Shown here: in pieces, positions 1 to 64,000 of the stretch
Layout of the letters: each line of letters starts with the position of its first letter
Position numbering within the stretch: position 1 is the first letter of the stretch
Assembly: GCF_003334785.1 (NCBI RefSeq)
Contig: NZ_QOWV01000016.1
Length of the DNA stretch: 64,000 nucleotides
Strand: one strand, 5' to 3'
From: Escherichia coli
GTDB lineage: Bacteria; Pseudomonadota; Gammaproteobacteria; Enterobacterales; Enterobacteriaceae
The notes under the pieces: generated by a model
What the model was told of the DNA's origin: nothing
Database searches by the model: none
The model's input: the letters and a program-made list of their open reading frames with translations, nothing else
Position numbers and translations under genes: made by a program

Positions 1-130
1 GATCTTTTTGCCAGCGTTCAAGACGGAGATCATCAATCGCCATACCTATTTTGACTTCTTTGGCGTGTGCAGCAACGTTGGTAAGCAGGAGTGAGGTGCA
101 AAGGGTGAGTAGAATGTTCTTTATTTTCAT
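1..130 (-). CDS. xylF: D-xylose ABC transporter periplasmic binding protein, N-terminal fragment only (gene runs off the window start)
   Basis: Reverse complement of 1..130 translates MKIKNILLTLCTSLLLTNVAAHAKEVKIGMAIDDLRLERWQKD (signal peptide plus start of mature XylF); divergent from xylA as in the xyl locus. Confidence 0.85.
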   Translation of the reverse strand, partial: MKIKNILLTLCTSLLLTNVAAHAKEVKIGMAIDDLRLERWQKD

Positions 131-495
131 GGTGTAGGGCCTTCTGTAGTTAGAGGACAGTTTTAATAAGTAACAATCACCGCGATAAACGTAACCAATT
201 TTTAGCAACTAAACAGGGGAAAACAATTACAGATTTTTATCTTTCGATTACGATTTTTGGTTTATTTCTTGATTTATGACCGAGATCTTACTTTTGTTGC
301 GCAATTGTACTTATTGCATTTTTCTCTTCGAGGAATTACCCAGTTTCATCATTCCATTTTATTTTGCGAGCGAGCGCACACTTGTGAATTATCTCAATAG
401 CAGTGTGAAATAACATAATTGAGCAACTGAAAGGGAGTGCCCAATATTACGACATCATCCATCACCCGCGGCATTACCTGATTATGGAGTTCAAT
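131..495. promoter_or_regulatory. Divergent xylF/xylA control region (XylR- and CRP-dependent promoters expected)
   Basis: 365-bp AT-rich intergenic region between divergent xylF and xylA; TGTGA-containing CRP-like half sites present (e.g. gtgtgaaataacataattga). Exact XylR sites not resolved by eye. Confidence 0.5.
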
Positions 496-1818
496 ATGCA
501 AGCCTATTTTGACCAGCTCGATCGCGTTCGTTATGAAGGCTCAAAATCCTCAAACCCGTTAGCATTCCGTCACTACAATCCCGACGAACTGGTGTTGGGT
601 AAGCGTATGGAAGAGCACTTGCGTTTTGCCGCCTGCTACTGGCACACCTTCTGCTGGAACGGGGCGGATATGTTTGGTGTGGGGGCGTTTAATCGTCCGT
701 GGCAGCAGCCTGGTGAGGCACTGGCGTTGGCGAAGCGTAAAGCAGATGTCGCATTTGAGTTTTTCCACAAGTTACATGTGCCATTTTATTGCTTCCACGA
801 TGTGGATGTTTCCCCTGAGGGCGCGTCGTTAAAAGAGTACATCAATAATTTTGCGCAAATGGTTGATGTCCTGGCAGGCAAGCAAGAAGAGAGCGGCGTG
901 AAGCTGCTGTGGGGAACCGCCAACTGCTTTACAAACCCTCGCTACGGCGCGGGTGCGGCGACGAACCCAGATCCTGAAGTCTTCAGCTGGGCGGCAACGC
1001 AAGTTGTTACAGCGATGGAAGCAACCCATAAATTGGGCGGTGAAAACTATGTCCTGTGGGGCGGTCGTGAAGGTTACGAAACGCTGTTAAATACCGACTT
1101 GCGTCAGGAGCGTGAACAACTGGGCCGCTTTATGCAGATGGTGGTTGAGCATAAACATAAAATCGGTTTCCAGGGCACGTTGCTTATCGAACCGAAACCG
1201 CAAGAACCGACCAAACATCAATATGATTACGATGCCGCGACGGTCTATGGCTTCCTGAAACAGTTTGGTCTGGAAAAAGAGATTAAACTGAACATTGAAG
1301 CTAACCACGCGACGCTGGCAGGTCACTCTTTCCATCATGAAATAGCCACCGCCATTGCGCTTGGCCTGTTCGGTTCTGTCGACGCCAACCGTGGCGATGC
1401 GCAACTGGGCTGGGACACCGACCAGTTCCCGAACAGTGTGGAAGAGAATGCGCTGGTGATGTATGAAATTCTCAAAGCAGGCGGTTTCACCACCGGTGGT
1501 CTGAACTTCGATGCCAAAGTACGTCGTCAAAGTACTGATAAATATGATCTGTTTTACGGTCATATCGGCGCGATGGATACGATGGCACTGGCGCTGAAAA
1601 TTGCAGCGCGCATGATTGAAGATGGCGAGCTGGATAAACGCATCGCGCAGCGTTATTCCGGCTGGAATAGCGAATTGGGCCAGCAAATCCTGAAAGGCCA
1701 AATGTCACTGGCAGATTTAGCCAAATATGCTCAGGAACATCATTTGTCTCCGGTGCATCAGAGTGGTCGCCAGGAACAACTGGAAAATCTGGTAAACCAT
1801 TATCTGTTCGACAAATAA
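496..1818 (+). CDS. xylA: Xylose isomerase (440 aa)
   Basis: ORF 484..1818; product begins [31 protein letters not shown] at the internal ATG at 496, matching the E. coli XylA N-terminus as I recall it; full length. Confidence 0.95.
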
Positions 1819-1889
1819 CGGCTAACTGTGCAGTCCGTTGGCCCGGTTATCGGTAGCGATACCGGGCATTTTTTTAAGGAACGATCGAT

Positions 1890-3344
1890 ATGTATATCGG
1901 GATAGATCTTGGCACCTCGGGCGTAAAAGTTATTTTGCTCAACGAGCAGGGTGAGGTGGTTGCTGCGCAAACGGAAAAGCTGACCGTTTCGCGCCCGCAT
2001 CCACTCTGGTCGGAACAAGACCCGGAACAGTGGTGGCAGGCAACTGATCGCGCAATGAAAGCTCTGGGCGATCAGCATTCTCTGCAGGACGTTAAAGCAT
2101 TGGGTATTGCCGGCCAGATGCACGGAGCAACCTTGCTGGATGCTCAGCAACGGGTGTTACGCCCTGCCATTTTGTGGAACGACGGGCGCTGTGCGCAAGA
2201 GTGCACTTTGCTGGAAGCGCGAGTTCCGCAATCGCGGGTGATTACCGGCAACCTGATGATGCCCGGATTTACTGCGCCTAAATTGCTATGGGTTCAGCGG
2301 CATGAGCCGGAGATATTCCGTCAAATCGACAAAGTATTATTACCGAAAGATTACTTGCGTCTGCGTATGACGGGGGAGTTTGCCAGCGATATGTCTGACG
2401 CAGCTGGCACCATGTGGCTGGATGTCGCAAAGCGTGACTGGAGTGACGTCATGCTGCAGGCTTGCGACTTATCTCGTGACCAGATGCCCGCATTATACGA
2501 AGGCAGCGAAATTACTGGTGCTTTGTTACCTGAAGTTGCGAAAGCGTGGGGTATGGCGACGGTGCCAGTTGTCGCAGGCGGTGGCGACAATGCAGCTGGT
2601 GCAGTTGGTGTGGGAATGGTTGATGCTAATCAGGCAATGTTATCGCTGGGGACGTCGGGGGTCTATTTTGCTGTCAGCGAAGGGTTCTTAAGCAAGCCAG
2701 AAAGCGCCGTACATAGCTTTTGCCATGCGCTACCGCAACGTTGGCATTTAATGTCTGTGATGCTGAGTGCAGCGTCGTGTCTGGATTGGGCCGCGAAATT
2801 AACCGGCCTGAGCAATGTCCCAGCTTTAATCGCTGCAGCTCAACAGGCTGATGAAAGTGCCGAGCCAGTTTGGTTTCTGCCTTATCTTTCCGGCGAGCGT
2901 ACGCCACACAATAATCCCCAGGCGAAGGGGGTTTTCTTTGGTTTGACTCATCAACATGGCCCCAATGAACTGGCGCGAGCAGTGCTGGAAGGCGTGGGTT
3001 ATGCGCTGGCAGATGGCATGGATGTCGTGCATGCCTGCGGTATTAAACCGCAAAGTGTTACGTTGATTGGGGGCGGGGCGCGTAGTGAGTACTGGCGTCA
3101 GATGCTGGCGGATATCAGCGGTCAGCAGCTCGATTACCGTACGGGGGGGGATGTGGGGCCAGCACTGGGCGCAGCAAGGCTGGCGCAGATCGCGGCGAAT
3201 CCAGAGAAATCGCTCATTGAATTGTTGCCGCAACTACCGTTAGAACAGTCGCATCTACCAGATGCGCAGCGTTATGCCGCTTATCAGCCACGACGAGAAA
3301 CGTTCCGTCGCCTCTATCAGCAACTTCTGCCATTAATGGCGTAA
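1890..3344 (+). CDS. xylB: Xylulokinase (484 aa)
   Basis: MYIGIDLGTSGVKVILL... FGGY-family sugar kinase immediately downstream of xylA (71-bp gap). Confidence 0.95.
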   Translation: MYIGIDLGTSGVKVILLNEQGEVVAAQTEKLTVSRPHPLWSEQDPEQWWQATDRAMKALGDQHSLQDVKALGIAGQMHGATLLDAQQRVLRPAILWNDGRCAQECTLLEARVPQSRVITGNLMMPGFTAPKLLWVQRHEPEIFRQIDKVLLPKDYLRLRMTGEFASDMSDAAGTMWLDVAKRDWSDVMLQACDLSRDQMPALYEGSEITGALLPEVAKAWGMATVPVVAGGGDNAAGAVGVGMVDANQAMLSLGTSGVYFAVSEGFLSKPESAVHSFCHALPQRWHLMSVMLSAASCLDWAAKLTGLSNVPALIAAAQQADESAEPVWFLPYLSGERTPHNNPQAKGVFFGLTHQHGPNELARAVLEGVGYALADGMDVVHACGIKPQSVTLIGGGARSEYWRQMLADISGQQLDYRTGGDVGPALGAARLAQIAANPEKSLIELLPQLPLEQSHLPDAQRYAAYQPRRETFRRLYQQLLPLMA

Positions 3345-3512
3345 ACGTTATCCCCTGCCTGACCGGGTGGGGGATAATTCACATCTATATATCTCAGTAA
3401 TTAATTAATATTTAGTATGAATTTATTCTGAAAATCATTTGTTAATGGCATTTTTCAGTTTTGTCTTTCGTTGGTTACTCGTAATGTATCGCTGGTAGAT
3501 ATGGAGATCGTT

Positions 3513-3854
3513 ATGAAAACCTCAAAGACTGTGGCAAAACTATTATTTGTTGTCGGGGCGCTGGTTTATCTGGTTGGGCTATGGATCTCATGCCCATTGT
3601 TAAGTGGAAAAGGCTATTTTCTTGGCGTGTTAATGACAGCAACTTTTGGCAACTATGCATATCTTCGCGCAGAAAAACTCGGGCAACTGGATGATTTTTT
3701 TACCCATATCTGCCAGTTAGTTGCGTTAATCACTATCGGTCTCTTGTTTATCGGTGTTTTAAACGCACCTATCAATACTTATGAAATGGTGATCTATCCC
3801 ATCGCCTTTTTTGTCTGCTTGTTTGGTCAAATGCGTTTGTTTCGCTCGGCATGA
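3513..3854 (+). CDS. yiaB: Small inner-membrane protein YiaB (113 aa)
   Basis: ORF 3471..3854; internal ATG at 3513 preceded by GGAG gives MKTSKTVAKLLFVVGALVYLVGLW..., hydrophobic, paralogous to the next ORF. Confidence 0.8.
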   Translation: MKTSKTVAKLLFVVGALVYLVGLWISCPLLSGKGYFLGVLMTATFGNYAYLRAEKLGQLDDFFTHICQLVALITIGLLFIGVLNAPINTYEMVIYPIAFFVCLFGQMRLFRSA

Positions 3855-3899
3855 GCAACATAAAGCTCTTACATATTCAGGAATGAAAGGAATACTGTG

Positions 3900-4337
3900 A
3901 TGGACAACAAAATATCAACCTATTCACCGGCCTTTAGTATTGTGTCATGGATAGCTCTCGTTGGTGGTATCGTTACCTATCTGTTAGGGCTATGGAATGC
4001 AGAGATGCAGTTAAATGAAAAAGGATATTATTTTGCCGTACTGGTATTAGGACTGTTTTCTGCGGCGTCTTATCAAAAGACCGTTCGGGACAAGTATGAA
4101 GGCATACCGACCACTTCCATTTATTATATGACCTGCCTGACTGTCTTTATTATCTCTGTTGCATTACTGATGGTAGGTCTGTGGAATGCGACATTATTAC
4201 TCAGCGAAAAAGGTTTTTATGGACTGGCTTTCTTCTTAAGCTTGTTTGGTGCAGTAGCGGTGCAGAAAAATATTCGTGATGCCGGAATAAACCCACCAAA
4301 AGAAACACAGGTTACCCAGGAAGAATACAGCGAATAA
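3900..4337 (+). CDS. yiaA: Small inner-membrane protein YiaA (145 aa)
   Basis: ORF 3897..4337; [32 protein letters not shown]...; two internal repeats of the YiaA/YiaB motif (..GLWNA...EKG(Y/F)Y..). Confidence 0.85.
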
Positions 4338-4345
4338 CTCACGTA

Positions 4346-4377
4346 AGCCCGGTCAGTCCAATGTGACCGGGCTTTTA
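4346..4377. terminator. Bidirectional hairpin between convergent yiaA and wecH
   Basis: aagcccggtcagtccaatgtgaccgggctttt: GC stem with a T-run on the + strand, sitting between two convergent stop codons. Confidence 0.5.
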
Positions 4378-4378
4378 C

Positions 4379-5374
4379 TTAACTCACTAATCTGTTTCTG
4401 TCGATTCGTTGTACCAGCATAGAAAGTAACAAACTCGCTGCCAACGTCGCGCAAAAGATCCAAATAATATCCAGTATTGGCCAATTTTTAAGCTCAATTC
4501 CCCGGGTGCGCAGCGCATGGATAATCAAGGCGTGGAATCCGTATATACCCAATGAATGGCGGGAGATTAAGCCAAGTCCGCGAATGGTACGCGTATCCAG
4601 CGTGTTTTTAACCAGAGTCAATAGCGCGATTGCGCAGATAAAAACCATCGGCCCACAGTAAAGATACCAGGTATCGGCAAAATTTCCGCGCCACTGCAAT
4701 TCATATAATGTCCCGCGAGAGATAATAAAAACCCCCGTCGCAAACAGCGCGGCGCTCACCCACGACAGTGCTTTATGCTGTGTGTCCATCATCCCTATAG
4801 CGCGGCCCAACATGCCATACAGAATGTAGTAAAAAGTATCGCCATTGATATATAAGTTAATTGGCAGCCATTCAAAACCGTCAATTTTCTGCGGCACTGT
4901 GTTTGGGTTAGCGATAATGCCAATCACCGCCATTAGCACCAGCAACATTTTTCCGCCGACGTTCTTCACCTGAATCAGCGGTGAAACCAGATAAATCACC
5001 GCAATCGCGAAGAAAAACCACAAGTGGTAAAACACTGGCTTTTGCAGCAGGTTTTTCAGCGCTAACTCCATATTGATGGAGGTAAACAGCGCAATGTAGA
5101 GCAGTGCGATTGCGCTATAAAAAATCAGACATAAGCCGATACGCAAGAAATGGCGCGGCTGGGCGCTGCGTTCGCCAAAAAAGAGATAGCCGGAAATCAT
5201 GAAAAATAGCGGCACGCTGACACGAGAGGCAGAATTCAGAACATTGGCGATATCCCATGTGACGGGGCTAACACTATGAGCATTGGTCACATACCAGGTA
5301 GTGGTGTGAATCATCACCACCATTAAACACGCTATCCCTCGCAGGTTATCAATCCAGTAAATTTTGGGCTGCAT
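4379..5374 (-). CDS. wecH: Acyltransferase-3 family membrane protein (ECA O-acetyltransferase WecH/YiaH), 331 aa
   Basis: [29 protein letters not shown]... polytopic membrane acyltransferase; position between yiaA and ysaB. Confidence 0.85.
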
Positions 5375-5548
5375 CTGTGTCTCTGTATCTGGTTAAAAAA
5401 AGTCTGACCGATAAATCATTTGGTTGGCGCACTGGAATAATCTGAGTTTTATCACTACAGCTTATAGAGGCTTAAGGAAATTCGTAAGATATCAGCCACT
5501 ATACCGATATAAATAATAAGACTCACCTGCAAACCAGACGGTAATTTA

Positions 5549-5848
5549 ATGATGATGAACGCTTTCTTTCCGGCAATGGCGCTTATGGTGCTAGTGGGTT
5601 GTTCTATACCGTCACCCGTGCAGAAAGCACAACGGGTAAAGGTTGATCCTCTGCGTTCGTTGAATATGGAAGCGTTATGCAAGGATCAGGCGGCAAAACG
5701 TTATAACACCGGCGAGCAAAAAATCGACGTCACCGCCTTCGAACAGTTCCAGGGAAGCTATGAAATGCGCGGTTATACCTTCCGTAAAGAGCAGTTTGTC
5801 TGTTCTTTTGACGCGGATGGCCATTTTTTGCATCTTTCCATGCGTTAA
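5549..5848 (+). CDS. ysaB: Small lipoprotein YsaB (99 aa)
   Basis: Signal peptide with lipobox LVGC|S (MMMNAFFPAMALMVLVGCSIPSP...); immediately upstream of glyQ. Confidence 0.8.
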   Translation: MMMNAFFPAMALMVLVGCSIPSPVQKAQRVKVDPLRSLNMEALCKDQAAKRYNTGEQKIDVTAFEQFQGSYEMRGYTFRKEQFVCSFDADGHFLHLSMR

Positions 5849-5942
5849 GCCCTGCTTTTTCCCGTTTCGTACTGTATATCTTCCATCCAGCGAGTATACT
5901 GATCCCTTCCTTTAAATCCACACGTATCCAGCACGAAATAAT

Positions 5943-6854
5943 ATGCAAAAGTTTGATACCAGGACCTTCCAGGGCTTGATCCTGACCTTACAGGATTACT
6001 GGGCTCGCCAGGGCTGCACCATTGTTCAACCATTGGACATGGAAGTCGGCGCGGGAACCTCTCACCCAATGACCTGTCTGCGCGCGCTGGGGCCAGAACC
6101 GATGGCGGCTGCTTATGTTCAGCCTTCTCGTCGCCCGACCGATGGTCGCTACGGCGAAAACCCCAACCGTTTACAGCACTACTATCAGTTCCAGGTGGTC
6201 ATTAAGCCATCGCCGGACAATATTCAGGAGCTGTACCTCGGTTCTCTGAAAGAGCTGGGCATGGACCCGACTATTCACGACATCCGTTTCGTGGAAGATA
6301 ACTGGGAAAACCCGACGCTGGGTGCCTGGGGACTGGGCTGGGAAGTGTGGCTGAACGGCATGGAAGTGACGCAGTTCACTTACTTCCAGCAGGTTGGTGG
6401 TCTGGAGTGTAAACCGGTTACCGGCGAGATCACCTACGGTCTGGAACGTCTGGCCATGTACATTCAGGGCGTAGACAGCGTTTACGACCTGGTCTGGAGC
6501 GACGGCCCGCTGGGTAAAACCACCTACGGCGACGTGTTCCATCAGAACGAAGTGGAGCAGTCCACTTACAACTTCGAATACGCGGATGTGGACTTCCTGT
6601 TCACCTGCTTCGAGCAGTACGAGAAAGAAGCGCAGCAGCTGCTGGCGCTGGAAAATCCGCTGCCGCTGCCAGCCTACGAGCGTATTCTGAAAGCCGCCCA
6701 CAGCTTCAACCTGCTGGATGCGCGTAAAGCCATCTCCGTCACCGAGCGTCAGCGCTACATTCTGCGCATTCGCACCCTGACCAAAGCAGTGGCAGAAGCA
6801 TACTACGCTTCCCGTGAAGCCCTCGGCTTCCCGATGTGCAACAAAGATAAGTAA
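5943..6854 (+). CDS. glyQ: Glycine--tRNA ligase alpha subunit (303 aa)
   Basis: [25 protein letters not shown]...; 9 bp upstream of glyS. Confidence 0.95.
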
Positions 6855-6863
6855 GAGGCGGCT

Positions 6864-8933
6864 ATGTCTGAGAAAACTTTTCTGGTGGAAATCGGCACTG
6901 AAGAGCTGCCACCAAAAGCACTGCGCAGCCTGGCTGAGTCCTTTGCTGCGAACTTTACTGCGGAGCTGGATAACGCTGGCCTCGCACACGGCACCGTTCA
7001 ATGGTTTGCTGCTCCGCGTCGTCTGGCGCTGAAAGTAGCTAACCTGGCGGAAGCGCAACCGGATCGTGAAATCGAAAAACGCGGCCCGGCGATTGCCCAG
7101 GCGTTCGACGCTGAAGGCAAACCGAGCAAAGCGGCAGAAGGTTGGGCGCGTGGTTGCGGTATTACCGTTGACCAGGCTGAGCGTCTGACTACCGATAAAG
7201 GCGAATGGCTGCTGTATCGCGCCCATGTGAAGGGCGAAAGCACCGAAGCACTGCTGCCGAATATGGTTGCGACTTCTCTGGCGAAACTGCCGATCCCGAA
7301 ACTGATGCGTTGGGGCGCAAGCGACGTGCACTTCGTGCGTCCGGTGCACACCGTGACCCTGCTGCTGGGCGACAAAGTCATTCCGGCAACCATTCTGGGC
7401 ATTCAGTCCGATCGCGTGATTCGCGGCCACCGCTTTATGGGCGAGCCGGAATTCACCATCGATAACGCCGATCAGTATCCGGAAATTCTGCGTGAGCGTG
7501 GGAAAGTCATCGCCGATTACGAAGAACGTAAGGCGAAGATTAAAGCCGATGCCGAAGAAGCAGCGCGTAAGATTGGCGGTAACGCTGACTTAAGCGAAAG
7601 CCTGCTGGAAGAAGTGGCTTCGCTGGTGGAGTGGCCGGTCGTTCTGACCGCAAAATTCGAAGAGAAATTCCTCGCGGTGCCGGCTGAAGCGCTGGTTTAC
7701 ACCATGAAAGGTGACCAGAAATACTTCCCGGTGTATGCGAACGACGGCAAACTGCTGCCGAACTTTATCTTCGTTGCCAACATCGAATCGAAAGATCCGC
7801 AGCAGATTATCTCCGGTAACGAGAAAGTCGTTCGTCCGCGTCTGGCGGATGCCGAGTTCTTCTTCAACACCGACCGTAAAAAACGTCTTGAAGATAACCT
7901 GCCGCGCCTGCAAACCGTGTTGTTCCAGCAACAGTTGGGGACGCTGCGCGACAAAACTGACCGCATCCAGGCGCTGGCTGGCTGGATTGCTGAACAGATT
8001 GGCGCTGACGTTAACCACGCTACCCGTGCGGGTCTGCTGTCTAAGTGCGACCTGATGACCAACATGGTCTTCGAGTTCACCGACACCCAGGGCGTTATGG
8101 GGATGCACTATGCGCGTCACGATGGCGAAGCGGAAGATGTCGCGGTGGCGCTGAATGAGCAGTATCAGCCGCGTTTTGCTGGTGATGACCTGCCGTCCAA
8201 CCCAGTAGCTTGTGCGCTGGCGATTGCTGACAAGATGGATACCCTGGCGGGTATCTTCGGTATCGGTCAGCATCCGAAAGGCGACAAAGACCCGTTTGCG
8301 CTGCGTCGTGCCGCGCTTGGCGTGCTGCGAATTATCGTTGAGAAGAACCTCAACCTTGATCTGCAAACGCTGACCGAAGAAGCGGTGCGTCTGTATGGCG
8401 ATAAGCTGACTAATGCCAACGTAGTTGATGATGTTATCGACTTTATGCTCGGTCGCTTCCGCGCCTGGTATCAGGACGAAGGTTATACCGTTGACACCAT
8501 CCAGGCGGTACTGGCGCGTCGTCCGACTCGTCCGGCTGATTTCGATGCCCGTATGAAAGCGGTATCGCATTTCCGTACCCTGGATGCAGCTGCTGCACTG
8601 GCGGCGGCGAACAAACGTGTATCTAACATTCTGGCGAAATCTGACGAAGTGCTGAGCGACCGCGTGAATGCCTCTACCCTGAAAGAGCCGGAAGAAATTA
8701 AACTGGCGATGCAGGTTGTGGTGCTACGTGACAAGCTGGAGCCGTACTTTACGGAAGGTCGTTACCAGGATGCGCTGGTCGAACTGGCTGAGCTGCGTGA
8801 ACCGGTTGATGCTTTCTTCGATAAAGTGATGGTCATGGTTGATGACAAAGAATTGCGTATCAACCGTCTGACCATGCTGGAGAAACTGCGCGAACTGTTC
8901 CTGCGCGTTGCGGATATTTCGCTGTTGCAATAA
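6864..8933 (+). CDS. glyS: Glycine--tRNA ligase beta subunit (689 aa)
   Basis: [40 protein letters not shown]...; operon partner of glyQ. Confidence 0.95.
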
Positions 8934-8950
8934 TAACGCCGTTATTAAAT

Positions 8951-8977
8951 AGCCTGCCATCTGGCAGGCTTTTTTTA
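8951..8977 (+). terminator. Rho-independent terminator of glyQS
   Basis: agcctgccatctggcaggct followed by ttttttt, 18 bp after the glyS stop. Confidence 0.8.
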
Positions 8978-9211
8978 TCGCTAAATAATACAGCAACCTT
9001 TAATAATCTTCTGCTGAATAAAGATTATCTCATATATTAATTTTATGAGATTTTTTTAGGATTATATCAAGGAGAAGAAACAAACTTATTAAGCTAGAAT
9101 AGCCACGGGTGCTTGAGACTGTTTGTCTCAGGTATTCACCGAAAGGCAGACAGAGAAAAGCCCCACCTGACTATAAATCAAAGTTTGTACTGACCCCAAA
9201 AAGTTGGACAG

Positions 9212-10063
9212 TTAAACACGAGGCATATAGGTCTGATTCCGATATTCAATTGGAGTCAGACCTTTTAATTTCAGGCTAATTCTTCTGCTGTTGTAGTATT
9301 CAATATATTCCGTAACAGCATCCTTCAGTTCGCTTATATTACTGAACTCATCAAGATAAAAACACTCCGACTTTAAGGTTCCAAAGAAACACTCCACCAC
9401 AGCATTATCCAGACAATTGCCTTTTCTGGACATGCTTTGTTTAATACCATGTTCTTTAAGGATATTTTGATATCTTCTCATACGATACTGCCATCCCTGG
9501 TCAGAGTGCAGAACAGGATGCTCGTGAGGATTAAGCTTTTTGAATGCCTGATCGAGCATATTCTCAACCATGTTCATCACTGGTCTTTCCGAAAGGCTGT
9601 AAGAAATAACTTCGTTGTTGAAGAGATCTATTACTGGAGACAAATACAGCTTGCGCCCATTGACTGCAAATTCAGTAACATCGGTAACCCACTTCTCGTT
9701 TGGCCGCGTAGCCTTGAAATCTCTTTGGAGAACATTAGGGGCGGTTTGCCCTACCTCTCCTCTGTAAGAGCGGTATCGCTTGACCTTAATCGCTGCTTTA
9801 AGTGAGAGGGTTCCCATCAGGCGCTGAACAGCTTTATGGTTAATCTGTTTCCCTTCTCGATGAAGAGACAGCGTTACCCTACGGTATCCGTATCGGCCTC
9901 TATTCTCGTGATAAATCTCACTAATACGCTTTTTAACGTCCGCATACTTGTCAGGCTTGCTGAGAGCCTTTAGATGATAATAAAACGTACTGCGCGGTAT
10001 CTCCGCAGCCCTGAGAAGCTCATCAAGAGGATAAAACTGCCTTAGCTCGTTGAGTACTTTCAC
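9212..10063 (-). CDS. insK: IS150 transposase OrfB (DDE catalytic domain), 283 aa
   Basis: [32 protein letters not shown]... IS3-family integrase core; GTG start overlapping the orfA stop. Confidence 0.9.
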
Positions 10064-10581
10064 TTTTTCGTGGGATGAGCTAAGGCTTTCAGCTTTTTTA
10101 GATACATAAGCCGCGTTTCAAGAAATCGAACTTGCCTTTCAAGATCCTCAATGCGTCGGTCTTTTGACAGCTCCAATGCTGATGCCGCTTTTTCTGGATC
10201 AACTGATATTGCAATGTTTCTTTTGGTGCCAATCTTGAGCGCGCGTAAACCAGCTTCTCCGCGCTCTTCATAGACCTTCAGCCACCTGGCTACAGAACCA
10301 CTACCAGCAAGCATAAAGTGAGCAGCAGCCTGATTAAGGGACATGTGCTGCTCGATCACAGCTTTCACGACCTTAATACGCAACTCTGGATCAGCACTAA
10401 CGCCTTTAGGTTTGGGAATTAAACCTTTTTCTCCATGTTTTTCATAGAGGGCAACCCATGTCCTGACCTGGGTTCGGGGGACACCAAAACGTGCCGAGAT
10501 GATCCTGTAACCATCATCAGTTGTGAAGTAGTGATTCACGACTTCAAGGCGCTTTTCAAAAGGGTATTTTGGCTTTGACAT
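10060..10581 (-). CDS. insJ: IS150 OrfA (HTH DNA-binding), 173 aa
   Basis: MSKPKYPFEKRLEVVNHYFTTDDGYRIISARFGVPRTQVRTWV...; ends ...HPTKK* overlapping orfB. Confidence 0.9.
   Translation of the reverse strand: MSKPKYPFEKRLEVVNHYFTTDDGYRIISARFGVPRTQVRTWVALYEKHGEKGLIPKPKGVSADPELRIKVVKAVIEQHMSLNQAAAHFMLAGSGSVARWLKVYEERGEAGLRALKIGTKRNIAISVDPEKAASALELSKDRRIEDLERQVRFLETRLMYLKKLKALAHPTKK
10093..10099 (-). other. Candidate programmed -1 ribosomal frameshift heptamer (A AAA AAG) for OrfAB fusion
   Basis: Minus-strand A AAA AAG in the orfA frame, inside the region where the orfB frame is already open; a second A AAA AAG sits at the orfA stop (10063..10069). Which one is used cannot be decided from sequence. 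Confidence 0.5.
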
Positions 10582-10660
10582 ATTAGGGGCTATTCCATTT
10601 CATCGTCCAACAAAATGGGTGCAGTACATACTCGTTGGAAATCAACACAGGAGGCTGGGA

Positions 10661-10813
10661 ATGCCGCAGAAATATAGATTACTTTCTTTAATAGTGATTT
10701 GTTTCACGCTTTTATTTTTCACCTGGATGATAAGAGATTCACTGTGTGAATTGCATATTAAACAGGAGAGTTATGAGCTGGCGGCGTTTTTAGCCTGCAA
10801 ATTGAAAGAGTAA
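10661..10813 (+). CDS. hokA: Hok-family type I toxin HokA (50 aa)
   Basis: MPQKYRLLSLIVICFTLLFFTWMIRDSLCELHIKQESYELAAFLACKLKE: Hok/Gef fold (single TM, conserved C..SLCE.. core). The overlapping mok-like frame (ORF 10619..10813) begins inside the IS150 right end. Confidence 0.85.
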   Translation: MPQKYRLLSLIVICFTLLFFTWMIRDSLCELHIKQESYELAAFLACKLKE

Positions 10814-10943
10814 GAGTCTTCGGCGGGAAATTATTCCCGCCTTACTTACGGCGTTGCGCATTCTCATTGCACCCAAATTTATTCTTCACAAAAATAATAA
10901 TAGATTTTATTACGCGATCGATTATTTATTTCCTGAAAACAAA

Positions 10944-10973
10944 TAAAAAAATCCCCGCCAAATGGCAGGGATC
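10944..10973 (-). terminator. Rho-independent terminator of cspA
   Basis: Minus strand reads atccctgccatttggcggggat followed by ttttttt, about 27 nt after the cspA stop. Confidence 0.75.
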
Positions 10974-10999
10974 TTAGATTCTGTGCTTTTAAGCAGAGA

Positions 11000-11212
11000 T
11001 TACAGGCTGGTTACGTTACCAGCTGCCGGGCCTTTAGCGCCGCTTTCGATGGTGAAGGACACTTTCTGACCTTCGTCCAGAGATTTGTAACCATCGTTCT
11101 GGATAGCAGAGAAGTGTACGAACACATCTTTAGAGCCATCGTCAGGAGTGATGAAGCCGAAGCCTTTGTCAGCGTTGAACCATTTTACGATACCAGCCAT
11201 TTTACCGGACAT
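11000..11212 (-). CDS. cspA: Major cold-shock protein CspA (70 aa)
   Basis: [73 protein letters not shown]1/RNP2 motifs present. Confidence 0.97.
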
Positions 11213-11371
11213 AGTGTATTACCTTTAATAATTAAGTGTGCCTTTCGGCGATATGGCGTGCTTTACAGATTTTGAAGCGTTAAAGGAATGTGCACTACGA
11301 GGGGTATCAACGATAACTCTTGAAGGGACTTGCCTTACTACACTGCTTTAATGGTCTGTACGTCAAACCGT
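11213..11371 (-). promoter_or_regulatory. cspA 159-nt 5' UTR (RNA thermosensor, contains the cold box)
   Basis: Reverse complement begins ACGGTTTGACGTACAGACCATTAAAGCAGTG..., which matches my recollection of the cspA mRNA 5' end including the cold-box TGACGTACAGA; length to the ATG is 159 nt. Confidence 0.75.
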
Positions 11372-11430
11372 TGATGTGCATTAAGCCACGCATTGGCGGG
11401 TGATGCAACAATTATTTTTCATATTTATGA
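11372..11430 (-). promoter_or_regulatory. cspA promoter (-35 TTGCAT, -10 CTTAAT, upstream AT-rich UP element)
   Basis: Minus strand: ataaatatgaaaaataaTTGCATcacccgccaatgcgtggCTTAATgcacatcaA(+1). Confidence 0.65.
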
Positions 11431-11492
11431 TTAATCGGTTGGAAAACGGTCCTGTCATCAGGACCGTAAACAGCAATAAAGTGGATAAAAGT

Positions 11493-11783
11493 CTATTCCA
11501 TCAACTGCTTACTTAATGCCGGGTTGGCTTGAATCAAACGCATCAATTTTAGTTCGGCACTTGAAGGCTTCACGCGTCTGGATTCCCATTCCTTTACCAT
11601 GGCGACTGATACGCCCAAAACCCGGGCGAAATCATCGATTTTTAATCCTGTCCCTTTTCGTAACTGCTCAATTTCGGTACAGGACGTTGTTCTGTGCGTC
11701 AGGGTAATTTTCTGCGTTTCATCTTTAAAAACAATCTGTTCCAGGCTGCTCAACAGCTCATGCATTGGATCTTTATATTCCAT
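11493..11783 (-). CDS. yiaG: XRE-family HTH transcriptional regulator YiaG (96 aa)
   Basis: MEYKDPMHELLSSLEQIVFKDETQ...LRKGTGLKIDDFARVLGVSVAMVKEWESRR: Cro/C1-type HTH. Confidence 0.85.
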   Translation of the reverse strand: MEYKDPMHELLSSLEQIVFKDETQKITLTHRTTSCTEIEQLRKGTGLKIDDFARVLGVSVAMVKEWESRRVKPSSAELKLMRLIQANPALSKQLME

Positions 11784-12216
11784 TGAAAACTCCTCAAATC
11801 ACACTGCGGGATCGTGAATTGCATCGAAGCTCATTAAGAATAGTCGGGAAAAGCAGACACAGCGGGGTGAAGTCAGGGCATGCTCTGGCTATGATTCGAT
11901 TCAGCCTGTCATTTAGCGTGACTTATAGCCACCTAACGATCTGATAAATGCCGATATATCTCTTACCACTCCTGTTTTGTAAAGATTTCGAAAATCTAAC
12001 CTTCTGCGAAGGCGTAAATCTCTGGCTACAAAAAAGGCAACGGCACTATCATTTTTTAACAATGAAACAACAAATTAACCTTGTTTCATTTTCTCCATGA
12101 TTTTACCAGGAAGATTACGTAGAAAGGGTATCCTGCAAGCCTGTCCTGGACTATCCTTGTCACGTCAGACACGCGTGTGTCGTTGTGCGCTTTTTTTGGG
12201 TGAAAGGAGTAAGAAA

Positions 12217-12927
12217 ATGGCGACAGGAAAGTCCTGCTCTCGCTGGTTTGCGCCTCTTGCGGCGTTATTAATGGTAGTTAGCCTGAGTGGGTGTTTTGAT
12301 AAAGAAGGCGATCAGCGTAAAGCGTTTATCGACTTCCTGCAGAATACAGTGATGCGTAGCGGTGAACGTCTACCAACCCTGACTGCCGATCAGAAAAAAC
12401 AGTTTGGTCCTTTTGTCTCTGATTACGCGATTCTGTATGGTTATTCTCAGCAGGTGAATCAGGCGATGGATTCCGGTCTGCGCCCGGTTGTAGACAGCGT
12501 TAACGCAATTCGCGTACCGCAGGATTACGTTACGCAAAGCGGTCCGCTGCGTGAAATGAACGGTTCGCTGGGTGTGCTGGCGCAACAACTGCAAAATGCG
12601 AAGTTGCAGGCCGATGCTGCGCACTCTGCGCTAAAACAGAGCGATGATTTGAAACCGGTCTTTGATCAGGCATTCACCAAAGTGGTAACGACGCCAGCTG
12701 ATGCATTGCAACCGTTGATTCCGGCGGCACAAACTTTCACGCAACAACTGGTGATGGTTGGAGACTACATTGCTCAGCAAGGTACTCAGGTGAGCTTTGT
12801 CGCAAATGGCATCCAGTTCCCGACTTCACAGCAGGCAAGTGAATATAACAAACTGATTGCGCCATTACCGGCACAGCATCAGGCGTTTAATCAGGCCTGG
12901 ACTACAGCAGTTACTGCAACCCAATAA
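12217..12927 (+). CDS. yiaF: Putative lipoprotein YiaF (236 aa)
   Basis: ORF 12097..12927; ATG at 12217 preceded by AGGAGT gives MATGKSCSRWFAPLAALLMVVSLSGC| with a lipobox. Confidence 0.8.
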   Translation: MATGKSCSRWFAPLAALLMVVSLSGCFDKEGDQRKAFIDFLQNTVMRSGERLPTLTADQKKQFGPFVSDYAILYGYSQQVNQAMDSGLRPVVDSVNAIRVPQDYVTQSGPLREMNGSLGVLAQQLQNAKLQADAAHSALKQSDDLKPVFDQAFTKVVTTPADALQPLIPAAQTFTQQLVMVGDYIAQQGTQVSFVANGIQFPTSQQASEYNKLIAPLPAQHQAFNQAWTTAVTATQ

Positions 12928-12932
12928 AGAGT

Positions 12933-12959
12933 AAAAGCCCGAGCGATTATCGGGCTTTA
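12933..12959. terminator. Bidirectional hairpin between convergent yiaF and ghrB
   Basis: aaaagcccgagcgattatcgggcttta: GC stem flanked by A-run and T-run. Confidence 0.6.
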
Positions 12960-12976
12960 CTCTACGCAGTCGCGGC

Positions 12977-13951
12977 TTAGTCCGCGACGTGCGGATTCAC
13001 ACAGTTCTTCTCAACCTTTCCTTGTAACGCATCAATCAAATTATCCACGGCACAGGCGGCCATGCCATAACGCGTCTCATGGGTGGCAGATCCAATATGC
13101 GGTACTGCGACGACGTTGGCCATTGAGAGCAACGGCGAATCTACGGACAGTGGCTCTTGTTCGAAGACATCCAGCCCGGCAGCGTGAATTTCGCCTTTCT
13201 GCAATGCTGCGATCAGTGCATTTTCGTCAACCACCGGGCCACGTCCGGCATTAATGAAAATGGCGGAGGATTTCATTTTGGCGAATTGTTCTGCGCCAAA
13301 CAGATGATGCGTCTCATCAGTTAACGGCAGGATCAGGCAAACGAAATCTGACTCTTGTAACAGAGTATCCAAATCGCAGTAGCGGGCGTTGAAGCGTTCT
13401 TCTGCTTCTTTATGGTGGCGGCGCGCGTTATAGAGGATGGGCATGTTGAAGCCAAAGTGCGCACGTTGTGCCAGCGCCATGCCGATCCGTCCCATCCCGA
13501 CAATGCCCAGTGTTTTATGGTGAACGTCAGTGCCGTACCAGTCCGGGCCTATGCTCGCGGTCCATTCGCCTGCTTTTACCCGTTCTGCTACCTCCACAAC
13601 CCGACGAGCGGTAGACAACACCAGCGCCATCAGCGTATCGGCGACGGTTTCTGTTAATACGGTTGGCGTGTGCATCAGCAGAATTTTTCGGGCGGTAAGC
13701 GCATCGACATCAAAATTGTCATAGCCGACGGAGATCGTTGATGTGGCACGCAGTTTCGGCATTTTTTCCAGCAATGCGGCATTTACATTCTCGTTTGAAC
13801 CCAGTAAACCTTCAGCTTCGGCAAAAATTGCTGCATTTTGTTCGACGGTTTGTGGGCTGAGGTTTGCCACCTGGTGAACGGTGAAATGCTCTTGCAGGCG
13901 TTGCAGTAAATCATCAGGTAAGGCTTTGTAGAGGATAACGGACGGCTTCAT
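12977..13951 (-). CDS. ghrB: Glyoxylate/hydroxypyruvate reductase B (2-ketoacid reductase), 324 aa
   Basis: ORF 12977..13963; start taken at [16 protein letters not shown]...; D-isomer 2-hydroxyacid dehydrogenase with NAD-binding GxGxxG (GIVGMGRIG). Confidence 0.9.
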
Positions 13952-14054
13952 GCTTCTCTCCATTCACTGATAAGGCGATCACCTTAGCCTGAAATATGAT
14001 GAAGGAAAACTGAAGAATGCCAGGTGATTTCTGCATCACCTGGCATGAAAGGGA

Positions 14055-14714
14055 TTACAGCGGGCTTAAGGTAATTTCTACACGGCGGTTTTGCGCCTTA
14101 CCTTCTGCGGTGCTGTTGCTGGCGATTGGGTTAGCCGGGCCAAGGCCCTGAGTACGGATGCGGCTGGCGTCCACGCCCTGGGTGATCAACGCGCTGGCAA
14201 CGGAATCCGCACGTTGCTGGGAGAGACGCATGTTCAGGTCGTGACCACCCGTGCTGTCGGTATAACCAATCACGTTAACCGCCGTTTTCGGATACTCTTT
14301 CAGTACCATTGCCACGCCGGTCAGGGTGTTAGCGCCCGCCGGTTTCAGGGTCGCGCTGCTGCTGTCGAAGGTCACATTGTTCGGCATATTGAGGATAATG
14401 TTATCCCCGCTGCGGGTTACGCTAACACCAGTGCCGCGCATTTTGTCGCGCAGCTTCGCTTCCTGCACATCCATGTAATAACCAACGCCGCCGCCCAGAG
14501 CTGCGCCTGCTGCTGCGCCAATCAGCGCGCCTTTACCGCGATCTTTCTTCGAAGAAGAGAGCGCACCAATACCCGCGCCCACGAGAGAGCCCAGACCTGC
14601 GCCGATAGCAGATTTACCTGCTTCGCGTTCGCCGGTGTAAGGGTTAGTTGTGCAGCCAGATACCGCCAGAGCGCCACTCACTACGGCGGCAATAAGATAA
14701 ACACGTTTCTTCAT
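14055..14714 (-). CDS. yiaD: OmpA-domain outer-membrane lipoprotein YiaD (219 aa)
   Basis: MKKRVYLIAAVVSGALAVSGC| lipobox, Gly-rich linker, C-terminal OmpA-like peptidoglycan-binding domain (...NRRVEITLSPL). Confidence 0.85.
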   Translation of the reverse strand: MKKRVYLIAAVVSGALAVSGCTTNPYTGEREAGKSAIGAGLGSLVGAGIGALSSSKKDRGKGALIGAAAGAALGGGVGYYMDVQEAKLRDKMRGTGVSVTRSGDNIILNMPNNVTFDSSSATLKPAGANTLTGVAMVLKEYPKTAVNVIGYTDSTGGHDLNMRLSQQRADSVASALITQGVDASRIRTQGLGPANPIASNSTAEGKAQNRRVEITLSPL

Positions 14715-14866
14715 TGTTAATCCTTAATAACCTTTTTATTCTTTGCCACGGGTTCCGTGGCGGGAGATTATGCCGCGTGAACATGAAGATTATTCCTGGG
14801 AATACTCGGAAATTTGTAAGTAATATTTAACTGCTCAATACATCTAACCTTTCAGGAGTCTTCGGT

Positions 14867-17200
14867 TTGGCCAACTCATCCTCACGATATTCCGTTCTGA
14901 CTGCCGCCCATTGGGGGCCCATGCTGGTTGAAACCGACGGCGAAACCGTGTTTAGCTCGCGTGGCGCGTTAGCCACAGGAATGGAAAACTCCTTGCAGAG
15001 CGCGGTTCGCGACCAGGTTCACAGCAATACGCGGGTACGATTTCCAATGGTGCGAAAAGGCTTTCTTGCGTCACCGGAAAACCCGCAAGGCATTCGTGGG
15101 CAGGATGAATTTGTTCGCGTGAGTTGGGATGAGGCGCTGGATCTTATTCACCAACAACATAAACGCATTCGTGAGGCTTATGGTCCGGCATCGATTTTTG
15201 CTGGTTCCTACGGCTGGCGTTCAAACGGCGTGCTGCATAAGGCCTCGACATTATTACAACGCTATATGGCGCTGGCAGGCGGTTATACCGGGCATCTGGG
15301 GGATTATTCGACCGGCGCGGCACAGGCGATCATGCCGTATGTCGTGGGTGGTAGTGAAGTTTATCAACAGCAGACCAGTTGGCCGCTGGTGCTGGAACAT
15401 AGCGATGTCGTGGTGCTGTGGAGTGCTAACCCACTCAATACGCTGAAAATTGCGTGGAATGCATCCGATGAGCAGGGGCTTTCTTACTTTTCTGCACTGC
15501 GTGACAGCGGGAAAAAGCTGATCTGCATTGATCCAATGCGATCGGAAACCGTCGATTTCTTTGGCGATAAAATGGAGTGGGTGGCACCGCACATGGGCAC
15601 CGATGTTGCGCTGATGCTGGGGATCGCCCATACGCTGGTGGAAAATGGTTGGCACGACGAAGCGTTTCTGGCGCGTTGCACCACAGGTTATGCCGTCTTC
15701 GCCTCTTATTTGCTGGGCGAGAGTGACGGAATAGCGAAAACCGCCGAATGGGCAGCAGAGATTTGTGGTGTTGGCGCAGCGAAAATCCGCGAGCTGGCGG
15801 CTATTTTCCACCAAAATACCACCATGCTGATGGCAGGCTGGGGAATGCAGCGCCAACAGTTTGGTGAGCAAAAACACTGGATGATCGTCACGCTGGCAGC
15901 AATGTTGGGGCAAATCGGCACACCCGGCGGCGGTTTTGGTCTTTCTTACCATTTTGCCAATGGTGGTAACCCCACGCGGCGTTCTGCGGTGCTCTCTTCC
16001 ATGCAGGGCAGCTTGCCGGGTGGCTGCGATGCGGTGGATAAAATCCCTGTTGCCCGCATTGTTGAAGCACTGGAAAACCCTGGTGGCGCATATCAACACA
16101 ACGGTATGAACCGACATTTCCCGGATATTCGTTTTATCTGGTGGGCGGGCGGTGCCAACTTTACTCATCATCAGGATACCAATCGCCTGATCCGTGCCTG
16201 GCAAAAACCGGAGCTGGTGGTGATCTCTGAATGCTTCTGGACGGCGGCGGCAAAACACGCGGATATCGTTCTGCCTGCGACTACCTCTTTTGAGCGTAAT
16301 GATCTCACCATGACCGGTGATTACAGTAATCAGCATCTGGTGCCGATGAAGCAAGTGGTGCCGCCACGCTATGAAGCGCGTAATGATTTTGATGTTTTTG
16401 CCGAGTTAAGTGAACGCTGGGAGAAGGGCGGTTATGCACGTTTTACGGAAGGAAAAAGTGAGCTGCAATGGCTGGAAACGTTTTATAACGTTGCCCGACA
16501 GCGCGGGGCAAGCCAGCAGGTTGAATTGCCGCCATTTGCTGAGTTCTGGCAAGCCAACCAGTTAATTGAGATGCCGGAAAACCCGGACAGCGAGCGGTTT
16601 ATTCGCTTCGCTGATTTTTGCCGCGATCCGCTGGCGCATCCGTTAAAAACCGCCAGCGGCAAGATTGAAATCTTCTCACAGCGTATTGCCGATTACGGTT
16701 ACCCGGATTGCCCTGGGCATCCAATGTGGCTGGAGCCGGACGAATGGCAGGGCAATGCCGAACCAGAACAGTTGCAGGTACTTTCTGCCCATCCGGCGCA
16801 CCGCCTGCACAGCCAGCTGAATTACAGTTCTCTGCGCGAATTGTACGCGGTGGCAAATCGTGAGCCTGTCACCATTCATCCTGACGATGCCCAGGAGCGC
16901 GGCATACAAGATGGCGATACTGTTCGGTTGTGGAACGCACGCGGGCAAATTCTTGCCGGAGCGGTCATTAGCGAGGGAATTAAACCTGGCGTGATTTGCA
17001 TTCACGAAGGGGCATGGCCGGATCTGGATTTAACCGCTGACGGTATTTGTAAAAACGGCGCAGTGAACGTGCTGACCAAAGATCTCCCCAGCTCGCGGCT
17101 GGGGAATGGCTGTGCGGGTAATACGGCGCTGGCATGGCTGGAAAAATACAACGGTCCGGAACTGACACTTACAGCGTTTGAACCACCGGCCAGCTCATAA
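14867..17200 (+). CDS. bisC: Biotin sulfoxide reductase (molybdopterin oxidoreductase), 777 aa
   Basis: [29 protein letters not shown]...; TTG start codon at 14867; DMSO-reductase-family length and motifs. Confidence 0.9.
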
Positions 17201-17609
17201 TCCATGTGGGTAGTTGGGTTTCATCCTGCCATGCGCAATCGACAATGTGAAAACCCTGTGCCTGGTAAAAATTTATCGCCGGTTGATTTTTTTGATAAAC
17301 CTCCAGCATCAGGTGGGGATGGCGCTGCTGCACATACTGCATCAGCGCCTTACCAATACCGCGCCTGACGGCCTTCGGTGCGACAAACATCGCTGCCAGA
17401 AATCGGCCTTCCATAATGCTGACAAAACCGAGAAGCTTACCGTCTTCTTCCCAGACCCAGTTTTGCGCGTTGGCAAGATAGGCATCCCGCACCAGCGGAA
17501 TGCAGTCACGCCAGTAATTCGCTTTTATAAAGGGATGCCCCCAGGTTGTACTTTCCAGCCACAGTTCGAGGATCGCGGGGAGTTCTGAACGTTGCGCTTC
17601 CCGAATCAT
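17169..17609 (-). CDS. yiaC: GNAT-family N-acetyltransferase YiaC (146 aa)
   Basis: [21 protein letters not shown]...[12 protein letters not shown]... acetyl-CoA-binding motif; its 3' end overlaps the bisC 3' end by 32 bp (convergent). Confidence 0.85.
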
Positions 17610-18169
17610 GGTTTATTTCCCGGATAGCAACAGCAGCCAACCACATGATCATTCACCAGCCCACATGCCTGCATAAAGGAGTAACAGATTGTGGTGCCGA
17701 CAAACTTAAAACCACGTTTTTTCAGTGCCTTAGATAGGGCGTCGGAGGCGGACGTAGATGTGGGAATTTCGCTCAACGTTGTGGCTTGTGTCACCTGTGG
17801 CTGATGATTTACAAACGACCAGACAAAGTCGACAAACGGTTCGCCGTTCTGTTCCATTTGCAGGTACGCCCGCGCATTACCAATAATTGCCTGAATTTTC
17901 CCTCGATGGCGGATAATCCCGGCGTCCTGTACCAGTCTTTCGACATCCTCTTCCTGCATTGCTGCGACCTTCACCGGATCGAACTGATGAAAGCAGGCGC
18001 GATAGTTTTCGCGTTTTTTGAGGACGGTGATCCACGATAATCCAGCCTGCTGCCCTTCAAGGCAGATCATTTCGAACAGTTTTTTACTGTCAGTTTCAGG
18101 CACGCCCCACTCATTATCATGGTAGGCAATATAAAGCGGGTCCTGACTCACCCAGCCGCAACGTTCCAT
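17606..18169 (-). CDS. tag: DNA-3-methyladenine glycosylase I (187 aa)
   Basis: ORF 17606..18406; start taken at MERCGWVSQDPLYIAYHDNEWGVPETDSKKLFEMICLEGQQAGLSW... with C-terminal Zn-binding Cys cluster; stop overlaps the yiaC start (ATGA). Confidence 0.9.
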   Translation of the reverse strand: MERCGWVSQDPLYIAYHDNEWGVPETDSKKLFEMICLEGQQAGLSWITVLKKRENYRACFHQFDPVKVAAMQEEDVERLVQDAGIIRHRGKIQAIIGNARAYLQMEQNGEPFVDFVWSFVNHQPQVTQATTLSEIPTSTSASDALSKALKKRGFKFVGTTICYSFMQACGLVNDHVVGCCCYPGNKP

Positions 18170-18326
18170 ACTTTCCCTCGCTATGTACCCGATCGTAAAA
18201 ATTTCAGCCGCTTTTCTTGACGCATCGGTGAAAAAGTCAATATTTAATACAGGGCTACTATGCCCGATATCCTTCATACAATGACAATAATATTGCCGAA
18301 TTCGGCTCTTCCCTGGAGTCGTGTTA

Positions 18327-19025
18327 ATGATCATAAAAAAAAGCGGTGGTCGCTGGCAGCTAAGCCTGCTGGCGAGCGTGGTAATCAGTGCCTTTTTTCT
18401 CAACACAGCTTACGCCTGGCAACAAGAATATATCGTTGATACGCAACCCGGACTTTCCACAGAGCGTTACACCTGGGATAGTGATCATCAACCTGATTAC
18501 AACGATATTTTGTCGCAACGTATTCAAAGTAGCCAAAGGGCGCTGGGACTGGAAGTCAATCTGGCGGAAGAAACCCCTGTGGATGTGACCAGCAGTATGA
18601 GTATGGGCTGGAATTTTCCTTTATATGAACAGGTTACAACCGGCCCGGTCGCGGCATTACATTACGATGGCACAACCACCTCGATGTATAACGAGTTTGG
18701 CGACAGTACTACCACGCTGACCGATCCGTTATGGCATGCCAGCGTGAGTACCTTAGGCTGGCGTGTTGACTCCCGGCTTGGCGATCTCCGACCCTGGGCG
18801 CAAATCAGCTATAACCAGCAATTTGGCGAGAATATCTGGAAGGCGCAATCAGGCCTGAGCCGGATGACGGCGACAAACCAGAACGGCAACTGGCTGGATG
18901 TCACCGTAGGCGCTGATATGTTGCTCAATCAAAATATTGCCGCCTATGCCGCGCTAACTCAGGCAGAAAATACCACTAATAATAGCGACTATCTGTATAC
19001 GATGGGGGTTAGCGCCAGATTTTAA
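18327..19025 (+). CDS. yhjY: Uncharacterized protein YhjY (autotransporter beta-domain-like), about 232 aa
   Basis: ORF 18321..19025 (MLMIIKKSGGRWQLSLLASVVISAFFLNTAYA...); signal peptide and beta-rich C-terminus ending ...GVSARF (typical C-terminal aromatic). Start at the third codon assumed. Confidence 0.75.
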   Translation: MIIKKSGGRWQLSLLASVVISAFFLNTAYAWQQEYIVDTQPGLSTERYTWDSDHQPDYNDILSQRIQSSQRALGLEVNLAEETPVDVTSSMSMGWNFPLYEQVTTGPVAALHYDGTTTSMYNEFGDSTTTLTDPLWHASVSTLGWRVDSRLGDLRPWAQISYNQQFGENIWKAQSGLSRMTATNQNGNWLDVTVGADMLLNQNIAAYAALTQAENTTNNSDYLYTMGVSARF

Positions 19026-19139
19026 CGTAACAGTCACAATTGAAACCATTAAATAACAATAGTTGTGGCGATAGTGGGTGCTAACTTACCAAATAATAAA
19101 TTTGGTGAATAATTGTCGCGTCATTCATTCCTGAACTAA

Positions 19140-19170
19140 GGCATTTCATTCCGTTCTGATGGCATTTCAT
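19140..19170 (+). promoter_or_regulatory. Direct repeat GGCATTTCAT-N11-GGCATTTCAT in the yhjX promoter (YpdB/LytTR-type response-regulator site)
   Basis: Two exact 10-bp copies separated by 11 bp, about 85 bp upstream of the yhjX ATG; matches the YpdB binding-site architecture as I recall it. Confidence 0.6.
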
Positions 19171-19253
19171 GCCGTTTTTCCCCAGGCATAAAGTGCACTT
19201 CGTTATGGTTGTCGGCAGAGATTTTTCCTTTTTATTACTGCAGGAATACTGCC

Positions 19254-20462
19254 ATGACACCTTCAAATTATCAGCGTACCCGCTGGCTGACACTCATCGG
19301 TACTATCATTACCCAGTTTGCGCTGGGGTCGGTTTATACCTGGAGCCTGTTTAATGGCGCGCTTTCCGCCAAGCTGGATGCGCCGGTAAGCCAGGTCGCT
19401 TTCTCTTTCGGCTTGTTAAGTCTGGGGCTGGCAATTTCGTCTTCTGTTGCGGGCAAATTACAGGAACGTTTTGGCGTTAAACGCGTCACCATGGCTTCCG
19501 GCATTTTGCTGGGATTAGGCTTCTTCCTGACAGCGCATTCTGACAACCTGATGATGCTGTGGTTAAGCGCCGGTGTGCTGGTGGGACTGGCAGATGGCGC
19601 GGGTTATCTGCTGACGCTCTCTAACTGTGTGAAGTGGTTCCCGGAGCGTAAAGGTCTGATCTCCGCGTTCGCTATCGGTTCTTATGGTCTGGGTAGCCTG
19701 GGTTTCAAATTTATCGACACGCAGCTGCTGGAAACGGTCGGTCTGGAAAAAACCTTTGTGATTTGGGGAGCGATTGCGCTGTTGATGATTGTTTTCGGCG
19801 CAACGTTAATGAAAGACGCACCAAAACAGGAAGTGAAAACCAGCAATGGTGTGGTGGAGAAAGATTACACGCTGGCAGAGTCGATGCGTAAACCGCAGTA
19901 CTGGATGTTAGCGGTAATGTTCCTGACCGCCTGCATGAGCGGCCTGTACGTGATTGGGGTAGCGAAAGATATCGCCCAAAGTCTGGCACACCTTGATGTG
20001 GTTTCCGCAGCCAATGCAGTCACTGTTATTTCCATCGCCAACCTTTCAGGTCGTCTGGTGCTGGGTATTCTGTCTGACAAAATCGCCCGTATCCGTGTTA
20101 TTACCATTGGTCAGGTGATATCGCTGGTGGGTATGGCGGCCCTGCTGTTTGCACCATTGAATGCAGTGACGTTCTTTGCAGCGATTGCCTGCGTGGCATT
20201 TAACTTTGGCGGCACTATTACCGTCTTTCCGTCACTGGTCAGTGAGTTCTTTGGCCTCAATAACCTGGCGAAAAACTACGGTGTGATTTATCTCGGTTTC
20301 GGTATCGGTAGCATTTGTGGTTCGATTATCGCCTCACTGTTTGGCGGCTTCTATGTGACCTTCTACGTGATTTTCGCCCTGCTGATTCTGTCATTGGCGC
20401 TTTCTACGACGATTCGTCAGCCAGAGCAGAAAATGTTGCGTGAGGCGCATGGCTCCCTTTAA
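19254..20462 (+). CDS. yhjX: MFS transporter YhjX (oxalate/formate antiporter family), 402 aa
   Basis: ORF 19209..20462; start at MTPSNYQRTRWLTLIGTIITQFALGSVYTWS...; 12 predicted TM segments. Confidence 0.9.
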   Translation: MTPSNYQRTRWLTLIGTIITQFALGSVYTWSLFNGALSAKLDAPVSQVAFSFGLLSLGLAISSSVAGKLQERFGVKRVTMASGILLGLGFFLTAHSDNLMMLWLSAGVLVGLADGAGYLLTLSNCVKWFPERKGLISAFAIGSYGLGSLGFKFIDTQLLETVGLEKTFVIWGAIALLMIVFGATLMKDAPKQEVKTSNGVVEKDYTLAESMRKPQYWMLAVMFLTACMSGLYVIGVAKDIAQSLAHLDVVSAANAVTVISIANLSGRLVLGILSDKIARIRVITIGQVISLVGMAALLFAPLNAVTFFAAIACVAFNFGGTITVFPSLVSEFFGLNNLAKNYGVIYLGFGIGSICGSIIASLFGGFYVTFYVIFALLILSLALSTTIRQPEQKMLREAHGSL

Positions 20463-20785
20463 TGCTCAGCCGCGAGCTACTGGGCTTCAGCTTCCGTGTG
20501 CATCAAACGCATCAACGAAATGTATAAACAATGACTCGTAAAATTTGGGCCAATTAACTGGCCCTTTTTACTGCTTTTTGTAACGCTAAAGTCTCTTTTC
20601 AAACTTGCATTTTTGTAAATTTGTGCTTCATGCACACTCTTTCCCCACACTTTTTCCCTTTGCTGTGGTCTACTTATTCGCGCGTGTAGATTTTACTTAT
20701 CTGACTACCTCCGCACTTTTTCCCTGCCGGGCCTGAAAAGCCACTAAGCAGGGTGTTATCACCTGTTTGTCCAGGGTTTGTTTGC

Positions 20786-22477
20786 ATGAGATACATCAAA
20801 TCGATTACACAGCAGAAGCTGAGCTTTTTGCTTGCAATCTATATTGGCCTTTTTATGAATGGCGCGGTTTTTTACCGCCGCTTCGGCAGCTATGCGCACG
20901 ATTTTACCGTCTGGAAAGGCATTTCTGCTGTTGTTGAACTGGCCGCCACCGTACTGGTGACCTTCTTTTTACTACGTCTTCTTTCGCTGTTTGGCCGCCG
21001 CAGCTGGCGTATTCTGGCATCGCTGGTGGTGCTCTTTTCCGCAGGTGCCAGCTATTACATGACCTTCCTTAATGTGGTCATTGGTTATGGCATCATCGCT
21101 TCCGTCATGACCACCGATATCGACCTGTCAAAAGAAGTTGTTGGTCTGAACTTTATTCTCTGGTTAATCGCCGTTAGTGCATTGCCTCTTATCCTTATCT
21201 GGAATAACCGCTGTCGCTACACCTTGCTCCGACAACTGCGAACCCCAGGGCAGCGTATTCGCAGCCTGGCGGTCGTCGTACTGGCGGGTATTATGGTTTG
21301 GGCACCGATTCGTTTGCTGGATATCCAGCAGAAGAAAGTGGAGAGGGCGACCGGCGTTGATTTGCCGAGTTATGGCGGTGTCGTAGCGAACTCTTATCTG
21401 CCATCAAACTGGCTTTCTGCGTTGGGGCTGTATGCCTGGGCGCGGGTCGATGAATCTTCCGATAATAATTCATTGCTTAATCCGGCGAAGAAATTCACTT
21501 ATCAGGCACCGCAAAACGTTGATGACACTTATGTCGTGTTTATCATCGGTGAAACCACGCGTTGGGACCATATGGGTATTTTCGGCTATGAGCGTAATAC
21601 CACGCCGAAACTGGCCCAGGAGAAAAATCTGGCGGCGTTCCGTGGTTACTCCTGTGATACCGCAACCAAACTCTCACTGCGTTGCATGTTTGTACGTCAG
21701 GGGGGCGCGGAAGATAATCCGCAGCGCACATTAAAAGAACAGAACATTTTCGCGGTTCTGAAGCAGTTAGGATTCAGTTCTGACCTCTACGCTATGCAGA
21801 GCGAAATGTGGTTCTACAGCAACACGATGGCGGACAACATTGCTTATCGTGAGCAGATTGGTGCGGAGCCACGTAATCGTGGCAAGCCGGTAGATGATAT
21901 GTTGCTGGTAGACGAAATGCAGCAATCGCTAGGGCGCAACCCGGATGGTAAGCATCTGATCATTCTGCATACCAAAGGTTCGCATTTTAACTACACCCAG
22001 CGTTATCCGCGTAGCTTCGCGCAGTGGAAGCCGGAATGTATTGGTGTTGATAGCGGCTGTACCAAAGCGCAGATGATCAACTCCTATGACAACTCGGTGA
22101 CCTATGTGGATCACTTTATCTCCAGCGTGATTGATCAGGTTCGCGATAAGAAAGCGATTGTGTTCTACGCAGCTGACCACGGTGAGTCAATTAATGAACG
22201 CGAGCACCTGCACGGCACGCCGCGTGAACTGGCACCGCCGGAGCAGTTCCGCGTACCGATGATGGTCTGGATGTCAGATAAATATCTGGAAAATCCGGCC
22301 AATGCGCAGGCGTTTGCGCAGCTGAAAAAAGAAGCCGACATGAAAGTGCCACGCCGTCACGTAGAGCTGTACGATACCATCATGGGTTGTCTTGGCTATA
22401 CTTCACCGGATGGTGGAATTAACGAAAACAACAACTGGTGTCACATCCCGCAGGCAAAAGAGGCAGCGGCTAACTAA
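20786..22477 (+). CDS. eptB: Kdo2-lipid A phosphoethanolamine transferase EptB (563 aa)
   Basis: ORF 20753..22477; start at [21 protein letters not shown]...; N-terminal TM domain plus C-terminal sulfatase-like domain. Confidence 0.9.
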
Positions 22478-22568
22478 GCGGCCTGCTGACTTTCTCGCCG
22501 ATCAAAAGGCATTTTGCTATTAAGGGATTGACGAGGGCGTATCTGCGCAGTAAGATGCGCCCCGCATT

Positions 22569-22902
<334 letters not shown>

Positions 22903-22903
22903 C

Positions 22904-22988
22904 GTAGGCCTGATAAGACGCGTCAGCGTCGCATCAGGCAAATGTGCCGGCCATTGTCGGATGCGGCGCGACCGCCTTATTCGACCTA
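22904..22988. repeat. REP elements (pair)
   Basis: gtaggcctgataagacgcgtcagcgtcgcatcaggc and gccggccattgtcggatgcggcgcgaccgccttattcgacctac: canonical E. coli REP palindromes. Confidence 0.8.
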
Positions 22989-23555
22989 CACGACACACAT
23001 TTCCCTGCCAAATTTGCGCCCCATATCTCACTATCCATTAACGGATTTGTGACAGAAACCATTGTCTTTTTTTATATTTGCTTAAATCTTTTTTTGCGTT
23101 ACTTATGGCTGGCCCTGGCATTTTCCGCTGTGCGTTTTAGCGTTCATGGTATTAATCGCTCAGATATCCACCTTTTCCTCAGATTTTTTTCATTAAATGC
23201 ATAAAACTTAATCACCAAATGTTGCTAAATATTAAGCTGATTGTTCTGGTCATGTTGGAGTAGCACAAATTTCTCTGCTGCAAATAGCTGTTTGAAGTTT
23301 TTTTAATCTTTGTTTGTGGATTCTCACCGTTGGTGTAAATCCCGGTTGGCTGTATTGACGTTTTCACATTCTGTTGACAGATTGTAGGTCACGAGGGGCA
23401 TTTTATGGAGGATCCGCACTGTTACACTGATGTTAATTAGTACGGCATCCCCACCTCATAACGTTGACCCGACCGGGCAAAAAACAAAAAAGGTCAGGCA
23501 GCGACAACCCACTGCAAAGGGTTAAAACAACAAACATCACAATTGGAGCAGAATA

Positions 23556-25163
23556 ATGCGTATTTCCTTGAAAAAGTCAGGGATGCTGAAGCTTGGTCTC
23601 AGCCTGGTGGCTATGACCGTCGCAGCAAGTGTTCAGGCTAAAACTCTGGTTTATTGCTCAGAAGGATCTCCGGAAGGGTTTAACCCGCAGCTGTTTACCT
23701 CCGGCACCACCTATGACGCCTCTTCCGTCCCGCTTTATAACCGTCTGGTTGAATTTAAAATCGGCACCACCGAAGTGATCCCGGGCCTCGCTGAAAAGTG
23801 GGAAGTCAGCGAAGACGGTAAAACCTATACCTTCCATCTGCGTAAAGGTGTGAAGTGGCACGACAATAAAGAATTCAAACCGACGCGTGAACTGAACGCC
23901 GATGATGTGGTGTTCTCGTTCGATCGTCAGAAAAACGCGCAAAACCCGTACCATAAAGTTTCTGGCGGCAGCTACGAATACTTCGAAGGCATGGGCTTGC
24001 CAGAGCTGATCAGTGAAGTGAAAAAGGTGGACGACAACACCGTTCAGTTTGTGCTGACTCGCCCGGAAGCGCCGTTCCTCGCTGACCTGGCAATGGACTT
24101 CGCCTCTATTCTGTCAAAAGAATATGCTGATGCGATGATGAAAGCCGGTACACCGGAAAAACTGGACCTCAACCCAATCGGAACCGGTCCGTTCCAGTTA
24201 CAGCAGTATCAAAAAGATTCCCGTATCCGCTACAAAGCGTTTGATGGCTACTGGGGCACCAAACCGCAGATCGATACGCTGGTTTTCTCTATTACCCCTG
24301 ACGCTTCCGTGCGTTACGCGAAATTGCAGAAGAATGAATGCCAGGTGATGCCGTACCCGAACCCGGCAGATATCGCTCGCATGAAGCAGGATAAATCCAT
24401 CAATCTGATGGAAATGCCGGGGCTGAACGTCGGTTATCTCTCGTATAACGTGCAGAAAAAACCACTCGATGACGTGAAAGTTCGCCAGGCTCTGACCTAC
24501 GCGGTGAACAAAGACGCGATCATCAAAGCGGTTTATCAGGGCGCGGGCGTATCAGCGAAAAACCTGATCCCGCCAACCATGTGGGGCTATAACGACGACG
24601 TTCAGGACTACACCTACGATCCTGAAAAAGCGAAAGCCTTGCTGAAAGAAGCGGGTCTGGAAAAAGGTTTCTCCATCGACCTGTGGGCGATGCCGGTACA
24701 ACGTCCGTATAACCCGAACGCTCGCCGCATGGCGGAGATGATTCAGGCAGACTGGGCGAAAGTCGGCGTGCAGGCCAAAATTGTCACCTACGAATGGGGT
24801 GAGTACCTCAAGCGTGCGAAAGATGGCGAGCACCAGACGGTAATGATGGGCTGGACTGGCGATAACGGGGATCCGGATAACTTCTTCGCCACCCTGTTCA
24901 GCTGCGCCGCCTCTGAACAAGGCTCCAACTACTCAAAATGGTGCTACAAACCGTTTGAAGATCTGATTCAACCGGCGCGTGCTACCGACGACCACAATAA
25001 ACGCGTTGAACTGTACAAACAAGCGCAGGTGGTGATGCACGATCAGGCTCCGGCACTGATCATCGCTCACTCCACCGTGTTTGAACCGGTACGTAAAGAA
25101 GTTAAAGGCTATGTGGTTGATCCATTAGGCAAACATCACTTCGAAAACGTCTCTATCGAATAA
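23556..25163 (+). CDS. dppA: Dipeptide ABC transporter periplasmic binding protein (535 aa)
   Basis: MRISLKKSGMLKLGLSLVAMTVAASVQAKTLVYCSEGSPEGFNPQLF...; SBP family 5. Confidence 0.95.
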   Translation: MRISLKKSGMLKLGLSLVAMTVAASVQAKTLVYCSEGSPEGFNPQLFTSGTTYDASSVPLYNRLVEFKIGTTEVIPGLAEKWEVSEDGKTYTFHLRKGVKWHDNKEFKPTRELNADDVVFSFDRQKNAQNPYHKVSGGSYEYFEGMGLPELISEVKKVDDNTVQFVLTRPEAPFLADLAMDFASILSKEYADAMMKAGTPEKLDLNPIGTGPFQLQQYQKDSRIRYKAFDGYWGTKPQIDTLVFSITPDASVRYAKLQKNECQVMPYPNPADIARMKQDKSINLMEMPGLNVGYLSYNVQKKPLDDVKVRQALTYAVNKDAIIKAVYQGAGVSAKNLIPPTMWGYNDDVQDYTYDPEKAKALLKEAGLEKGFSIDLWAMPVQRPYNPNARRMAEMIQADWAKVGVQAKIVTYEWGEYLKRAKDGEHQTVMMGWTGDNGDPDNFFATLFSCAASEQGSNYSKWCYKPFEDLIQPARATDDHNKRVELYKQAQVVMHDQAPALIIAHSTVFEPVRKEVKGYVVDPLGKHHFENVSIE

Positions 25164-25200
25164 TTAAAAGCCATACAAGACTGATGGCAAAGGCAAAAAT

Positions 25201-25371
25201 GCCTGATGCGCTCCGCTTATCAGGCCTACGAAAATTCTGCAATGTATTGAATTTGCACGATTTTGTAGGCCGGATAAGGCGTTAACGCCGCATCCGGCAT
25301 AAACAAAGCGCACTTTGTCAACAATCTGTATACCCGGTGGCGCTGTGCCTCTGCGTGCAGCGCCATCCGGC
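25201..25371. repeat. BIME/REP cluster in the dppA-dppB intergenic region
   Basis: gcctgatgcgctccgcttatcaggcctac ... gtaggccggataaggcgttaacgccgcatccggc ... ggcgctgtgcctctgcgtgcagcgccatccggc. Confidence 0.8.
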
Positions 25372-25470
25372 AGCAATACTTCATTCCCTGTCCGATAAGG
25401 GCGGGAATTGATTTGTGAGCAATACAGACACGCAGTTCCAGGCTGCGGGTCACTATAGAGAATCCGGGTT

Positions 25471-26490
25471 ATGTTGCAGTTTATTCTCCGACGTTTGGGA
25501 CTCGTCATCCCCACGTTTATCGGTATTACCCTTCTCACATTTGCCTTTGTCCACATGATCCCGGGCGATCCGGTGATGATCATGGCGGGCGAACGTGGGA
25601 TCTCCCCAGAGCGTCACGCGCAGCTGCTGGCTGAACTCGGCTTAGATAAACCGATGTGGCAGCAGTATCTCCATTACATTTGGGGCGTTATGCATGGCGA
25701 TCTAGGCATTTCAATGAAAAGCCGCATCCCGGTTTGGGAAGAGTTCGTGCCGCGCTTCCAGGCCACGCTGGAACTTGGCGTCTGCGCGATGATTTTTGCT
25801 ACGGCAGTCGGTATTCCGGTCGGCGTGCTGGCTGCGGTTAAACGCGGTTCCATTTTCGATCACACAGCGGTTGGCCTGGCGCTGACAGGTTATTCAATGC
25901 CTATCTTCTGGTGGGGCATGATGCTGATCATGCTGGTTTCGGTGCACTGGAACCTGACGCCCGTCTCCGGTCGCGTGAGCGATATGGTGTTCCTCGATGA
26001 CTCCAATCCGTTAACCGGTTTTATGCTAATCGACACCGCCATCTGGGGTGAAGACGGCAACTTTATCGATGCCGTCGCCCATATGATCTTGCCTGCCATT
26101 GTGCTGGGTACTATTCCGCTGGCGGTCATTGTGCGTATGACACGCTCCTCGATGCTGGAAGTGCTGGGCGAGGATTACATCCGCACCGCGCGCGCCAAAG
26201 GGCTAACCCGCATGCGGGTGATTATCGTCCATGCGCTGCGTAACGCGATGCTGCCGGTGGTGACCGTTATCGGCCTGCAGGTGGGAACATTGCTGGCGGG
26301 GGCGATTCTGACCGAAACCATCTTCTCGTGGCCCGGTCTGGGACGCTGGTTGATTGACGCACTGCAACGCCGCGACTATCCGGTAGTGCAGGGCGGCGTA
26401 TTGCTGGTGGCGACGATGATTATCCTCGTCAACTTGCTGGTCGATCTGCTGTACGGCGTGGTGAACCCGCGTATTCGTCATAAGAAGTAA
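25471..26490 (+). CDS. dppB: Dipeptide ABC transporter permease (339 aa)
   Basis: MLQFILRRLGLVIPTFIGITLLTFAFVHMIPGDP...; BPD-transport permease. Confidence 0.95.
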   Translation: MLQFILRRLGLVIPTFIGITLLTFAFVHMIPGDPVMIMAGERGISPERHAQLLAELGLDKPMWQQYLHYIWGVMHGDLGISMKSRIPVWEEFVPRFQATLELGVCAMIFATAVGIPVGVLAAVKRGSIFDHTAVGLALTGYSMPIFWWGMMLIMLVSVHWNLTPVSGRVSDMVFLDDSNPLTGFMLIDTAIWGEDGNFIDAVAHMILPAIVLGTIPLAVIVRMTRSSMLEVLGEDYIRTARAKGLTRMRVIIVHALRNAMLPVVTVIGLQVGTLLAGAILTETIFSWPGLGRWLIDALQRRDYPVVQGGVLLVATMIILVNLLVDLLYGVVNPRIRHKK

Positions 26491-26499
26491 GGGGACATC

Positions 26500-27402
26500 A
26501 TGTCACAGGTTACTGAAAATAAAGTGATTAGCGCACCGGTGCCGATGACCCCGTTACAGGAGTTCTGGCACTATTTTAAACGCAACAAAGGCGCGGTCGT
26601 CGGGCTGGTTTACGTCGTCATCGTGCTGTTCATCGCGATCTTTGCCAACTGGATTGCACCCTATAACCCGGCGGAACAGTTCCGCGATGCACTGCTCGCC
26701 CCGCCAGCCTGGCAGGAAGGCGGCAGCATGGCGCACTTGCTGGGCACCGATGACGTAGGCCGTGATGTGCTGTCGCGCCTGATGTACGGTGCGCGCCTGT
26801 CGCTGCTGGTTGGCTGTCTGGTAGTTGTGTTATCGCTGATTATGGGCGTTATTCTCGGCCTGATCGCCGGTTACTTTGGCGGCCTGGTCGATAACATCAT
26901 TATGCGCGTGGTCGATATCATGCTGGCGCTGCCAAGTCTGCTGCTGGCGCTGGTGCTGGTGGCAATTTTCGGCCCGTCGATTGGTAACGCCGCGCTGGCA
27001 CTGACCTTCGTTGCCTTGCCGCACTATGTGCGCTTAACCCGCGCCGCCGTGCTGGTGGAAGTTAACCGCGATTACGTCACCGCGTCTCGCGTGGCGGGTG
27101 CCGGGGCGATGCGTCAGATGTTTATTAACATCTTCCCGAACTGCCTTGCGCCGCTGATTGTTCAGGCGTCGCTCGGTTTCTCTAACGCCATTCTCGATAT
27201 GGCTGCTCTTGGTTTCCTCGGCATGGGGGCACAGCCGCCAACGCCTGAGTGGGGCACCATGCTCTCCGACGTGTTGCAGTTCGCGCAAAGCGCCTGGTGG
27301 GTCGTGACCTTCCCGGGTCTGGCGATCCTGCTGACGGTGCTGGCATTTAACCTGATGGGTGACGGTCTGCGTGACGCGCTCGATCCCAAACTGAAGCAGT
27401 AA
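26500..27402 (+). CDS. dppC: Dipeptide ABC transporter permease (300 aa)
   Basis: [36 protein letters not shown]...; permease with the EAA-loop region. Confidence 0.95.
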
Positions 27403-27412
27403 GAGGTTCGAG

Positions 27413-28396
27413 ATGGCGTTATTAAATGTAGATAAATTATCGGTGCATTTCGGCGACGAAAGCGCGCCGTTCCGCGCCGTAGACCGCATCAGCTACAGCG
27501 TAAAACAGGGCGAAGTGGTCGGGATTGTGGGTGAGTCCGGCTCCGGTAAGTCGGTCAGTTCACTGGCGATTATGGGGCTGATTGATTATCCGGGCCGCGT
27601 AATGGCAGAAAAACTGGAGTTTAACGGCCAGGATTTGCAGCGTATCTCAGAAAAAGAGCGCCGCAACCTGGTGGGTGCCGAAGTGGCGATGATCTTCCAG
27701 GACCCGATGACCAGCCTTAACCCGTGCTACACCGTGGGTTTCCAGATTATGGAAGCGATTAAGGTGCATCAGGGCGGCAACAAAAGTACCCGCCGTCAGC
27801 GAGCGATTGACCTGCTGAATCAGGTCGGTATTCCCGATCCGGCATCGCGTCTGGATGTTTACCCGCATCAGCTTTCCGGCGGCATGAGCCAGCGCGTGAT
27901 GATCGCCATGGCGATTGCCTGTCGGCCAAAACTGCTGATTGCCGATGAACCGACCACCGCGCTGGACGTGACCATTCAGGCGCAAATCATCGAACTACTG
28001 CTGGAGCTACAGCAGAAAGAGAACATGGCGCTGGTGTTAATTACCCATGACCTGGCGCTGGTGGCGGAAGCGGCACATAAAATCATCGTGATGTATGCAG
28101 GCCAGGTGGTGGAAACCGGTGATGCGCACGCCATCTTCCATGCGCCGCGTCACCCGTATACTCAGGCATTGCTGCGTGCGCTGCCAGAATTTGCTCAGGA
28201 CAAAGAACGTCTGGCGTCGTTGCCAGGTGTCGTTCCCGGCAAGTACGACCGCCCGAACGGCTGCCTGCTTAACCCGCGCTGCCCCTATGCCACTGACAGA
28301 TGTCGCGCTGAAGAACCGGCGCTGAATATGCTCGCTGACGGGCGTCAGTCCAAATGCCATTACCCACTTGATGATGCCGGGAGGCCGACACTATGA
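27413..28396 (+). CDS. dppD: Dipeptide ABC transporter ATP-binding protein (327 aa)
   Basis: Walker [12 protein letters not shown] signature LSGGMSQR, Walker [13 protein letters not shown]. Confidence 0.95.
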
Positions 28397-29397
28397 GTAC
28401 GCAAGAGGCCACCCTGCAACAACCGCTGTTGCAGGCTATCGACCTGAAAAAACATTATCCGGTGAAGAAAGGCATGTTCGCGCCGGAACGTCTGGTTAAA
28501 GCGCTGGATGGCGTTTCGTTTAACCTTGAACGTGGCAAAACGCTGGCAGTAGTGGGCGAATCTGGCTGCGGTAAATCGACCCTCGGTCGGTTGCTGACGA
28601 TGATTGAAATGCCCACCGGTGGCGAGCTGTATTACCAGGGGCAGGATCTGCTTAAGCACGATCCGCAGGCGCAGAAGCTGCGTCGGCAGAAAATCCAGAT
28701 CGTCTTCCAGAACCCTTACGGTTCGCTGAATCCGCGTAAAAAAGTCGGGCAAATTCTTGAAGAGCCGCTGCTGATCAACACCAGCTTAAGCAAAGAACAG
28801 CGTCGGGAAAAAGCCCTGTCGATGATGGCGAAAGTCGGCCTGAAAACCGAGCACTATGACCGCTATCCGCATATGTTCTCCGGCGGTCAGCGTCAGCGTA
28901 TCGCCATCGCCCGTGGTCTGATGCTCGACCCGGATGTGGTGATTGCCGATGAACCGGTTTCCGCGCTGGATGTTTCAGTGCGCGCGCAGGTGCTGAATCT
29001 GATGATGGATTTGCAGCAGGAGTTGGGGCTGTCTTATGTCTTTATCTCCCACGACCTGTCGGTGGTGGAGCACATTGCTGATGAAGTGATGGTGATGTAC
29101 CTGGGCCGCTGCGTGGAGAAGGGAACGAAAGACCAAATCTTCAATAACCCGCGCCATCCGTACACTCAGGCGCTACTTTCCGCGACGCCGCGCCTGAACC
29201 CGGACGATCGCCGCGAGCGCATCAAGCTCAGCGGTGAACTACCAAGCCCACTGAATCCACCGCCGGGTTGCGCCTTCAACGCCCGCTGTCGTCGGCGCTT
29301 CGGCCCCTGCACCCAGTTGCAGCCGCAGCTAAAAGACTACGGCGGTCAACTGGTAGCTTGTTTTGCTGTTGATCAGGATGAAAATCCGCAGCGTTAA
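28393..29397 (+). CDS. dppF: Dipeptide ABC transporter ATP-binding protein (334 aa)
   Basis: Walker A GESGCGKS, signature FSGGQRQR, Walker [13 protein letters not shown]; start overlaps the dppD stop. Confidence 0.95.
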
Positions 29398-29426
29398 CTC
29401 ACAAAACCGGGGCCATGCGCTCCGGT

Positions 29427-30698
29427 TTACTCAATCAGCTTCAACAGTGGCGACAAGCATAGCAAAATGCCGTACAGCAGAATCAGCCAGGCTTTAAATC
29501 CGCGAAGTTTTTCCAGTTGTGCGACTTTATAGATCAGGAAAAACGGAATGAGGCACGACACAATACCATATAACGGGCTTCCCAACTGAAAGAACACCAG
29601 CACCGATACACGAAACGAAACCCAAATCGTCAACGTAATGACGATAAAAGCGCAGATCGCTAGAGTCAGCACGCGTGAGTTAATTTTCTTGGTATCAATA
29701 ATTCGGCTTAACAGATTGAGAATAATGCCTTTAATGGCCTCGTGGAAACCGAGATAAATGCCAAAGAATGCGGTCAGTACGGCAAAGATATTAAGCACCG
29801 TAGAGGTGATATGAATGATATGCCCAGGGATCACCTGCGCGGCCAGCGCCAGTGCTGAGATATTTTGTTCAAAGGCAGAAACGGCTTCTTCGTGGCTAAT
29901 TGAGAAGGTAAACGAAAAGGCAAAAAACAGGATCACCGCGATGAGCGTGATATAACTAATTCGGTGGGTACGCAGCGCGAGCCGGGTTGCCAGTACTTTA
30001 TCCGCTTCCCGTTTACGATAGGCAATATTCATTGGGTTAAGTACCTGAATAAATACTGCAGAAAAGAAGCAAAATGGAATGGTAAGCAAGACATCGCGGA
30101 AAAAGACGGAGGCTTGCGGGAAGGCGGTTATATTGGCGAAATTCCAGTGCGGGATCATCGCAAAACCGAACACGACAATAATCCCTACTTTGACCACCAC
30201 CATTGGCCCGGAAATCTTAAACAGTAATCGTTCACCACCAGACGCAATCGCCACCAGTACGGCGAAAATAGCGACTTTATAAAGTAGAGATTGTGAAAGA
30301 TCGGCATCGGTTAAACCGAAGGTTTTCAGGTACGAGGCGCTGTCGAAAACCACGGAGAGAGAGTAGATAAAAATCCCGTGGATAATCATCAAAAAGTAGA
30401 TAACCCCGAGGAAAATTCCCCAGTTCTTCCCCAGGTAATGACTGATAATATCGGTGTAGTCATTACAGGAATCGCTTTCAGAAAGGGTTTTTAAATAAAT
30501 GTCCTGCACTACCCAGGTGGCAGGATAAGCAATGATCGCTGCGGTAATAAATACCCAAATTCCCTTCAAGCCAATTTGTACTGGCATCAGCACGGTTCCG
30601 GCACCAATCGCCATGCCTATGCATAATAAAACCCAGCCGAAGTCGTAGCGTGTAAACGGCAATTTCTGATTGTGTTTCGATAGTGTGTTGTGCTGCAT
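29427..30698 (-). CDS. yhjV: HAAAP-family (Ser/Thr/aromatic amino acid-type) transporter YhjV (423 aa)
   Basis: ORF 29427..30761; start taken at [43 protein letters not shown]... Confidence 0.85.
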
Positions 30699-31061
30699 AA
30701 AGTCCTGTCCAGAAAGAAGTCGGCCTCGCAAAAATGAATAAACCCAGTTTCTCTTGCGCAACAGGTGGAGAAGTCGAATACGCAGTATGTAAAAAATGAG
30801 GCAACAGATTCACTGGGGAGGTCGCGAGGAGGCGCAATTCTACAAAATTGCGCATTTCACTACCAGTCTGGAGTCAGCCCGGATATGAACTGCAACTATT
30901 GCAAATAAAGAAATTAAGCTGGAAGGCATCGCGCAATGAGGAAGATTGCCGGGTGCTGACAGTAAAAAGCAATCGTAGAATCAGCGGCAAGCCGGAAAGG
31001 TTCCGGTGAGGCGCAATGTTGCGGGGGCTTTATCCCTGGTGGCATTGGTTGCTGGAGAGAG

Positions 31062-31128
31062 AAAACCCCCGCACGTTGCAGGTATGCACCTGACAACACC
31101 ACGGGGGCTAATCTTGACTCTAGACCAC
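31062..31128 (-). ncRNA. rdlD: Candidate RdlD antisense sRNA (antitoxin of ldrD); boundaries approximate
   Basis: Minus strand upstream of ldrD carries a structured segment ending in the hairpin cccccgtggtg...cgtgcggggg followed by ttttct (terminator-like). Position agrees with the known ldr/rdl arrangement; no promoter mapped. Confidence 0.45.
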
Positions 31129-31173
31129 TCAAGAATAGCCGCGAAACGTTGTCATTACAACACAGGCGGCTAT

Positions 31174-31281
31174 ATGACGTTCGCAGAGCTGGGCATGGCC
31201 TTCTGGCATGATTTAGCGGCTCCGGTCATTGCTGGCATTCTTGCCAGTATGATCGTGAACTGGCTGAACAAGCGGAAGTAA
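31174..31281 (+). CDS. ldrD: Type I toxin LdrD (35 aa)
   Basis: MTFAELGMAFWHDLAAPVIAGILASMIVNWLNKRK: Ldr-family small hydrophobic toxin; the upstream in-frame 56 codons of ORF 31006..31281 are judged non-coding. Confidence 0.85.
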   Translation: MTFAELGMAFWHDLAAPVIAGILASMIVNWLNKRK

Positions 31282-31367
31282 CGTGTCATGCGGGCGTCAG
31301 GCTGCCGTAATGGCAATTTGCGCCCGGACCAGGCCGCAGGGGGGAAACTCTGCGGCCTTTTTCGTTC

Positions 31368-33047
31368 TTACTGCGGGTAAGGCACCCAGTCGCCGCCGTT
31401 CAGGCGAACGTACGGTTTATCCTGGTATTGAATAACTACTGCATTTGAGTTCTCGGAGACCGGTGCTGTTTGTGGCAACCCACTGGTGAGTTTTTTCCAG
31501 TCAACATTGTCTTCGGTGAAAATCTTGCCATCGAGAACGCGAACCACCAGATCGGAGATAGCCAGGAAGCTGCTCGGTTGTTCGATGACAATCGGTGCCC
31601 CCTGATGCGGTGCCTTCATGCCGAAGAATTTCACCCCAACGGGGACGTCGGTGATAGACGGGCTAGGGATATCACGTAGGCCAGATACCTGCATTCTGTC
31701 GCCCTTCAGCGCGCCGCCGTGTTCCGGCACCACGACCACCATCACTTTACGACCCGATTTCTCAAGTTCAGTAAAGAAGGCGTCCAGTTCATCAAAGAAT
31801 TTCTGCGCCCGCGCTTTGTAATCCGCTGTTTTGCTGACCCCCGGATAATGGTTGCCGTCATGCAGTGGAAGAGTGTTGTAGAACGTGGCACTACGGCTGT
31901 TTTTATCTTTTTCGGTAACGTCCAGCCAGCGGTTAAGCACAGCGGTATCGTCATAAACCGGCGAACCATCAAAGCCCAGCAAAATAACCGGCAGATTTGT
32001 TTGATCCATCAATTCGCTCTGCATGCCGCCATTTTCGCGAACTTCTTTCAAAAAACCGCCGAACTGGCCGTTATGTCCCATCATCAGGTGCTGGGTAAAG
32101 CCCAGTTTCGAAAGGTTATCAAACAGATAGCAGTCGTTATTTGCCGGTTGATACAGATTAGTGTGCGAAGTCTGCCCGCAGCTGGCGCGCAGTAAACGGA
32201 TCGCCGCCGGGCCACTGTAGGAGGTGGCGGAGTTAAAGTTCTTGAACTCAATATCGAAATGCGACCACAGTGGATGCGACATCAACCCGGCGGCTTCTAT
32301 ATCCGACCAGGAAAGCGAACAGATGTTAATCACCAGTAGTTCAAATGGCTGAGCATCAGCGGGCAGCGAAGACGGGAAGGTCGATTTACGTTTCGCCTCC
32401 GCGTTATAGAAATTATTCAGCCAGGCGTTAAGGTTCGCCGTTGTTGGCGGTGCAGTTTGTGCGGGCATATCACCCACTACCGGTGCGCCACCCGTCGCCG
32501 CAACGGTTGCCGCTGCGTTACCACCCGTCGTTGTTACAGTGGTCGTCGGTTGTCCGGCTGGCCACAAGGAGAAACTTGGTCCCGCCAGGGTAAGTACGTT
32601 CAGCCATAGCAGTATGGCAACCACAAAAACGGTAATGCGAATCCATTGTGACAGGAATAACCAGGCCACTAATAAAACAAAAATGGCCCCAATCATCTGC
32701 CAGTTAATAAAGCGTGTGACAAGGTCGATTAAATAATCGGTACTGAACCCCGCCACCTGCGAACCCTGGCTCATTATGCTTTCCGGGCCAGGCAACCAGG
32801 TGTCATGCCAGAACAAAGCAAAGCCGATCGGCAGGGCAATCCAGTGGCGCAAGCGATGCAGGCTGTAGCGCGGAAGGGGCATCAGCAGAAACGCGGCAAA
32901 CACCAAATTGAGGAGCGGATGGAAGTTAAGATATCCCGCCCACAACAGGCCGAACTTAACCAGAAAATAGAAGTTCCAGCCGGAAAGGCCGCGCCAGTAT
33001 TGCCAGAGGGAAGAAGGCATGGCGGTATTTTGCGTAAATTGAGTCAT
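31368..33047 (-). CDS. bcsG: Cellulose biosynthesis protein BcsG (559 aa)
   Basis: [39 protein letters not shown]...; N-terminal TM domain plus periplasmic alkaline-phosphatase-like domain. Confidence 0.9.
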
Positions 33048-33235
33048 TTTTTGGTTGCCCTGGCTTTTTCCGTGCGGCGTAACGTCCCGGCCGGTTTAAC
33101 ATAACGAGGTTTAGCAAAGAACAAACGTAAGGTGTCGCGAATGCGTCGCAAAGAGTGCCGCGCCAGATAGCCCAGCGGGAAAAATATCAGTGCGCAAACG
33201 ACAATAATTTCAATGATATCGCTGATGGTCATCAT
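33044..33235 (-). CDS. bcsF: Cellulose biosynthesis protein BcsF (63 aa, single TM)
   Basis: [34 protein letters not shown]...; translationally coupled between bcsE and bcsG. Confidence 0.85.
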
Positions 33236-34803
33236 GATGAGCGCTCCACAGCATCATCTAACAGTCGCATGGGTTCTGGTATTCGTCGCCAGTGGCGACC
33301 ATCGTGCTCGGCATTGATGACCGGTTTAGAACTTTGCGTTAAAGGCAGCGGCATGCCCCATTGTTCTGGGGCAAGCAAGCGCATCTGCACCAGCTCGGCA
33401 CTGATTTGATCATCTTCAAACCAGACCATACGGTTTGAGAAAATGTCGCCAGTAGGCAATGGGAAAATATGATTCAACGCGGTATCCAGATCGTTAATCC
33501 GACAGAATGAGAGAAACAGCACCAGCCGATTACCGCCAATGGTCATGATATCGCCGGTACGGTTAGGGCGACACAGCGTCAGGGCTTGTTCAACGCGGAT
33601 ACCCGGTACCGGACGTAGGGCAACCAGAACGCCTTTACCGTGGGCAGGTAATAGAGGGTTATTCATCATGTTGTTGACGGCATTACAGAACACATCCCAC
33701 TTCTGGAAACCACGCAGTTTGAGCGGCTGGGTCATTGACAGCAAGGTAGTGATATCTTCCGGCACATAGCGACTAAACTTCTGCCCTTGCACGCTTTCGA
33801 TCATCGTCAGACAACGGGAGAGTGGCGCATTCCACGGAATAACCATATTTGCACCGCAGGCCAATAACAAACGTTCATCGGTGGCGCGCAGGCTAGCGGT
33901 ATTTTCCCGCACGAGGATTTTCATCGCACTACCGCGCTGGCGACGCAGGGTATGAATGCTGCGGGCCAGTGGCTCGATTTGCGCATTTTGCTGTAAAGAA
34001 AAGACCACCGTCGCCGCCTGAGCGGTACGGGCTTCATTGAACAGGACTTCGTTATTGTTGAACAGTTGCCAGTGTTCCGATAGCGGCGGCGCACCTTCCA
34101 GTACAGCAACATTACTCAGAATGCGTTTTTCGTCGCTGCGTGGTTGGATCTCCGCCTCTTCGCTTTGAACTAATGTCCAGATACCATTTTGTTGCTGAAC
34201 GCTAAGCTGCTGACGGGCGCTGACCCCTTTTTCGTTGCACCAGAAGGCAATATCCAGCAAATGTTGGTCACCCTGAAAACGCAAACTGGCAAGACCAAAA
34301 AGTGAACGGTATTCCTCAAGCAACAATGAAAATTGTTTATCGTTATTATTTCCGGGATTAATTACCAAAAGCGAACAATGGTTTAACCTGCTCCATTTAT
34401 TCATTTTATCCAACCATGAGCGAAGCCGCTCGGCAGGAATGTTTTGCCATGCGTTATTTGCGCAAACAAGAATAAAAAGGTAATTATGGGGATCAATAGA
34501 ACACTGCAAATCACGGGTCAAATAGTATAGACCTTTTTCATGATTTAGCATTGAAAATAATTTTATTTTTTCCGGCCCTTGAGAATCATCTAATTGAAAG
34601 ATTTTCGCCGGATCGCTGTCCATGCTAATGACCGCGACGTGTGCGGTTTCAGCCTGGGATGCAATTGTTTGATTCGCCAGACTGATAGCATCTTCATGGC
34701 GATCGACGTTAAACCACCAGACGCCGCCTGCTGGCATATGTCGCAGCTCATCCCATAATGATGAGATACCGATAGAGAATACAGGGTCCACAATGTCCCT
34801 CAT
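33232..34803 (-). CDS. bcsE: Cellulose biosynthesis protein BcsE (c-di-GMP-binding GIL domain), 523 aa
   Basis: [42 protein letters not shown]...; first gene of the divergent bcsEFG operon. Confidence 0.9.
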
Positions 34804-35075
34804 GTCACCATTTTGTCTGATTATCAGTTTACTAGCGAAAGCTAAGAAATAAACCTACCATTGAAATTAAAACTTATCAGATTTAGCATGTGAATCAATT
34901 TAGAAGGTCACAAGACGTGTGATTTTAGTCTTTTCGTTTTTAACTTTTTCTGTTGCGTAACGGAAAGTCAAAAAGTGAGCAAATTCCCGTCTCGCCGTAA
35001 ACAATAAACCGGCGAAATGCTCACGGTTAGAATTGTCTCATGAACGGTACGGTTATTTCATAGGGATCAAGCAAA

Positions 35076-35264
35076 ATGAATAACAATGAACCAGATACTC
35101 TGCCTGATCCCGCGATAGGCTATATCTTCCAGAATGATATTGTGGCGTTAAAGCAGGCATTTTCACTGCCTGATATTGATTATGCCGATATTTCCCAACG
35201 CGAACAGTTGGCCGCGGCATTAAAACGCTGGCCGTTGCTGGCAGAGTTTGCGCAACAAAAGTAG
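35076..35264 (+). CDS. bcsR: Cellulose biosynthesis regulator BcsR (62 aa)
   Basis: MNNNEPDTLPDPAIGYIFQNDIVALKQAFSLPDIDYADISQREQLAAALKRWPLLAEFAQQK. Confidence 0.85.
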   Translation: MNNNEPDTLPDPAIGYIFQNDIVALKQAFSLPDIDYADISQREQLAAALKRWPLLAEFAQQK

Positions 35265-35275
35265 GGGATTGGTGA

Positions 35276-36028
35276 ATGGCCGTACTGGGATTGCAGGGGG
35301 TGCGGGGAGGCGTGGGGACAACAACCATCACCGCCGCATTAGCCTGGTCATTACAAATGTTGGGAGAAAATGTCCTGGTGGTCGATGCCTGCCCGGACAA
35401 CTTGTTGCGCCTGTCATTTAATGTTGATTTTACCCACCGTCAGGGCTGGGCCAGAGCGATGCTGGATGGCCAGGACTGGCGTGACGCTGGGTTGCGCTAC
35501 ACCTCGCAGCTCGATTTGCTGCCTTTTGGTCAGTTATCCATTGAAGAACAAGAAAATCCACAGCACTGGCAAACCCGGCTGAGCGATATTTGCTCCGGCT
35601 TACAGCAACTAAAAGCCAGCGGGCGTTACCAGTGGATTTTAATCGACTTACCGCGTGATGCCTCGCAGATAACCCACCAGCTGCTGAGTTTGTGCGATCA
35701 CTCGCTGGCAATCGTCAATGTGGATGCCAACTGCCATATCCGACTGCATCAGCAAGCGCTGCCGGATGGCGCACATATTTTGATTAATGACTTCCGTATT
35801 GGCAGTCAGGTTCAGGACGATATTTACCAGCTTTGGTTGCAAAGCCAGCGCCGATTACTGCCGATGCTCATTCATCGTGATGAAGCGATGGCTGAATGCC
35901 TGGCGGCTAAGCAACCAGTAGGTGAATATCGCAGTGATGCGCTGGCGGCTGAAGAGATACTGACGCTGGCGAACTGGTGCCTGTTGAACTACTCCGGGCT
36001 GAAAACGCCAGTCGGGAGTGCATCATGA
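35276..36028 (+). CDS. bcsQ: Cellulose biosynthesis protein BcsQ (MinD/ParA-type ATPase), full-length 250 aa
   Basis: MAVLGLQGVRGGVGTTTITAALAWSLQ... uninterrupted; codon 6 is TTG (Leu) at about 35291..35293; deviant Walker A GVRGGVGTTT. Confidence 0.9.
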   Translation: MAVLGLQGVRGGVGTTTITAALAWSLQMLGENVLVVDACPDNLLRLSFNVDFTHRQGWARAMLDGQDWRDAGLRYTSQLDLLPFGQLSIEEQENPQHWQTRLSDICSGLQQLKASGRYQWILIDLPRDASQITHQLLSLCDHSLAIVNVDANCHIRLHQQALPDGAHILINDFRIGSQVQDDIYQLWLQSQRRLLPMLIHRDEAMAECLAAKQPVGEYRSDALAAEEILTLANWCLLNYSGLKTPVGSAS

Positions 36029-38643
36029 GTATCCTGACCCGGTGGTTGCTTATCCCGCCGGTCAACGCGCGGCTTATCGGGCGTTATCGCGATTATCGTC
36101 GTCACGGTGCGTCGGCTTTCAGCGCGACGCTCGGCTGTTTCTGGATGATCCTGGCCTGGATTTTTATTCCGCTGGAGCACCCGCGCTGGCAGCGTATTCG
36201 CGCAGAACATAAAAACCTGTATCCGCATATCAACGCCTCGCGTCCGCGTCCGCTGGACCCGGTCCGTTATCTCATTCAAACATGCTGGTTATTGATCGGT
36301 GCATCGCGCAAAGAAACGCCGAAACCGCGCAGGCGGGCATTTTCAGGTCTGCAAAATATTCGTGGACGTTACCATCAATGGATGAACGAGCTGCCTGAGC
36401 GCGTTAGCCATAAAACACAGCATCTGGATGAGAAAAAAGAGCTCGGTCATTTGAGTGCCGGGGCGCGGCGGTTGATCCTCGGTATCATCGTCACCTTCTC
36501 GCTGATTCTGGCGTTAATCTGCGTTACTCAGCCGTTTAACCCGCTGGCGCAGTTTATCTTCCTGATGCTGCTGTGGGGGGTAGCGCTGATCGTACGGCGG
36601 ATGCCGGGGCGCTTCTCGGCGCTAATGTTGATTGTGCTGTCGCTGACCGTTTCTTGCCGTTATATCTGGTGGCGTTACACCTCTACGCTGAACTGGGACG
36701 ATCCGGTCAGCCTGGTGTGCGAGCTTATTCTGCTCTTCGCTGAAACGTACGCGTGGATTGTGCTGGTGCTCGGCTACTTCCAGGTAGTATGGCCGCTGAA
36801 TCGTCAGCCGGTGCCATTGCCGAAAGATATGTCGCTGTGGCCGTCGGTGGATATCTTTGTCCCGACTTACAACGAAGATCTCAACGTGGTGAAAAATACC
36901 ATTTACGCCTCGCTGGGTATCGACTGGCCGAAAGATAAGCTGAATATCTGGATCCTTGATGACGGCGGCAGGGAAGAGTTTCGCCAGTTTGCGCAAAACG
37001 TGGGGGTGAAATATATCGCCCGCACCACTCATGAACATGCGAAAGCAGGCAACATCAACAATGCGCTGAAATATGCCAAAGGCGAGTTCGTGTCGATTTT
37101 CGACTGCGACCACGTACCAACGCGATCGTTCTTGCAAATGACCATGGGCTGGTTCCTGAAAGAAAAACAGCTGGCGATGATGCAGACGCCGCACCACTTC
37201 TTCTCACCGGACCCGTTTGAACGCAACCTGGGGCGTTTCCGTAAAACGCCGAACGAAGGCACGCTGTTCTATGGTCTGGTGCAGGATGGCAACGATATGT
37301 GGGACGCCACTTTCTTCTGCGGTTCCTGTGCGGTGATTCGTCGTAAGCCGCTGGATGAAATTGGCGGCATTGCTGTCGAAACCGTGACTGAAGATGCGCA
37401 TACTTCTCTGCGGTTGCACCGTCGTGGCTATACCTCCGCGTATATGCGTATTCCGCAGGCGGCGGGGCTGGCGACCGAAAGTCTGTCGGCGCATATCGGT
37501 CAGCGTATTCGCTGGGCGCGCGGGATGGTACAAATCTTCCGTCTCGATAACCCGCTCACCGGTAAAGGGCTGAAGTTTGCTCAGCGGCTATGTTACGTCA
37601 ACGCCATGTTCCACTTCTTGTCGGGCATTCCACGGCTGATCTTCCTGACTGCGCCGCTGGCGTTCCTGCTGCTTCATGCCTACATCATCTATGCGCCAGC
37701 GTTGATGATCGCCCTATTCGTGCTGCCGCATATGATCCATGCCAGCCTGACCAACTCCAAGATCCAGGGCAAATATCGCCACTCTTTCTGGAGTGAAATC
37801 TACGAAACGGTGCTGGCGTGGTATATCGCACCACCGACGCTGGTGGCGCTGATTAACCCGCACAAAGGCAAATTTAACGTCACCGCCAAAGGTGGACTGG
37901 TGGAAGAAGAGTACGTCGACTGGGTGATCTCGCGGCCCTACATCTTCCTTGTCCTGCTCAACCTGGTGGGCGTTGCGGTAGGCATCTGGCGCTACTTCTA
38001 TGGCCCGCCAACCGAGATGCTCACCGTGGTCGTCAGTATGGTGTGGGTGTTCTACAACCTGATTGTTCTTGGCGGCGCAGTTGCGGTATCGGTAGAAAGC
38101 AAACAGGTACGCCGATCGCACCGCGTGGAGATGACGATGCCCGCGGCAATTGCCCGCGAAGATGGTCACCTCTTCTCGTGTACCGTTCAGGATTTCTCCG
38201 ACGGTGGTTTGGGGATCAAGATCAACGGTCAGGCGCAGATTCTGGAAGGGCAGAAAGTGAATCTGTTGCTTAAACGCGGTCAGCAGGAATACGTCTTCCC
38301 GACCCAGGTGGCGCGCGTGATGGGTAATGAAGTTGGGCTGAAATTAATGCCGCTCACCACCCAGCAACATATCGATTTTGTGCAGTGTACGTTTGCCCGT
38401 GCGGATACATGGGCGCTCTGGCAGGACAGCTACCCGGAAGATAAGCCGCTGGAAAGTCTGCTGGATATTCTGAAGCTCGGCTTCCGTGGCTACCGCCATC
38501 TGGCGGAGTTTGCGCCTTCTTCGGTGAAGGGCATATTCCGTGTGCTGACTTCTCTGGTTTCCTGGGTTGTATCGTTTATTCCGCGCCGCCCGGAGCGGAG
38601 CGAAACGGCACAACCATCGGATCAGGCTTTGGCTCAACAATGA
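36025..38643 (+). CDS. bcsA: Cellulose synthase catalytic subunit BcsA (GT2 plus PilZ), 872 aa
   Basis: ORF 35977..38643; start at MSILTRWLLIPPVNARL... (ATGA overlap with the bcsQ stop); GT2 motifs D,D,D and QxxRW (QRIRWARG); C-terminal PilZ domain. Confidence 0.95.
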   Translation: MSILTRWLLIPPVNARLIGRYRDYRRHGASAFSATLGCFWMILAWIFIPLEHPRWQRIRAEHKNLYPHINASRPRPLDPVRYLIQTCWLLIGASRKETPKPRRRAFSGLQNIRGRYHQWMNELPERVSHKTQHLDEKKELGHLSAGARRLILGIIVTFSLILALICVTQPFNPLAQFIFLMLLWGVALIVRRMPGRFSALMLIVLSLTVSCRYIWWRYTSTLNWDDPVSLVCELILLFAETYAWIVLVLGYFQVVWPLNRQPVPLPKDMSLWPSVDIFVPTYNEDLNVVKNTIYASLGIDWPKDKLNIWILDDGGREEFRQFAQNVGVKYIARTTHEHAKAGNINNALKYAKGEFVSIFDCDHVPTRSFLQMTMGWFLKEKQLAMMQTPHHFFSPDPFERNLGRFRKTPNEGTLFYGLVQDGNDMWDATFFCGSCAVIRRKPLDEIGGIAVETVTEDAHTSLRLHRRGYTSAYMRIPQAAGLATESLSAHIGQRIRWARGMVQIFRLDNPLTGKGLKFAQRLCYVNAMFHFLSGIPRLIFLTAPLAFLLLHAYIIYAPALMIALFVLPHMIHASLTNSKIQGKYRHSFWSEIYETVLAWYIAPPTLVALINPHKGKFNVTAKGGLVEEEYVDWVISRPYIFLVLLNLVGVAVGIWRYFYGPPTEMLTVVVSMVWVFYNLIVLGGAVAVSVESKQVRRSHRVEMTMPAAIAREDGHLFSCTVQDFSDGGLGIKINGQAQILEGQKVNLLLKRGQQEYVFPTQVARVMGNEVGLKLMPLTTQQHIDFVQCTFARADTWALWQDSYPEDKPLESLLDILKLGFRGYRHLAEFAPSSVKGIFRVLTSLVSWVVSFIPRRPERSETAQPSDQALAQQ

Positions 38644-38653
38644 TGATAACGCG

Positions 38654-40993
38654 ATGAAAAGAAAACTATTCTGGATTTGTGCAGTGGCTATGGGGATGAG
38701 TGCGTTCCCCTCTTTCATGACGCAGGCGACGCCAGCAACGCAACCACTGATCAATGCTGAGCCAGCTGTAGCCGCCCAGACGGAACAAAATCCGCAGGTG
38801 GGGCAAGTGATGCCGGGCGTGCAGGGCGCTGATGCGCCAGTCGTGGCGCAGAACGGTCCTTCGCGTGATGTGAAGCTGACCTTTGCGCAAATTGCACCGC
38901 CGCCGGGCAGCATGGTGCTACGTGGCATTAACCCGAACGGCAGCATTGAGTTTGGTATGCGCAGCGATGAAGTGGTGACGAAGGCGATGCTCAACCTCGA
39001 ATACACCCCATCGCCATCGTTACTGCCTGTCCAGTCGCAGTTAAAGGTTTATCTCAATGATGAACTGATGGGCGTGCTGCCAGTGACCAAAGAACAGTTG
39101 GGTAAAAAAACGCTGGCGCAAATGCCCATTAACCCACTGTTTATTACCGACTTCAACCGTGTACGGCTGGAGTTTGTCGGCCATTATCAGGACGTGTGCG
39201 AAAACCCGGCCAGCACCACGCTTTGGCTGGATGTTGGGCGGAGCAGTGGACTGGATCTGACCTATCAGACCCTGAATGTGAAGAATGACCTGTCACACTT
39301 CCCGGTGCCATTCTTTGACCCGCGCGATAACCGCACCAACACCTTGCCGATGGTCTTTGCGGGTGCGCCGGATGTTGGGCTGCAACAAGCCTCTGCCATT
39401 GTCGCCTCGTGGTTTGGTTCGCGTTCTGGCTGGCGTGGGCAGAACTTCCCGGTACTCTATAACCAACTGCCGGATCGCAATGCCATTGTCTTTGCAACCA
39501 ACGACAAACGGCCGGACTTCCTGCGCGATCATCCGGCGGTAAAAGCCCCGGTGATTGAGATGATTAACCATCCGCAGAATCCTTACGTCAAACTGCTGGT
39601 GGTGTTTGGTCGTGACGACAAAGACCTGTTGCAGGCAGCGAAAGGTATCGCTCAGGGTAACATTCTGTTCCGTGGTGAAAGCGTGGTAGTGAATGAAGTG
39701 AAACCGCTGCTACCGCGTAAGCCGTACGATGCGCCGAACTGGGTACGTACCGATCGTCCGGTCACATTTGGCGAACTGAAAACCTATGAAGAACAGTTAC
39801 AATCCAGCGGTCTTGAGCCAGCAGCGATTAACGTTTCGCTAAACCTGCCGCCGGATCTCTACCTGATGCGCAGTACCGGCATTGATATGGATATTAATTA
39901 CCGCTACACCATGCCGCCGGTGAAAGACAGTTCGCGGATGGATATCAGCCTGAATAACCAGTTCCTGCAATCCTTCAACCTGAGCAGCAAACAGGAGGCG
40001 AACCGCCTGCTGCTGCGGATTCCGGTATTACAAGGTTTGCTGGATGGCAAAACAGATGTCTCTATTCCGGCGCTGAAACTGGGCGCGACCAACCAGCTGC
40101 GCTTCGACTTTGAGTATATGAACCCGATGCCGGGCGGTTCGGTGGATAACTGTATTACCTTCCAGCCGGTGCAGAATCATGTGGTGATTGGTGACGACTC
40201 CACCATCGACTTCTCGAAGTATTACCACTTCATCCCGATGCCGGATCTACGCGCCTTTGCTAACGCGGGCTTCCCATTCAGCCGGATGGCGGATCTGTCG
40301 CAAACCATCACCGTGATGCCGAAAGCGCCTAACGAAGCACAGATGGAAACGTTGCTGAATACTGTTGGTTTTATCGGCGCACAGACGGGCTTCCCGGCGA
40401 TTAATCTGACGGTGACCGATGATGGCAGCACCATTCAGGGCAAAGATGCCGACATCATGATCATCGGTGGTATCCCGGACAAACTGAAAGACGATAAGCA
40501 GATCGACCTATTGGTGCAGGCGACCGAAAGCTGGGTGAAAACACCGATGCGCCAGACCCCGTTCCCCGGCATTGTGCCGGACGAGAGCGATCGCGCGGCA
40601 GAAACCCGGTCAACGCTGACCTCTTCCGGTGCGATGGCGGCGGTGATTGGCTTCCAGTCGCCGTATAACGACCAGCGCAGCGTGATTGCGCTGTTGGCAG
40701 ATAGCCCACGCGGTTATGAAATGCTTAACGATGCGGTGAACGATAGCGGCAAACGCGCCACCATGTTCGGTTCGGTCGCGGTGATCCGCGAGTCCGGTAT
40801 CAACAGCCTACGTGTTGGCGACGTTTATTACGTAGGTCATCTGCCGTGGTTCGAGCGCGTGTGGTATGCGCTGGCAAACCATCCGATTCTGCTGGCGGTG
40901 CTGGCGGCTATCAGTGTGATATTGCTGGCATGGGTACTGTGGCGTCTGCTGCGAATTATTAGTCGTCGTCGTCTTAACCCGGATAACGAGTAA
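38654..40993 (+). CDS. bcsB: Cellulose synthase periplasmic subunit BcsB (779 aa)
   Basis: ORF 38567..40993; start at MKRKLFWICAVAMGMSAFPSFMTQA (signal peptide); C-terminal TM anchor. Confidence 0.95.
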   Translation: MKRKLFWICAVAMGMSAFPSFMTQATPATQPLINAEPAVAAQTEQNPQVGQVMPGVQGADAPVVAQNGPSRDVKLTFAQIAPPPGSMVLRGINPNGSIEFGMRSDEVVTKAMLNLEYTPSPSLLPVQSQLKVYLNDELMGVLPVTKEQLGKKTLAQMPINPLFITDFNRVRLEFVGHYQDVCENPASTTLWLDVGRSSGLDLTYQTLNVKNDLSHFPVPFFDPRDNRTNTLPMVFAGAPDVGLQQASAIVASWFGSRSGWRGQNFPVLYNQLPDRNAIVFATNDKRPDFLRDHPAVKAPVIEMINHPQNPYVKLLVVFGRDDKDLLQAAKGIAQGNILFRGESVVVNEVKPLLPRKPYDAPNWVRTDRPVTFGELKTYEEQLQSSGLEPAAINVSLNLPPDLYLMRSTGIDMDINYRYTMPPVKDSSRMDISLNNQFLQSFNLSSKQEANRLLLRIPVLQGLLDGKTDVSIPALKLGATNQLRFDFEYMNPMPGGSVDNCITFQPVQNHVVIGDDSTIDFSKYYHFIPMPDLRAFANAGFPFSRMADLSQTITVMPKAPNEAQMETLLNTVGFIGAQTGFPAINLTVTDDGSTIQGKDADIMIIGGIPDKLKDDKQIDLLVQATESWVKTPMRQTPFPGIVPDESDRAAETRSTLTSSGAMAAVIGFQSPYNDQRSVIALLADSPRGYEMLNDAVNDSGKRATMFGSVAVIRESGINSLRVGDVYYVGHLPWFERVWYALANHPILLAVLAAISVILLAWVLWRLLRIISRRRLNPDNE

Positions 40994-40999
40994 TTGAAG

Positions 41000-42106
41000 A
41001 TGAATGTGTTGCGTAGTGGAATCGTGACGATGCTGCTGCTGGCTGCCTTTAGTGTTCAGGCAGCCTGTACCTGGCCTGCCTGGGAGCAGTTTAAAAAGGA
41101 TTACATCAGTCAGGAAGGGCGCGTCATCGACCCCAGCGACGCGCGCAAAATCACCACCTCCGAAGGGCAAAGTTACGGCATGTTCTCTGCCCTGGCGGCT
41201 AACGACCGTGCAGCTTTCGATAATATTCTCGACTGGACGCAGAACAATCTCGCTCAGGGTTCTTTAAAAGAACGTTTGCCCGCCTGGCTGTGGGGCAAGA
41301 AAGAGAACAGTAAGTGGGAAGTGCTGGACAGCAATTCGGCCTCCGATGGTGATGTCTGGATGGCCTGGTCGTTGCTGGAGGCGGGGCGTTTGTGGAAAGA
41401 GCAGCGTTATACCGACATCGGCAGCGCGTTGCTAAAACGTATCGCGCGGGAGGAAGTGGTGACGGTGCCTGGGCTGGGTTCCATGTTGTTACCGGGCAAA
41501 GTGGGTTTTGCTGAGGATAACAGCTGGCGTTTTAACCCCAGCTACCTGCCGCCGACGCTGGCGCAGTATTTCACCCGCTTTGGCGCGCCGTGGACCACGC
41601 TGCGCGAAACCAATCAACGTTTATTGCTGGAAACCGCCCCGAAAGGTTTTTCGCCAGACTGGGTGCGCTATGAGAAAGACAAAGGCTGGCAGCTAAAAGC
41701 CGAAAAAACATTGATCAGCAGCTACGACGCTATCCGCGTTTACATGTGGGTAGGCATGATGCCTGACAGCGATCCGCAAAAAGCGCGGATGCTCAACCGG
41801 TTTAAACCGATGGCGACATTCACTGAGAAAAACGGTTATCCGCCGGAAAAAGTGGATGTGGCTACGGGGAAAGCGCAGGGTAAAGGACCAGTCGGTTTTT
41901 CTGCCGCCATGCTGCCCTTTTTACAAAACCGCGATGCGCAGGCCGTTCAGCGCCAGCGCGTGGCCGATAACTTTCCCGGCAGCGATGCCTATTACAACTA
42001 TGTGCTGACCCTGTTTGGACAAGGCTGGGATCAACACCGTTTCCGCTTCTCGACAAAAGGTGAGTTATTACCTGACTGGGGCCAGGAATGCGCAAATTCA
42101 CACTAA
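41000..42106 (+). CDS. bcsZ: Endo-1,4-beta-glucanase BcsZ (GH8 cellulase), about 368 aa
   Basis: [35 protein letters not shown]...[10 protein letters not shown]...; first ATG at 41000 used. Confidence 0.9.
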
Positions 42107-45100
42107 ACATATTCACGCTTTCCCTCGGTCTGGCCGTCATGCCGATGGTCGAGGCAGCACCAACCGCTCAGCAACAGTTGCTGGAGCAAGTTCGGTTAGG
42201 CGAAGCGACCCATCGTGAAGATCTGGTGCAACAGTCGTTATATCGGCTGGAACTTATTGATCCGAATAACCCGGACGTCGTTGCCGCCCGTTTCCGTTCT
42301 TTGTTACGTCAGGGCGATATTGATGGCGCGCAAAAACAGCTCGATCGGCTGTCGCAGTTAGCGCCGAGTTCAAATGCGTATAAATCGTCGCGGACTACGA
42401 TGCTACTTTCCACGCCGGATGGTCGTCAGGCACTGCAACAGGCACGATTGCAGGCGACGACCGGTCATGCAGAAGAAGCTGTGGCGAGTTACAACAAACT
42501 GTTCAACGGTGCGCCGCCGGAAGGTGACATTGCTGTCGAGTACTGGAGTACGGTGGCGAAAATTCCGGCTCGCCGTGGCGAAGCGATTAATCAGTTAAAA
42601 CGCATCAATGCGGATGCACCGGGCAATACGGGCCTGCAAAACAATCTGGCGCTATTGCTGTTTAGTAGCGATCGCCGTGACGAAGGTTTTGCCGTCCTGG
42701 AACAGATGGCAAAATCGAACGCCGGGCGCGAAGGGGCCTCTAAAATCTGGTACGGGCAGATTAAAGACATGCCCGTCAGTGATGCCAGTGTGTCGGCGCT
42801 GAAAAAATATCTCTCGATCTTTAGTGATGGCGATAGCGTGGCGGCTGCGCAATCGCAACTGGCAGAACAGCAAAAACAGCTGGCCGATCCTGCTTTCCGC
42901 GCTCGTGCGCAAGGTTTAGCGGCGGTGGACTCTGGTATGGCGGGTAAAGCCATTCCCGAACTACAACAGGCGGTGCGGGCGAACCCGAAAGACAGTGAAG
43001 CTCTGGGGGCGCTGGGCCAGGCGTATTCTCAGAAAGGCGATCGCGCCAATGCAGTGGCGAATCTGGAAAAAGCCCTCGCACTGGACCCGCACAGCAGCAA
43101 CAACGACAAATGGAACAGTCTGCTGAAAGTAAACCGCTACTGGCTGGCGATCCAGCAGGGCGATGCTGCGCTGAAAGCCAATAATCCTGACCGGGCAGAA
43201 CGCCTGTTCCAGCAGGCGCGTAATGTCGATAACACCGACAGTTATGCAGTGCTGGGGCTGGGCGATGTGGCGATGGCGCGAAAAGATTATCCCGCCGCCG
43301 AACGTTATTATCAGCAGACCTTGCGTATGGACAGCGGCAACACTAACGCCGTGCGCGGGCTGGCAAATATTTACCGCCAGCAATCGCCAGAAAAAGCTGA
43401 AGCGTTTATCGCCTCGCTCTCTGCCAGTCAGCGGCGTAGCATTGATGATATCGAACGCAGCCTGCAAAACGACCGTCTGGCACAGCAGGCAGAGGCACTG
43501 GAAAACCAGGGCAAATGGGCGCAGGCGGCAGCACTTCAGCGGCAACGACTGGCGCTGGACCCCGGCAGCGTATGGATTACTTACCGACTTTCGCAGGATC
43601 TCTGGCAGGCCGGACAACGCAGCCAGGCCGATACGTTAATGCGCAATCTGGCGCAGCAGAAGTCGAACGACCCGGAGCAGGTTTACGCTTACGGGCTGTA
43701 CCTCTCTGGTCATGACCAGGACAGAGCGGCGCTGGCGCATATCAACAGCCTGCCGCGTGCGCAGTGGAACAGCAATATTCAGGAGCTGGTTAATCGACTG
43801 CAAAGCGATCAGGTGCTGGAAACCGCTAACCGCCTGCGAGAAAGCGGCAAAGAGGCAGAAGCGGAAGCGATGCTGCGCCAGCAACCACCTTCCACGCGTA
43901 TTGACCTCACGCTGGCTGACTGGGCGCAACAACGACGTGATTACACCGCCGCCCGCGCTGCATATCAGAATGTCCTGACGCGGGAGCCAGCTAACGCCGA
44001 CGCCATTCTTGGTCTGACGGAAGTGGATATTGCTGCCGGTGACAAAGCGGCGGCACGTAGCCAGCTGGCGAAACTGCCCGCTACCGATAACGCCTCGCTG
44101 AACACACAGCGGCGCGTGGCGCTGGCACAGGCGCAGCTTGGCGATACCGCAGCAGCGCAGCGGACGTTTAATAAGTTGATCCCGCAGGCAAAATCTCAGC
44201 CACCGTCGATGGAAAGCGCGATGGTGCTGCGTGATGGTGCGAAGTTTGAAGCGCAGGCGGGCGATCCAACGCAGGCGCTGGAAACCTACAAAGACGCCAT
44301 GGTCGCATCCGGTGTGACTACGACGCGTCCGCAGGATAACGACACCTTTACCCGACTGACCCGTAACGACGAGAAAGATGACTGGCTGAAACGTGGCGTG
44401 CGCAGCGATGCGGCGGACCTCTATCGCCAGCAGGATCTTAACGTCACCCTTGAGCACGATTACTGGGGTTCGAGCGGCACCGGTGGTTACTCCGATCTGA
44501 AAGCGCACACTACCATGTTGCAGGTGGATGCGCCGTATTCTGACGGGCGGATGTTCTTTCGCAGTGATTTCGTCAATATGAACGTCGGCAGTTTCTCCAC
44601 TAATGCCGATGGCAAATGGGATGACAACTGGGGCACCTGTACATTACAGGACTGTAGCGGCAACCGCAGCCAGTCGGATTCCGGTGCCAGCGTGGCGGTC
44701 GGCTGGCGAAATGACGTCTGGAGCTGGGATATCGGTACCACGCCGATGGGCTTCAACGTGGTGGATGTGGTCGGCGGCATCAGTTACAGCGATGATATCG
44801 GGCCGCTGGGTTACACCGTTAACGCCCACCGTCGGCCCATCTCCAGTTCTTTGCTGGCCTTTGGTGGGCAAAAAGACTCCCCGAGCAATACCGGGAAAAA
44901 ATGGGGTGGCGTACGTGCCGACGGTGTGGGGCTAAGTCTGAGCTACGATAAAGGTGAAGCAAACGGCGTCTGGGCATCGCTTAGTGGCGACCAGTTAACC
45001 GGTAAAAATGTCGAAGATAACTGGCGCGTGCGCTGGATGACGGGCTATTACTATAAGGTCATTAACCAGAACAATCGCCGCGTCACAATCGGCCTGAACA

Positions 45101-45561
45101 ACATGATCTGGCATTACGACAAAGATCTGAGTGGCTACTCACTCGGTCAGGGCGGTTACTACAGTCCGCAGGAATACCTGTCGTTTGCCATACCGGTGAT
45201 GTGGCGGGAGCGCACGGAAAACTGGTCGTGGGAGCTGGGTGCGTCTGGCTCGTGGTCGCATTCACGCACCAAAACCATGCCGCGTTATCCGCTGATGAAT
45301 CTGATCCCGACCGACTGGCAGGAAGAAGCTGCGCGGCAATCCAACGATGGCGGCAGCAGTCAGGGCTTCGGCTACACGGCGCGGGCATTACTTGAACGAC
45401 GTGTTACTTCCAACTGGTTTGTTGGCACGGCAATTGATATCCAGCAGGCGAAAGATTACGCACCCAGCCATTTCCTGCTCTACGTACGTTATTCCGCCGC
45501 CGGATGGCAGGGTGACATGGATTTACCGCCGCAGCCGCTGATACCTTACGCCGACTGGTAA
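42088..45561 (+). CDS. bcsC: Cellulose export protein BcsC (TPR repeats plus C-terminal outer-membrane beta-barrel), 1157 aa
   Basis: [45 protein letters not shown]...; start overlaps the bcsZ 3' end. Confidence 0.95.
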
Positions 45562-45642
45562 GTTTTCAGATAGCGCCTCTCTTAATGCCGCTGCGATCGG
45601 GTATACTCGGGCGGCAATCTGGGATTTCCGGGGGGAGACAAT

Positions 45643-47631
45643 TTGCGCGTAAGTCGCTCGTTAACAATCAAGCAGATGGCAATGGTGGCAGCCGTTGTCC
45701 TGGTGTTCGTTTTTATTTTTTGCACCGTTTTGCTGTTCCATCTGGTCCAGCAGAATCGCTATAACACGGCTACGCAACTGGAAAGCATTGCTCGCTCTGT
45801 CCGCGAACCCTTATCTTCAGCTATTTTGAAAGGCGATATTCCCGAAGCGGAAGCTATTCTTGCCAGCATTAAACCGGCAGGCGTGGTCAGCCGTGCCGAT
45901 GTAGTGCTGCCTAACCAGTTCCAGGCGCTGCGTAAAAGTTTTATTCCAGAGCGCCCGGTGCCGGTAATGGTTACTCGCCTGTTTGAGCTACCGGTTCAAA
46001 TCTCGCTGGGCGTTTACTCGCTCGAACGTCCGGCAAACCCGCAGCCAATTGCCTATCTGGTACTACAGGCGGATTCCTTCCGTATGTATAAGTTCGTGAT
46101 GAGCACCCTCTCAACGTTAGTGACCATTTACTTACTTTTGTCGCTTATCCTGACCGTCGCCATCAGCTGGTGCATTAACCGCCTGATTTTGCATCCGTTA
46201 CGCAATATTGCTCGCGAACTTAACGCCATCCCAGCCAAGGAGCTTGTTGGTCACCAACTGGCATTACCGCGTCTGCATCAGGACGATGAAATCGGTATGT
46301 TGGTGCGCAGTTACAACCTCAACCAGCAATTGCTGCAGCGCCATTATGAAGAACAGAACGAAAATGCGATGCGCTTCCCGGTGTCGGATTTGCCGAACAA
46401 AGCCTTGCTGATGGAGATGCTGGAGCAGGTTGTCGCGCGTAAACAAACCACCGCGCTGATGATCATCACCTGTGAAACCCTGCGTGATACTGCGGGCGTG
46501 CTGAAAGAGGCGCAACGAGAAATTCTGCTGCTGACGCTGGTGGAAAAACTCAAATCGGTACTGTCGCCACGTATGATCCTCGCGCAGATTAGCGGTTATG
46601 ACTTTGCTGTCATTGCCAACGGTGTACAGGAACCGTGGCACGCAATCACCTTAGGTCAGCAAGTGCTCACTATCATGAGCGAGCGCCTGCCGATTGAACG
46701 TATTCAACTCCGTCCGCACTGTAGCATTGGCGTGGCGATGTTCTACGGCGATCTCACCGCCGAACAGCTTTACAGTCGCGCTATTTCTGCGGCATTTACC
46801 GCTCGCCATAAAGGCAAGAATCAGATTCAGTTCTTTGATCCGCAGCAGATGGAAGCCGCCCAGAAGCGGTTGACGGAAGAGAGCGATATCCTTAATGCAC
46901 TGGAAAATCATCAGTTTGCTATTTGGTTACAGCCACAGGTCGAGATGACCAGCGGTAAACTGGTCAGTGCGGAAGTGTTACTGCGTATCCAGCAACCGGA
47001 TGGCAGTTGGGACCTGCCGGATGGCTTAATCGATCGCATTGAGTGCTGTGGGCTGATGGTTACCGTCGGTCACTGGGTGCTGGAAGAGTCCTGTCGATTG
47101 CTTGCAGCCTGGCAAGAGCGCGGCATTATGCTGCCCTTGTCGGTAAACCTCTCTGCGCTGCAACTGATGCACCCGAATATGGTGGCGGATATGCTGGAAC
47201 TGTTAACCCGCTATCGCATTCAGCCGGGAACACTGATTCTGGAAGTGACAGAAAGCCGACGTATTGACGACCCTCATGCTGCGGTGGCAATCCTCCGTCC
47301 GCTGCGCAATGCCGGAGTTCGGGTGGCGCTGGATGATTTCGGCATGGGCTACGCAGGGCTGCGTCAGCTGCAGCATATGAAATCGTTGCCAATCGACGTA
47401 CTGAAAATCGACAAAATGTTTGTTGAAGGCTTGCCGGGAGATAGCAGCATGATTGCTGCAATTATCATGCTGGCGCAGAGCCTGAACTTACAAATGATTG
47501 CCGAAGGCGTGGAGACTGAAGCACAACGCGACTGGCTGGCAAAAGCGGGCGTTGGTATTGCCCAGGGCTTCCTTTTTGCTCGCCCACTCCCTATTGAAAT
47601 CTTCGAAGAGAGTTACCTGGAAGAAAAGTAG
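45643..47631 (+). CDS. pdeK: c-di-GMP phosphodiesterase PdeK/YhjK (TM-HAMP-degenerate GGDEF-EAL); start uncertain
   Basis: ORF 45643..47631 begins at a TTG; in-frame ATGs follow at codons 12 and 14 (MAMVAAVV...). EAL-domain motifs are present in the C-terminal half. Confidence 0.85.
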
Positions 47632-47777
47632 CTACCCCAAACTGATTACAAAACTTTAAAAAGTGCTGGTTTGTGCGAGCCAGCTCAAACTTTTTAACCT
47701 TTTTGTTTCAATTATGATCCAGGTACATTTCTGTGATGTTGTCTGGGTGTTATTTTAAGGCCGCAGGTACCCCATAA

Positions 47778-49100
<1,323 letters not shown>

Positions 49101-49320
49101 TCTCATCACTTATGCCCGCACTCCCTTCCCCGAGTGCGGGTGTTTGCGCATAATTGACCCCTGTGCCTGAACTTACCACCTGGGTGAGTTCAGGTTTATT
49201 TCACTTCTTCCGTGACATTTTCATGTTCTTGCGGTCTAACACGAAGTGTTTTTAACGTCATTTAGACTGACCGACAACGGGCAGTTTTTTTATTACCAGG
49301 ATAGTTGATCAGGGGTTCAC

Positions 49321-50817
49321 ATGCAGGGCACAAAAATTCGACTTTTAGCGGGCGGTTTGCTGATGATGGCCACTGCTGGCTATGTGCAGGCAGATGCGCT
49401 CCAGCCTGATCCAGCATGGCAACAGGGGACGCTTTCCAACGGTTTACAGTGGCAAGTGCTGACCACCCCCCAGCGTCCCAGCGATCGTGTTGAAATTCGC
49501 CTGCTGGTTAATACCGGTTCGCTCGCCGAAAGTACACAACAGAGCGGTTACAGTCACGCCATCCCTCGTATTGCGCTAACGCAAAGCGGTGGCCTTGACG
49601 CAGCACAGGCGCGTTCATTGTGGCAGCAGGGGATCGACCCTAAACGCCCGATGCCGCCGGTAATTGTCTCTTATGACACCACGCTGTTTAATCTGAGTTT
49701 GCCCAATAACCGTAACGATTTGCTGAAAGAAGCGCTCTCTTATCTGGCAAATGCCACTGGCAAATTGACCATCACACCAGAAACCATCAACCACGCGCTG
49801 CAAAGTCAGGACATGGTGGCAACCTGGCCTGCCGATACTAAAGAGGGCTGGTGGCGCTATCGTCTGAAAGGGTCAACCTTGTTAGGTCACGATCCTGCCG
49901 ATCCGCTGAAACAACCCGTTGAAGCGGAAAAAATTAAAGATTTCTATCAGAAATGGTACACCCCGGATGCAATGACGCTACTGGTGGTGGGAAACGTGGA
50001 TGCGCGCTCGGTTGTCGACCAAATAAACAAAACGTTTGGCGAACTGAAAGGCAAACGTGAAACGCCAGCTCCGGTGCCGACGCTTTCTCCGCTGCGTGCG
50101 GAAGCGGTGAGTATTATGACTGACGCGGTGCGTCAGGACCGGTTATCTATCATGTGGGATACGCCGTGGCAGCCGATTCGTGAATCAGCCGCACTGCTGC
50201 GCTACTGGCGTGCGGACCTGGCCCGCGAGGCGCTGTTCTGGCATGTTCAGCAAGCGTTAAGTGCCAGTAACAGCAAAGACATCGGTCTTGGATTTGACTG
50301 CCGTGTGCTGTATCTGCGTGCGCAGTGTGCCATCAACATCGAATCACCAAACGACAAGCTGAACAGCAACCTTAATCTGGTGGCGCGTGAACTGGCGAAG
50401 GTTCGCGATAAAGGTCTGCCGGAAGAAGAGTTCAATGCGTTAGTGGCGCAAAAGAAACTGGAGCTGCAGAAACTGTTTGCCGCCTATGCACGAGCTGATA
50501 CCGATATTCTGATGGGTCAGCGGATGCGTTCGTTGCAAAATCAGGTTGTCGATATCGCGCCGGAGCAATATCAGAAACTGCGGCAGGATTTCCTTAATAG
50601 CCTGACGGTAGAGATGTTAAATCAGGATCTGCGTCAACAGTTGTCGAATGATATGGCGTTAATACTGCTGCAGCCGAAAGGCGAGCCGGAATTTAACATG
50701 AAAGCGTTGCAGGCGGTCTGGGATCAAATCATGGCCCCATCTACCGCCGCTGCGACCACCTCTGTCGCCACGGATGACGTACATCCTGAAGTGACGGATA
50801 TTCCACCTGCACAGTAA
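49321..50817 (+). CDS. yhjJ: Putative periplasmic M16-family zinc peptidase-like protein YhjJ (498 aa)
   Basis: MQGTKIRLLAGGLLMMATAGYVQA| signal peptide; pitrilysin-like fold inferred from the overall sequence. Confidence 0.8.
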   Translation: MQGTKIRLLAGGLLMMATAGYVQADALQPDPAWQQGTLSNGLQWQVLTTPQRPSDRVEIRLLVNTGSLAESTQQSGYSHAIPRIALTQSGGLDAAQARSLWQQGIDPKRPMPPVIVSYDTTLFNLSLPNNRNDLLKEALSYLANATGKLTITPETINHALQSQDMVATWPADTKEGWWRYRLKGSTLLGHDPADPLKQPVEAEKIKDFYQKWYTPDAMTLLVVGNVDARSVVDQINKTFGELKGKRETPAPVPTLSPLRAEAVSIMTDAVRQDRLSIMWDTPWQPIRESAALLRYWRADLAREALFWHVQQALSASNSKDIGLGFDCRVLYLRAQCAINIESPNDKLNSNLNLVARELAKVRDKGLPEEEFNALVAQKKLELQKLFAAYARADTDILMGQRMRSLQNQVVDIAPEQYQKLRQDFLNSLTVEMLNQDLRQQLSNDMALILLQPKGEPEFNMKALQAVWDQIMAPSTAAATTSVATDDVHPEVTDIPPAQ

Positions 50818-50912
50818 TGCCTGATGGTGATGAGTTAGCACAACCATCAGGTATTTATGGATGAGCTGGATAGAGGGGTAACACTTTATCCAGCCTTTTG
50901 CATATGCTGCGT

Positions 50913-51842
50913 TTACGCTGGCATCGCCTCACGCGGGATAATCGCGCCGCGATACTGAATAACGGTACTTGCGGTCAGGTGCCCACGTTTCGCCGCGTCT
51001 TCCGCGCTGCCGCCTGTCAGACGTACCGCCAGATAACCGGCACTGAAAGAGTCGCCAGCTGCGGTGGTATCGATCACTTTTTCTTTCGGCAGTTTCACCG
51101 CCGGAACATCCACTAACCCTTCGCCAGCAATGGACACCAGGCAAGAATCCGCCCCGCGTTTCACCACCACTTCTTTCACGCCCGCGTTATGGGTGCGCGC
51201 AATGACGTCTTCCACCGGCTGTTGACCCCACAGCGCGTCTTCGTCGTCCAGCGTCAGGAAGGCGATATCCGTGCATTCCAGCATTTGTTGGTACACCTGC
51301 TGTGTCTCTTCTTTGCTGGCCCACAGGCGCGGACGATAGTTATTGTCGAAAATCACTTTTCCGCCGTTGGCGCGGCATTCGCGCAGCAGGGAAAGCAGCT
51401 TTTCGCGGCTGGTCGGGCTTAAGATCGCCAGGCTAATCCCGCTCAGGTAGAGATAATCGAAATTCGCCAGCTCTTCGCAAATCGCCGCAGACTGCTCACT
51501 CTCCAGCCAGAATTTGGCGGCGGCTTCGTTCCGCCAGTAGTAGAACGTACGCTCGCCGGTGCTGTCGGTTTCAATGTAGTAAAGGCCCGGCAGACGGTTT
51601 TCCATCCGTTGGGTCAGGGAAGTATCAACGTTCTCGCCGTGCCAGGCGTCCAGCATCTGCTGGCTAAAACTGTCCGTTCCCAGCGCCGTTACGTAATGAA
51701 CGGTTAATGCCGCAGGATCGACCTGACGGGCGATATAGACGGAAGTGTTCAGGGTATCGCCGCCGAAACCGCGCTTAACGTCCGCGCCTTTCTCGGAAAG
51801 CTCAATCATGCATTCGCCAATCACGGCAATCTTTTTGGACAT
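50913..51842 (-). CDS. kdgK: 2-dehydro-3-deoxygluconokinase (309 aa)
   Basis: ORF 50913..52190; start taken at MSKKIAVIGECMIELSEKGADVKRGFGGDTLNTSVYIARQ...; PfkB-family with C-terminal DTTAAGDSF motif. Confidence 0.9.
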   Translation of the reverse strand: MSKKIAVIGECMIELSEKGADVKRGFGGDTLNTSVYIARQVDPAALTVHYVTALGTDSFSQQMLDAWHGENVDTSLTQRMENRLPGLYYIETDSTGERTFYYWRNEAAAKFWLESEQSAAICEELANFDYLYLSGISLAILSPTSREKLLSLLRECRANGGKVIFDNNYRPRLWASKEETQQVYQQMLECTDIAFLTLDDEDALWGQQPVEDVIARTHNAGVKEVVVKRGADSCLVSIAGEGLVDVPAVKLPKEKVIDTTAAGDSFSAGYLAVRLTGGSAEDAAKRGHLTASTVIQYRGAIIPREAMPA

Positions 51843-51908
51843 AGTCGTGAACCTGATCTGTAAAAAATTAGCGTTAGTTTGCGCTGTGGTGGTTTGCTGG
51901 TCAACCAT

Positions 51909-51928
51909 ATTAAAACAGTGTTCCATTA
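51909..51928. promoter_or_regulatory. Candidate KdgR operator upstream of kdgK
   Basis: attaaaacagtgttccatta: near-palindrome resembling the KdgR box (AAACA-NN-TGTTT core), about 70-85 bp upstream of the kdgK ATG. Motif recalled from memory. Confidence 0.35.
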
Positions 51929-52073
51929 TTTTTTTGAGCCAGAACGTATTCCTGAAAGATTCCGTTGTGGAGTGAGGAAATTTACCCCGGCCAGGCGGTA
52001 AAGTTCTGCCCTTACGCGCCGATAATCTTTGTCGAGTCCGGGCAGCATCACTTTTAAACACAGGACATCTTTG

Positions 52074-52841
52074 ATGATAAGGCAGGTTATCCAGCGAATA
52101 AGCAACCCTGAAGCAAGCATCGAGAGCTTGCAGGAACGGCGTTTTTGGTTGCAGTGTGAGCGTGCTTACACCTGGCAGCCGATCTATCAAACATGCGGGC
52201 GGTTAATGGCCGTGGAGCTATTAACGGTGGTCACGCATCCCTTGAACCCTTCGCAACGCCTGCCGCCGGATCGCTATTTTACTGAAATCACCGTCAGCCA
52301 TCGGATGGAGGTTGTGAAAGAGCAGATTGATTTGCTGGCGCAAAAAGCCGACTTCTTTATAGAGCACGGCCTGCTGGCATCGGTCAATATTGATGGCCCT
52401 ACGCTCATCGCCCTGCGTCAGCAACCAAAAATCCTGCGCCAGATTGAGCGTCTTCCCTGGCTGCGTTTCGAACTGGTGGAGCATATCCGTCTGCCGAAAG
52501 ATTCAACCTTTGCCTCGATGTGTGAATTTGGCCCGCTGTGGCTGGATGATTTTGGTACCGGGATGGCAAATTTCTCTGCGCTAAGTGAAGTGCGTTATGA
52601 CTACATCAAAATCGCGCGAGAACTGTTTGTGATGCTGCGTCAGTCGCCGGAAGGACGCACACTCTTTTCTCAGCTTTTACATCTAATGAATCGCTATTGT
52701 CGCGGGGTGATTGTCGAGGGCGTAGAAACGCCGGAAGAGTGGCGTGATGTTCAGAACTCGCCCGCATTCGCCGCACAAGGCTGGTTTCTTTCACGCCCGG
52801 CACCGATAGAAACGCTGAATACGGCGGTTCTGGCGCTATAA
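52074..52841 (+). CDS. pdeH: c-di-GMP phosphodiesterase PdeH/YhjH (stand-alone EAL), 255 aa
   Basis: ORF 52029..52841; start at MIRQVIQRISNPEASIESLQERRFWLQCERAYTWQPIYQ...; EAL-domain residues (ELLTV ... DDFGTG) present. Confidence 0.9.
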   Translation: MIRQVIQRISNPEASIESLQERRFWLQCERAYTWQPIYQTCGRLMAVELLTVVTHPLNPSQRLPPDRYFTEITVSHRMEVVKEQIDLLAQKADFFIEHGLLASVNIDGPTLIALRQQPKILRQIERLPWLRFELVEHIRLPKDSTFASMCEFGPLWLDDFGTGMANFSALSEVRYDYIKIARELFVMLRQSPEGRTLFSQLLHLMNRYCRGVIVEGVETPEEWRDVQNSPAFAAQGWFLSRPAPIETLNTAVLAL

Positions 52842-52910
52842 GCTGCCTCATTTTCCGCCTGGCTGGACTATCTTTAGGACTGGCACAGGAAGAATATGAG
52901 GAAGCGAACG

Positions 52911-54971
52911 ATGAGCAAGGCAGGCAAAATAACCGCTGCGATTTCAGGGGCTTTCTTGTTGTTGATTGTCGTGGCGATCATTTTGATTGCAACTTTTGAC
53001 TGGAATCGACTCAAACCGACTATCAACCAGAAAGTCTCTGCGGAGTTGAATCGTCCGTTCGCTATCCGTGGCGATCTGGGCGTGGTGTGGGAGCGGCAAA
53101 AACAAGAAACTGGCTGGCGCAGCTGGGTGCCGTGGCCCCATGTACACGCGGAAGACATCATTCTTGGCAATCCACCGGATATTCCCGAAGTCACGATGGT
53201 GCATTTGCCACGCGTAGAGGCAACGCTGGCCCCGCTGGCGCTGCTGACCAAAACGGTCTGGCTGCCGTGGATCAAGCTCGAAAAGCCCGACGCGCGCCTG
53301 ATTCGCCTCTCTGAAAAGAACAATAACTGGACGTTTAATCTTGCCAACGATGATAACAAAGACGCGAATGCAAAGCCGTCGGCATGGTCGTTTCGGCTGG
53401 ATAATATTCTTTTCGATCAAGGGCGGATCGCCATTGATGACAAAGTAAGCAAAGCGGATCTGGAGATTTTTGTTGATCCCTTAGGCAAGCCGCTGCCGTT
53501 CAGCGAAGTTACTGGATCGAAAGGTAAAGCGGATAAAGAAAAGGTGGGCGATTACGTTTTTGGCCTGAAGGCGCAGGGACGATATAACGGTGAACCGCTC
53601 ACGGGTACGGGAAAAATAGGCGGTATGCTGGCGCTGCGTGGCGAAGGGACGCCGTTTCCGGTACAGGCTGATTTCCGCTCTGGTAACACCCGTGTTGCTT
53701 TTGATGGCGTCGTGAATGACCCAATGAAGATGGGCGGTGTCGATTTACGGCTTAAATTTTCTGGCGATTCACTGGGTGATCTCTATGAACTGACGGGCGT
53801 TCTGCTGCCCGATACCCCGCCGTTTGAAACGGATGGTCGGCTGGTAGCGAAAATCGACACTGAAAAATCGTCGGTCTTTGATTATCGCGGTTTTAATGGG
53901 CGAATTGGTGATAGCGATATCCACGGTTCTCTGGTCTACACCACCGGAAAGCCACGACCAAAACTGGAAGGTGATGTCGAGTCGCGGCAATTGCGGCTGG
54001 CGGACCTGGGACCGTTGATTGGCGTTGATTCCGGGAAAGGGGCAGAAAAGTCGAAACGGTCTGAACAGAAGAAGGGCGAAAAAAGCGTTCAGCCTGCGGG
54101 CAAAGTGCTGCCTTATGACCGCTTCGAAACCGATAAATGGGACGTTATGGATGCCGATGTTCGCTTCAAAGGGCGGCGCATTGAGCATGGCAGTAGCCTG
54201 CCGATTAGCGATCTTTCTACTCATATCATCCTCAAAAATGCTGACCTGCGCCTGCAACCGCTGAAATTTGGCATGGCGGGCGGCAGCATTGCGGCGAATA
54301 TTCATCTGGAAGGCGATAAAAAGCCGATGCAGGGGCGGGCAGATATTCAGGCTCGTCGACTGAAACTGAAAGAACTGATGCCCGATGTGGAACTGATGCA
54401 GAAGACGCTGGGGGAAATGAACGGTGACGCGGAACTACGCGGTAGCGGTAACTCGGTGGCGGCACTTTTAGGCAACAGTAACGGCAACCTGAAACTGTTG
54501 ATGAATGACGGGCTGGTGAGCCGCAACCTGATGGAGATTGTTGGGCTGAATGTCGGCAACTACATTGTCGGTGCGATATTTGGTGATGATGAGGTGCGGG
54601 TGAACTGCGCGGCGGCGAATCTGAATATTGCCAACGGCGTGGCGCGCCCGCAGATTTTTGCTTTCGATACTGAGAACGCGTTGATTAATGTTACCGGCAC
54701 GGCAAGTTTTGCTTCGGAACAGCTGGATTTGACTATTGATCCGGAGAGTAAAGGAATTCGGATTATCACACTGCGTTCGCCGCTGTATGTGCGGGGGACG
54801 TTTAAAAATCCGCAGGCTGGGGTGAAAGCCGGACCGCTGATTGCCCGTGGTGCTGTTGCTGCGGCACTGGCAACGCTGGTAACACCGGCGGCGGCGTTAC
54901 TGGCACTGATCTCACCTTCCGAAGGGGAGGCTAATCAGTGTCGGACGATTTTGTCGCAGATGAAGAAGTGA
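52911..54971 (+). CDS. yhjG: AsmA-family protein YhjG (about 686 aa)
   Basis: ORF 52896..54971; start assumed at MSKAGKITAAISGAFLLLIVVAIILIATFDWNRLKP (N-terminal TM anchor); an alternative ATG lies 15 nt upstream. Confidence 0.85.
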   Translation: MSKAGKITAAISGAFLLLIVVAIILIATFDWNRLKPTINQKVSAELNRPFAIRGDLGVVWERQKQETGWRSWVPWPHVHAEDIILGNPPDIPEVTMVHLPRVEATLAPLALLTKTVWLPWIKLEKPDARLIRLSEKNNNWTFNLANDDNKDANAKPSAWSFRLDNILFDQGRIAIDDKVSKADLEIFVDPLGKPLPFSEVTGSKGKADKEKVGDYVFGLKAQGRYNGEPLTGTGKIGGMLALRGEGTPFPVQADFRSGNTRVAFDGVVNDPMKMGGVDLRLKFSGDSLGDLYELTGVLLPDTPPFETDGRLVAKIDTEKSSVFDYRGFNGRIGDSDIHGSLVYTTGKPRPKLEGDVESRQLRLADLGPLIGVDSGKGAEKSKRSEQKKGEKSVQPAGKVLPYDRFETDKWDVMDADVRFKGRRIEHGSSLPISDLSTHIILKNADLRLQPLKFGMAGGSIAANIHLEGDKKPMQGRADIQARRLKLKELMPDVELMQKTLGEMNGDAELRGSGNSVAALLGNSNGNLKLLMNDGLVSRNLMEIVGLNVGNYIVGAIFGDDEVRVNCAAANLNIANGVARPQIFAFDTENALINVTGTASFASEQLDLTIDPESKGIRIITLRSPLYVRGTFKNPQAGVKAGPLIARGAVAAALATLVTPAAALLALISPSEGEANQCRTILSQMKK

Positions 54972-54979
54972 TGATAATT

Positions 54980-55130
54980 GCCGGATGTCTGACATCCGGC
55001 AATTAAACAGATTTAGATTGTTGGCAAAGTGTGCTTTGTTCATGCCGGATGCGGCGTGAACGCCTTATCCGGCCTACAAATCCTTGCGAATTCAATATAT
55101 TGTATGGAAATTCAGGCCTGATAAGCGTAG
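54980..55130. repeat. REP/BIME cluster between convergent yhjG and yhjE
   Basis: gccggatgtctgacatccggc; gccggatgcggcgtgaacgccttatccggcctac; aggcctgataagcgtagcgcatcaggc. Confidence 0.8.
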
Positions 55131-55152
55131 CGCATCAGGCTTTTCACTCTTA

Positions 55153-56475
55153 TTACAACGACTGATGTCGCGTCTCATGGGTCAGCAGCAGGGCGATTAA
55201 CGTCAAGCCAGCCATCGCCGCCAGATATAACCCCACCGCACCTAGCCCGTAGTTAGTCTGCAACCAGGCTGCGATATATGGCGCAACGGAAGCCCCGAGA
55301 ATCGACGCTACGTTGTAAGAGAACGATGCTCCGGTGTAACGCACTTCTGTCGGAAACAGCTCTGGTAACAGCGCACCCATTGGCCCGAAGGTCAGACCCA
55401 TCAGACTTAACCCCAGCAGCAGGAAGGCAAAAACCAGAATCGGGTTGCCAGAACCGAGCAGTGGGTTAAAGGCGAACAGCGCGAACAGGATGATCAGCGT
55501 GGTGATGATTACCATGCTTTTACGGCGACCAAAGGCATCAGCCAGTAATCCAGCGACTGGCACCATCACGCCAAAACCAATAACTGCCATCATCAACATC
55601 CACAACACTTCGTTACGCGGCAGGCCAAGCCCAACTGGCGCGGCGGCGGTACTAAAGGTCATAGAGTAGACCGTCATGATGTAAAACAGCGTATAGGTTG
55701 CCAGCATAATGAACGTACCCAGTACGGTTACGCGAACATGTTTGGTCAGCAGCGTACCCAGCGGGATCTTCACCTGTTTTTTCGCTTTAGCGACTTTCTC
55801 AAACACCGGCGACTCATGCAGCGACACGCGAACATACAGGCCGATAATGACCAGCACCGCCGAGAAGATAAATGGCACACGCCAGCCCCAGCTCATAAAC
55901 TGCTCGTCGGTCAGTAGCCAGGAAAGCAGCAAGAAAGTGCCATTGGCAAAGAAGAAGCCAATCGGTGCGCCCAGCTGCGGAAAGGAGCCATACAGTGCAC
56001 GTTTGCGCGGTGGGGCGTTTTCAGTCGCCAGCAGCGCCGCGCCGCCCCATTCACCGCCTAAGCCCAGACCCTGACCAAATCGAGCCAGCGCCAGCAGCAG
56101 CGGGGCGAAAATACCAATCGTGGCATAGCCCGGCAGCAGACCAATCACCACGGTCGAAATCCCCATCGTTAGCAACGAGGCGACCAGCGTCGCTTTACGC
56201 CCAACGCGATCGCCAAAATGACCAAAAACGGCAGAGCCAATGGGGCGCGCGACGAAGGCGATGGCGAAGGTGGCGAGCGACTGTAGCGTTGCTGCCGTAG
56301 GATCGCCCTGCGGGAAGAAGATATGCGGAAACACAATAACGGCCGCAGTGGCGTAAATGTAAAAGTCGAAGAACTCAATGGCTGTGCCAATGAGAGAGGC
56401 GACAAGGACTTTATTACGCGAGTTGATCGGCGTGTATTCTTGCTCGTGGTCGAGTGTTGTGGCTGTTGCTTGCAT
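55153..56475 (-). CDS. yhjE: MFS metabolite:H+ symporter-family transporter YhjE (440 aa)
   Basis: MQATATTLDHEQEYTPINSRNKVLVASLIGTAIEFFDFYIYATAAVIVFP...; MFS signature GHFGDRVGRK. Confidence 0.9.
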   Translation of the reverse strand: MQATATTLDHEQEYTPINSRNKVLVASLIGTAIEFFDFYIYATAAVIVFPHIFFPQGDPTAATLQSLATFAIAFVARPIGSAVFGHFGDRVGRKATLVASLLTMGISTVVIGLLPGYATIGIFAPLLLALARFGQGLGLGGEWGGAALLATENAPPRKRALYGSFPQLGAPIGFFFANGTFLLLSWLLTDEQFMSWGWRVPFIFSAVLVIIGLYVRVSLHESPVFEKVAKAKKQVKIPLGTLLTKHVRVTVLGTFIMLATYTLFYIMTVYSMTFSTAAAPVGLGLPRNEVLWMLMMAVIGFGVMVPVAGLLADAFGRRKSMVIITTLIILFALFAFNPLLGSGNPILVFAFLLLGLSLMGLTFGPMGALLPELFPTEVRYTGASFSYNVASILGASVAPYIAAWLQTNYGLGAVGLYLAAMAGLTLIALLLTHETRHQSL

Positions 56476-56787
56476 AATCTTTTCTTATTTTTTGGCTAAC
56501 GAATAGCCATATTACGCACAGCAAAAGTGATATTTCAATGTGTAACAAATCGCGGAAATGGTCAAAAATCAGGCAAAAAGGGGATAATGTTTAGGCCAGT
56601 GATTTTTCTTCTATGAAATGCTTCACATAATTTTATAAATAGTGGATAAAACTGGTTTCAGGTTAAATAAAAGTTACCAACTGGATTTATATGCTGGGGT
56701 TATGAGTTGGAATGAAATTGTTTGCTCCCAAATAGATGGCTGAAGAGGCTCTGGGGACGAGTTTCAAGAGGTTATGTGCGCATTATA

Positions 56788-56883
56788 GCCGGATGCGATG
56801 CTGGCGCATCTTATCCGGCCTACGGGGAGCCAGGCCGAATAAAATCGTATGCCGGATAAGGCGTTTACGCCGCATCCGGCCTA
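56788..56883. repeat. REP elements (pair) downstream of yhjD
   Basis: gccggatgcgatgctggcgcatcttatccggcctac and gccggataaggcgtttacgccgcatccggcctat. Confidence 0.8.
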
Positions 56884-56885
56884 TT

Positions 56886-57899
56886 TTAAGGCTGCGTTTT
56901 CCCCGGCATTCGCGGGTCGTCTTTATATTCGGCGGTGGCAATCCACGCCGCGCAAAACAGCGTCAAACGGGCGAAGAAGTAGAAAAATGCCATCAGCCCC
57001 AGCACGGAACCAAATGCTGCGCCAGAGGGGGATTTCATCAACGATGGCAGGGTGTAGGTCATCACGATTTTAATCACTTCAAAACCAATAGCAGCCAGAA
57101 ATGTTCCGCGAATCAGGGCTTTTTTGCGCGGACGGTGGCGCGGCAACCGCCAGAAGATCCAGAAGAAAAGCAGATAGTTGGCGAAGATGGAAATCGCCAG
57201 GCCAATCAATCGCCACGTCGGTTTCAGCCACTCAATGCTGTTCAGGTGCAGGGCGCTAATAATCATTTGCTGCGCCGAACCGGCAACCGAGGTGATCGAA
57301 AGCGTCACAATCAGCGCAATCAACAAACCAATCAGCGAAATAAAATCTCGCAGATATTTTACCCAGAACTTCTCCTGATCTTGCGGCGAGCGTTCCCAGA
57401 CATCGCGCGACTGGGCACGAATCGCTTCACGCAGGTTACCCATCCAGTTGATGCCGGAATAAAGTGCCACCGCCAGGCCGACAAGCCCTACAGTCGTACG
57501 CTGCTGAACGGCGGTGTTGATGGTGTTTTTCAACGTGGCGGCTAGCGTCGGATCGCTGATGTTTTGCAGAATTTTGTCGAAGATATCCTGTAGCAACATC
57601 GGATGGGAGGCCAGCACAAAGCCCCCTGCGGCAAACGACACCATCAAAATTGGTATCATCGACAAAAATGAGAAATAGGTGATAGCCGCACCAAACTGGT
57701 TACCCAGCCGATCGTTAAAGCGTTCTGTCGCGCGAATCAGGTGCGCAATAACCGGTTGGCGTTGGACTTTTTCGGCAGTGGTGGTGACGGTTTCCAGCGC
57801 CTGGCTAACTTTGCTGCCTTTCTCGCTATTATCCAACGGCTTAATCGGCTCGTGCTCCAGATCCTGGATGGGACGTTTGATCTCGTTTTCCTGCGTCAT
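56886..57899 (-). CDS. yhjD: Inner-membrane protein YhjD (YihY/virulence-factor BrkB family), 337 aa
   Basis: MTQENEIKRPIQDLEHEPIKPLDNSEKGSKVSQALETVTTTAEKVQRQPVIAHLIRATERF...; six predicted TM helices. Confidence 0.9.
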   Translation of the reverse strand: MTQENEIKRPIQDLEHEPIKPLDNSEKGSKVSQALETVTTTAEKVQRQPVIAHLIRATERFNDRLGNQFGAAITYFSFLSMIPILMVSFAAGGFVLASHPMLLQDIFDKILQNISDPTLAATLKNTINTAVQQRTTVGLVGLAVALYSGINWMGNLREAIRAQSRDVWERSPQDQEKFWVKYLRDFISLIGLLIALIVTLSITSVAGSAQQMIISALHLNSIEWLKPTWRLIGLAISIFANYLLFFWIFWRLPRHRPRKKALIRGTFLAAIGFEVIKIVMTYTLPSLMKSPSGAAFGSVLGLMAFFYFFARLTLFCAAWIATAEYKDDPRMPGKTQP

Positions 57900-57947
57900 C
57901 CGCTCTTTTGTCCTTCTGTCGTGGTCATTCTTAAAAAGTATAGTCGG

Positions 57948-58847
57948 TCAGTCCAGGTACTCTTTCATTACGCCAGCCAGCCACTGCATAAACAGGTTTA
58001 CACGCCGGGAAAGCTCCCGACGCTGCGGATAAACCAGCGAAAGGGAGAGCGGCTCGGCACGGTAGCCAGGTAATACTTCAATAAGCCGCCCGGCACGCAG
58101 GGCTTCGCGCACGGCAATGCGCGGGATCTGAATAATCCCCAGACCGGCAAGACCGGCGGTGAGATAGTTTTCGCTACTGTTTACCGTCAACATGCCGCCA
58201 GACTTAAACCACTGGACGCCATTAACGCTGGCAACCTCAAAACCTAACGGATGTACACCTAGGTGCGGTGTATAACGCACTATTGCGTGTGAAGTCAGAT
58301 CATCGGGGCTTTGCGGATAACCAAAGCGCGTCAGATAGTGCGGACTGGCACAGTTGACCATGGTCAGTTTGCCGAGGGGACGGGCGATAACGCCATCTTC
58401 CGGTAACGCGCCAGTGCGTATCACGCAATCAAAACCATCATGAAGAATATCTACCGGACGGTCATGGCTACTCAGTTCCAGCTCAATTCCCGGATGCAGA
58501 TAGAGAAATTCCGACAGGCGCGGCAGTAACAGGCTTTTCGCGATTCCTGGCGGGATGTCGATGCGTAATTTACCGCTGATACTGGTGGCATCCTGTTGAA
58601 ACAGACCGTCCAGTTCGCTGAGATTACTCAACACATCTTTTGCTCGTTGATAATAGGTCATGCCTTCTGGCGTGAGTTTGACCCGTCGCGTGGTGCGCTG
58701 GAGAAGCTGGGTGCCAAGTTGATGTTCCAGTGCCTGTATCTGGCGCGAAACACTTCCCTTTGGCAAAGCAAAGAAATCCGCTGCGCGGGAAAAACTTTCC
58801 AGCTCCGCGACTTTGATGAACAACTGCATTGCGTGAATTTTATCCAT
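57948..58847 (-). CDS. yhjC: LysR-family transcriptional regulator YhjC (299 aa)
   Basis: ORF 57948..58919; start taken at MDKIHAMQLFIKVAELESFSRAADFFALPKGSVSRQIQALEHQLGTQLLQRTTRR (LysR HTH). Confidence 0.9.
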   Translation of the reverse strand: MDKIHAMQLFIKVAELESFSRAADFFALPKGSVSRQIQALEHQLGTQLLQRTTRRVKLTPEGMTYYQRAKDVLSNLSELDGLFQQDATSISGKLRIDIPPGIAKSLLLPRLSEFLYLHPGIELELSSHDRPVDILHDGFDCVIRTGALPEDGVIARPLGKLTMVNCASPHYLTRFGYPQSPDDLTSHAIVRYTPHLGVHPLGFEVASVNGVQWFKSGGMLTVNSSENYLTAGLAGLGIIQIPRIAVREALRAGRLIEVLPGYRAEPLSLSLVYPQRRELSRRVNLFMQWLAGVMKEYLD

Positions 58848-59366
58848 TTCTTTGACCGATTGTTGTTCACAGCGAAACAGTAACGCGCATATCGCATTGT
58901 TTATTGTTTTTTCTAACATCTAATGCCGGGTTTCACAATGTTGTCATGCCGAATGTGGCGATTTCTCAGCAGGAAAAGGGCGGAATAGCTTTCTGAGAAA
59001 GGTGAATCCCCTTAAACAGAGCGTATTTTTCAGCGATTCCCTTTAAAGTGAACAGAGGACGTGTTGGCTATTTGTGCTTATTTTTGTCTCCTTGCCGTTT
59101 GTTATTTTGGCTTGTGGTCGCGGAATTTCATTTTTAATTGCATGCGTACTAACCACCAATATAAGGAAATCCTCAAAATTGTTTTAAATAGTGCCCTCGA
59201 CATGTAATTTCAGGCGTTTAGCTGTAACTATTTATATCGGTAACTATTTTCTACACGTCATCTCTGTAGAATGGCCACCGCCAAATGGCGAATTCTTATT
59301 TTTTCTCGCGGGTAATACCCTTCCACTACTTAAGTCTTTTTAACGTATTCAGGTGGAGATTCAGTT

Positions 59367-59969
59367 ATGCAAATAGTCATGTTTGACAGGCAGTCAATAT
59401 TTATTCATGGAATGAAAATCAGTTTACAGCAGCGTATTCCAGGAGTGAGTATTCAGGGGGCCAGTCAGGCAGACGAGTTATGGCAAAAGCTGGAAAGTTA
59501 CCCTGAAGCCTTAGTTATGCTCGATGGCGATCAGGATGGTGAGTTTTGCTACTGGTTGCTGCAAAAAACCGTGGTGCAATTTCCTGAGGTTAAGGTGTTA
59601 ATTACGGCGACGGATTGCAATAAACGGTGGTTACAGGAAGTTATCCATTTTAATGTGCTGGCCATTGTGCCTCGTGATTCAACCGTCGAGACATTTGCGT
59701 TGGCGGTAAATAGTGCGGCGATGGGGATGATGTTTCTGCCTGGAGACTGGCGGACGACGCCGGAAAAGGACATTAAAGATCTCAAATCGTTAAGCGCCCG
59801 CCAGCGGGAGATTTTAACCATGTTAGCGGCGGGCGAATCAAATAAGGAGATCGGCAGAGCGCTGAATATCAGTACCGGAACGGTAAAAGCGCATCTGGAA
59901 TCCCTGTATCGCCGTCTGGAAGTGAAAAATCGCACCCAGGCGGCAATGATGTTAAATATCTCCTCCTGA
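59367..59969 (+). CDS. yhjB: LuxR/FixJ-type regulator YhjB (receiver-like N-terminus plus C-terminal LuxR HTH), 200 aa
   Basis: C-terminal LSARQREILTMLAAGESNKEIGRALNISTGTVKAHLESLYRRLEV is a LuxR-type HTH; the N-terminal region resembles a response-regulator receiver. Confidence 0.9.
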   Translation: MQIVMFDRQSIFIHGMKISLQQRIPGVSIQGASQADELWQKLESYPEALVMLDGDQDGEFCYWLLQKTVVQFPEVKVLITATDCNKRWLQEVIHFNVLAIVPRDSTVETFALAVNSAAMGMMFLPGDWRTTPEKDIKDLKSLSARQREILTMLAAGESNKEIGRALNISTGTVKAHLESLYRRLEVKNRTQAAMMLNISS

Positions 59970-60019
59970 AGAGGATAATTTTACAGCCAGCAGGAAGTTA
60001 GCGGCTGGCTGTAAAAATA

Positions 60020-61699
<1,680 letters not shown>

Positions 61700-61951
61700 T
61701 TATCGGCTTTTCTTTAAGGGTAGTCATTCGCTCCGCCTGGTGGGCGACAAAGCGTGCGGTGGATCACGTTTATTAACCTGTCAAAAAATATAACGCACTA
61801 ATATCAATGGAATTTATAAAAATACCGATTTGGTGTTGTTTTTCATTTTCAGAACATTCAATCCTGCTCTCGCCGCAATCATGATATGCCATTCCTGATC
61901 TGGGTAATAGGCACAGGCTATCTTATTGATAGTTTATATTCATGTAATTGA

Positions 61952-61965
61952 TTGATTCCTATCAA
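61952..61965. promoter_or_regulatory. Consensus FNR box (TTGAT-N4-ATCAA) upstream of yhjA
   Basis: ttgattcctatcaa is a perfect match to the FNR half-site consensus, about 110 bp upstream of the yhjA ATG in the treF-yhjA divergent region. Confidence 0.55.
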
Positions 61966-62072
61966 AAAGCGTATCTCCCTGTTTTTTATGATGGCTTTGT
62001 CTCGCAGAGACGTTTGCAGCATTCTGGAAAATTTTCTGGGTCACAATAACTCACCACCGTGAGGGAAGAATA

Positions 62073-63470
62073 ATGAAAATGGTCTCACGTATTACCGCGA
62101 TCGGCCTGGCTGGCGTCGCGATTTGCTATTTAGGGTTATCTGGTTATGTGTGGTACCACGATAATAAACGCAGTAAACAGGCCGATGTTCAGGCATCTGC
62201 TGTCAGTGAAAATAATAAGGTTTTAGGCTTTCTCCGCGAAAAAGGATGCGACTATTGCCACACGCCTTCGGCAGAATTACCCGCCTATTATTATATTCCT
62301 GGCGCGAAACAGTTGATGGATTACGACATTAAGCTTGGATATAAATCTTTTAACCTTGAGGCCGTGCGTGCGGCACTGCTGGCTGATAAACCCGTTTCGC
62401 AAAGCGATTTGAATAAGATTGAATGGGTGATGCAGTATGAAACTATGCCACCAACGCGTTATACCGCGCTACACTGGGCGGGTAAGGTGAGTGATGAAGA
62501 GCGGGCGGAAATACTGGCCTGGATTGCAAAACAGCGCGCGGAATATTACGCCAGCAATGATACTGCTCCGGAACATCGCAATGAACCGGTGCAGCCCATC
62601 CCGCAAAAACTGCCTACCGATGCGCAAAAAGTGGCGTTGGGTTTTGCGCTGTATCACGATCCCCGTTTATCGGCTGATAGCACCATTTCATGCGCTCATT
62701 GCCATGCGTTGAATGCGGGGGGCGTCGATGGCAGAAAAACATCGATTGGTGTTGGTGGCGCAGTTGGGCCGATTAACGCGCCGACGGTATTTAACTCAGT
62801 ATTTAACGTTGAGCAGTTCTGGGATGGTCGTGCGGCAACATTGCAGGATCAGGCTGGTGGACCGCCGTTGAACCCGATTGAAATGGCGTCGAAATCCTGG
62901 GACGAAATTATTGCTAAGCTGGAAAAAGATCCGCAGCTTAAAACGCAGTTCCTCGAAGTCTATCCGCAAGGTTTCAGTGGCGAAAATATTACTGATGCCA
63001 TTGCTGAATTTGAGAAAACATTAATTACGCCGGATTCCCCATTTGATAAATGGTTGCGCGGAGATGAAAATGCGCTGACGGCGCAACAGAAAAAAGGCTA
63101 TCAATTATTTAAAGATAATAAATGTGCAACTTGTCATGGTGGTATTATTCTCGGCGGACGTTCCTTTGAACCGTTGGGGCTGAAAAAAGACTTTAACTTT
63201 GGGGAAATTACGGCGGCGGATATTGGTCGTATGAATGTGACTAAAGAAGAGCGTGATAAATTGCGTCAGAAAGTACCCGGTTTACGTAACGTTGCTTTAA
63301 CGGCACCGTACTTCCATCGCGGTGACGTGCCGACGCTGGACGGGGCGGTGAAACTGATGCTGCGCTATCAGGTAGGCAAAGAGCTGCCGCAGGAGGATGT
63401 GGATGATATCGTAGCTTTCCTGCACAGTCTGAACGGGGTGTACACGCCGTATATGCAGGATAAACAATAA
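62073..63470 (+). CDS. yhjA: Tri-haem cytochrome c peroxidase YhjA (465 aa)
   Basis: N-terminal TM anchor and three CxxCH haem-binding motifs (CDYCH, CAHCH, CATCH). Confidence 0.9.
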   Translation: MKMVSRITAIGLAGVAICYLGLSGYVWYHDNKRSKQADVQASAVSENNKVLGFLREKGCDYCHTPSAELPAYYYIPGAKQLMDYDIKLGYKSFNLEAVRAALLADKPVSQSDLNKIEWVMQYETMPPTRYTALHWAGKVSDEERAEILAWIAKQRAEYYASNDTAPEHRNEPVQPIPQKLPTDAQKVALGFALYHDPRLSADSTISCAHCHALNAGGVDGRKTSIGVGGAVGPINAPTVFNSVFNVEQFWDGRAATLQDQAGGPPLNPIEMASKSWDEIIAKLEKDPQLKTQFLEVYPQGFSGENITDAIAEFEKTLITPDSPFDKWLRGDENALTAQQKKGYQLFKDNKCATCHGGIILGGRSFEPLGLKKDFNFGEITAADIGRMNVTKEERDKLRQKVPGLRNVALTAPYFHRGDVPTLDGAVKLMLRYQVGKELPQEDVDDIVAFLHSLNGVYTPYMQDKQ

Positions 63471-63478
63471 TTAATTTG

Positions 63479-63513
63479 ATCGCCCGAACAGCAATGTTTG
63501 GGCGATTTTTATT
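63479..63513 (+). terminator. Rho-independent terminator of yhjA
   Basis: atcgcccgaacagcaatgtttgggcgat followed by ttttatt, directly after the yhjA stop. Confidence 0.75.
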
Positions 63514-63581
63514 ACGATAATAAAGTCTGTTTTTAATATTATCATGTTAAATGTTTATATTATAAAAAGTCGTTTTTCTGC

Positions 63582-63601
63582 TTAGGATTTTGTTATTTAA
63601 A
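63582..63601 (+). promoter_or_regulatory. GAD box (GadE/GadX-dependent activation element) in the gadA promoter
   Basis: TTAGGATTTTGTTATTTAAA, an exact match to the 20-bp gad-box consensus as I recall it, about 80 bp upstream of the gadA ATG. Confidence 0.6.
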
Positions 63602-63680
63602 TTAAGCCTGTAATGCCTTGCTTCCATTGCGGATAAATCCTACTTTTTTATTGCCTTCAAATAAATTTAAGGAGTTCGAA

Positions 63681-64000
63681 ATGGACCAGAAGCTGTTAAC
63701 GGATTTCCGCTCAGAACTACTCGATTCACGTTTTGGCGCAAAGGCCATTTCTACTATCGCGGAGTCAAAACGATTTCCGCTGCACGAAATGCGCGATGAT
63801 GTCGCATTTCAGATTATCAATGATGAATTATATCTTGATGGCAACGCTCGTCAGAACCTGGCCACTTTCTGCCAGACCTGGGACGACGAAAACGTCCATA
63901 AATTGATGGATTTGTCGATCAATAAAAACTGGATCGACAAAGAAGAATATCCGCAATCCGCAGCCATCGACCTGCGTTGCGTAAATATGGTTGCCGATCT
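63681..64000 (+). CDS. gadA: Glutamate decarboxylase alpha, N-terminal 106 codons (gene runs off the window end)
   Basis: [107 protein letters not shown]; gadA rather than gadB inferred from adjacency to yhjA. Confidence 0.85.

Follow-up and report, generated by a model that had tools for sequence, protein, structure and literature searches.

Between yhjV and the bcs locus of Escherichia coli lies a short stretch that raises three questions: what it encodes, how far it extends and how its two strands might act on each other. A reading made from the bare sequence had proposed that 31000-31281 holds an ldrD/rdlD type I toxin-antitoxin module, with a 35-aa Ldr-type toxin at the end of a spurious 91-aa frame and the RdlD antisense RNA on the opposite strand. 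All coordinates refer to the window, that is, the whole 64,000-nt stretch of DNA from contig NZ_QOWV01000016.1 that was analysed. The best explanation, about which we have very little doubt, is that we are dealing with LDR-D, the ldrD/rdlD type I toxin-antitoxin module on the chromosome of E. coli K-12. Its genes, signals and neighbours are as follows.

29427 to 30698, minus strand: yhjV, neighbouring gene
30977 to 30982, plus strand: TAGAAT, the probable -10 hexamer of ldrD, recognised by its conservation; the -35 is weak
30989 to 31365, plus strand: ldrD mRNA of about 377 nt, with a 185-nt 5' UTR, a 108-nt CDS and an 84-nt 3' UTR; both ends are probable positions
31006 to 31281, plus strand: 91-aa frame with a GTG start from the list of open reading frames, sharing the ldrD frame; not conserved as a gene
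31060 to 31125, minus strand: rdlD antisense RNA (the antitoxin), 64-66 nt, Rfam RF01813; RefSeq ncRNA b4454 at 31062 to 31125
31132 to 31160, minus strand: probable rdlD promoter read by eye, with -35 TTGTAA (31160 to 31155) and -10 TATTCT (31137 to 31132)
31174 to 31281, plus strand: ldrD CDS, the 35-aa toxin MTFAELGMAFWHDLAAPVIAGILASMIVNWLNKRK and stop; RefSeq b4453 / WP_000141634.1
31331 to 31365, plus strand: ldrD intrinsic terminator (31331 to 31358 in the scan), an 11-bp G+C-rich stem and T-run
31368 to 33047, minus strand: bcsG, neighbouring gene, convergent with ldrD

The last 35 codons of the 91-aa frame, from the ATG at 31174, encode MTFAELGMAFWHDLAAPVIAGILASMIVNWLNKRK. This peptide matches the Pfam model PF13940 (Ldr_toxin) over residues 1-35 of 35 (93.7 bits, E 6.9e-27) and is 100% identical to LdrD in PDB 5LBJ and to b4453. 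The sequence-only reading had staked its claim on the alignment of the ORF to Ldr peptides, and the peptide indeed aligns with the family from end to end. NCBIfam has no Ldr model; its single match was to the Fst model and fell below threshold (13.8 bits, E 0.039, against a curated cut-off of 26 bits), so that the link between LdrD and Fst is at the superfamily level only. The Fst/Ldr superfamily has as its signature a transmembrane helix, a PxxxG motif and, where the helix gives way to a charged C-terminus, a conserved Trp (PMC7472228), and LdrD carries P17-V-I-A-G21 (PxxxG), W30 and K33-R34-K35.

Comparison with MG1655 (b4453/b4454) showed the same sequence, the same neighbours and the same peptide, with no difference anywhere within the module; the one mismatch in 3,001 bases around the locus lies outside it and is a synonymous base in bcsG at 31872. 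When the annotation of NC_000913.3 was mapped onto the window, ldrD (b4453) and rdlD (b4454) fell at matching positions, and yhjV and bcsG were confirmed as the flanking genes. The stretch was matched in all complete E. coli genomes (5,426 of 5,426); in 5,392 of them one place alone covers 80% or more of the query, and the name given in annotated rows among the genome matches listed was ldrD. The founding description is that of Kawano et al. 2002 (Mol Microbiol 45:333, as cited in PMC4147584). The module found here is already known and well described, and the locus has no new feature. We came across no evidence against its identity as ldrD/rdlD, and every point of the earlier interpretation that lent itself to a check was borne out.

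In systems of the Ldr/Rdl type a stable toxin mRNA and an unstable antisense RNA are both transcribed. A covariance-model search, which the sequence-only reading had recommended, matched the rdlD family RF01813 end to end on the minus strand (model positions 1-66 of 66, 87.0 bits against a gathering score of 50, E 5.1e-17 over the whole 64-kb window). The antisense RNA had been estimated to occupy 31060-31130, which comes within 5 nt of the real 5' end, and the predicted GC hairpin with a U-tract was borne out by the fold: the 66-nt RNA folds into a long hairpin rich in G+C, with UUUUCU after it (-29.5 kcal/mol, z = -3.98), and none of 200 shuffled sequences folded equally well. Its layout comprises a 16-nt single-stranded 5' tail (31125 to 31110), the long hairpin (31109 to 31064) and, at the 3' end, a U-rich stretch. 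Between positions -114 and -49, counted from the ATG at 31174, the ldrD 5' UTR is fully complementary to RdlD. The antisense transcript, on whose existence the earlier reading depended, has been documented from this stretch by Northern blot, and the RdlD/ldrD duplex by p19 capture; in vivo the two RNAs pair with each other, and RNase III acts on the resulting duplex (PMC7373196).

The extent of the module was judged from 42 homologous units from 30 loci in six genera, found with a three-peptide alignment as query; structure alignments were made on 41 of these units. Across genera conservation extends from about 30974 to about 31364 (41 units), a span that includes the -10 box of ldrD, the beginning of the 5' UTR, a conserved 3' UTR and the terminator. 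Strong conservation sets in with CGTAGnAT around the ldrD -10 (90-100% column identity, 41 units), a block that is also present in LDR-A/B/C. LDR stands for long direct repeat, an element of roughly 0.4-0.5 kb common to LDR-A/B/C. The comparison with the ldrABC/rdlABC copies that the sequence-only reading had called for shows that the repeat is shared: the three K-12 copies can be aligned to the locus between about 30972 and about 31365, where column identity averages 88%. The box of 31000-31281 was too small, since the functional unit extends past both of its sides, from the -10 box (30977-30982) to the terminator (31331-31365).

Transcription of ldrD probably starts at about 30989, and the 3' end of the mRNA is placed at about 31365 because the terminator sits there; its stem is 97% paired in the 41 units, and 3 nt separate it from the point where the convergent bcsG CDS ends. 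The putative rdlD promoter has a 17-nt spacer, 6 nt between its -10 and the +1 G at 31125, and 8 of 12 consensus positions, in a stretch that is 90-100% conserved across genera. A sigma-70 consensus scan of 30750-31450 found no promoter: the -35 of ldrD fails the threshold, and the 8/12 of rdlD is below the required 9/12. Both proposed promoters were read by eye beneath the scan thresholds, with conservation as their sole backing.

The frame upstream of the toxin start requires a divided answer. The word 'spurious' is right for the ORF beginning with GTG at 31006, taken as a gene, because the frame is interrupted upstream in most homologous units; the GTG (at about -168) is found in 4 of the 42 units, most units have a stop further upstream, and we rejected this candidate. 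It does not fit the last 20 upstream codons, which correspond to the region of 'ldrX', a leader ORF that has been proposed along with a long ldrD 5' UTR (PMC4147584, PMC8167048).

31114 to 31173, plus strand: candidate leader ('ldrX'-type) frame, with a TTG start within the RdlD-complementary stretch; open to the ldrD ATG

The candidate TTG has GGGGG 6 nt upstream, and the frame is here in phase with ldrD, so that reading through would give a 55-aa fusion. Over the 60 nt before the ldr ATG the frame never closes in 42 of 42 units. This openness is weak evidence because two of the three frames are open here anyway, and as a test it is underpowered because an invariant TAG closes only one frame and independent indels are few. 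Among the 28 units located by their CTTGA motif, 18 have in-frame fusions, 7 have ATGA stops and 3 have stops at +19. The TTG with its upstream GGGGG is found in 31 of the 42 units (these 28 and three more) and in none of the 11 Klebsiella units, all of the oxytoca group, in which TCG replaces TTG; L016b and both L018 units contain no canonical start anywhere in the open frame. Where the fusion is in frame (18 of 28 units, this copy included), translation would yield an N-extended peptide and not a separate leader. No upstream peptide is conserved, because units differ in the frame in which the stretch is read, with at least two in use (SRIAAK..., FKNSRK...). A search of the literature, ribosome profiling included, found no evidence on leader translation.

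Two other readings of the locus have to be weighed against these data. The minus-strand hairpin might be a fortuitous terminator-like or repeat (REP-type) element and not an RNA gene, and a generic terminator scan does pick out its inner hairpin and T-run (31082 to 31068, minus strand). Its stems also show almost no covariation (97% of pair cells kept in 41 homologues, with just one compensatory change), although being nearly invariant they make the covariation test uninformative. However, the same hairpin matches a curated RNA family over the full length and with a high score, it is listed in RefSeq as an ncRNA, and an rdlD-family match lies on the opposite strand in 42 of 42 units from six genera with its 5' end always 47-52 nt upstream of the ldr ATG. 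These matches exceed the gathering score in 40 of the 42 units, the two others being Klebsiella MAG units at 49.9 against 50. Published Northern and dsRNA-capture data already refute a fortuitous hairpin (PMC7373196), and we give this reading virtually no credence. It is also very improbable that the 91-aa frame, or an N-extended form from ATG 31084 or TTG 31114, is the real product and the 35-aa peptide a truncated one. In this copy the long frame is certainly open and shares its phase with ldrD, and an in-frame extension from TTG recurs in 18 of 28 homologous units, but the GTG at -168 and the ATG at -90 are present in only 4 and 3 of the 42 units, respectively, and stops lie upstream in most. 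Moreover, K-12 LDR-A/B/C read the upstream stretch in another frame that stops at ATGA, the Pfam model spans exactly the 35 residues, and an N-terminal His-tag abolishes the toxicity of LdrA (PMC8309996). The sequence-only reading correctly found again a small toxin and an antisense RNA that were already annotated and characterised by experiment, the peptide with a solved structure. It illustrates that a gene of 35 codons and an RNA of 66 nt, of the sort that ORF callers tend to miss, can be recognised from raw sequence.

To our knowledge, the chromosomal ldrD/rdlD locus has no established physiological role. Published experiments on LdrD and RdlD apply to a sequence identical to the one found here. 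Overproduced LdrD kills or arrests cells, and the toxicity is relieved by co-expressed RdlD (PMC4147584, PMC8309996); overproduction also causes rapid nucleoid condensation, and the peptide is helical by NMR (PMC8309996). Chromosomal deletions of ldrD and rdlD made no difference to the dissipation of the proton gradient, and deletion of rdlD raised DiBAC staining by a small amount only (PMC11997105).

The one loose end is the mode of action of RdlD, which a 2021 review described as unknown (PMC8309996). The predicted folding of the ldrD mRNA bears on this point, and four elements of it matter.

31010 to 31015, plus strand: GGCGCA, 5' arm of a predicted closing helix around the whole mRNA, with UGCGCC at 31319-31324 as the 3' arm
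31113 to 31133, plus strand: RdlD-target hairpin in the ldrD 5' UTR, CUUG / 13-nt loop / CAAG, an RNAalifold helix
31135 to 31173, plus strand: local SD hairpin of the RNAalifold consensus, sequestering the ldrD Shine-Dalgarno (SD) AGGCGG (31164-31169)
31289 to 31317, plus strand: conserved 3' UTR segment, pairing in the MFE fold with the start codon region (31175-31185), the SD (31165-31171) and 31148-31158

The predicted fold of the ldrD mRNA as a whole has an MFE of -182.3 kcal/mol (z = -7.26), and none of 100 shuffled sequences was as stable. The closing helix appears in both the single-sequence MFE and the RNAalifold consensus, and all 6 of its pairs are kept in 41 of 41 units; being invariant, they show no covariation. 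In the 31113-31133 hairpin the loop and 5' arm are complementary to the 5' tail of RdlD, and since the 3' arm falls outside RdlD, before its start, this hairpin is possible only in the sense RNA. It shows compensatory changes from U-A to C-G in 9 units and from G-C to A-U in 3. The SD hairpin consists of an outer stem, AUAGCCGC/GCGGCUAU, and an inner stem, GUUGU (31148-31152) / ACAAC (31157-31161), paired in 97.9% and 99% of cases, respectively (the inner with C-G in 25 units and U-A in 14), with 14 compensatory cells; a local fold of 31110-31190 reproduces it. Taken together, the SD and target hairpins are 95-99% paired and contain 26 double-change cells against 9.0 +/- 2.2 in shuffles, a comparison that ignores sequence kinship. 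The three helices formed by the 3' UTR segment are 96.2%, 90.9% and 84.8% paired across the 41 units, compared with 34-49% in slid controls, and 8 of the 11 pairs in the 11-bp helix vary. This 3' UTR-paired conformation is incompatible with the local SD hairpin. The comparative data support a model of two mutually exclusive ldrD mRNA folds, each predicted to hide the ribosome-binding site (RBS), in a manner resembling hok/sok.

On this basis we infer that the RBS would never be free by default. In the full-length mRNA it would be paired to the conserved 3' UTR segment, with the 5'-3' helix closing the molecule, and in the alternative local fold it would lie within the hairpin directly before the ATG. 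Since the RBS would be hidden in both folds, translation would need an activating event, which might be provided by ribosomes reading the leader frame from the RdlD target through the SD hairpin or, alternatively, by processing or refolding of the 5' UTR. Along the most likely path, the 5' tail of RdlD would first contact the loop of the 31113-31133 hairpin and then zip into a 66-bp duplex, which would block the activating event and mark the mRNA for RNase III. Such a scheme would amount to hok/sok logic applied to an unrelated toxin.

A wider version of this proposal, which we put forward tentatively and consider rather doubtful, is that ldr mRNAs across the Enterobacteriaceae act as a two-state switch, with RdlD preventing its opening through the 31113-31133 loop. 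In the closed state 31289-31317 would mask the SD and start codon and the 5'-3' helix would seal the RNA; in the local state the SD hairpin would be opened solely by an upstream-initiating ribosome or a processing event. If this is true, leader translation in ldrD-type in-phase copies would give a 55-aa N-extended, possibly non-toxic LdrD, and if that product is made the 'spurious' frame would be partly real. The fold comparison names the nucleotides to mutate: 31135-31173, 31289-31317, 31113-31133 and the TTG at 31114.

A competing account, which we regard as quite plausible though somewhat short of probable, is that RdlD mainly creates an RNase III substrate or blocks the 5' UTR processing or refolding that frees the SD, with ldrX left untranslated. 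A duplex of about 21 nt captured by p19 lies within the overlap, rnc cells show slightly longer half-lives of ldrD and rdlD and are alone in having a shorter ldrD RNA; nevertheless, the reported rnc effects are slight (PMC7373196). The 11 Klebsiella units without a leader start, which yet keep their RNA hairpins by compensatory change, speak for this account, and the existence of two exclusive conserved folds suggests a refolding switch. An untranslated leader is harder to reconcile with a frame that in all 42 units, under three frame relationships, continues without a stop from the RdlD target as far as the ldr ATG, and with the leader of K-12 LDR-A/B/C ending in ATGA, the classic coupling arrangement.

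Whichever way RdlD acts, the LDR-D module has the same architecture and spacing as ldrA/B/C-rdlA/B/C, which lie in tandem between kdsA and chaA. The 5' UTR core (31000-31060), terminator and 3' UTR elements are nearly identical to those of LDR-A/B/C, and the peptides share 57% identity, including FWHDLAAP, PxxxG and W30. In contrast, the RdlD 5' tail, the apical loop and the sequence upstream of the -10 box differ, and through a difference of 1 nt ahead of the SD the leader is in phase here but stops at ATGA there. LdrD resembles Fst (par of pAD1) in its transmembrane helix, PxxxG (P17-G21) and Trp before a basic C-terminus (W30, KRK), and in causing nucleoid condensation on overexpression, whereas the convergent RNAI and RNAII of Fst share a terminator and the antitoxin pairs at both the 5' and 3' ends; the regulation of ldr/rdl is described as resembling hok/sok rather than Fst (PMC7472228). 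The toxin family is Ldr_toxin, not Hok, and the Rfam sok model RF01794 scored 24.2 bits on 31023-31176 (plus strand), below its gathering score of 59. Weak sense-strand matches of this model on other ldr 5' UTRs reached up to 47 bits, in Klebsiella. Since all these scores (24-47 bits) fall below 59, ldrD is not a member of the hok/sok family, and we set aside homology of the ldr and hok 5' UTRs as a membership claim and speak of resemblance only. Processing of the 3' end and translation of the leader have been demonstrated for hok, whereas the leader of ldrD is a candidate only. Within these limits ldrD/rdlD is like hok/sok (mok) in having a long structured toxin mRNA and an antisense RNA directed at the part of the 5' UTR before the toxin RBS, with RNase III involved and an overlapping leader frame possible, and the fold-back of 5' onto 3' end and sequestration of the SD are seen in the predicted ldrD structure, with the closing helix kept in 41 of 41 units and the SD/3' UTR helices 85-96% paired.

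The locus is the type locus of the Ldr/Rdl family, of which it is a member, and is already known. Direct inspection of window positions 30600-31700 placed an ATG at 31174 that opens the peptide MTFAELGMAFWHDLAAPVIAGILASMIVNWLNKRK, the final 35 codons of a 91-aa frame in the ORF list. The peptide gave a full-length match to Pfam Ldr_toxin (PF13940; residues 1-35 of 35, E 6.9e-27) and has the same sequence as the chain in PDB 5LBJ ('Small toxic polypeptide LdrD'), in agreement with the sequence-only reading, which had placed a 35-aa Ldr-type toxin ORF at the 3′ end of a longer frame. Its location between yhjV and the bcs locus was also borne out, since in the MG1655 reference (NC_000913.3) bcsG and yhjV enclose ldrD (b4453) and the ncRNA rdlD (b4454), and the coordinates mapped from MG1655 show the same neighbours:

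29427..30698, minus strand, yhjV
31062..31125, minus strand, rdlD
31174..31281, plus strand, ldrD
31368..33047, minus strand, bcsG

The reverse complement of MG1655 3698500-3701500 corresponds to window 29761-32761 with one mismatch, at 31872 (bcsG Thr392, ACT here vs ACG in MG1655); this is synonymous, as is a difference at 29661 (yhjV Leu346, CTA against CTG) from strain record NZ_CP032667.1 only, and both are ordinary strain variation. Megablast with 30700-31450 found a match in 5,426 of 5,426 complete E. coli genomes, and in 5,392 of them one place covered at least 80% of the query; in 34 no single place did so. The median was 4 matching places per genome, consistent with the copies ldrA-D, and among the matches listed the annotations 'ldrD: type I toxin-antitoxin system toxic polypeptide LdrD' and 'bcsG' lay beneath the match. 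One E. coli genome (NZ_LR882052.1 180306-181833) carries an IS1A inside the yhjV-ldrD-bcsG stretch, and its match falls in two pieces, either side of the element.

Scanning all 64 kb of the window against Rfam at the gathering threshold gave a single match to the rdlD antitoxin RNA (RF01813), at minus-strand positions 31060..31125, which spans model positions 1-66 of 66 (E 5.1e-17; 87.0 bits, with a gathering score of 50). This covariance-model search, suggested by the earlier reading, confirmed the antisense RNA that it had described upstream on the opposite strand, with a GC hairpin and U-tract. The module is real, far beyond chance, and every checkable point of its interpretation proved correct. 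In the predicted fold of the 66-nt RdlD (-29.5 kcal/mol; z = -3.98 vs 200 dinucleotide shuffles), 16 nt stay free at the 5′ end ahead of a long hairpin rich in G+C, and UUUUCU forms the 3′ end. Across 41 homologues 97% of its pair cells are kept with only one compensatory change, so the support for this fold comes from conservation and thermodynamics rather than from covariation. The alignment of the 41 Rdl RNAs shows almost no variation in the stems, the variable parts being the unpaired 5′ tail and the apical loop (columns 1-16 and 39-42; window 31125-31110 and about 31084-31087), which differ between copies even inside one genome. Each Rdl may thereby tell apart its own ldr mRNA.

The extent of the module was set by aligning it with the K-12 tandem copies ldrA/B/C-rdlA/B/C, a comparison also proposed at the outset, and by a conservation profile of 41 homologous ldr/rdl modules (units) from six genera. 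The conserved block, common to the tandem copies, starts at CGTAGAAT and ends in the T-run behind a hairpin at 31331..31358. The interval 31000-31281 originally assigned to the module therefore holds the toxin ORF and antisense RNA, but leaves out the outer parts: promoter, first part of the 5′ UTR, conserved 84-nt 3′ UTR and terminator. TAGAAT at 30977-30982 is probably the ldrD -10 box, and conservation is higher in the ldrD 5′ UTR than in the coding region. A putative rdlD promoter is readable on the minus strand (TTGTAA, 17 nt, TATTCT, 6 nt, +1 G at 31125); a generic promoter scan reported none, because this one fits only 8 of 12 consensus positions. We infer the transcript ends.

Relatives were sought with a peptide pattern in one genome from each species, which gave 30 loci from Escherichia, Citrobacter, the Klebsiella oxytoca group, Kluyvera, Pseudocitrobacter and Salmonella enterica subsp. 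arizonae and diarizonae. Every related locus carries an rdlD-family match on the opposite strand, its 5′ end lying 47-52 nt upstream of the ldr ATG in 42 units (49 nt in the window); 40 of the 42 score above the gathering score, and two Klebsiella MAG units reach 49.9 vs 50. Flank analysis (L005-L033) identified two ancient chromosomal sites, both conserved across genera. One is 3′ of bcsG, convergent, with 1-3 tandem copies in Escherichia, Salmonella arizonae/diarizonae, Citrobacter and the Klebsiella oxytoca group (one copy in K-12, two in some other Escherichia); the other lies between chaA and kdsA in Escherichia, Kluyvera and Pseudocitrobacter. An additional match, L004, on a 503-bp contig labelled Bacillus sp. 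(NZ_JABWSY010000055.1; coverage 0.66; LdrD 97% identical; rdlD match 90 bits), is almost certainly E. coli/Escherichia contamination of that assembly.

The putative ldrD transcript (30989-31365) has a computed fold of -182.3 kcal/mol (z = -7.26), with two mutually exclusive sets of predicted helices, local and long-range, both kept across the 41 units. In the local set, a hairpin pairing CUUG (31113-16) with CAAG (31130-33) presents a loop complementary to the RdlD 5′ tail, and shows compensatory changes from U-A to C-G in 9 units and from G-C to A-U in 3; a second, AUAGCCGC (31135-42) with GCGGCUAU (31166-73), buries the Shine-Dalgarno sequence (SD), its inner stem being C-G in 25 units and U-A in 14. 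The local set is paired in 95.4% of cells (slid controls 31-45%), with 26 double-change cells vs 9.0 +/- 2.2 in shuffles, a control that exaggerates significance because the aligned sequences are related; slid controls and compensatory pairs are the more reliable support. The long-range set joins 31148-58 to 31307-17 (96.2% paired, with variation in 8 of the 11 pairs), the SD at 31165-71 to 31300-06 (90.9%) and the start region 31175-85 to 31289-99 (84.8%). Common to both sets is a closing helix, GGCGCA (31010-15)/UGCGCC (31319-24), invariant in 41/41 units.

The 91-aa frame (31006..31281, plus strand, GTG start) was rejected as a gene: 4 of 42 units share its GTG, and upstream stops occur in most, so it was rightly called spurious. 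A leader ORF, ldrX, has been proposed within the ldrD 5′ UTR, where it would overlap the region in which ldrD translation starts; RdlD would block its translation, by analogy with mok of hok/sok, a proposal that reviews call unconfirmed (PMC4147584, PMC8167048). We found a conserved TTG at 31114, which precedes the ldrD ATG by 60 nt, falls within the RdlD-complementary stretch and is itself preceded by GGGGG at a distance of 6 nt. A CTTGA motif served to locate 28 units, and in none of them does the frame beginning at this TTG meet a stop ahead of the ldr ATG (0/28): it is fused in frame with ldr in 18 (including the window's ldrD), ends at ATGA in 7 (including K-12 ldrA/B/C) and stops at +19 in 3. 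The TTG is also present in both L006 units and L021, and is replaced by TCG in 11 Klebsiella units, where the hairpin partner is compensated; in three units the open frame has no canonical start codon. That the frame stays open is by itself weak evidence for a leader ORF, because an invariant TAG closes only one of the three frames in this stretch. The data are thus compatible with ldrX, which is unproven.

The literature on LdrD/RdlD concerns a sequence identical to ours. Overproduced LdrD is toxic and condenses the nucleoid within minutes, which RdlD co-expression relieves (PMC4147584, PMC8309996); induced LdrD raises fluoroquinolone persistence (PMC8406316), and chromosomal deletions of ldrD and rdlD have little phenotype (PMC11997105). 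An RdlD/ldrD duplex was captured in vivo with p19, and RNase III influences the stability of both RNAs and of a shorter ldrD fragment (PMC7373196). Our analysis adds the antisense geometry, an SD sequestered in both predicted folds and an RdlD-tail target in a hairpin loop. The RdlD 5′ tail would contact this loop and then zip to a 66-bp duplex (computed at -141 kcal/mol), which would prevent an SD-opening event and lay the mRNA open to RNase III. That event might be leader translation, or else processing or refolding of the 5′ UTR; we give the leader-coupling and structure/RNase III versions roughly equal weight. The analysis has one residual value: it offers a structural model, specific and open to test, of how repression might work, a mechanism that reviews still call unknown.

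The window holds a second type I toxin-antitoxin element, an Rfam sok (RF01794) match at 9107-9246 on the plus strand (70.1 bits vs gathering score 59), adjoining a cspA thermoregulator (10945-11372, minus strand) and consistent with the hokA/sokA region of K-12. The Rfam scan also listed:

22569-22642, plus strand, tRNA
22680-22813, plus strand, RtT-like element (101 bits), directly after the tRNA
22907-22986, minus strand, naRNA4/REP-type element
25222-25264, minus strand, ES036 sRNA match

The ldrD/rdlD module would work like hok/sok, yet lies outside that family. The sok model matches the ldr 5′ UTR on the sense strand (31023-31176, plus) at 24 bits, and the best score among ldr homologues is 47, in Klebsiella; since all fall below the gathering score of 59, family membership was rejected. 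These sense-strand matches (window, L015, L016 and L017) end exactly at the ldr ATG, and may reflect distant homology or convergence of regulatory RNA architecture. For the peptide, the NCBIfam Fst match is sub-threshold; LdrD belongs to the Fst/Ldr superfamily through its PxxxG motif, W30 and basic tail (PMC7472228).

Follow-up and report, generated by a model that had tools for sequence, protein, structure and literature searches.

Escherichia coli bcsQ with TTG at codon 6 in a probable close natural relative of K-12, accompanied by a rare G233E substitution in BcsA

The window, by which we mean the whole 64-kb stretch of DNA analysed here, very probably represents a natural Escherichia coli lineage that is a very close relative of K-12, and not a K-12 laboratory strain, and its bcsQ carries the ancestral TTG at codon 6. 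We infer that this lineage belongs to phylogroup A. The TTG/TAG polymorphism at codon 6, its phenotype and its repair are already known and have been published since 2013. The K-12 annotation should not be transferred to the window: here, bcsQ is a gene and not a pseudogene. The part that holds some remaining interest is a rare substitution in BcsA (G233E), which qualifies any claim that the cellulose locus is competent.

The ORF listing gives bcsQ (35276..36028, plus strand) as an uninterrupted 250-aa open reading frame with the start MAVLGLQGVRGGVGTTT, and the sequence from 35276 reads ATG GCC GTA CTG GGA TTG CAG GGG GTG. The first-pass annotation had described an intact bcsQ with TTG at codon 6, and it was exact in both coordinates and description. 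It had also proposed aligning the codon-6 region to MG1655, and this alignment returns a single T/A difference: across window positions 35060-36040 and the reverse strand of MG1655 (NC_000913.3), 980 of 981 columns are identical, and the sole mismatch is T at window position 35292 versus A at MG1655 position 3695969 (i.e., TTG versus TAG). The codon-6 allele is a direct one-base reading, to which a chance test does not apply. Three short features of the gene are needed for what follows:

35291..35293, plus strand: bcsQ codon 6, TTG (Leu) in the window and TAG in K-12
35300..35302, plus strand: GTG, bcsQ codon 9, where the 242-aa bcsQ/yhjQ annotated in K-12 strains begins (C600 PGAP annotation)
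36025..36028, plus strand: ATGA, the bcsQ stop overlapping the bcsA start, read from the sequence

The product is the cellulose biosynthesis protein BcsQ, a MinD/ParA-like SIMIBI NTPase, based on a full-length equivalog match, a nucleotide-binding loop and the position of the gene. It scores 542.9 bits against the NCBIfam BcsQ equivalog NF007460 (cutoff 399), with residues 1-250 falling on profile positions 1-250, and 297.7 bits against TIGR03371 (cutoff 157.85). The nucleotide-binding loop GVRGGVGTTT (BcsQ residues 8-17) is in frame with the start, with no stop ahead of the loop in the window, and the gene sits between bcsR and bcsA in the order bcsRQABZC. The ATGA overlap suggests that bcsQ and bcsA may be translationally coupled. 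The same amino acid sequence, BCSQ_ECOLI, is encoded by at least 1000 contigs of the protein collection and is the form of BcsQ common in E. coli. At the nucleotide level, numerous genomes match the 1101-bp bcsR-bcsQ region at 100% identity, among them those of E. coli C, ETEC H10407 and ML35. According to Le Quere and Ghigo (2009), as cited in PMC5944007, BcsQ is needed for cellulose synthesis and shows polar localisation in vivo.

The K-12 allele has a well-documented history. MG1655 bcsQ (b3534, 3695233-3695985) is a pseudogene in the RefSeq annotation. The K-12 strain C600 carries A at the codon-6 SNP, like MG1655, and its PGAP bcsQ is a 729-nt CDS (242 codons plus the stop) that restarts at the codon-9 GTG, with C600 locus 3300-4028 corresponding to window positions 35300-36028; this call matches the historical 242-aa yhjQ restart that the first-pass annotation had mentioned. 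In W3110, codon 6 of bcsQ is TAG and the strain is cellulose negative, and editing TAG to TTG gave the cellulose-proficient AR3110 (PMC5014196, PMC7397504), the origin of which is given as Serra et al. 2013, as cited in PMC5014196. The SNP is 17T>A and arose in the K-12 common ancestor (PMC5944007). Thus, the first-pass statement that K-12 laboratory strains carry TAG at this codon agrees with the MG1655 alignment (TTG versus TAG) and, for W3110, with three papers (PMC5014196, PMC7397504, PMC5944007), which also agree that W3110 is cellulose negative because of it. The further statement that TAG is polar on bcsA is one published explanation but only one of two: loss of BcsQ function and polarity on downstream genes are both kept as options for the cause of the K-12 defect (PMC5944007). 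In the reading that we favour, TAG in MG1655, W3110 and C600 is a derived nonsense mutation of the K-12 lineage that halts BcsQ ahead of the nucleotide-binding loop (residues 8-17) and abolishes cellulose synthesis, and the window bcsQ, with the ancestral, species-wide sense codon TTG (Leu6), would be translated in full.

The difference at codon 6 does not stand by itself. Over its full 64 kb, the window aligns colinearly, and in reverse orientation, to MG1655 3667261-3731260; the alignment is gap-free and contains 14 mismatches. We tabulated alleles across the 64 kb for the window, the K-12 strains MG1655 and C600, and the natural isolates VE-F10, NCTC9038 and FORC 064. Seven sites separate MG1655 and C600, which agree with each other, from the window and the three natural isolates, which all have the alternative allele. 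These sites, and the remaining groups of alleles, are as follows:

918: xylA, synonymous, K-12 pair (918G in K-12) versus window and natural isolates
29661: yhjV, synonymous, K-12 pair (29661C in K-12) versus window and natural isolates
35292: bcsQ *6L (MG1655 to window), K-12 pair versus window and natural isolates
39147, 39205, 39323: bcsB S165T, K184N and S224R (MG1655 to window), K-12 (39147G/39205A/39323A) versus window and natural isolates
43746: bcsC, synonymous, K-12 pair (43746T in K-12) versus window and natural isolates
6085 (glyQ E48A, MG1655 to window) and 23314 (upstream of dppA): alleles of MG1655 only
5893 and 58260: alleles common to the window and VE-F10 only
11197 (cspA T6A), 31872 (bcsG, synonymous) and 36722 (bcsA G233E): window alleles missing from all five compared genomes

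Because the non-K-12 alleles of the window run from 918 to 58260, its non-K-12 ancestry extends over 57 kb or more. Of the complete genomes, that of VE-F10 was the closest found, at 5 SNPs per 64 kb versus 14 for MG1655. Among 5426 complete RefSeq E. coli genomes there was no exact full match to the window, and the best by bit score had 1, 2 and 1 mismatches in the successive thirds. Two of the differences look like MG1655-specific changes within K-12, namely, those at 6085 and 23314; GlyQ E48 is found in MG1655 alone, and A48 is found in C600, the window and the three natural isolates. As a separate observation, five of the seven K-12-versus-natural sites fall within the 10.5-kb bcsRQABZC operon (post hoc binomial P about 0.002), and four of these alter a protein in K-12 (the bcsQ amber and BcsB T165S, N184K and R224S), with the three in bcsB lying within 177 bp. 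This cluster suggests relaxed or altered selection on the cellulose genes in K-12 or, alternatively, a small imported patch.

How common is each allele in the species? We queried complete E. coli genomes with 61-mers centred on the SNP, for which one mismatch brings identity below 99%. The exact TAG 61-mer was found in 349 of 5245 genomes, and the exact TTG 61-mer was found in 3552, across pathotypes. The TAG matches listed from a spread sample (4 of the 349) are ER1709, AML003_ev02, 11202 and MG-phbCAB-3-5, all of them laboratory K-12-type names. Given these counts, TTG at codon 6 is the species-wide wild type, and the notable allele belongs to K-12 and not to the window. The K-12 form of the three bcsB SNPs (at least 99% identity) occurs in 358 of 5340 genomes, which parallels the TAG count; the surplus of about nine genomes over the 349 with the exact TAG 61-mer could be repaired or otherwise altered K-12 derivatives.

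One feature that seems to point toward K-12 is the insertion sequence at hokA:

9186..10628, minus strand: IS150 adjoining hokA, placed by colinearity with MG1655 3720633-3722075

When complete E. coli genomes were searched with a query spanning the IS150-hokA junction, 1638 of 5426 (about 30%) covered 80% or more of it; E. coli C and FORC 064 are among the carriers, as are numerous isolates from animals and humans. Thus, IS150 at hokA is not diagnostic of K-12 and is unsuitable as a K-12 marker; it is an old insertion common to a large group of strains. The first-pass annotation had judged everything else that it could assess, including IS150 in hokA, to look K-12-like. The window is less K-12-like than this, as it has 14 SNPs relative to MG1655, the non-K-12 base at all seven of the discriminating sites and an insertion carried by 1638 of 5426 genomes. 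In several genomes, the IS150 at hokA has itself been struck by a secondary IS1 or IS2, seen as two-piece matches. Elsewhere in the window, a perfect 108-bp direct repeat (22627-22734 and 22795-22902, 168 bp apart) lies directly downstream of tRNA-Pro (proK) and overlaps the "RtT sRNA" of the RefSeq annotation in related genomes; MG1655 has the repeat as well.

The lineage of the window can also be found in public data. Contigs 100% identical to the window come from GCA_002190295.1 (22.6 kb), ERR4578769 (17.6 kb) and ERR1948969 (9.5 kb), and all three identical spans include 31872, 35292 and 36722. A read-set contig with cspA T6A is 99.995% identical to the window over 20.2 kb. The independent drafts and read sets identical to the window indicate that this is a natural lineage, sampled several times, and that its alleles reflect neither assembly errors nor an isolated laboratory construct. 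In an exact-protein look-up, the window BcsA (G233E) and CspA (T6A) are both in public data, under accessions that lie near each other (EEZ6074374.1/EEZ6074351.1, HAH2816362.1/HAH2816019.1 and HAH8835612.1/HAH8835408.1 for BcsA/CspA), suggesting that single draft assemblies contain the two proteins together. The cspA change is at codon 6 (window position 11197, ACT to GCT); none of 5423 complete genomes has its exact 61-mer, and several drafts and read sets encode the exact T6A CspA protein, some with IS150 at hokA and some lacking it (L019-L023).

Three origins had been left standing for the window: a natural close relative, a repaired strain, or an assembly that differs from the reference. 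The allele table and the identical contigs support the first and reject the other two. A repaired K-12 derivative such as AR3110, with codon 6 edited from TAG to TTG, would account for the intact bcsQ; strains of this type with exactly this change exist (PMC5014196, PMC7397504), and the window is colinear with MG1655 without indels. However, AR3110 is said to derive directly from W3110, with a difference at codon 6, whereas the window differs from MG1655 at 13 more sites, which include all six of the other K-12-versus-natural sites (three of them bcsB missense changes), and alleles of the window recur among natural isolates and in read sets. In a repaired K-12, the bcsB triple allele of K-12 would be retained; the window does not have that allele and thus is not a repaired K-12. 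An AR3110-type origin is effectively refuted by the bcsB, bcsC, yhjV and xylA alleles of the window, and we regard it as extremely unlikely. Between dppF and yhjV, the site of the published bcsQ-wt transduction marker, the window has no indel or scar relative to MG1655. As for a sequencing or assembly error in a true K-12 genome, the T at 35292 is a difference of one base only, but it is accompanied by 13 further differences from MG1655, most of them common to natural isolates, and independent assemblies and read sets are 100% identical across 35292 over 9.5-22.6 kb. The allele table and the independent identical contigs together lead us to reject such an error, the chance of which we take to be negligible.

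Could the window instead be a segment from a natural E. coli donor in a K-12 background, brought in by transduction, conjugation or recombineering so that bcsQ was restored along with neighbouring alleles? The 64-kb window speaks for itself only and not for the rest of the chromosome, and a K-12 recipient of such a segment would look alike. P1 transduction fragments are roughly 100 kb, and the span of non-K-12 alleles from 918 to 58260 is within this size; over the final 20 kb, 58260 is the only site at which K-12 genomes and the window disagree. Set against these points, the independent drafts and read sets with identical sequence, including the rare bcsA, bcsG and cspA alleles, are a better fit to a circulating natural lineage, and the window contains no marker or scar for an imported segment. 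We consider import into K-12 to be very unlikely, and we proceed with the reading of the window as a natural lineage with a wild-type bcsQ.

What does this reading predict for cellulose? The genes of the locus are as follows:

31368..33047, minus strand: bcsG (phosphoethanolamine transferase), full length, with a synonymous SNP at 31872 missing from the five compared genomes
33044..33235, minus strand: bcsF, identical to MG1655
33232..34803, minus strand: bcsE, full length, identical to MG1655
35076..35264, plus strand: bcsR (yhjR), identical to MG1655
35276..36028, plus strand: bcsQ, intact, 250 codons
36025..38643, plus strand: bcsA, full length, 872 aa, carrying G233E
38654..40993, plus strand: bcsB, full length, with the natural T165, N184 and R224 (S, K and S in K-12)
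41000..42106, plus strand: bcsZ, identical to MG1655
42088..45561, plus strand: bcsC, full length, with one synonymous difference from K-12

The two divergently arranged sets, bcsRQABZC and bcsEFG, comprise nine genes, every one of them full length and with a single terminal stop, and all nine Bcs proteins score above their NCBIfam equivalog cutoffs. Given a bcsQ translated in full and a bcsQ stop that overlaps the bcsA start, bcsRQABZC is organised as in cellulose-producing strains. The first-pass annotation had gone further and predicted a locus competent for phosphoethanolamine-cellulose production. The full length of every gene in bcsRQABZC and bcsEFG bears out part of this prediction, but "competent" is too strong, given BcsA G233E and the regulators outside the window. 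The rare BcsA substitution means that full-length genes alone do not establish a cellulose-positive phenotype, and the regulators needed for cellulose synthesis (csgD, dgcC and rpoS) lie outside the window. The locus may well be expressed and make phosphoethanolamine-cellulose, but this would depend on G233E being tolerated and on those regulators.

The substitution itself is a single codon:

36721..36723, plus strand: bcsA codon 233, GAG (Glu) in the window and GGG (Gly) in K-12 and the natural relatives compared

The PDB has three E. coli BcsA sequences (7LBY, 9B8V and 9FMV), all with Gly at 233. G233E is the sole substitution in the 872-aa window BcsA when it is compared with K-12 BcsA or with two of these three. 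None of 5294 complete E. coli genomes has the bcsA 61-mer bearing G233E, the 61-mer around codon 233 being otherwise nearly invariant in E. coli, and the substituted protein is present in a few draft assemblies and read sets. Residue 233 is within the hydrophobic stretch PVSLVCGLILLFAETYAWIVLVLGYF, a predicted membrane helix directly ahead of the glycosyltransferase domain, which we take to be the fourth transmembrane helix of BcsA. With G233E, this helix gains a charged residue. We assessed conservation in a query-anchored alignment of 142 diverse BcsA representatives, 3 of which have gaps at the site, leaving 139 aligned. The residues at position 233 are G (55), S (30), A (19), V (13), T (6), M (4), I (4), L (3), C (2), F (1), D (1) and E (1); that is, 104 of the 139 aligned homologues have G, S or A, and 2 have an acidic residue. 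R. sphaeroides BcsA has Ala at the equivalent position. Seven residues past 233, E240 in the A-E-x-Y motif is invariant (139 of 139). On this alignment, G233E is an unusual but not forbidden change.

The substitution occurs on three bcsA nucleotide haplotypes (L012/L015/L018, L013/L017 and L014/L016), and the latter two are about 45-50 mostly synonymous SNPs away from the window bcsA. The nearest informative flanking SNPs lie about 180-620 bp (L013/L017) and about 210-1350 bp (L014/L016) from G233E. Its presence on several haplotypes implies that it has either recurred or moved on a short patch. Between yhjV and bcsG, the window (positions ~31174-31281) and L012 have one ldr toxin gene, L013 has two and L014 has three, and all share one BcsA protein.

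Based on these observations, it is possible, if unlikely, that bcsQ is intact and yet the locus is cellulose negative or attenuated because G233E impairs the synthase or the membrane channel, an outcome compatible with a natural, wild-type bcsQ. The absence of the substitution from the complete genomes, the Gly in every E. coli PDB sequence, the G, S or A of most homologues (including the Ala of R. sphaeroides), the location ahead of the glycosyltransferase domain and close to Glu240, and the presence on three haplotypes are all consistent with impairment. In addition, the BcsA protein sequence is reported to vary hardly at all within E. coli (PMC5944007), and loss or attenuation of cellulose through bcs mutations recurs across E. 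coli lineages (PMC10881479). On the other side, V, T, M, I and L also occur at the site, with one D and one E seen, and the G233E lineage persists in several samples. As evidence of selection on G233E, the multiple haplotypes are weak: many E. coli genomes have been sequenced, and a recurrent G-to-A transition at one site is a weak sign of selection. We found no mention of BcsA G233 in the convergent-evolution paper PMC10881479. A stronger version is quite unlikely in our estimation: under it, G233E would be recurrent and under selection among commensal E. coli lineages, weakening or changing their cellulose synthesis, and it would put another carboxylate at a distance of two helical turns from the invariant Glu240, in the membrane helix preceding the glycosyltransferase domain. 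If true, G233E would represent a further instance of convergent tuning of cellulose production by missense mutation, in contrast to the nonsense and frameshift mutations described so far.

The natural-lineage reading can be placed next to four known systems. E. coli VE-F10 (NZ_AP027946.1, Hanoi) is colinear with the window over 64 kb, shares its alleles at 5893 and 58260 and, like the window, has IS150 inserted in hokA and natural-type alleles of bcsQ and bcsB; it differs in lacking cspA T6A, bcsG 31872A and bcsA G233E and in having SNPs of its own at 29413 and 45384. AR3110 has the same TTG codon and an intact bcsQ, but in its otherwise K-12 background it would keep the K-12 alleles at 918, 29661, 39147, 39205, 39323 and 43746, which the window does not have. 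The K-12 bcsQ amber allele (MG1655, W3110 and C600) occupies the same locus and is identical to the window at 752 of 753 bases, and the K-12 bcsR, bcsE, bcsF and bcsZ are identical to those of the window; K-12 differs in its TAG at codon 6, its cellulose-negative phenotype and its annotation of bcsQ as a pseudogene or a 242-aa restart (PMC5944007). Finally, compared with wild-type E. coli bcsQ, as found in the cellulose-producing strain 1094 and most natural isolates, the window has no difference within bcsQ: it encodes the same 250-aa protein with TTG at codon 6, in the same bcsR-bcsQ-bcsA arrangement and with the same ATGA overlap.

Follow-up and report, generated by a model that had tools for sequence, protein, structure and literature searches.

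RESULTS

Organization and Base Composition of the rcdB-yhjB Locus

The window analyzed here, a stretch of 64,000 nucleotides from Escherichia coli, is K-12 MG1655 sequence in the region of interest, with one mismatch in 8,001 nt around the locus when compared with NC_000913.3 (reverse strand). According to the ORF list and the RefSeq annotation (FDAARGOS_1248 and K-12), the rcdB gene (yhjC, b3521 in K-12), which encodes a LysR-type regulator of 299 amino acids, lies at positions 57948-58847 on the minus strand, and the same two sources place yhjB (200 amino acids) at 59367-59969 on the plus strand. The coordinates of the preliminary description are confirmed, i.e. both genes are divergent across a gap of exactly 519 bp (58848-59366), within which the K-12 annotation holds no feature. 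The mechanical ORF list also extends rcdB by 24 codons at its 5' end to an ATG at 58919 (58848-58919, minus strand; 323 amino acids). This extension was rejected as coding sequence because relatives carry a 1-nt indel between both starts that breaks the frame, and the annotated start is at 58847.

The locus was found in 5,424 of the 5,426 complete E. coli genomes, and its synteny is kept across the genera of the Enterobacteriaceae. Therefore, it is not a recent island but, as previously proposed, a conserved part of the chromosome; it is the already known, annotated rcdB(yhjC)-yhjB locus of K-12, ordinary rather than a new system.

The GC and gap-length statistics were computed on the annotated strain sequence itself. 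The GC content of the gap is 39.7%, compared with 53.2% in rcdB, 47.8% in yhjB (43.7% in its first 284 nt) and 53.9% in treF, and the density of A/T runs of at least 5 nt is 0.10 in the gap versus 0.04 in the window. The AT-richness noted by eye in the preliminary description is thus real when the gap and yhjB are compared with the flanking genes, but it is normal for local intergenic DNA, whose mean GC content is 40.4% (sd 5.1; n = 23 regions, each of 100 bp or more, in the chromosomal stretch), and yhjB lies only about 1 sd below the mean of the local genes (51.9%, sd 4.1). The locus shows neither the sporadic distribution of an island nor a GC content far below that of the genome and of other intergenic DNA. 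To call the gap unusually long was fair, since among the 9 local divergent gaps, which range from 152 to 519 bp, no other is as long, and it ranks second in length among all 35 local gaps.

YhjB Has a Receiver-like Domain with a Variant Pocket

The yhjB gene encodes a receiver-like (βα)5 domain at positions 59367-59741 (plus strand, codons 1-125) and a GerE/LuxR-type helix-turn-helix at 59784-59951 (plus strand, codons 140-195; PF00196, E = 5.1e-22), through which the protein would bind DNA. A single in vivo YhjB site, near dhaK, was reported by ChIP-exo (PMC8464067 supplement). The AlphaFold model of YhjB (pLDDT 87.4) contains five strand-helix units (strands at residues 2-6, 28-32, 49-53, 76-81 and 97-102; helices at 10-23, 35-44, 58-71, 86-95 and 107-118) and four C-terminal helices, and it displays the (βα)5 flavodoxin-like fold of receivers. 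A Foldseek search with this model retrieved VraR, LiaR and RcsB at E values of about 1e-12, and the isolated RcsB receiver domain was matched with a TM score of 0.77. By structural class, the model assigns YhjB to the two-domain regulators of the NarL/FixJ type.

At the sequence level, the Pfam Response_reg model (PF00072) gave no match in YhjB even at E ≤ 10, and a PDB sequence search with the N-terminal 128 amino acids returned nothing relevant. Eight of 18 N-terminal homologues of YhjB do match Response_reg (best value, 4e-29), which makes the homology to receivers a transitive one only. The N-terminal domain alone has 46 representatives among 1.84 billion proteins, and across genera it is 26-69% identical versus 73-93% for the helix-turn-helix.

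The pocket of the receiver-like domain (D7, R8, D53 and R103) was inspected in 64 YhjB orthologues. D7 (CheY D12) and the phospho-acceptor D53 (CheY D57), which falls on the acceptor Asp in an alignment with canonical receivers, are present in all 64, and G54 is kept in 63. In contrast, the Mg2+-ligand position 8 (CheY D13) is occupied by Arg (57 sequences), Lys (6) or Thr (1) and is never acidic; the position of K109 holds R103 in 63 sequences and Lys in one; and the position of T87 (the column of YhjB T80) carries Thr or Ser in only 27 of 64. Of the residues expected in a receiver, the YhjB family keeps the acceptor Asp but not the complete acidic pair, a conserved Thr/Ser at the T87 position or the Lys at the K109 position.

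The description of YhjB as an orphan regulator with a LuxR-type helix-turn-helix and a receiver-like N terminus agrees with all of these data. No histidine kinase is annotated near yhjB in about 61 kb of annotated equivalent sequence, no kinase is known for YhjB (PMC3405474), and QseC showed no phosphotransfer to it (PMC2726761). The yhjB homologues that lie away from rcdB, in Kosakonia and Leminorella, have an integrase and unannotated small ORFs as neighbors, which offered no functional clue. Since the receiver is non-canonical, both in its residues (D7-R8...D53...R103 in place of DD...D...K) and in its failure to match Response_reg, YhjB is not the canonical phosphorylatable receiver paired with a known kinase that would have contradicted the preliminary description. 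YhjB most likely works independently of canonical kinase-driven phosphorylation, and we infer its mechanism by analogy with atypical receivers of the CsgD and VpsT type.

Nevertheless, the invariance of D7 and D53 would be surprising in a functionless pocket, and therefore acetyl phosphate or a distant kinase has to be considered as a possible source of phosphate. That YhjB is such a functional, phosphorylatable orphan response regulator would fit its fold, which matches phosphorylatable regulators of the NarL family, the near-invariant G54, the name "response regulator transcription factor" that its orthologues carry at NCBI, and an in vitro stimulation of the dephosphorylation of phospho-EnvZ and phospho-NtrB by YhjB, reported in work that a passage of PMC3405474 cites. 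The substitutions at the Mg2+-ligand, K109 and T87 positions, the missing Response_reg match, the lack of a kinase gene in the window and the result with QseC stand against it, and we consider this explanation unlikely, although not negligible.

The rcdB-proximal Block Is Homologous to a Spacer between rcdB and an SDR Gene

RcdB/YhjC has the winged helix-turn-helix and the substrate-binding domain of LysR-type regulators. Its full-length matches to many LysR-family NCBIfam models are sub-threshold (YafC, 9.5e-52; GcvA, 9.7e-49; all below the equivalog cut-offs), and its Salmonella orthologue matches Pfam HTH_1 (PF00126) and LysR_substrate (PF03466). To call yhjC poorly characterized, as had been done, is outdated, because YhjC has been renamed RcdB as an activator of csgD (PMC9068703) and activates virF in Shigella (PMC8218686) and spvD and zraP in Salmonella (PMC9867438).

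When the species genomes that have rcdB and yhjB as neighbors were compared, an intact gene whose product of 252 amino acids is a short-chain dehydrogenase (SDR-family oxidoreductase by NCBIfam) was found between them in about 42 of about 52. The genera that carry it are Citrobacter, Klebsiella, Kluyvera, Enterobacter, Lelliottia, Pseudocitrobacter, Superficieibacter, Huaxiibacter and Pseudenterobacter, and the spacer between rcdB and the SDR gene measures 119 bp in six genera and 117 bp in one. The SDR gene is missing in all Escherichia (gap of 504-519 bp) and all Salmonella (627-630 bp) examined. Citrobacter rodentium retains frameshifted SDR fragments corresponding to residues 1-110 and 149-190 (tblastn, E = 2e-30), and tblastn detected no significant SDR remnant in the gaps of E. 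coli (best E = 0.2), Salmonella and I. alba.

In E. coli, each end of the gap can be aligned with one of the two ancestral spacers. At the rcdB end, a conserved control block (58848-58948) is homologous to the 117-119-bp rcdB-SDR spacer: gap positions 6-92 are 72-79% identical to the spacer of Citrobacter, Klebsiella, Pseudocitrobacter and Superficieibacter, and positions 58848-58927 are 90-96% identical between Escherichia species. In a 27-species alignment, the motifs ATTGTTGTT..GAAACAGT and TTTATTG..TTCTA.CA.CTAAT of this block are invariant, and the spacer homology stops some 15-20 nt short of the ribosome-binding site of the SDR gene. The block contains at 58862-58878 a GTT-N11-AAC dyad, read from the sequence, which has the shape of a LysR-type T-N11-A box and whose arms are invariant or nearly so in the 27 species; it is a candidate recognition site for RcdB. 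The sole YhjC ChIP-exo peak near its own gene falls within coding sequence, off this proposed box.

At the yhjB end, positions 59166-59366 (plus strand) form a conserved upstream region, made up of the probable promoter and the leader, that is 84-94% identical between Escherichia species and 79% identical over 164 nt to that of C. amalonaticus, with blocks conserved across genera. The gap middle (58949-59165) is hypervariable, i.e. only 42-65% identical between six Escherichia species whose flanking proteins are 86-96% identical, and it is unalignable between genera. No ORF of at least 15 amino acids in the gap is intact in all six species; an Rfam scan of 56400-62200 at E ≤ 1 gave only sub-threshold REP/naRNA4 matches, all outside the gap; and a scan of 58700-59500 for promoter and terminator consensus returned a single σ70-like site, on the minus strand, which does not exceed the 1.5 sites expected by chance, and it detected no terminator. 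We interpret this middle as a scar or unconstrained DNA, probably with no function at a detectable level.

These comparisons suggest an ancestral order in the Enterobacteriaceae in which rcdB would have been divergent from the SDR gene across 119 bp and the SDR gene would have been followed, after 175-540 bp, by yhjB, that is, a classical LysR regulator facing an enzyme gene and then an independent yhjB transcription unit. The SDR gene would have disappeared from the lineages of Escherichia and Salmonella and, in independent events, decayed or disappeared in a few others, and its loss would have fused the two former spacers into the single 519-bp gap. The gap would therefore have three parts, about 100 bp of rcdB control DNA, about 220-240 bp of unconstrained AT-rich DNA and about 200 bp of yhjB promoter and leader. 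The 519-bp gap is most likely the remnant of the loss of an ancestral dehydrogenase gene, with loss rather than gain inferred from the distribution of the gene and from one pseudogene, not from a dated tree. Judging from these gene orders, the adjacency of rcdB and yhjB in E. coli is secondary, and the two genes are not an ancestral pair.

H-NS and PhoB at the Gap, and Its Reading as One Control Region

A published PhoB box, TTTCACAATGTTGTCATG (58931-58948), lies where the homology to the ancestral spacer ends. It was detected by ChIP-seq and ChIP-chip and gave a weak EMSA (PMC10294691, PMC3465305), and the corresponding site, NC_000913.3 position 3672318 (58943 in the window), is flagged as lying within an H-NS-bound region (PMC10294691 Table 1). 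No PhoB-dependent change in expression was observed (counts of 252/397 versus 218/408; PMC10294691), and the second half-site of the box is degenerate in other Escherichia species. Both rcdB and yhjB have low RNA-seq counts (PMC10294691 Table 1), and the published ChIP lends support to H-NS occupancy of the gap. According to this literature, H-NS occupies the AT-rich gap, the expression of both genes is weak, and the PhoB site in the gap is transcriptionally inert.

The preliminary description had treated rcdB and yhjB as a divergent pair across an unusually long non-coding region, which can be read to mean that the genes are a genuine pair sharing an H-NS-silenced control region, possibly of horizontally acquired AT-rich DNA. 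The divergent orientation at 519 bp, the lower GC content of the gap and yhjB, the reported H-NS binding and the density of A/T runs agree with such a reading, but the comparison with relatives does not: the SDR gene intervenes in most genera, and the distance of 117-119 bp that rcdB keeps is fixed to that gene and not to yhjB. Moreover, a conserved −10-like element and leader of its own precede the yhjB start by about 100 bp, the gap middle is unconserved even inside Escherichia, the GC content of the gap equals the local intergenic mean, and the distribution of the locus leaves no room for a recent island. A genuine shared-region pair is thus improbable, and the gap is better described as the product of SDR loss.

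LysR-type regulators are standardly arranged divergent from an enzyme gene. This arrangement speaks against the possibility that other lineages acquired the SDR gene between rcdB and yhjB and that Escherichia and Salmonella keep the ancestral, SDR-less state. The lack of SDR remnants in the E. coli and Salmonella gaps would be in line with a gain, as would the weak likeness of their post-junction sequences (about 62% over 21 nt). Nevertheless, the SDR gene is present in at least nine genera spanning the family, at a fixed spacer length, it decays in place in C. rodentium, and E. coli keeps motifs of the SDR-side spacer to within about 15-20 nt of the position of the SDR ribosome-binding site in relatives; we therefore give a gain very little chance.

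Elements Upstream of yhjB

Within the yhjB upstream region, a −10-like hexamer, TAGAAT (TAAAAT in some genera), is found at 59267-59272 on the plus strand, and essentially every orthologous locus, from those of Escherichia through to those of Enterobacter and Lelliottia, has retained GTA[G/A]AAT. This hexamer is probably an element of the yhjB promoter, as predicted from its conservation. An in vitro run-off experiment had yielded a transcript in the yhjB direction from the gap, with a σS/σ70 ratio of 1.58 (PMC3141248). Directly downstream of the hexamer, a leader or operator motif, GCCAAATGGCGAATTCTTATTTT ... AATACCCTTCC (59280-59329, plus strand), is nearly invariant in Escherichia, Salmonella, Citrobacter, Klebsiella, Kluyvera, Pseudocitrobacter and Superficieibacter and is missing from Enterobacter and Lelliottia. 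RNA structure in this motif lacks covariation support, and we take it as a putative protein-binding site or linear RNA motif. The Shine-Dalgarno region of yhjB, GGTGGAGA (59352-59359, plus strand), was read from the sequence, and its GGAG is conserved in the alignments.

As a side observation, a possible RcsB half-box, TAAGAAT, occurs at 59293-59299 on the minus strand, where the RcsAB box is matched at just 9 of its 14 positions; this lead was prompted by the co-induction of yhjB with the wca genes and bglJ by indole in Salmonella.

The gap might also hide an unannotated element, such as a small protein, an upstream ORF or leader peptide of yhjB, an sRNA or a structured cis-regulatory RNA, and several features invited this idea. 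A 14-codon ORF (59271-59315; MATAKWRILIFSRG) has the same length, with its ATG and TAA in place, in E. coli, Salmonella, C. rodentium and I. alba, the leader of about 90 nt is more conserved than the N-terminal domain of YhjB, the minimum-free-energy fold of the E. coli leader pairs TTCCAC (59321-59326) with the Shine-Dalgarno region, and one pair changes from A-U to G-C in six Citrobacter sequences. The ORF and the proposed structures failed on closer comparison. The ATG of the ORF overlaps the conserved −10-like hexamer, and among 64 loci the ORF loses its start in Enterobacter, Pseudocitrobacter and C. werkmanii, which have ATC or ATA there, and suffers frameshifts (+1 indels in three Citrobacter sequences). 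The leader hairpins CGCC/GGCG and GGGTA/TACCC have left arms that vary without compensation, RNAalifold gave just −3.2 kcal/mol with a covariation term of almost nil, and the leader fold has a z score of −0.57. The helix that would sequester the Shine-Dalgarno region (59321-59326 with 59353-59358) is 77% paired, whereas a shift by one column gives 79%, and its covariation score is attained in 90 of 500 shuffled controls, i.e. it is no better than the controls. Given also the empty K-12 annotation of the gap, the lack of Rfam matches in it at E ≤ 1 and the lack of an intact ORF in the six Escherichia species, the tests left no small ORF, no Rfam family and no conserved RNA structure standing in the gap, and a hidden element of this sort is very doubtful.

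DISCUSSION

Taken together, the data are best accounted for by a gap left by SDR loss, a YhjB that would act without canonical phosphorylation, and an H-NS-occupied gap flanked by weakly expressed genes, a combination that we consider probable, although well short of certain. The locus is ordinary because its gap is most likely a gene-loss remnant and YhjB is a LuxR-type regulator with a variant receiver, in which two residues that normal phosphorylation requires are missing. The consequences chiefly concern annotation and the interpretation of published data, and current understanding is not overturned.

In the first place, the 519-bp gap would be a gene-loss composite of two separate control blocks and a neutral middle and not one shared regulatory region, which may explain why its PhoB site is verified by ChIP yet inert and unconserved. 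Secondly, RcdB/YhjC is suggested as the original controller of the neighboring SDR gene, which would open a route to the RcdB ligand in Citrobacter, Klebsiella and Enterobacter; the loss of this presumed target may also explain why the protein regulates scattered, unlinked genes in E. coli, Shigella and Salmonella. Thirdly, the conserved variant pocket of YhjB favors phosphorylation-independent mechanisms over a hunt for a kinase. More speculatively, the D7/R8/D53-G54/R103 pocket and the 59280-59329 motif could belong together to a kinase-independent switch specific to the Enterobacteriaceae, perhaps once tied to the substrate or product of the lost SDR. We hold this proposal to be rather unlikely; if it were true, the variant pocket would be a conserved alternative signaling pocket under selection and not a phosphorylation site in decay, and it might, for example, imitate the phosphorylated state through an internal salt bridge or bind a small ligand or a partner protein.

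Among known systems, the AT-rich rcdB-yhjB gap resembles other H-NS-bound AT-rich intergenic regions with inert sites, in that it is reported to be bound by H-NS and carries a PhoB site without effect (PMC10294691), but it is off any horizontally acquired island and belongs to a core, syntenic locus. The rcdB gene of relatives, at 117-119 bp from the SDR gene and with conserved dyad motifs in between, looks like a classical LysR regulator with a divergent target enzyme gene, and E. coli retains the regulator and most of the spacer; unlike in the classical pairs, the presumed ancestral target is gone in E. coli and Salmonella, and the published targets csgD, virF, spvD and zraP are all unlinked.

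YhjB shares with the NarL/FixJ family (RcsB, VraR, LiaR, NarL and EvgA) the predicted (βα)5 receiver fold, the C-terminal four-helix GerE/LuxR helix-turn-helix and the phospho-acceptor Asp, and its full-length sequence matches VraR by phmmer (3e-11). It differs from this family in having Arg in place of both the second acidic residue and the conserved Lys, in its variable T87 position, in being unrecognized by Pfam Response_reg and in lacking a partner kinase in the window. The atypical, phosphorylation-independent regulators CsgD and VpsT likewise combine a receiver-like domain with an incomplete pocket and a GerE helix-turn-helix. CsgD is the second-best NCBIfam match of YhjB, with a likeness confined to the helix-turn-helix (residues 136-194), and the VpsT structures 3kln and 3klo are among the fold matches of YhjB (E values of about 1e-8). 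In contrast with VpsT, YhjB lacks the c-di-GMP motif W[F/L/M][T/S]R and has W128-R129-T130-T131 instead; the pattern of the orthologues is W-L-[S/N/T]-x, and their motif columns hold Trp in 44 of 64, then Leu, Arg or Ile and then variable residues, with no conserved Arg at the fourth position. YhjB would resemble CsgD and VpsT in acting without canonical kinase-driven phosphorylation, with a pocket of its own in which D7 and D53 are kept.

The rcdB-yhjB Locus in E. coli

The sequence around the locus is that of E. coli K-12 MG1655 in reverse orientation, with one mismatch to NC_000913.3 in 8,001 nt. As placed by the ORF list and two RefSeq annotations, rcdB (formerly yhjC, b3521; 299 aa) lies at 57948-58847 on the minus strand and yhjB (b3520; 200 aa) at 59367-59969 on the plus strand, and the K-12 annotation has no feature in the interval between them (58848-59366). 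The preliminary description of two divergent genes 519 bp apart was confirmed, the length being exact. An ATG at 58919, which would mechanically lengthen rcdB by 24 codons, was rejected as its start, because relatives carry a 1-nt indel in this stretch and its conservation is therefore at the DNA rather than the protein level. The locus is flanked by yhjE and yhjD, upstream of rcdB, and by treF and ccp (yhjA), past yhjB. A 2.1-kb stretch of the locus was found in 5,424 of 5,426 complete E. coli genomes (identity 95-100%); the locus is core and syntenic, not an acquired island.

Elsewhere in the window, the glyS-hokA-cspA-yiaG region (~7500-12500) is ~1.45 kb longer than in strain FDAARGOS_1248, the offset going from +1375 to -76, with smaller offsets of 76-77 bp further on; an insertion element on the K-12 side could account for the excess. 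The yhjE-yhjD interval (56771-56921) gave sub-threshold matches on both strands to the Rfam family naRNA4 (RF02564; best score 39.4 bits, gathering score 59.5), which we take to be REP-type repeats.

An SDR Gene Lies between rcdB and yhjB in Most Relatives

YhjB orthologues were gathered and their loci taken from species-representative genomes. The order yhjG-yhjE-yhjD-rcdB ... yhjB-treF is kept from Escherichia through Enterobacter, and in most genera the rcdB-yhjB distance is 1.04-1.44 kb. The two genes, presented in the preliminary description as a divergent pair, do not appear to be an ancestral one: in ~42 of the ~52 genomes in which both are adjacent, an intact 252-aa ORF (N-terminus MTQRIALVTGGSRGLGK), an SDR-family oxidoreductase according to NCBIfam, intervenes, divergent from rcdB and codirectional with yhjB. 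Among its carriers are most Citrobacter, the Klebsiella oxytoca group, Kluyvera, Enterobacter, Lelliottia, Pseudocitrobacter, Superficieibacter, Huaxiibacter and Pseudenterobacter. Six genera have exactly 119 bp between rcdB and the SDR gene and a seventh has 117 bp; the SDR-yhjB spacer is 175-540 bp. The SDR gene is absent from all Escherichia (gap of 504-519 bp) and all Salmonella (627-630 bp) examined, from Intestinirhabdus alba (898 bp) and from one uncultured Enterobacteriaceae genome (551 bp). Citrobacter rodentium (952 bp) retains frameshifted pieces of it, residues 1-110 and 149-190 (tblastn E = 2e-30), so that decay is seen there in mid-course; tblastn found no significant remnant in the E. 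coli, Salmonella and I. alba gaps (best E = 0.2).

Both ends of the E. coli gap resemble the spacers of the relatives. Positions 6-92 of the gap are 72-79% identical to the 119-bp rcdB-SDR spacer, and positions 352-512 are 79% identical to the last ~165 bp upstream of Citrobacter amalonaticus yhjB. In a 27-species alignment the homology to the rcdB-SDR spacer extends through the motif TTCTCAAT and ends ~15-20 nt short of the SDR ribosome-binding site. These comparisons are explained most economically by an ancestral order of a LysR-type regulator with a divergent SDR gene, followed by an independent yhjB; loss of the SDR gene would then have joined two former spacers into one gap. A gain of the SDR gene in the other lineages is less likely, because it is widely distributed, its distance from rcdB is fixed and C. 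rodentium holds an SDR pseudogene. No prior account of an origin of the gap by gene loss, or of its three-part structure, was found in the literature searched.

Other rearrangements were seen around these genes. In Citrobacter sp. On2M (locus L016:2897-3337) the rcdB-yhjB interval reaches 2.57 kb and holds the SDR gene plus an extra 146-aa ORF, which looked CadC/OmpR-like when its sequence was judged by eye. Salmonella enterica (locus L003:5609-7835) has two extra genes between yhjB and treF, both absent from E. coli, for a phage-lysozyme-family protein (118 aa) and a HEPN_STY4199-domain protein (529 aa). The yhjB homologues of Kosakonia and Leminorella (38-46% identical) do not adjoin rcdB; in Kosakonia arachidis (locus L061:1910-3259 and neighbours) an integrase gene is ~740 bp away and a lysozyme-like ORF alongside, suggesting that this copy is part of a mobile island.

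Three-part Structure of the Gap

Among six Escherichia species the gap consists of a left block (58848-58927; 90-96% identity), a middle (58928-59165; 42-65%) and a right block (59166-59366; 84-94%). The flanking proteins of these species are 86-96% identical, and the middle ~240 bp are therefore effectively unconstrained, their turnover being unusually fast for a within-genus comparison.

The left block contains two motifs that are invariant in the 27-species alignment, ATTGTTGTT..GAAACAGT and TTTATTG..TTCTA.CA.CTAAT. The former includes a GTT-N11-AAC dyad (58862-58878), similar in form to the LysR-type T-N11-A box, which we infer to be a candidate RcdB recognition site. Of the published YhjC ChIP-exo peaks, the only one close to rcdB (U00096.2 3670355-3670371, signal/noise 3.99; PMC8464067 supplement) falls within the rcdB coding sequence, at window 58523-58539, and thus off the upstream dyad. 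Several YhjC peaks (rpsJ, cspA/yiaG, yhcC) recur in the lists of other factors, and these peaks are therefore possibly non-specific. A published, ChIP-verified PhoB box (TTTCACAATGTTGTCATG, 58931-58948) stands at the end of the ancestral-spacer homology, and E. albertii, E. whittamii and cryptic Escherichia have a degenerate second half-site. Both features fit the published finding that this site brings no expression change (252/397 versus 218/408 counts) and its classification among inert sites (PMC10294691); the box may be a chance product at the deletion junction.

On the yhjB side, GTA[G/A]AAT is kept almost universally over 64 loci, Enterobacter and Lelliottia included, and its window form, TAGAAT (59267-59272), is read as a candidate -10 element of the yhjB promoter. 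In vitro run-off experiments yielded a yhjB-direction transcript from the gap with a modest σS preference (ratio 1.58; PMC3141248). The block 3' of this hexamer, GCCAAATGGCGAATTCTTATTTT ... AATACCCTTCC (59280-59329), shows almost no variation in Escherichia, Salmonella, Citrobacter, Klebsiella, Kluyvera, Pseudocitrobacter and Superficieibacter, and Enterobacter and Lelliottia lack it. Three explanations of its conservation failed. A 14-codon upstream ORF (59271-59315) is conserved in four genera, but the start ATG shares bases with the -10-like hexamer and is changed to ATC or ATA in several genera, and +1 indels occur in three Citrobacter sequences. Small leader hairpins displayed no compensatory change (RNAalifold -3.2 kcal/mol). 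Pairing of TTCCAC (59321-59326) with the Shine-Dalgarno region, present in the E. coli minimum-free-energy fold (z = -0.57), was 77% in the alignment versus 79% when slid by one column, and its covariation score was equalled by 90 of 500 shuffles. A conserved operator close to the promoter, or a linear leader motif, is therefore the best description of the block. Across the gap, no Rfam family was found at E ≤ 1, a scan for consensus promoters and terminators gave no signal above chance, and no ORF of 15 aa or more is preserved intact across all six Escherichia species.

Composition and H-NS

The gap had been called unusually long and AT-rich. It is indeed the longest of 9 divergent gaps (152-519 bp) and the second of 35 gaps in all. 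Its GC content (39.7%) is clearly below that of rcdB (53.2%) and treF (53.9%); however, intergenic regions of 100 bp or more in this part of the chromosome average 40.4% (sd 5.1, n = 23; computed on the annotated strain's own sequence, as for genes), so that it is not AT-richer than intergenic DNA generally. Similarly, yhjB (47.8%; 43.7% in its first 284 nt) is AT-richer than its flanks, as had been proposed, but ~1 sd below the local gene mean (51.9%, sd 4.1). The suggestion of H-NS silencing was reasonable, because the PhoB site in the gap is marked as falling within an H-NS-bound region, from the ChIP-seq of Kahramanoglou et al. (2011), RNA counts are low for both rcdB and yhjB (both PMC10294691), and A/T runs of at least 5 have a density of 0.10 per base in the gap versus 0.04 in the window. 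H-NS occupancy of the gap is likely.

YhjB Has a Conserved Variant Receiver Pocket

The sole Pfam match in YhjB is to the GerE/LuxR helix-turn-helix (residues 140-195, E = 5e-22), Response_reg giving none even at E ≤ 10. The N-terminal 128 residues had no relevant match by sequence in the PDB and matched only 46 representatives among 1.84 billion proteins. The more distant of these are canonical receivers (Response_reg in 8 of 18 aligned, best 4e-29), and the AlphaFold model (pLDDT 87.4), five strand-helix units followed by four helices, matches full-length VraR, LiaR, RcsB, DesR, NarL, EvgA and VpsT; by its fold, YhjB is therefore rightly called "receiver-like". Pocket residues were aligned to canonical receivers and counted over 64 orthologues. 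The first acidic residue (CheY D12, YhjB D7) and the phospho-acceptor (D57, D53) are Asp in all 64; the Mg2+ ligand D13 is replaced by R8 (Arg 57, Lys 6, Thr 1), K109 by R103 (Arg 63, Lys 1), and T87 corresponds to T80 (Thr or Ser in 27). On these counts the pocket is a conserved variant rather than the product of random decay, and it is without the metal ligand required for canonical phosphotransfer.

Taken together, an orphan, atypical YhjB and probable H-NS occupancy stand from the preliminary description; an ancestral pair, an unusual GC content and a poorly characterised RcdB/YhjC, which has already been studied (PMC9867438, PMC8218686, PMC9068703), do not. The locus itself was already known, and the comparative additions to its annotation are modest: a probable origin of the gap by gene loss, its division into three parts and the conserved variant pocket of YhjB.

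Some E. coli carry a 211-aa YhjB allele (protein cluster P0014 on 221 contigs, e.g. strain KTE73; related clusters P0010-P0024) that equals K-12 through ~residue 163 and is out of frame thereafter, destroying the helix-turn-helix recognition helix; yhjB therefore appears dispensable in some lineages. No histidine kinase is annotated across the ~61 kb of annotated equivalent sequence covered. No kinase is known for YhjB (PMC3405474), it is not phosphorylated by QseC (PMC2726761), and ChIP-exo gave one weak in vivo site, near dhaK (PMC8464067 supplement). According to a study as cited in PMC3405474, YhjB speeds dephosphorylation of EnvZ and NtrB in vitro. Most likely, YhjB acts without canonical phosphorylation, as do the regulators CsgD and VpsT. 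The c-di-GMP motif of VpsT is absent from YhjB.
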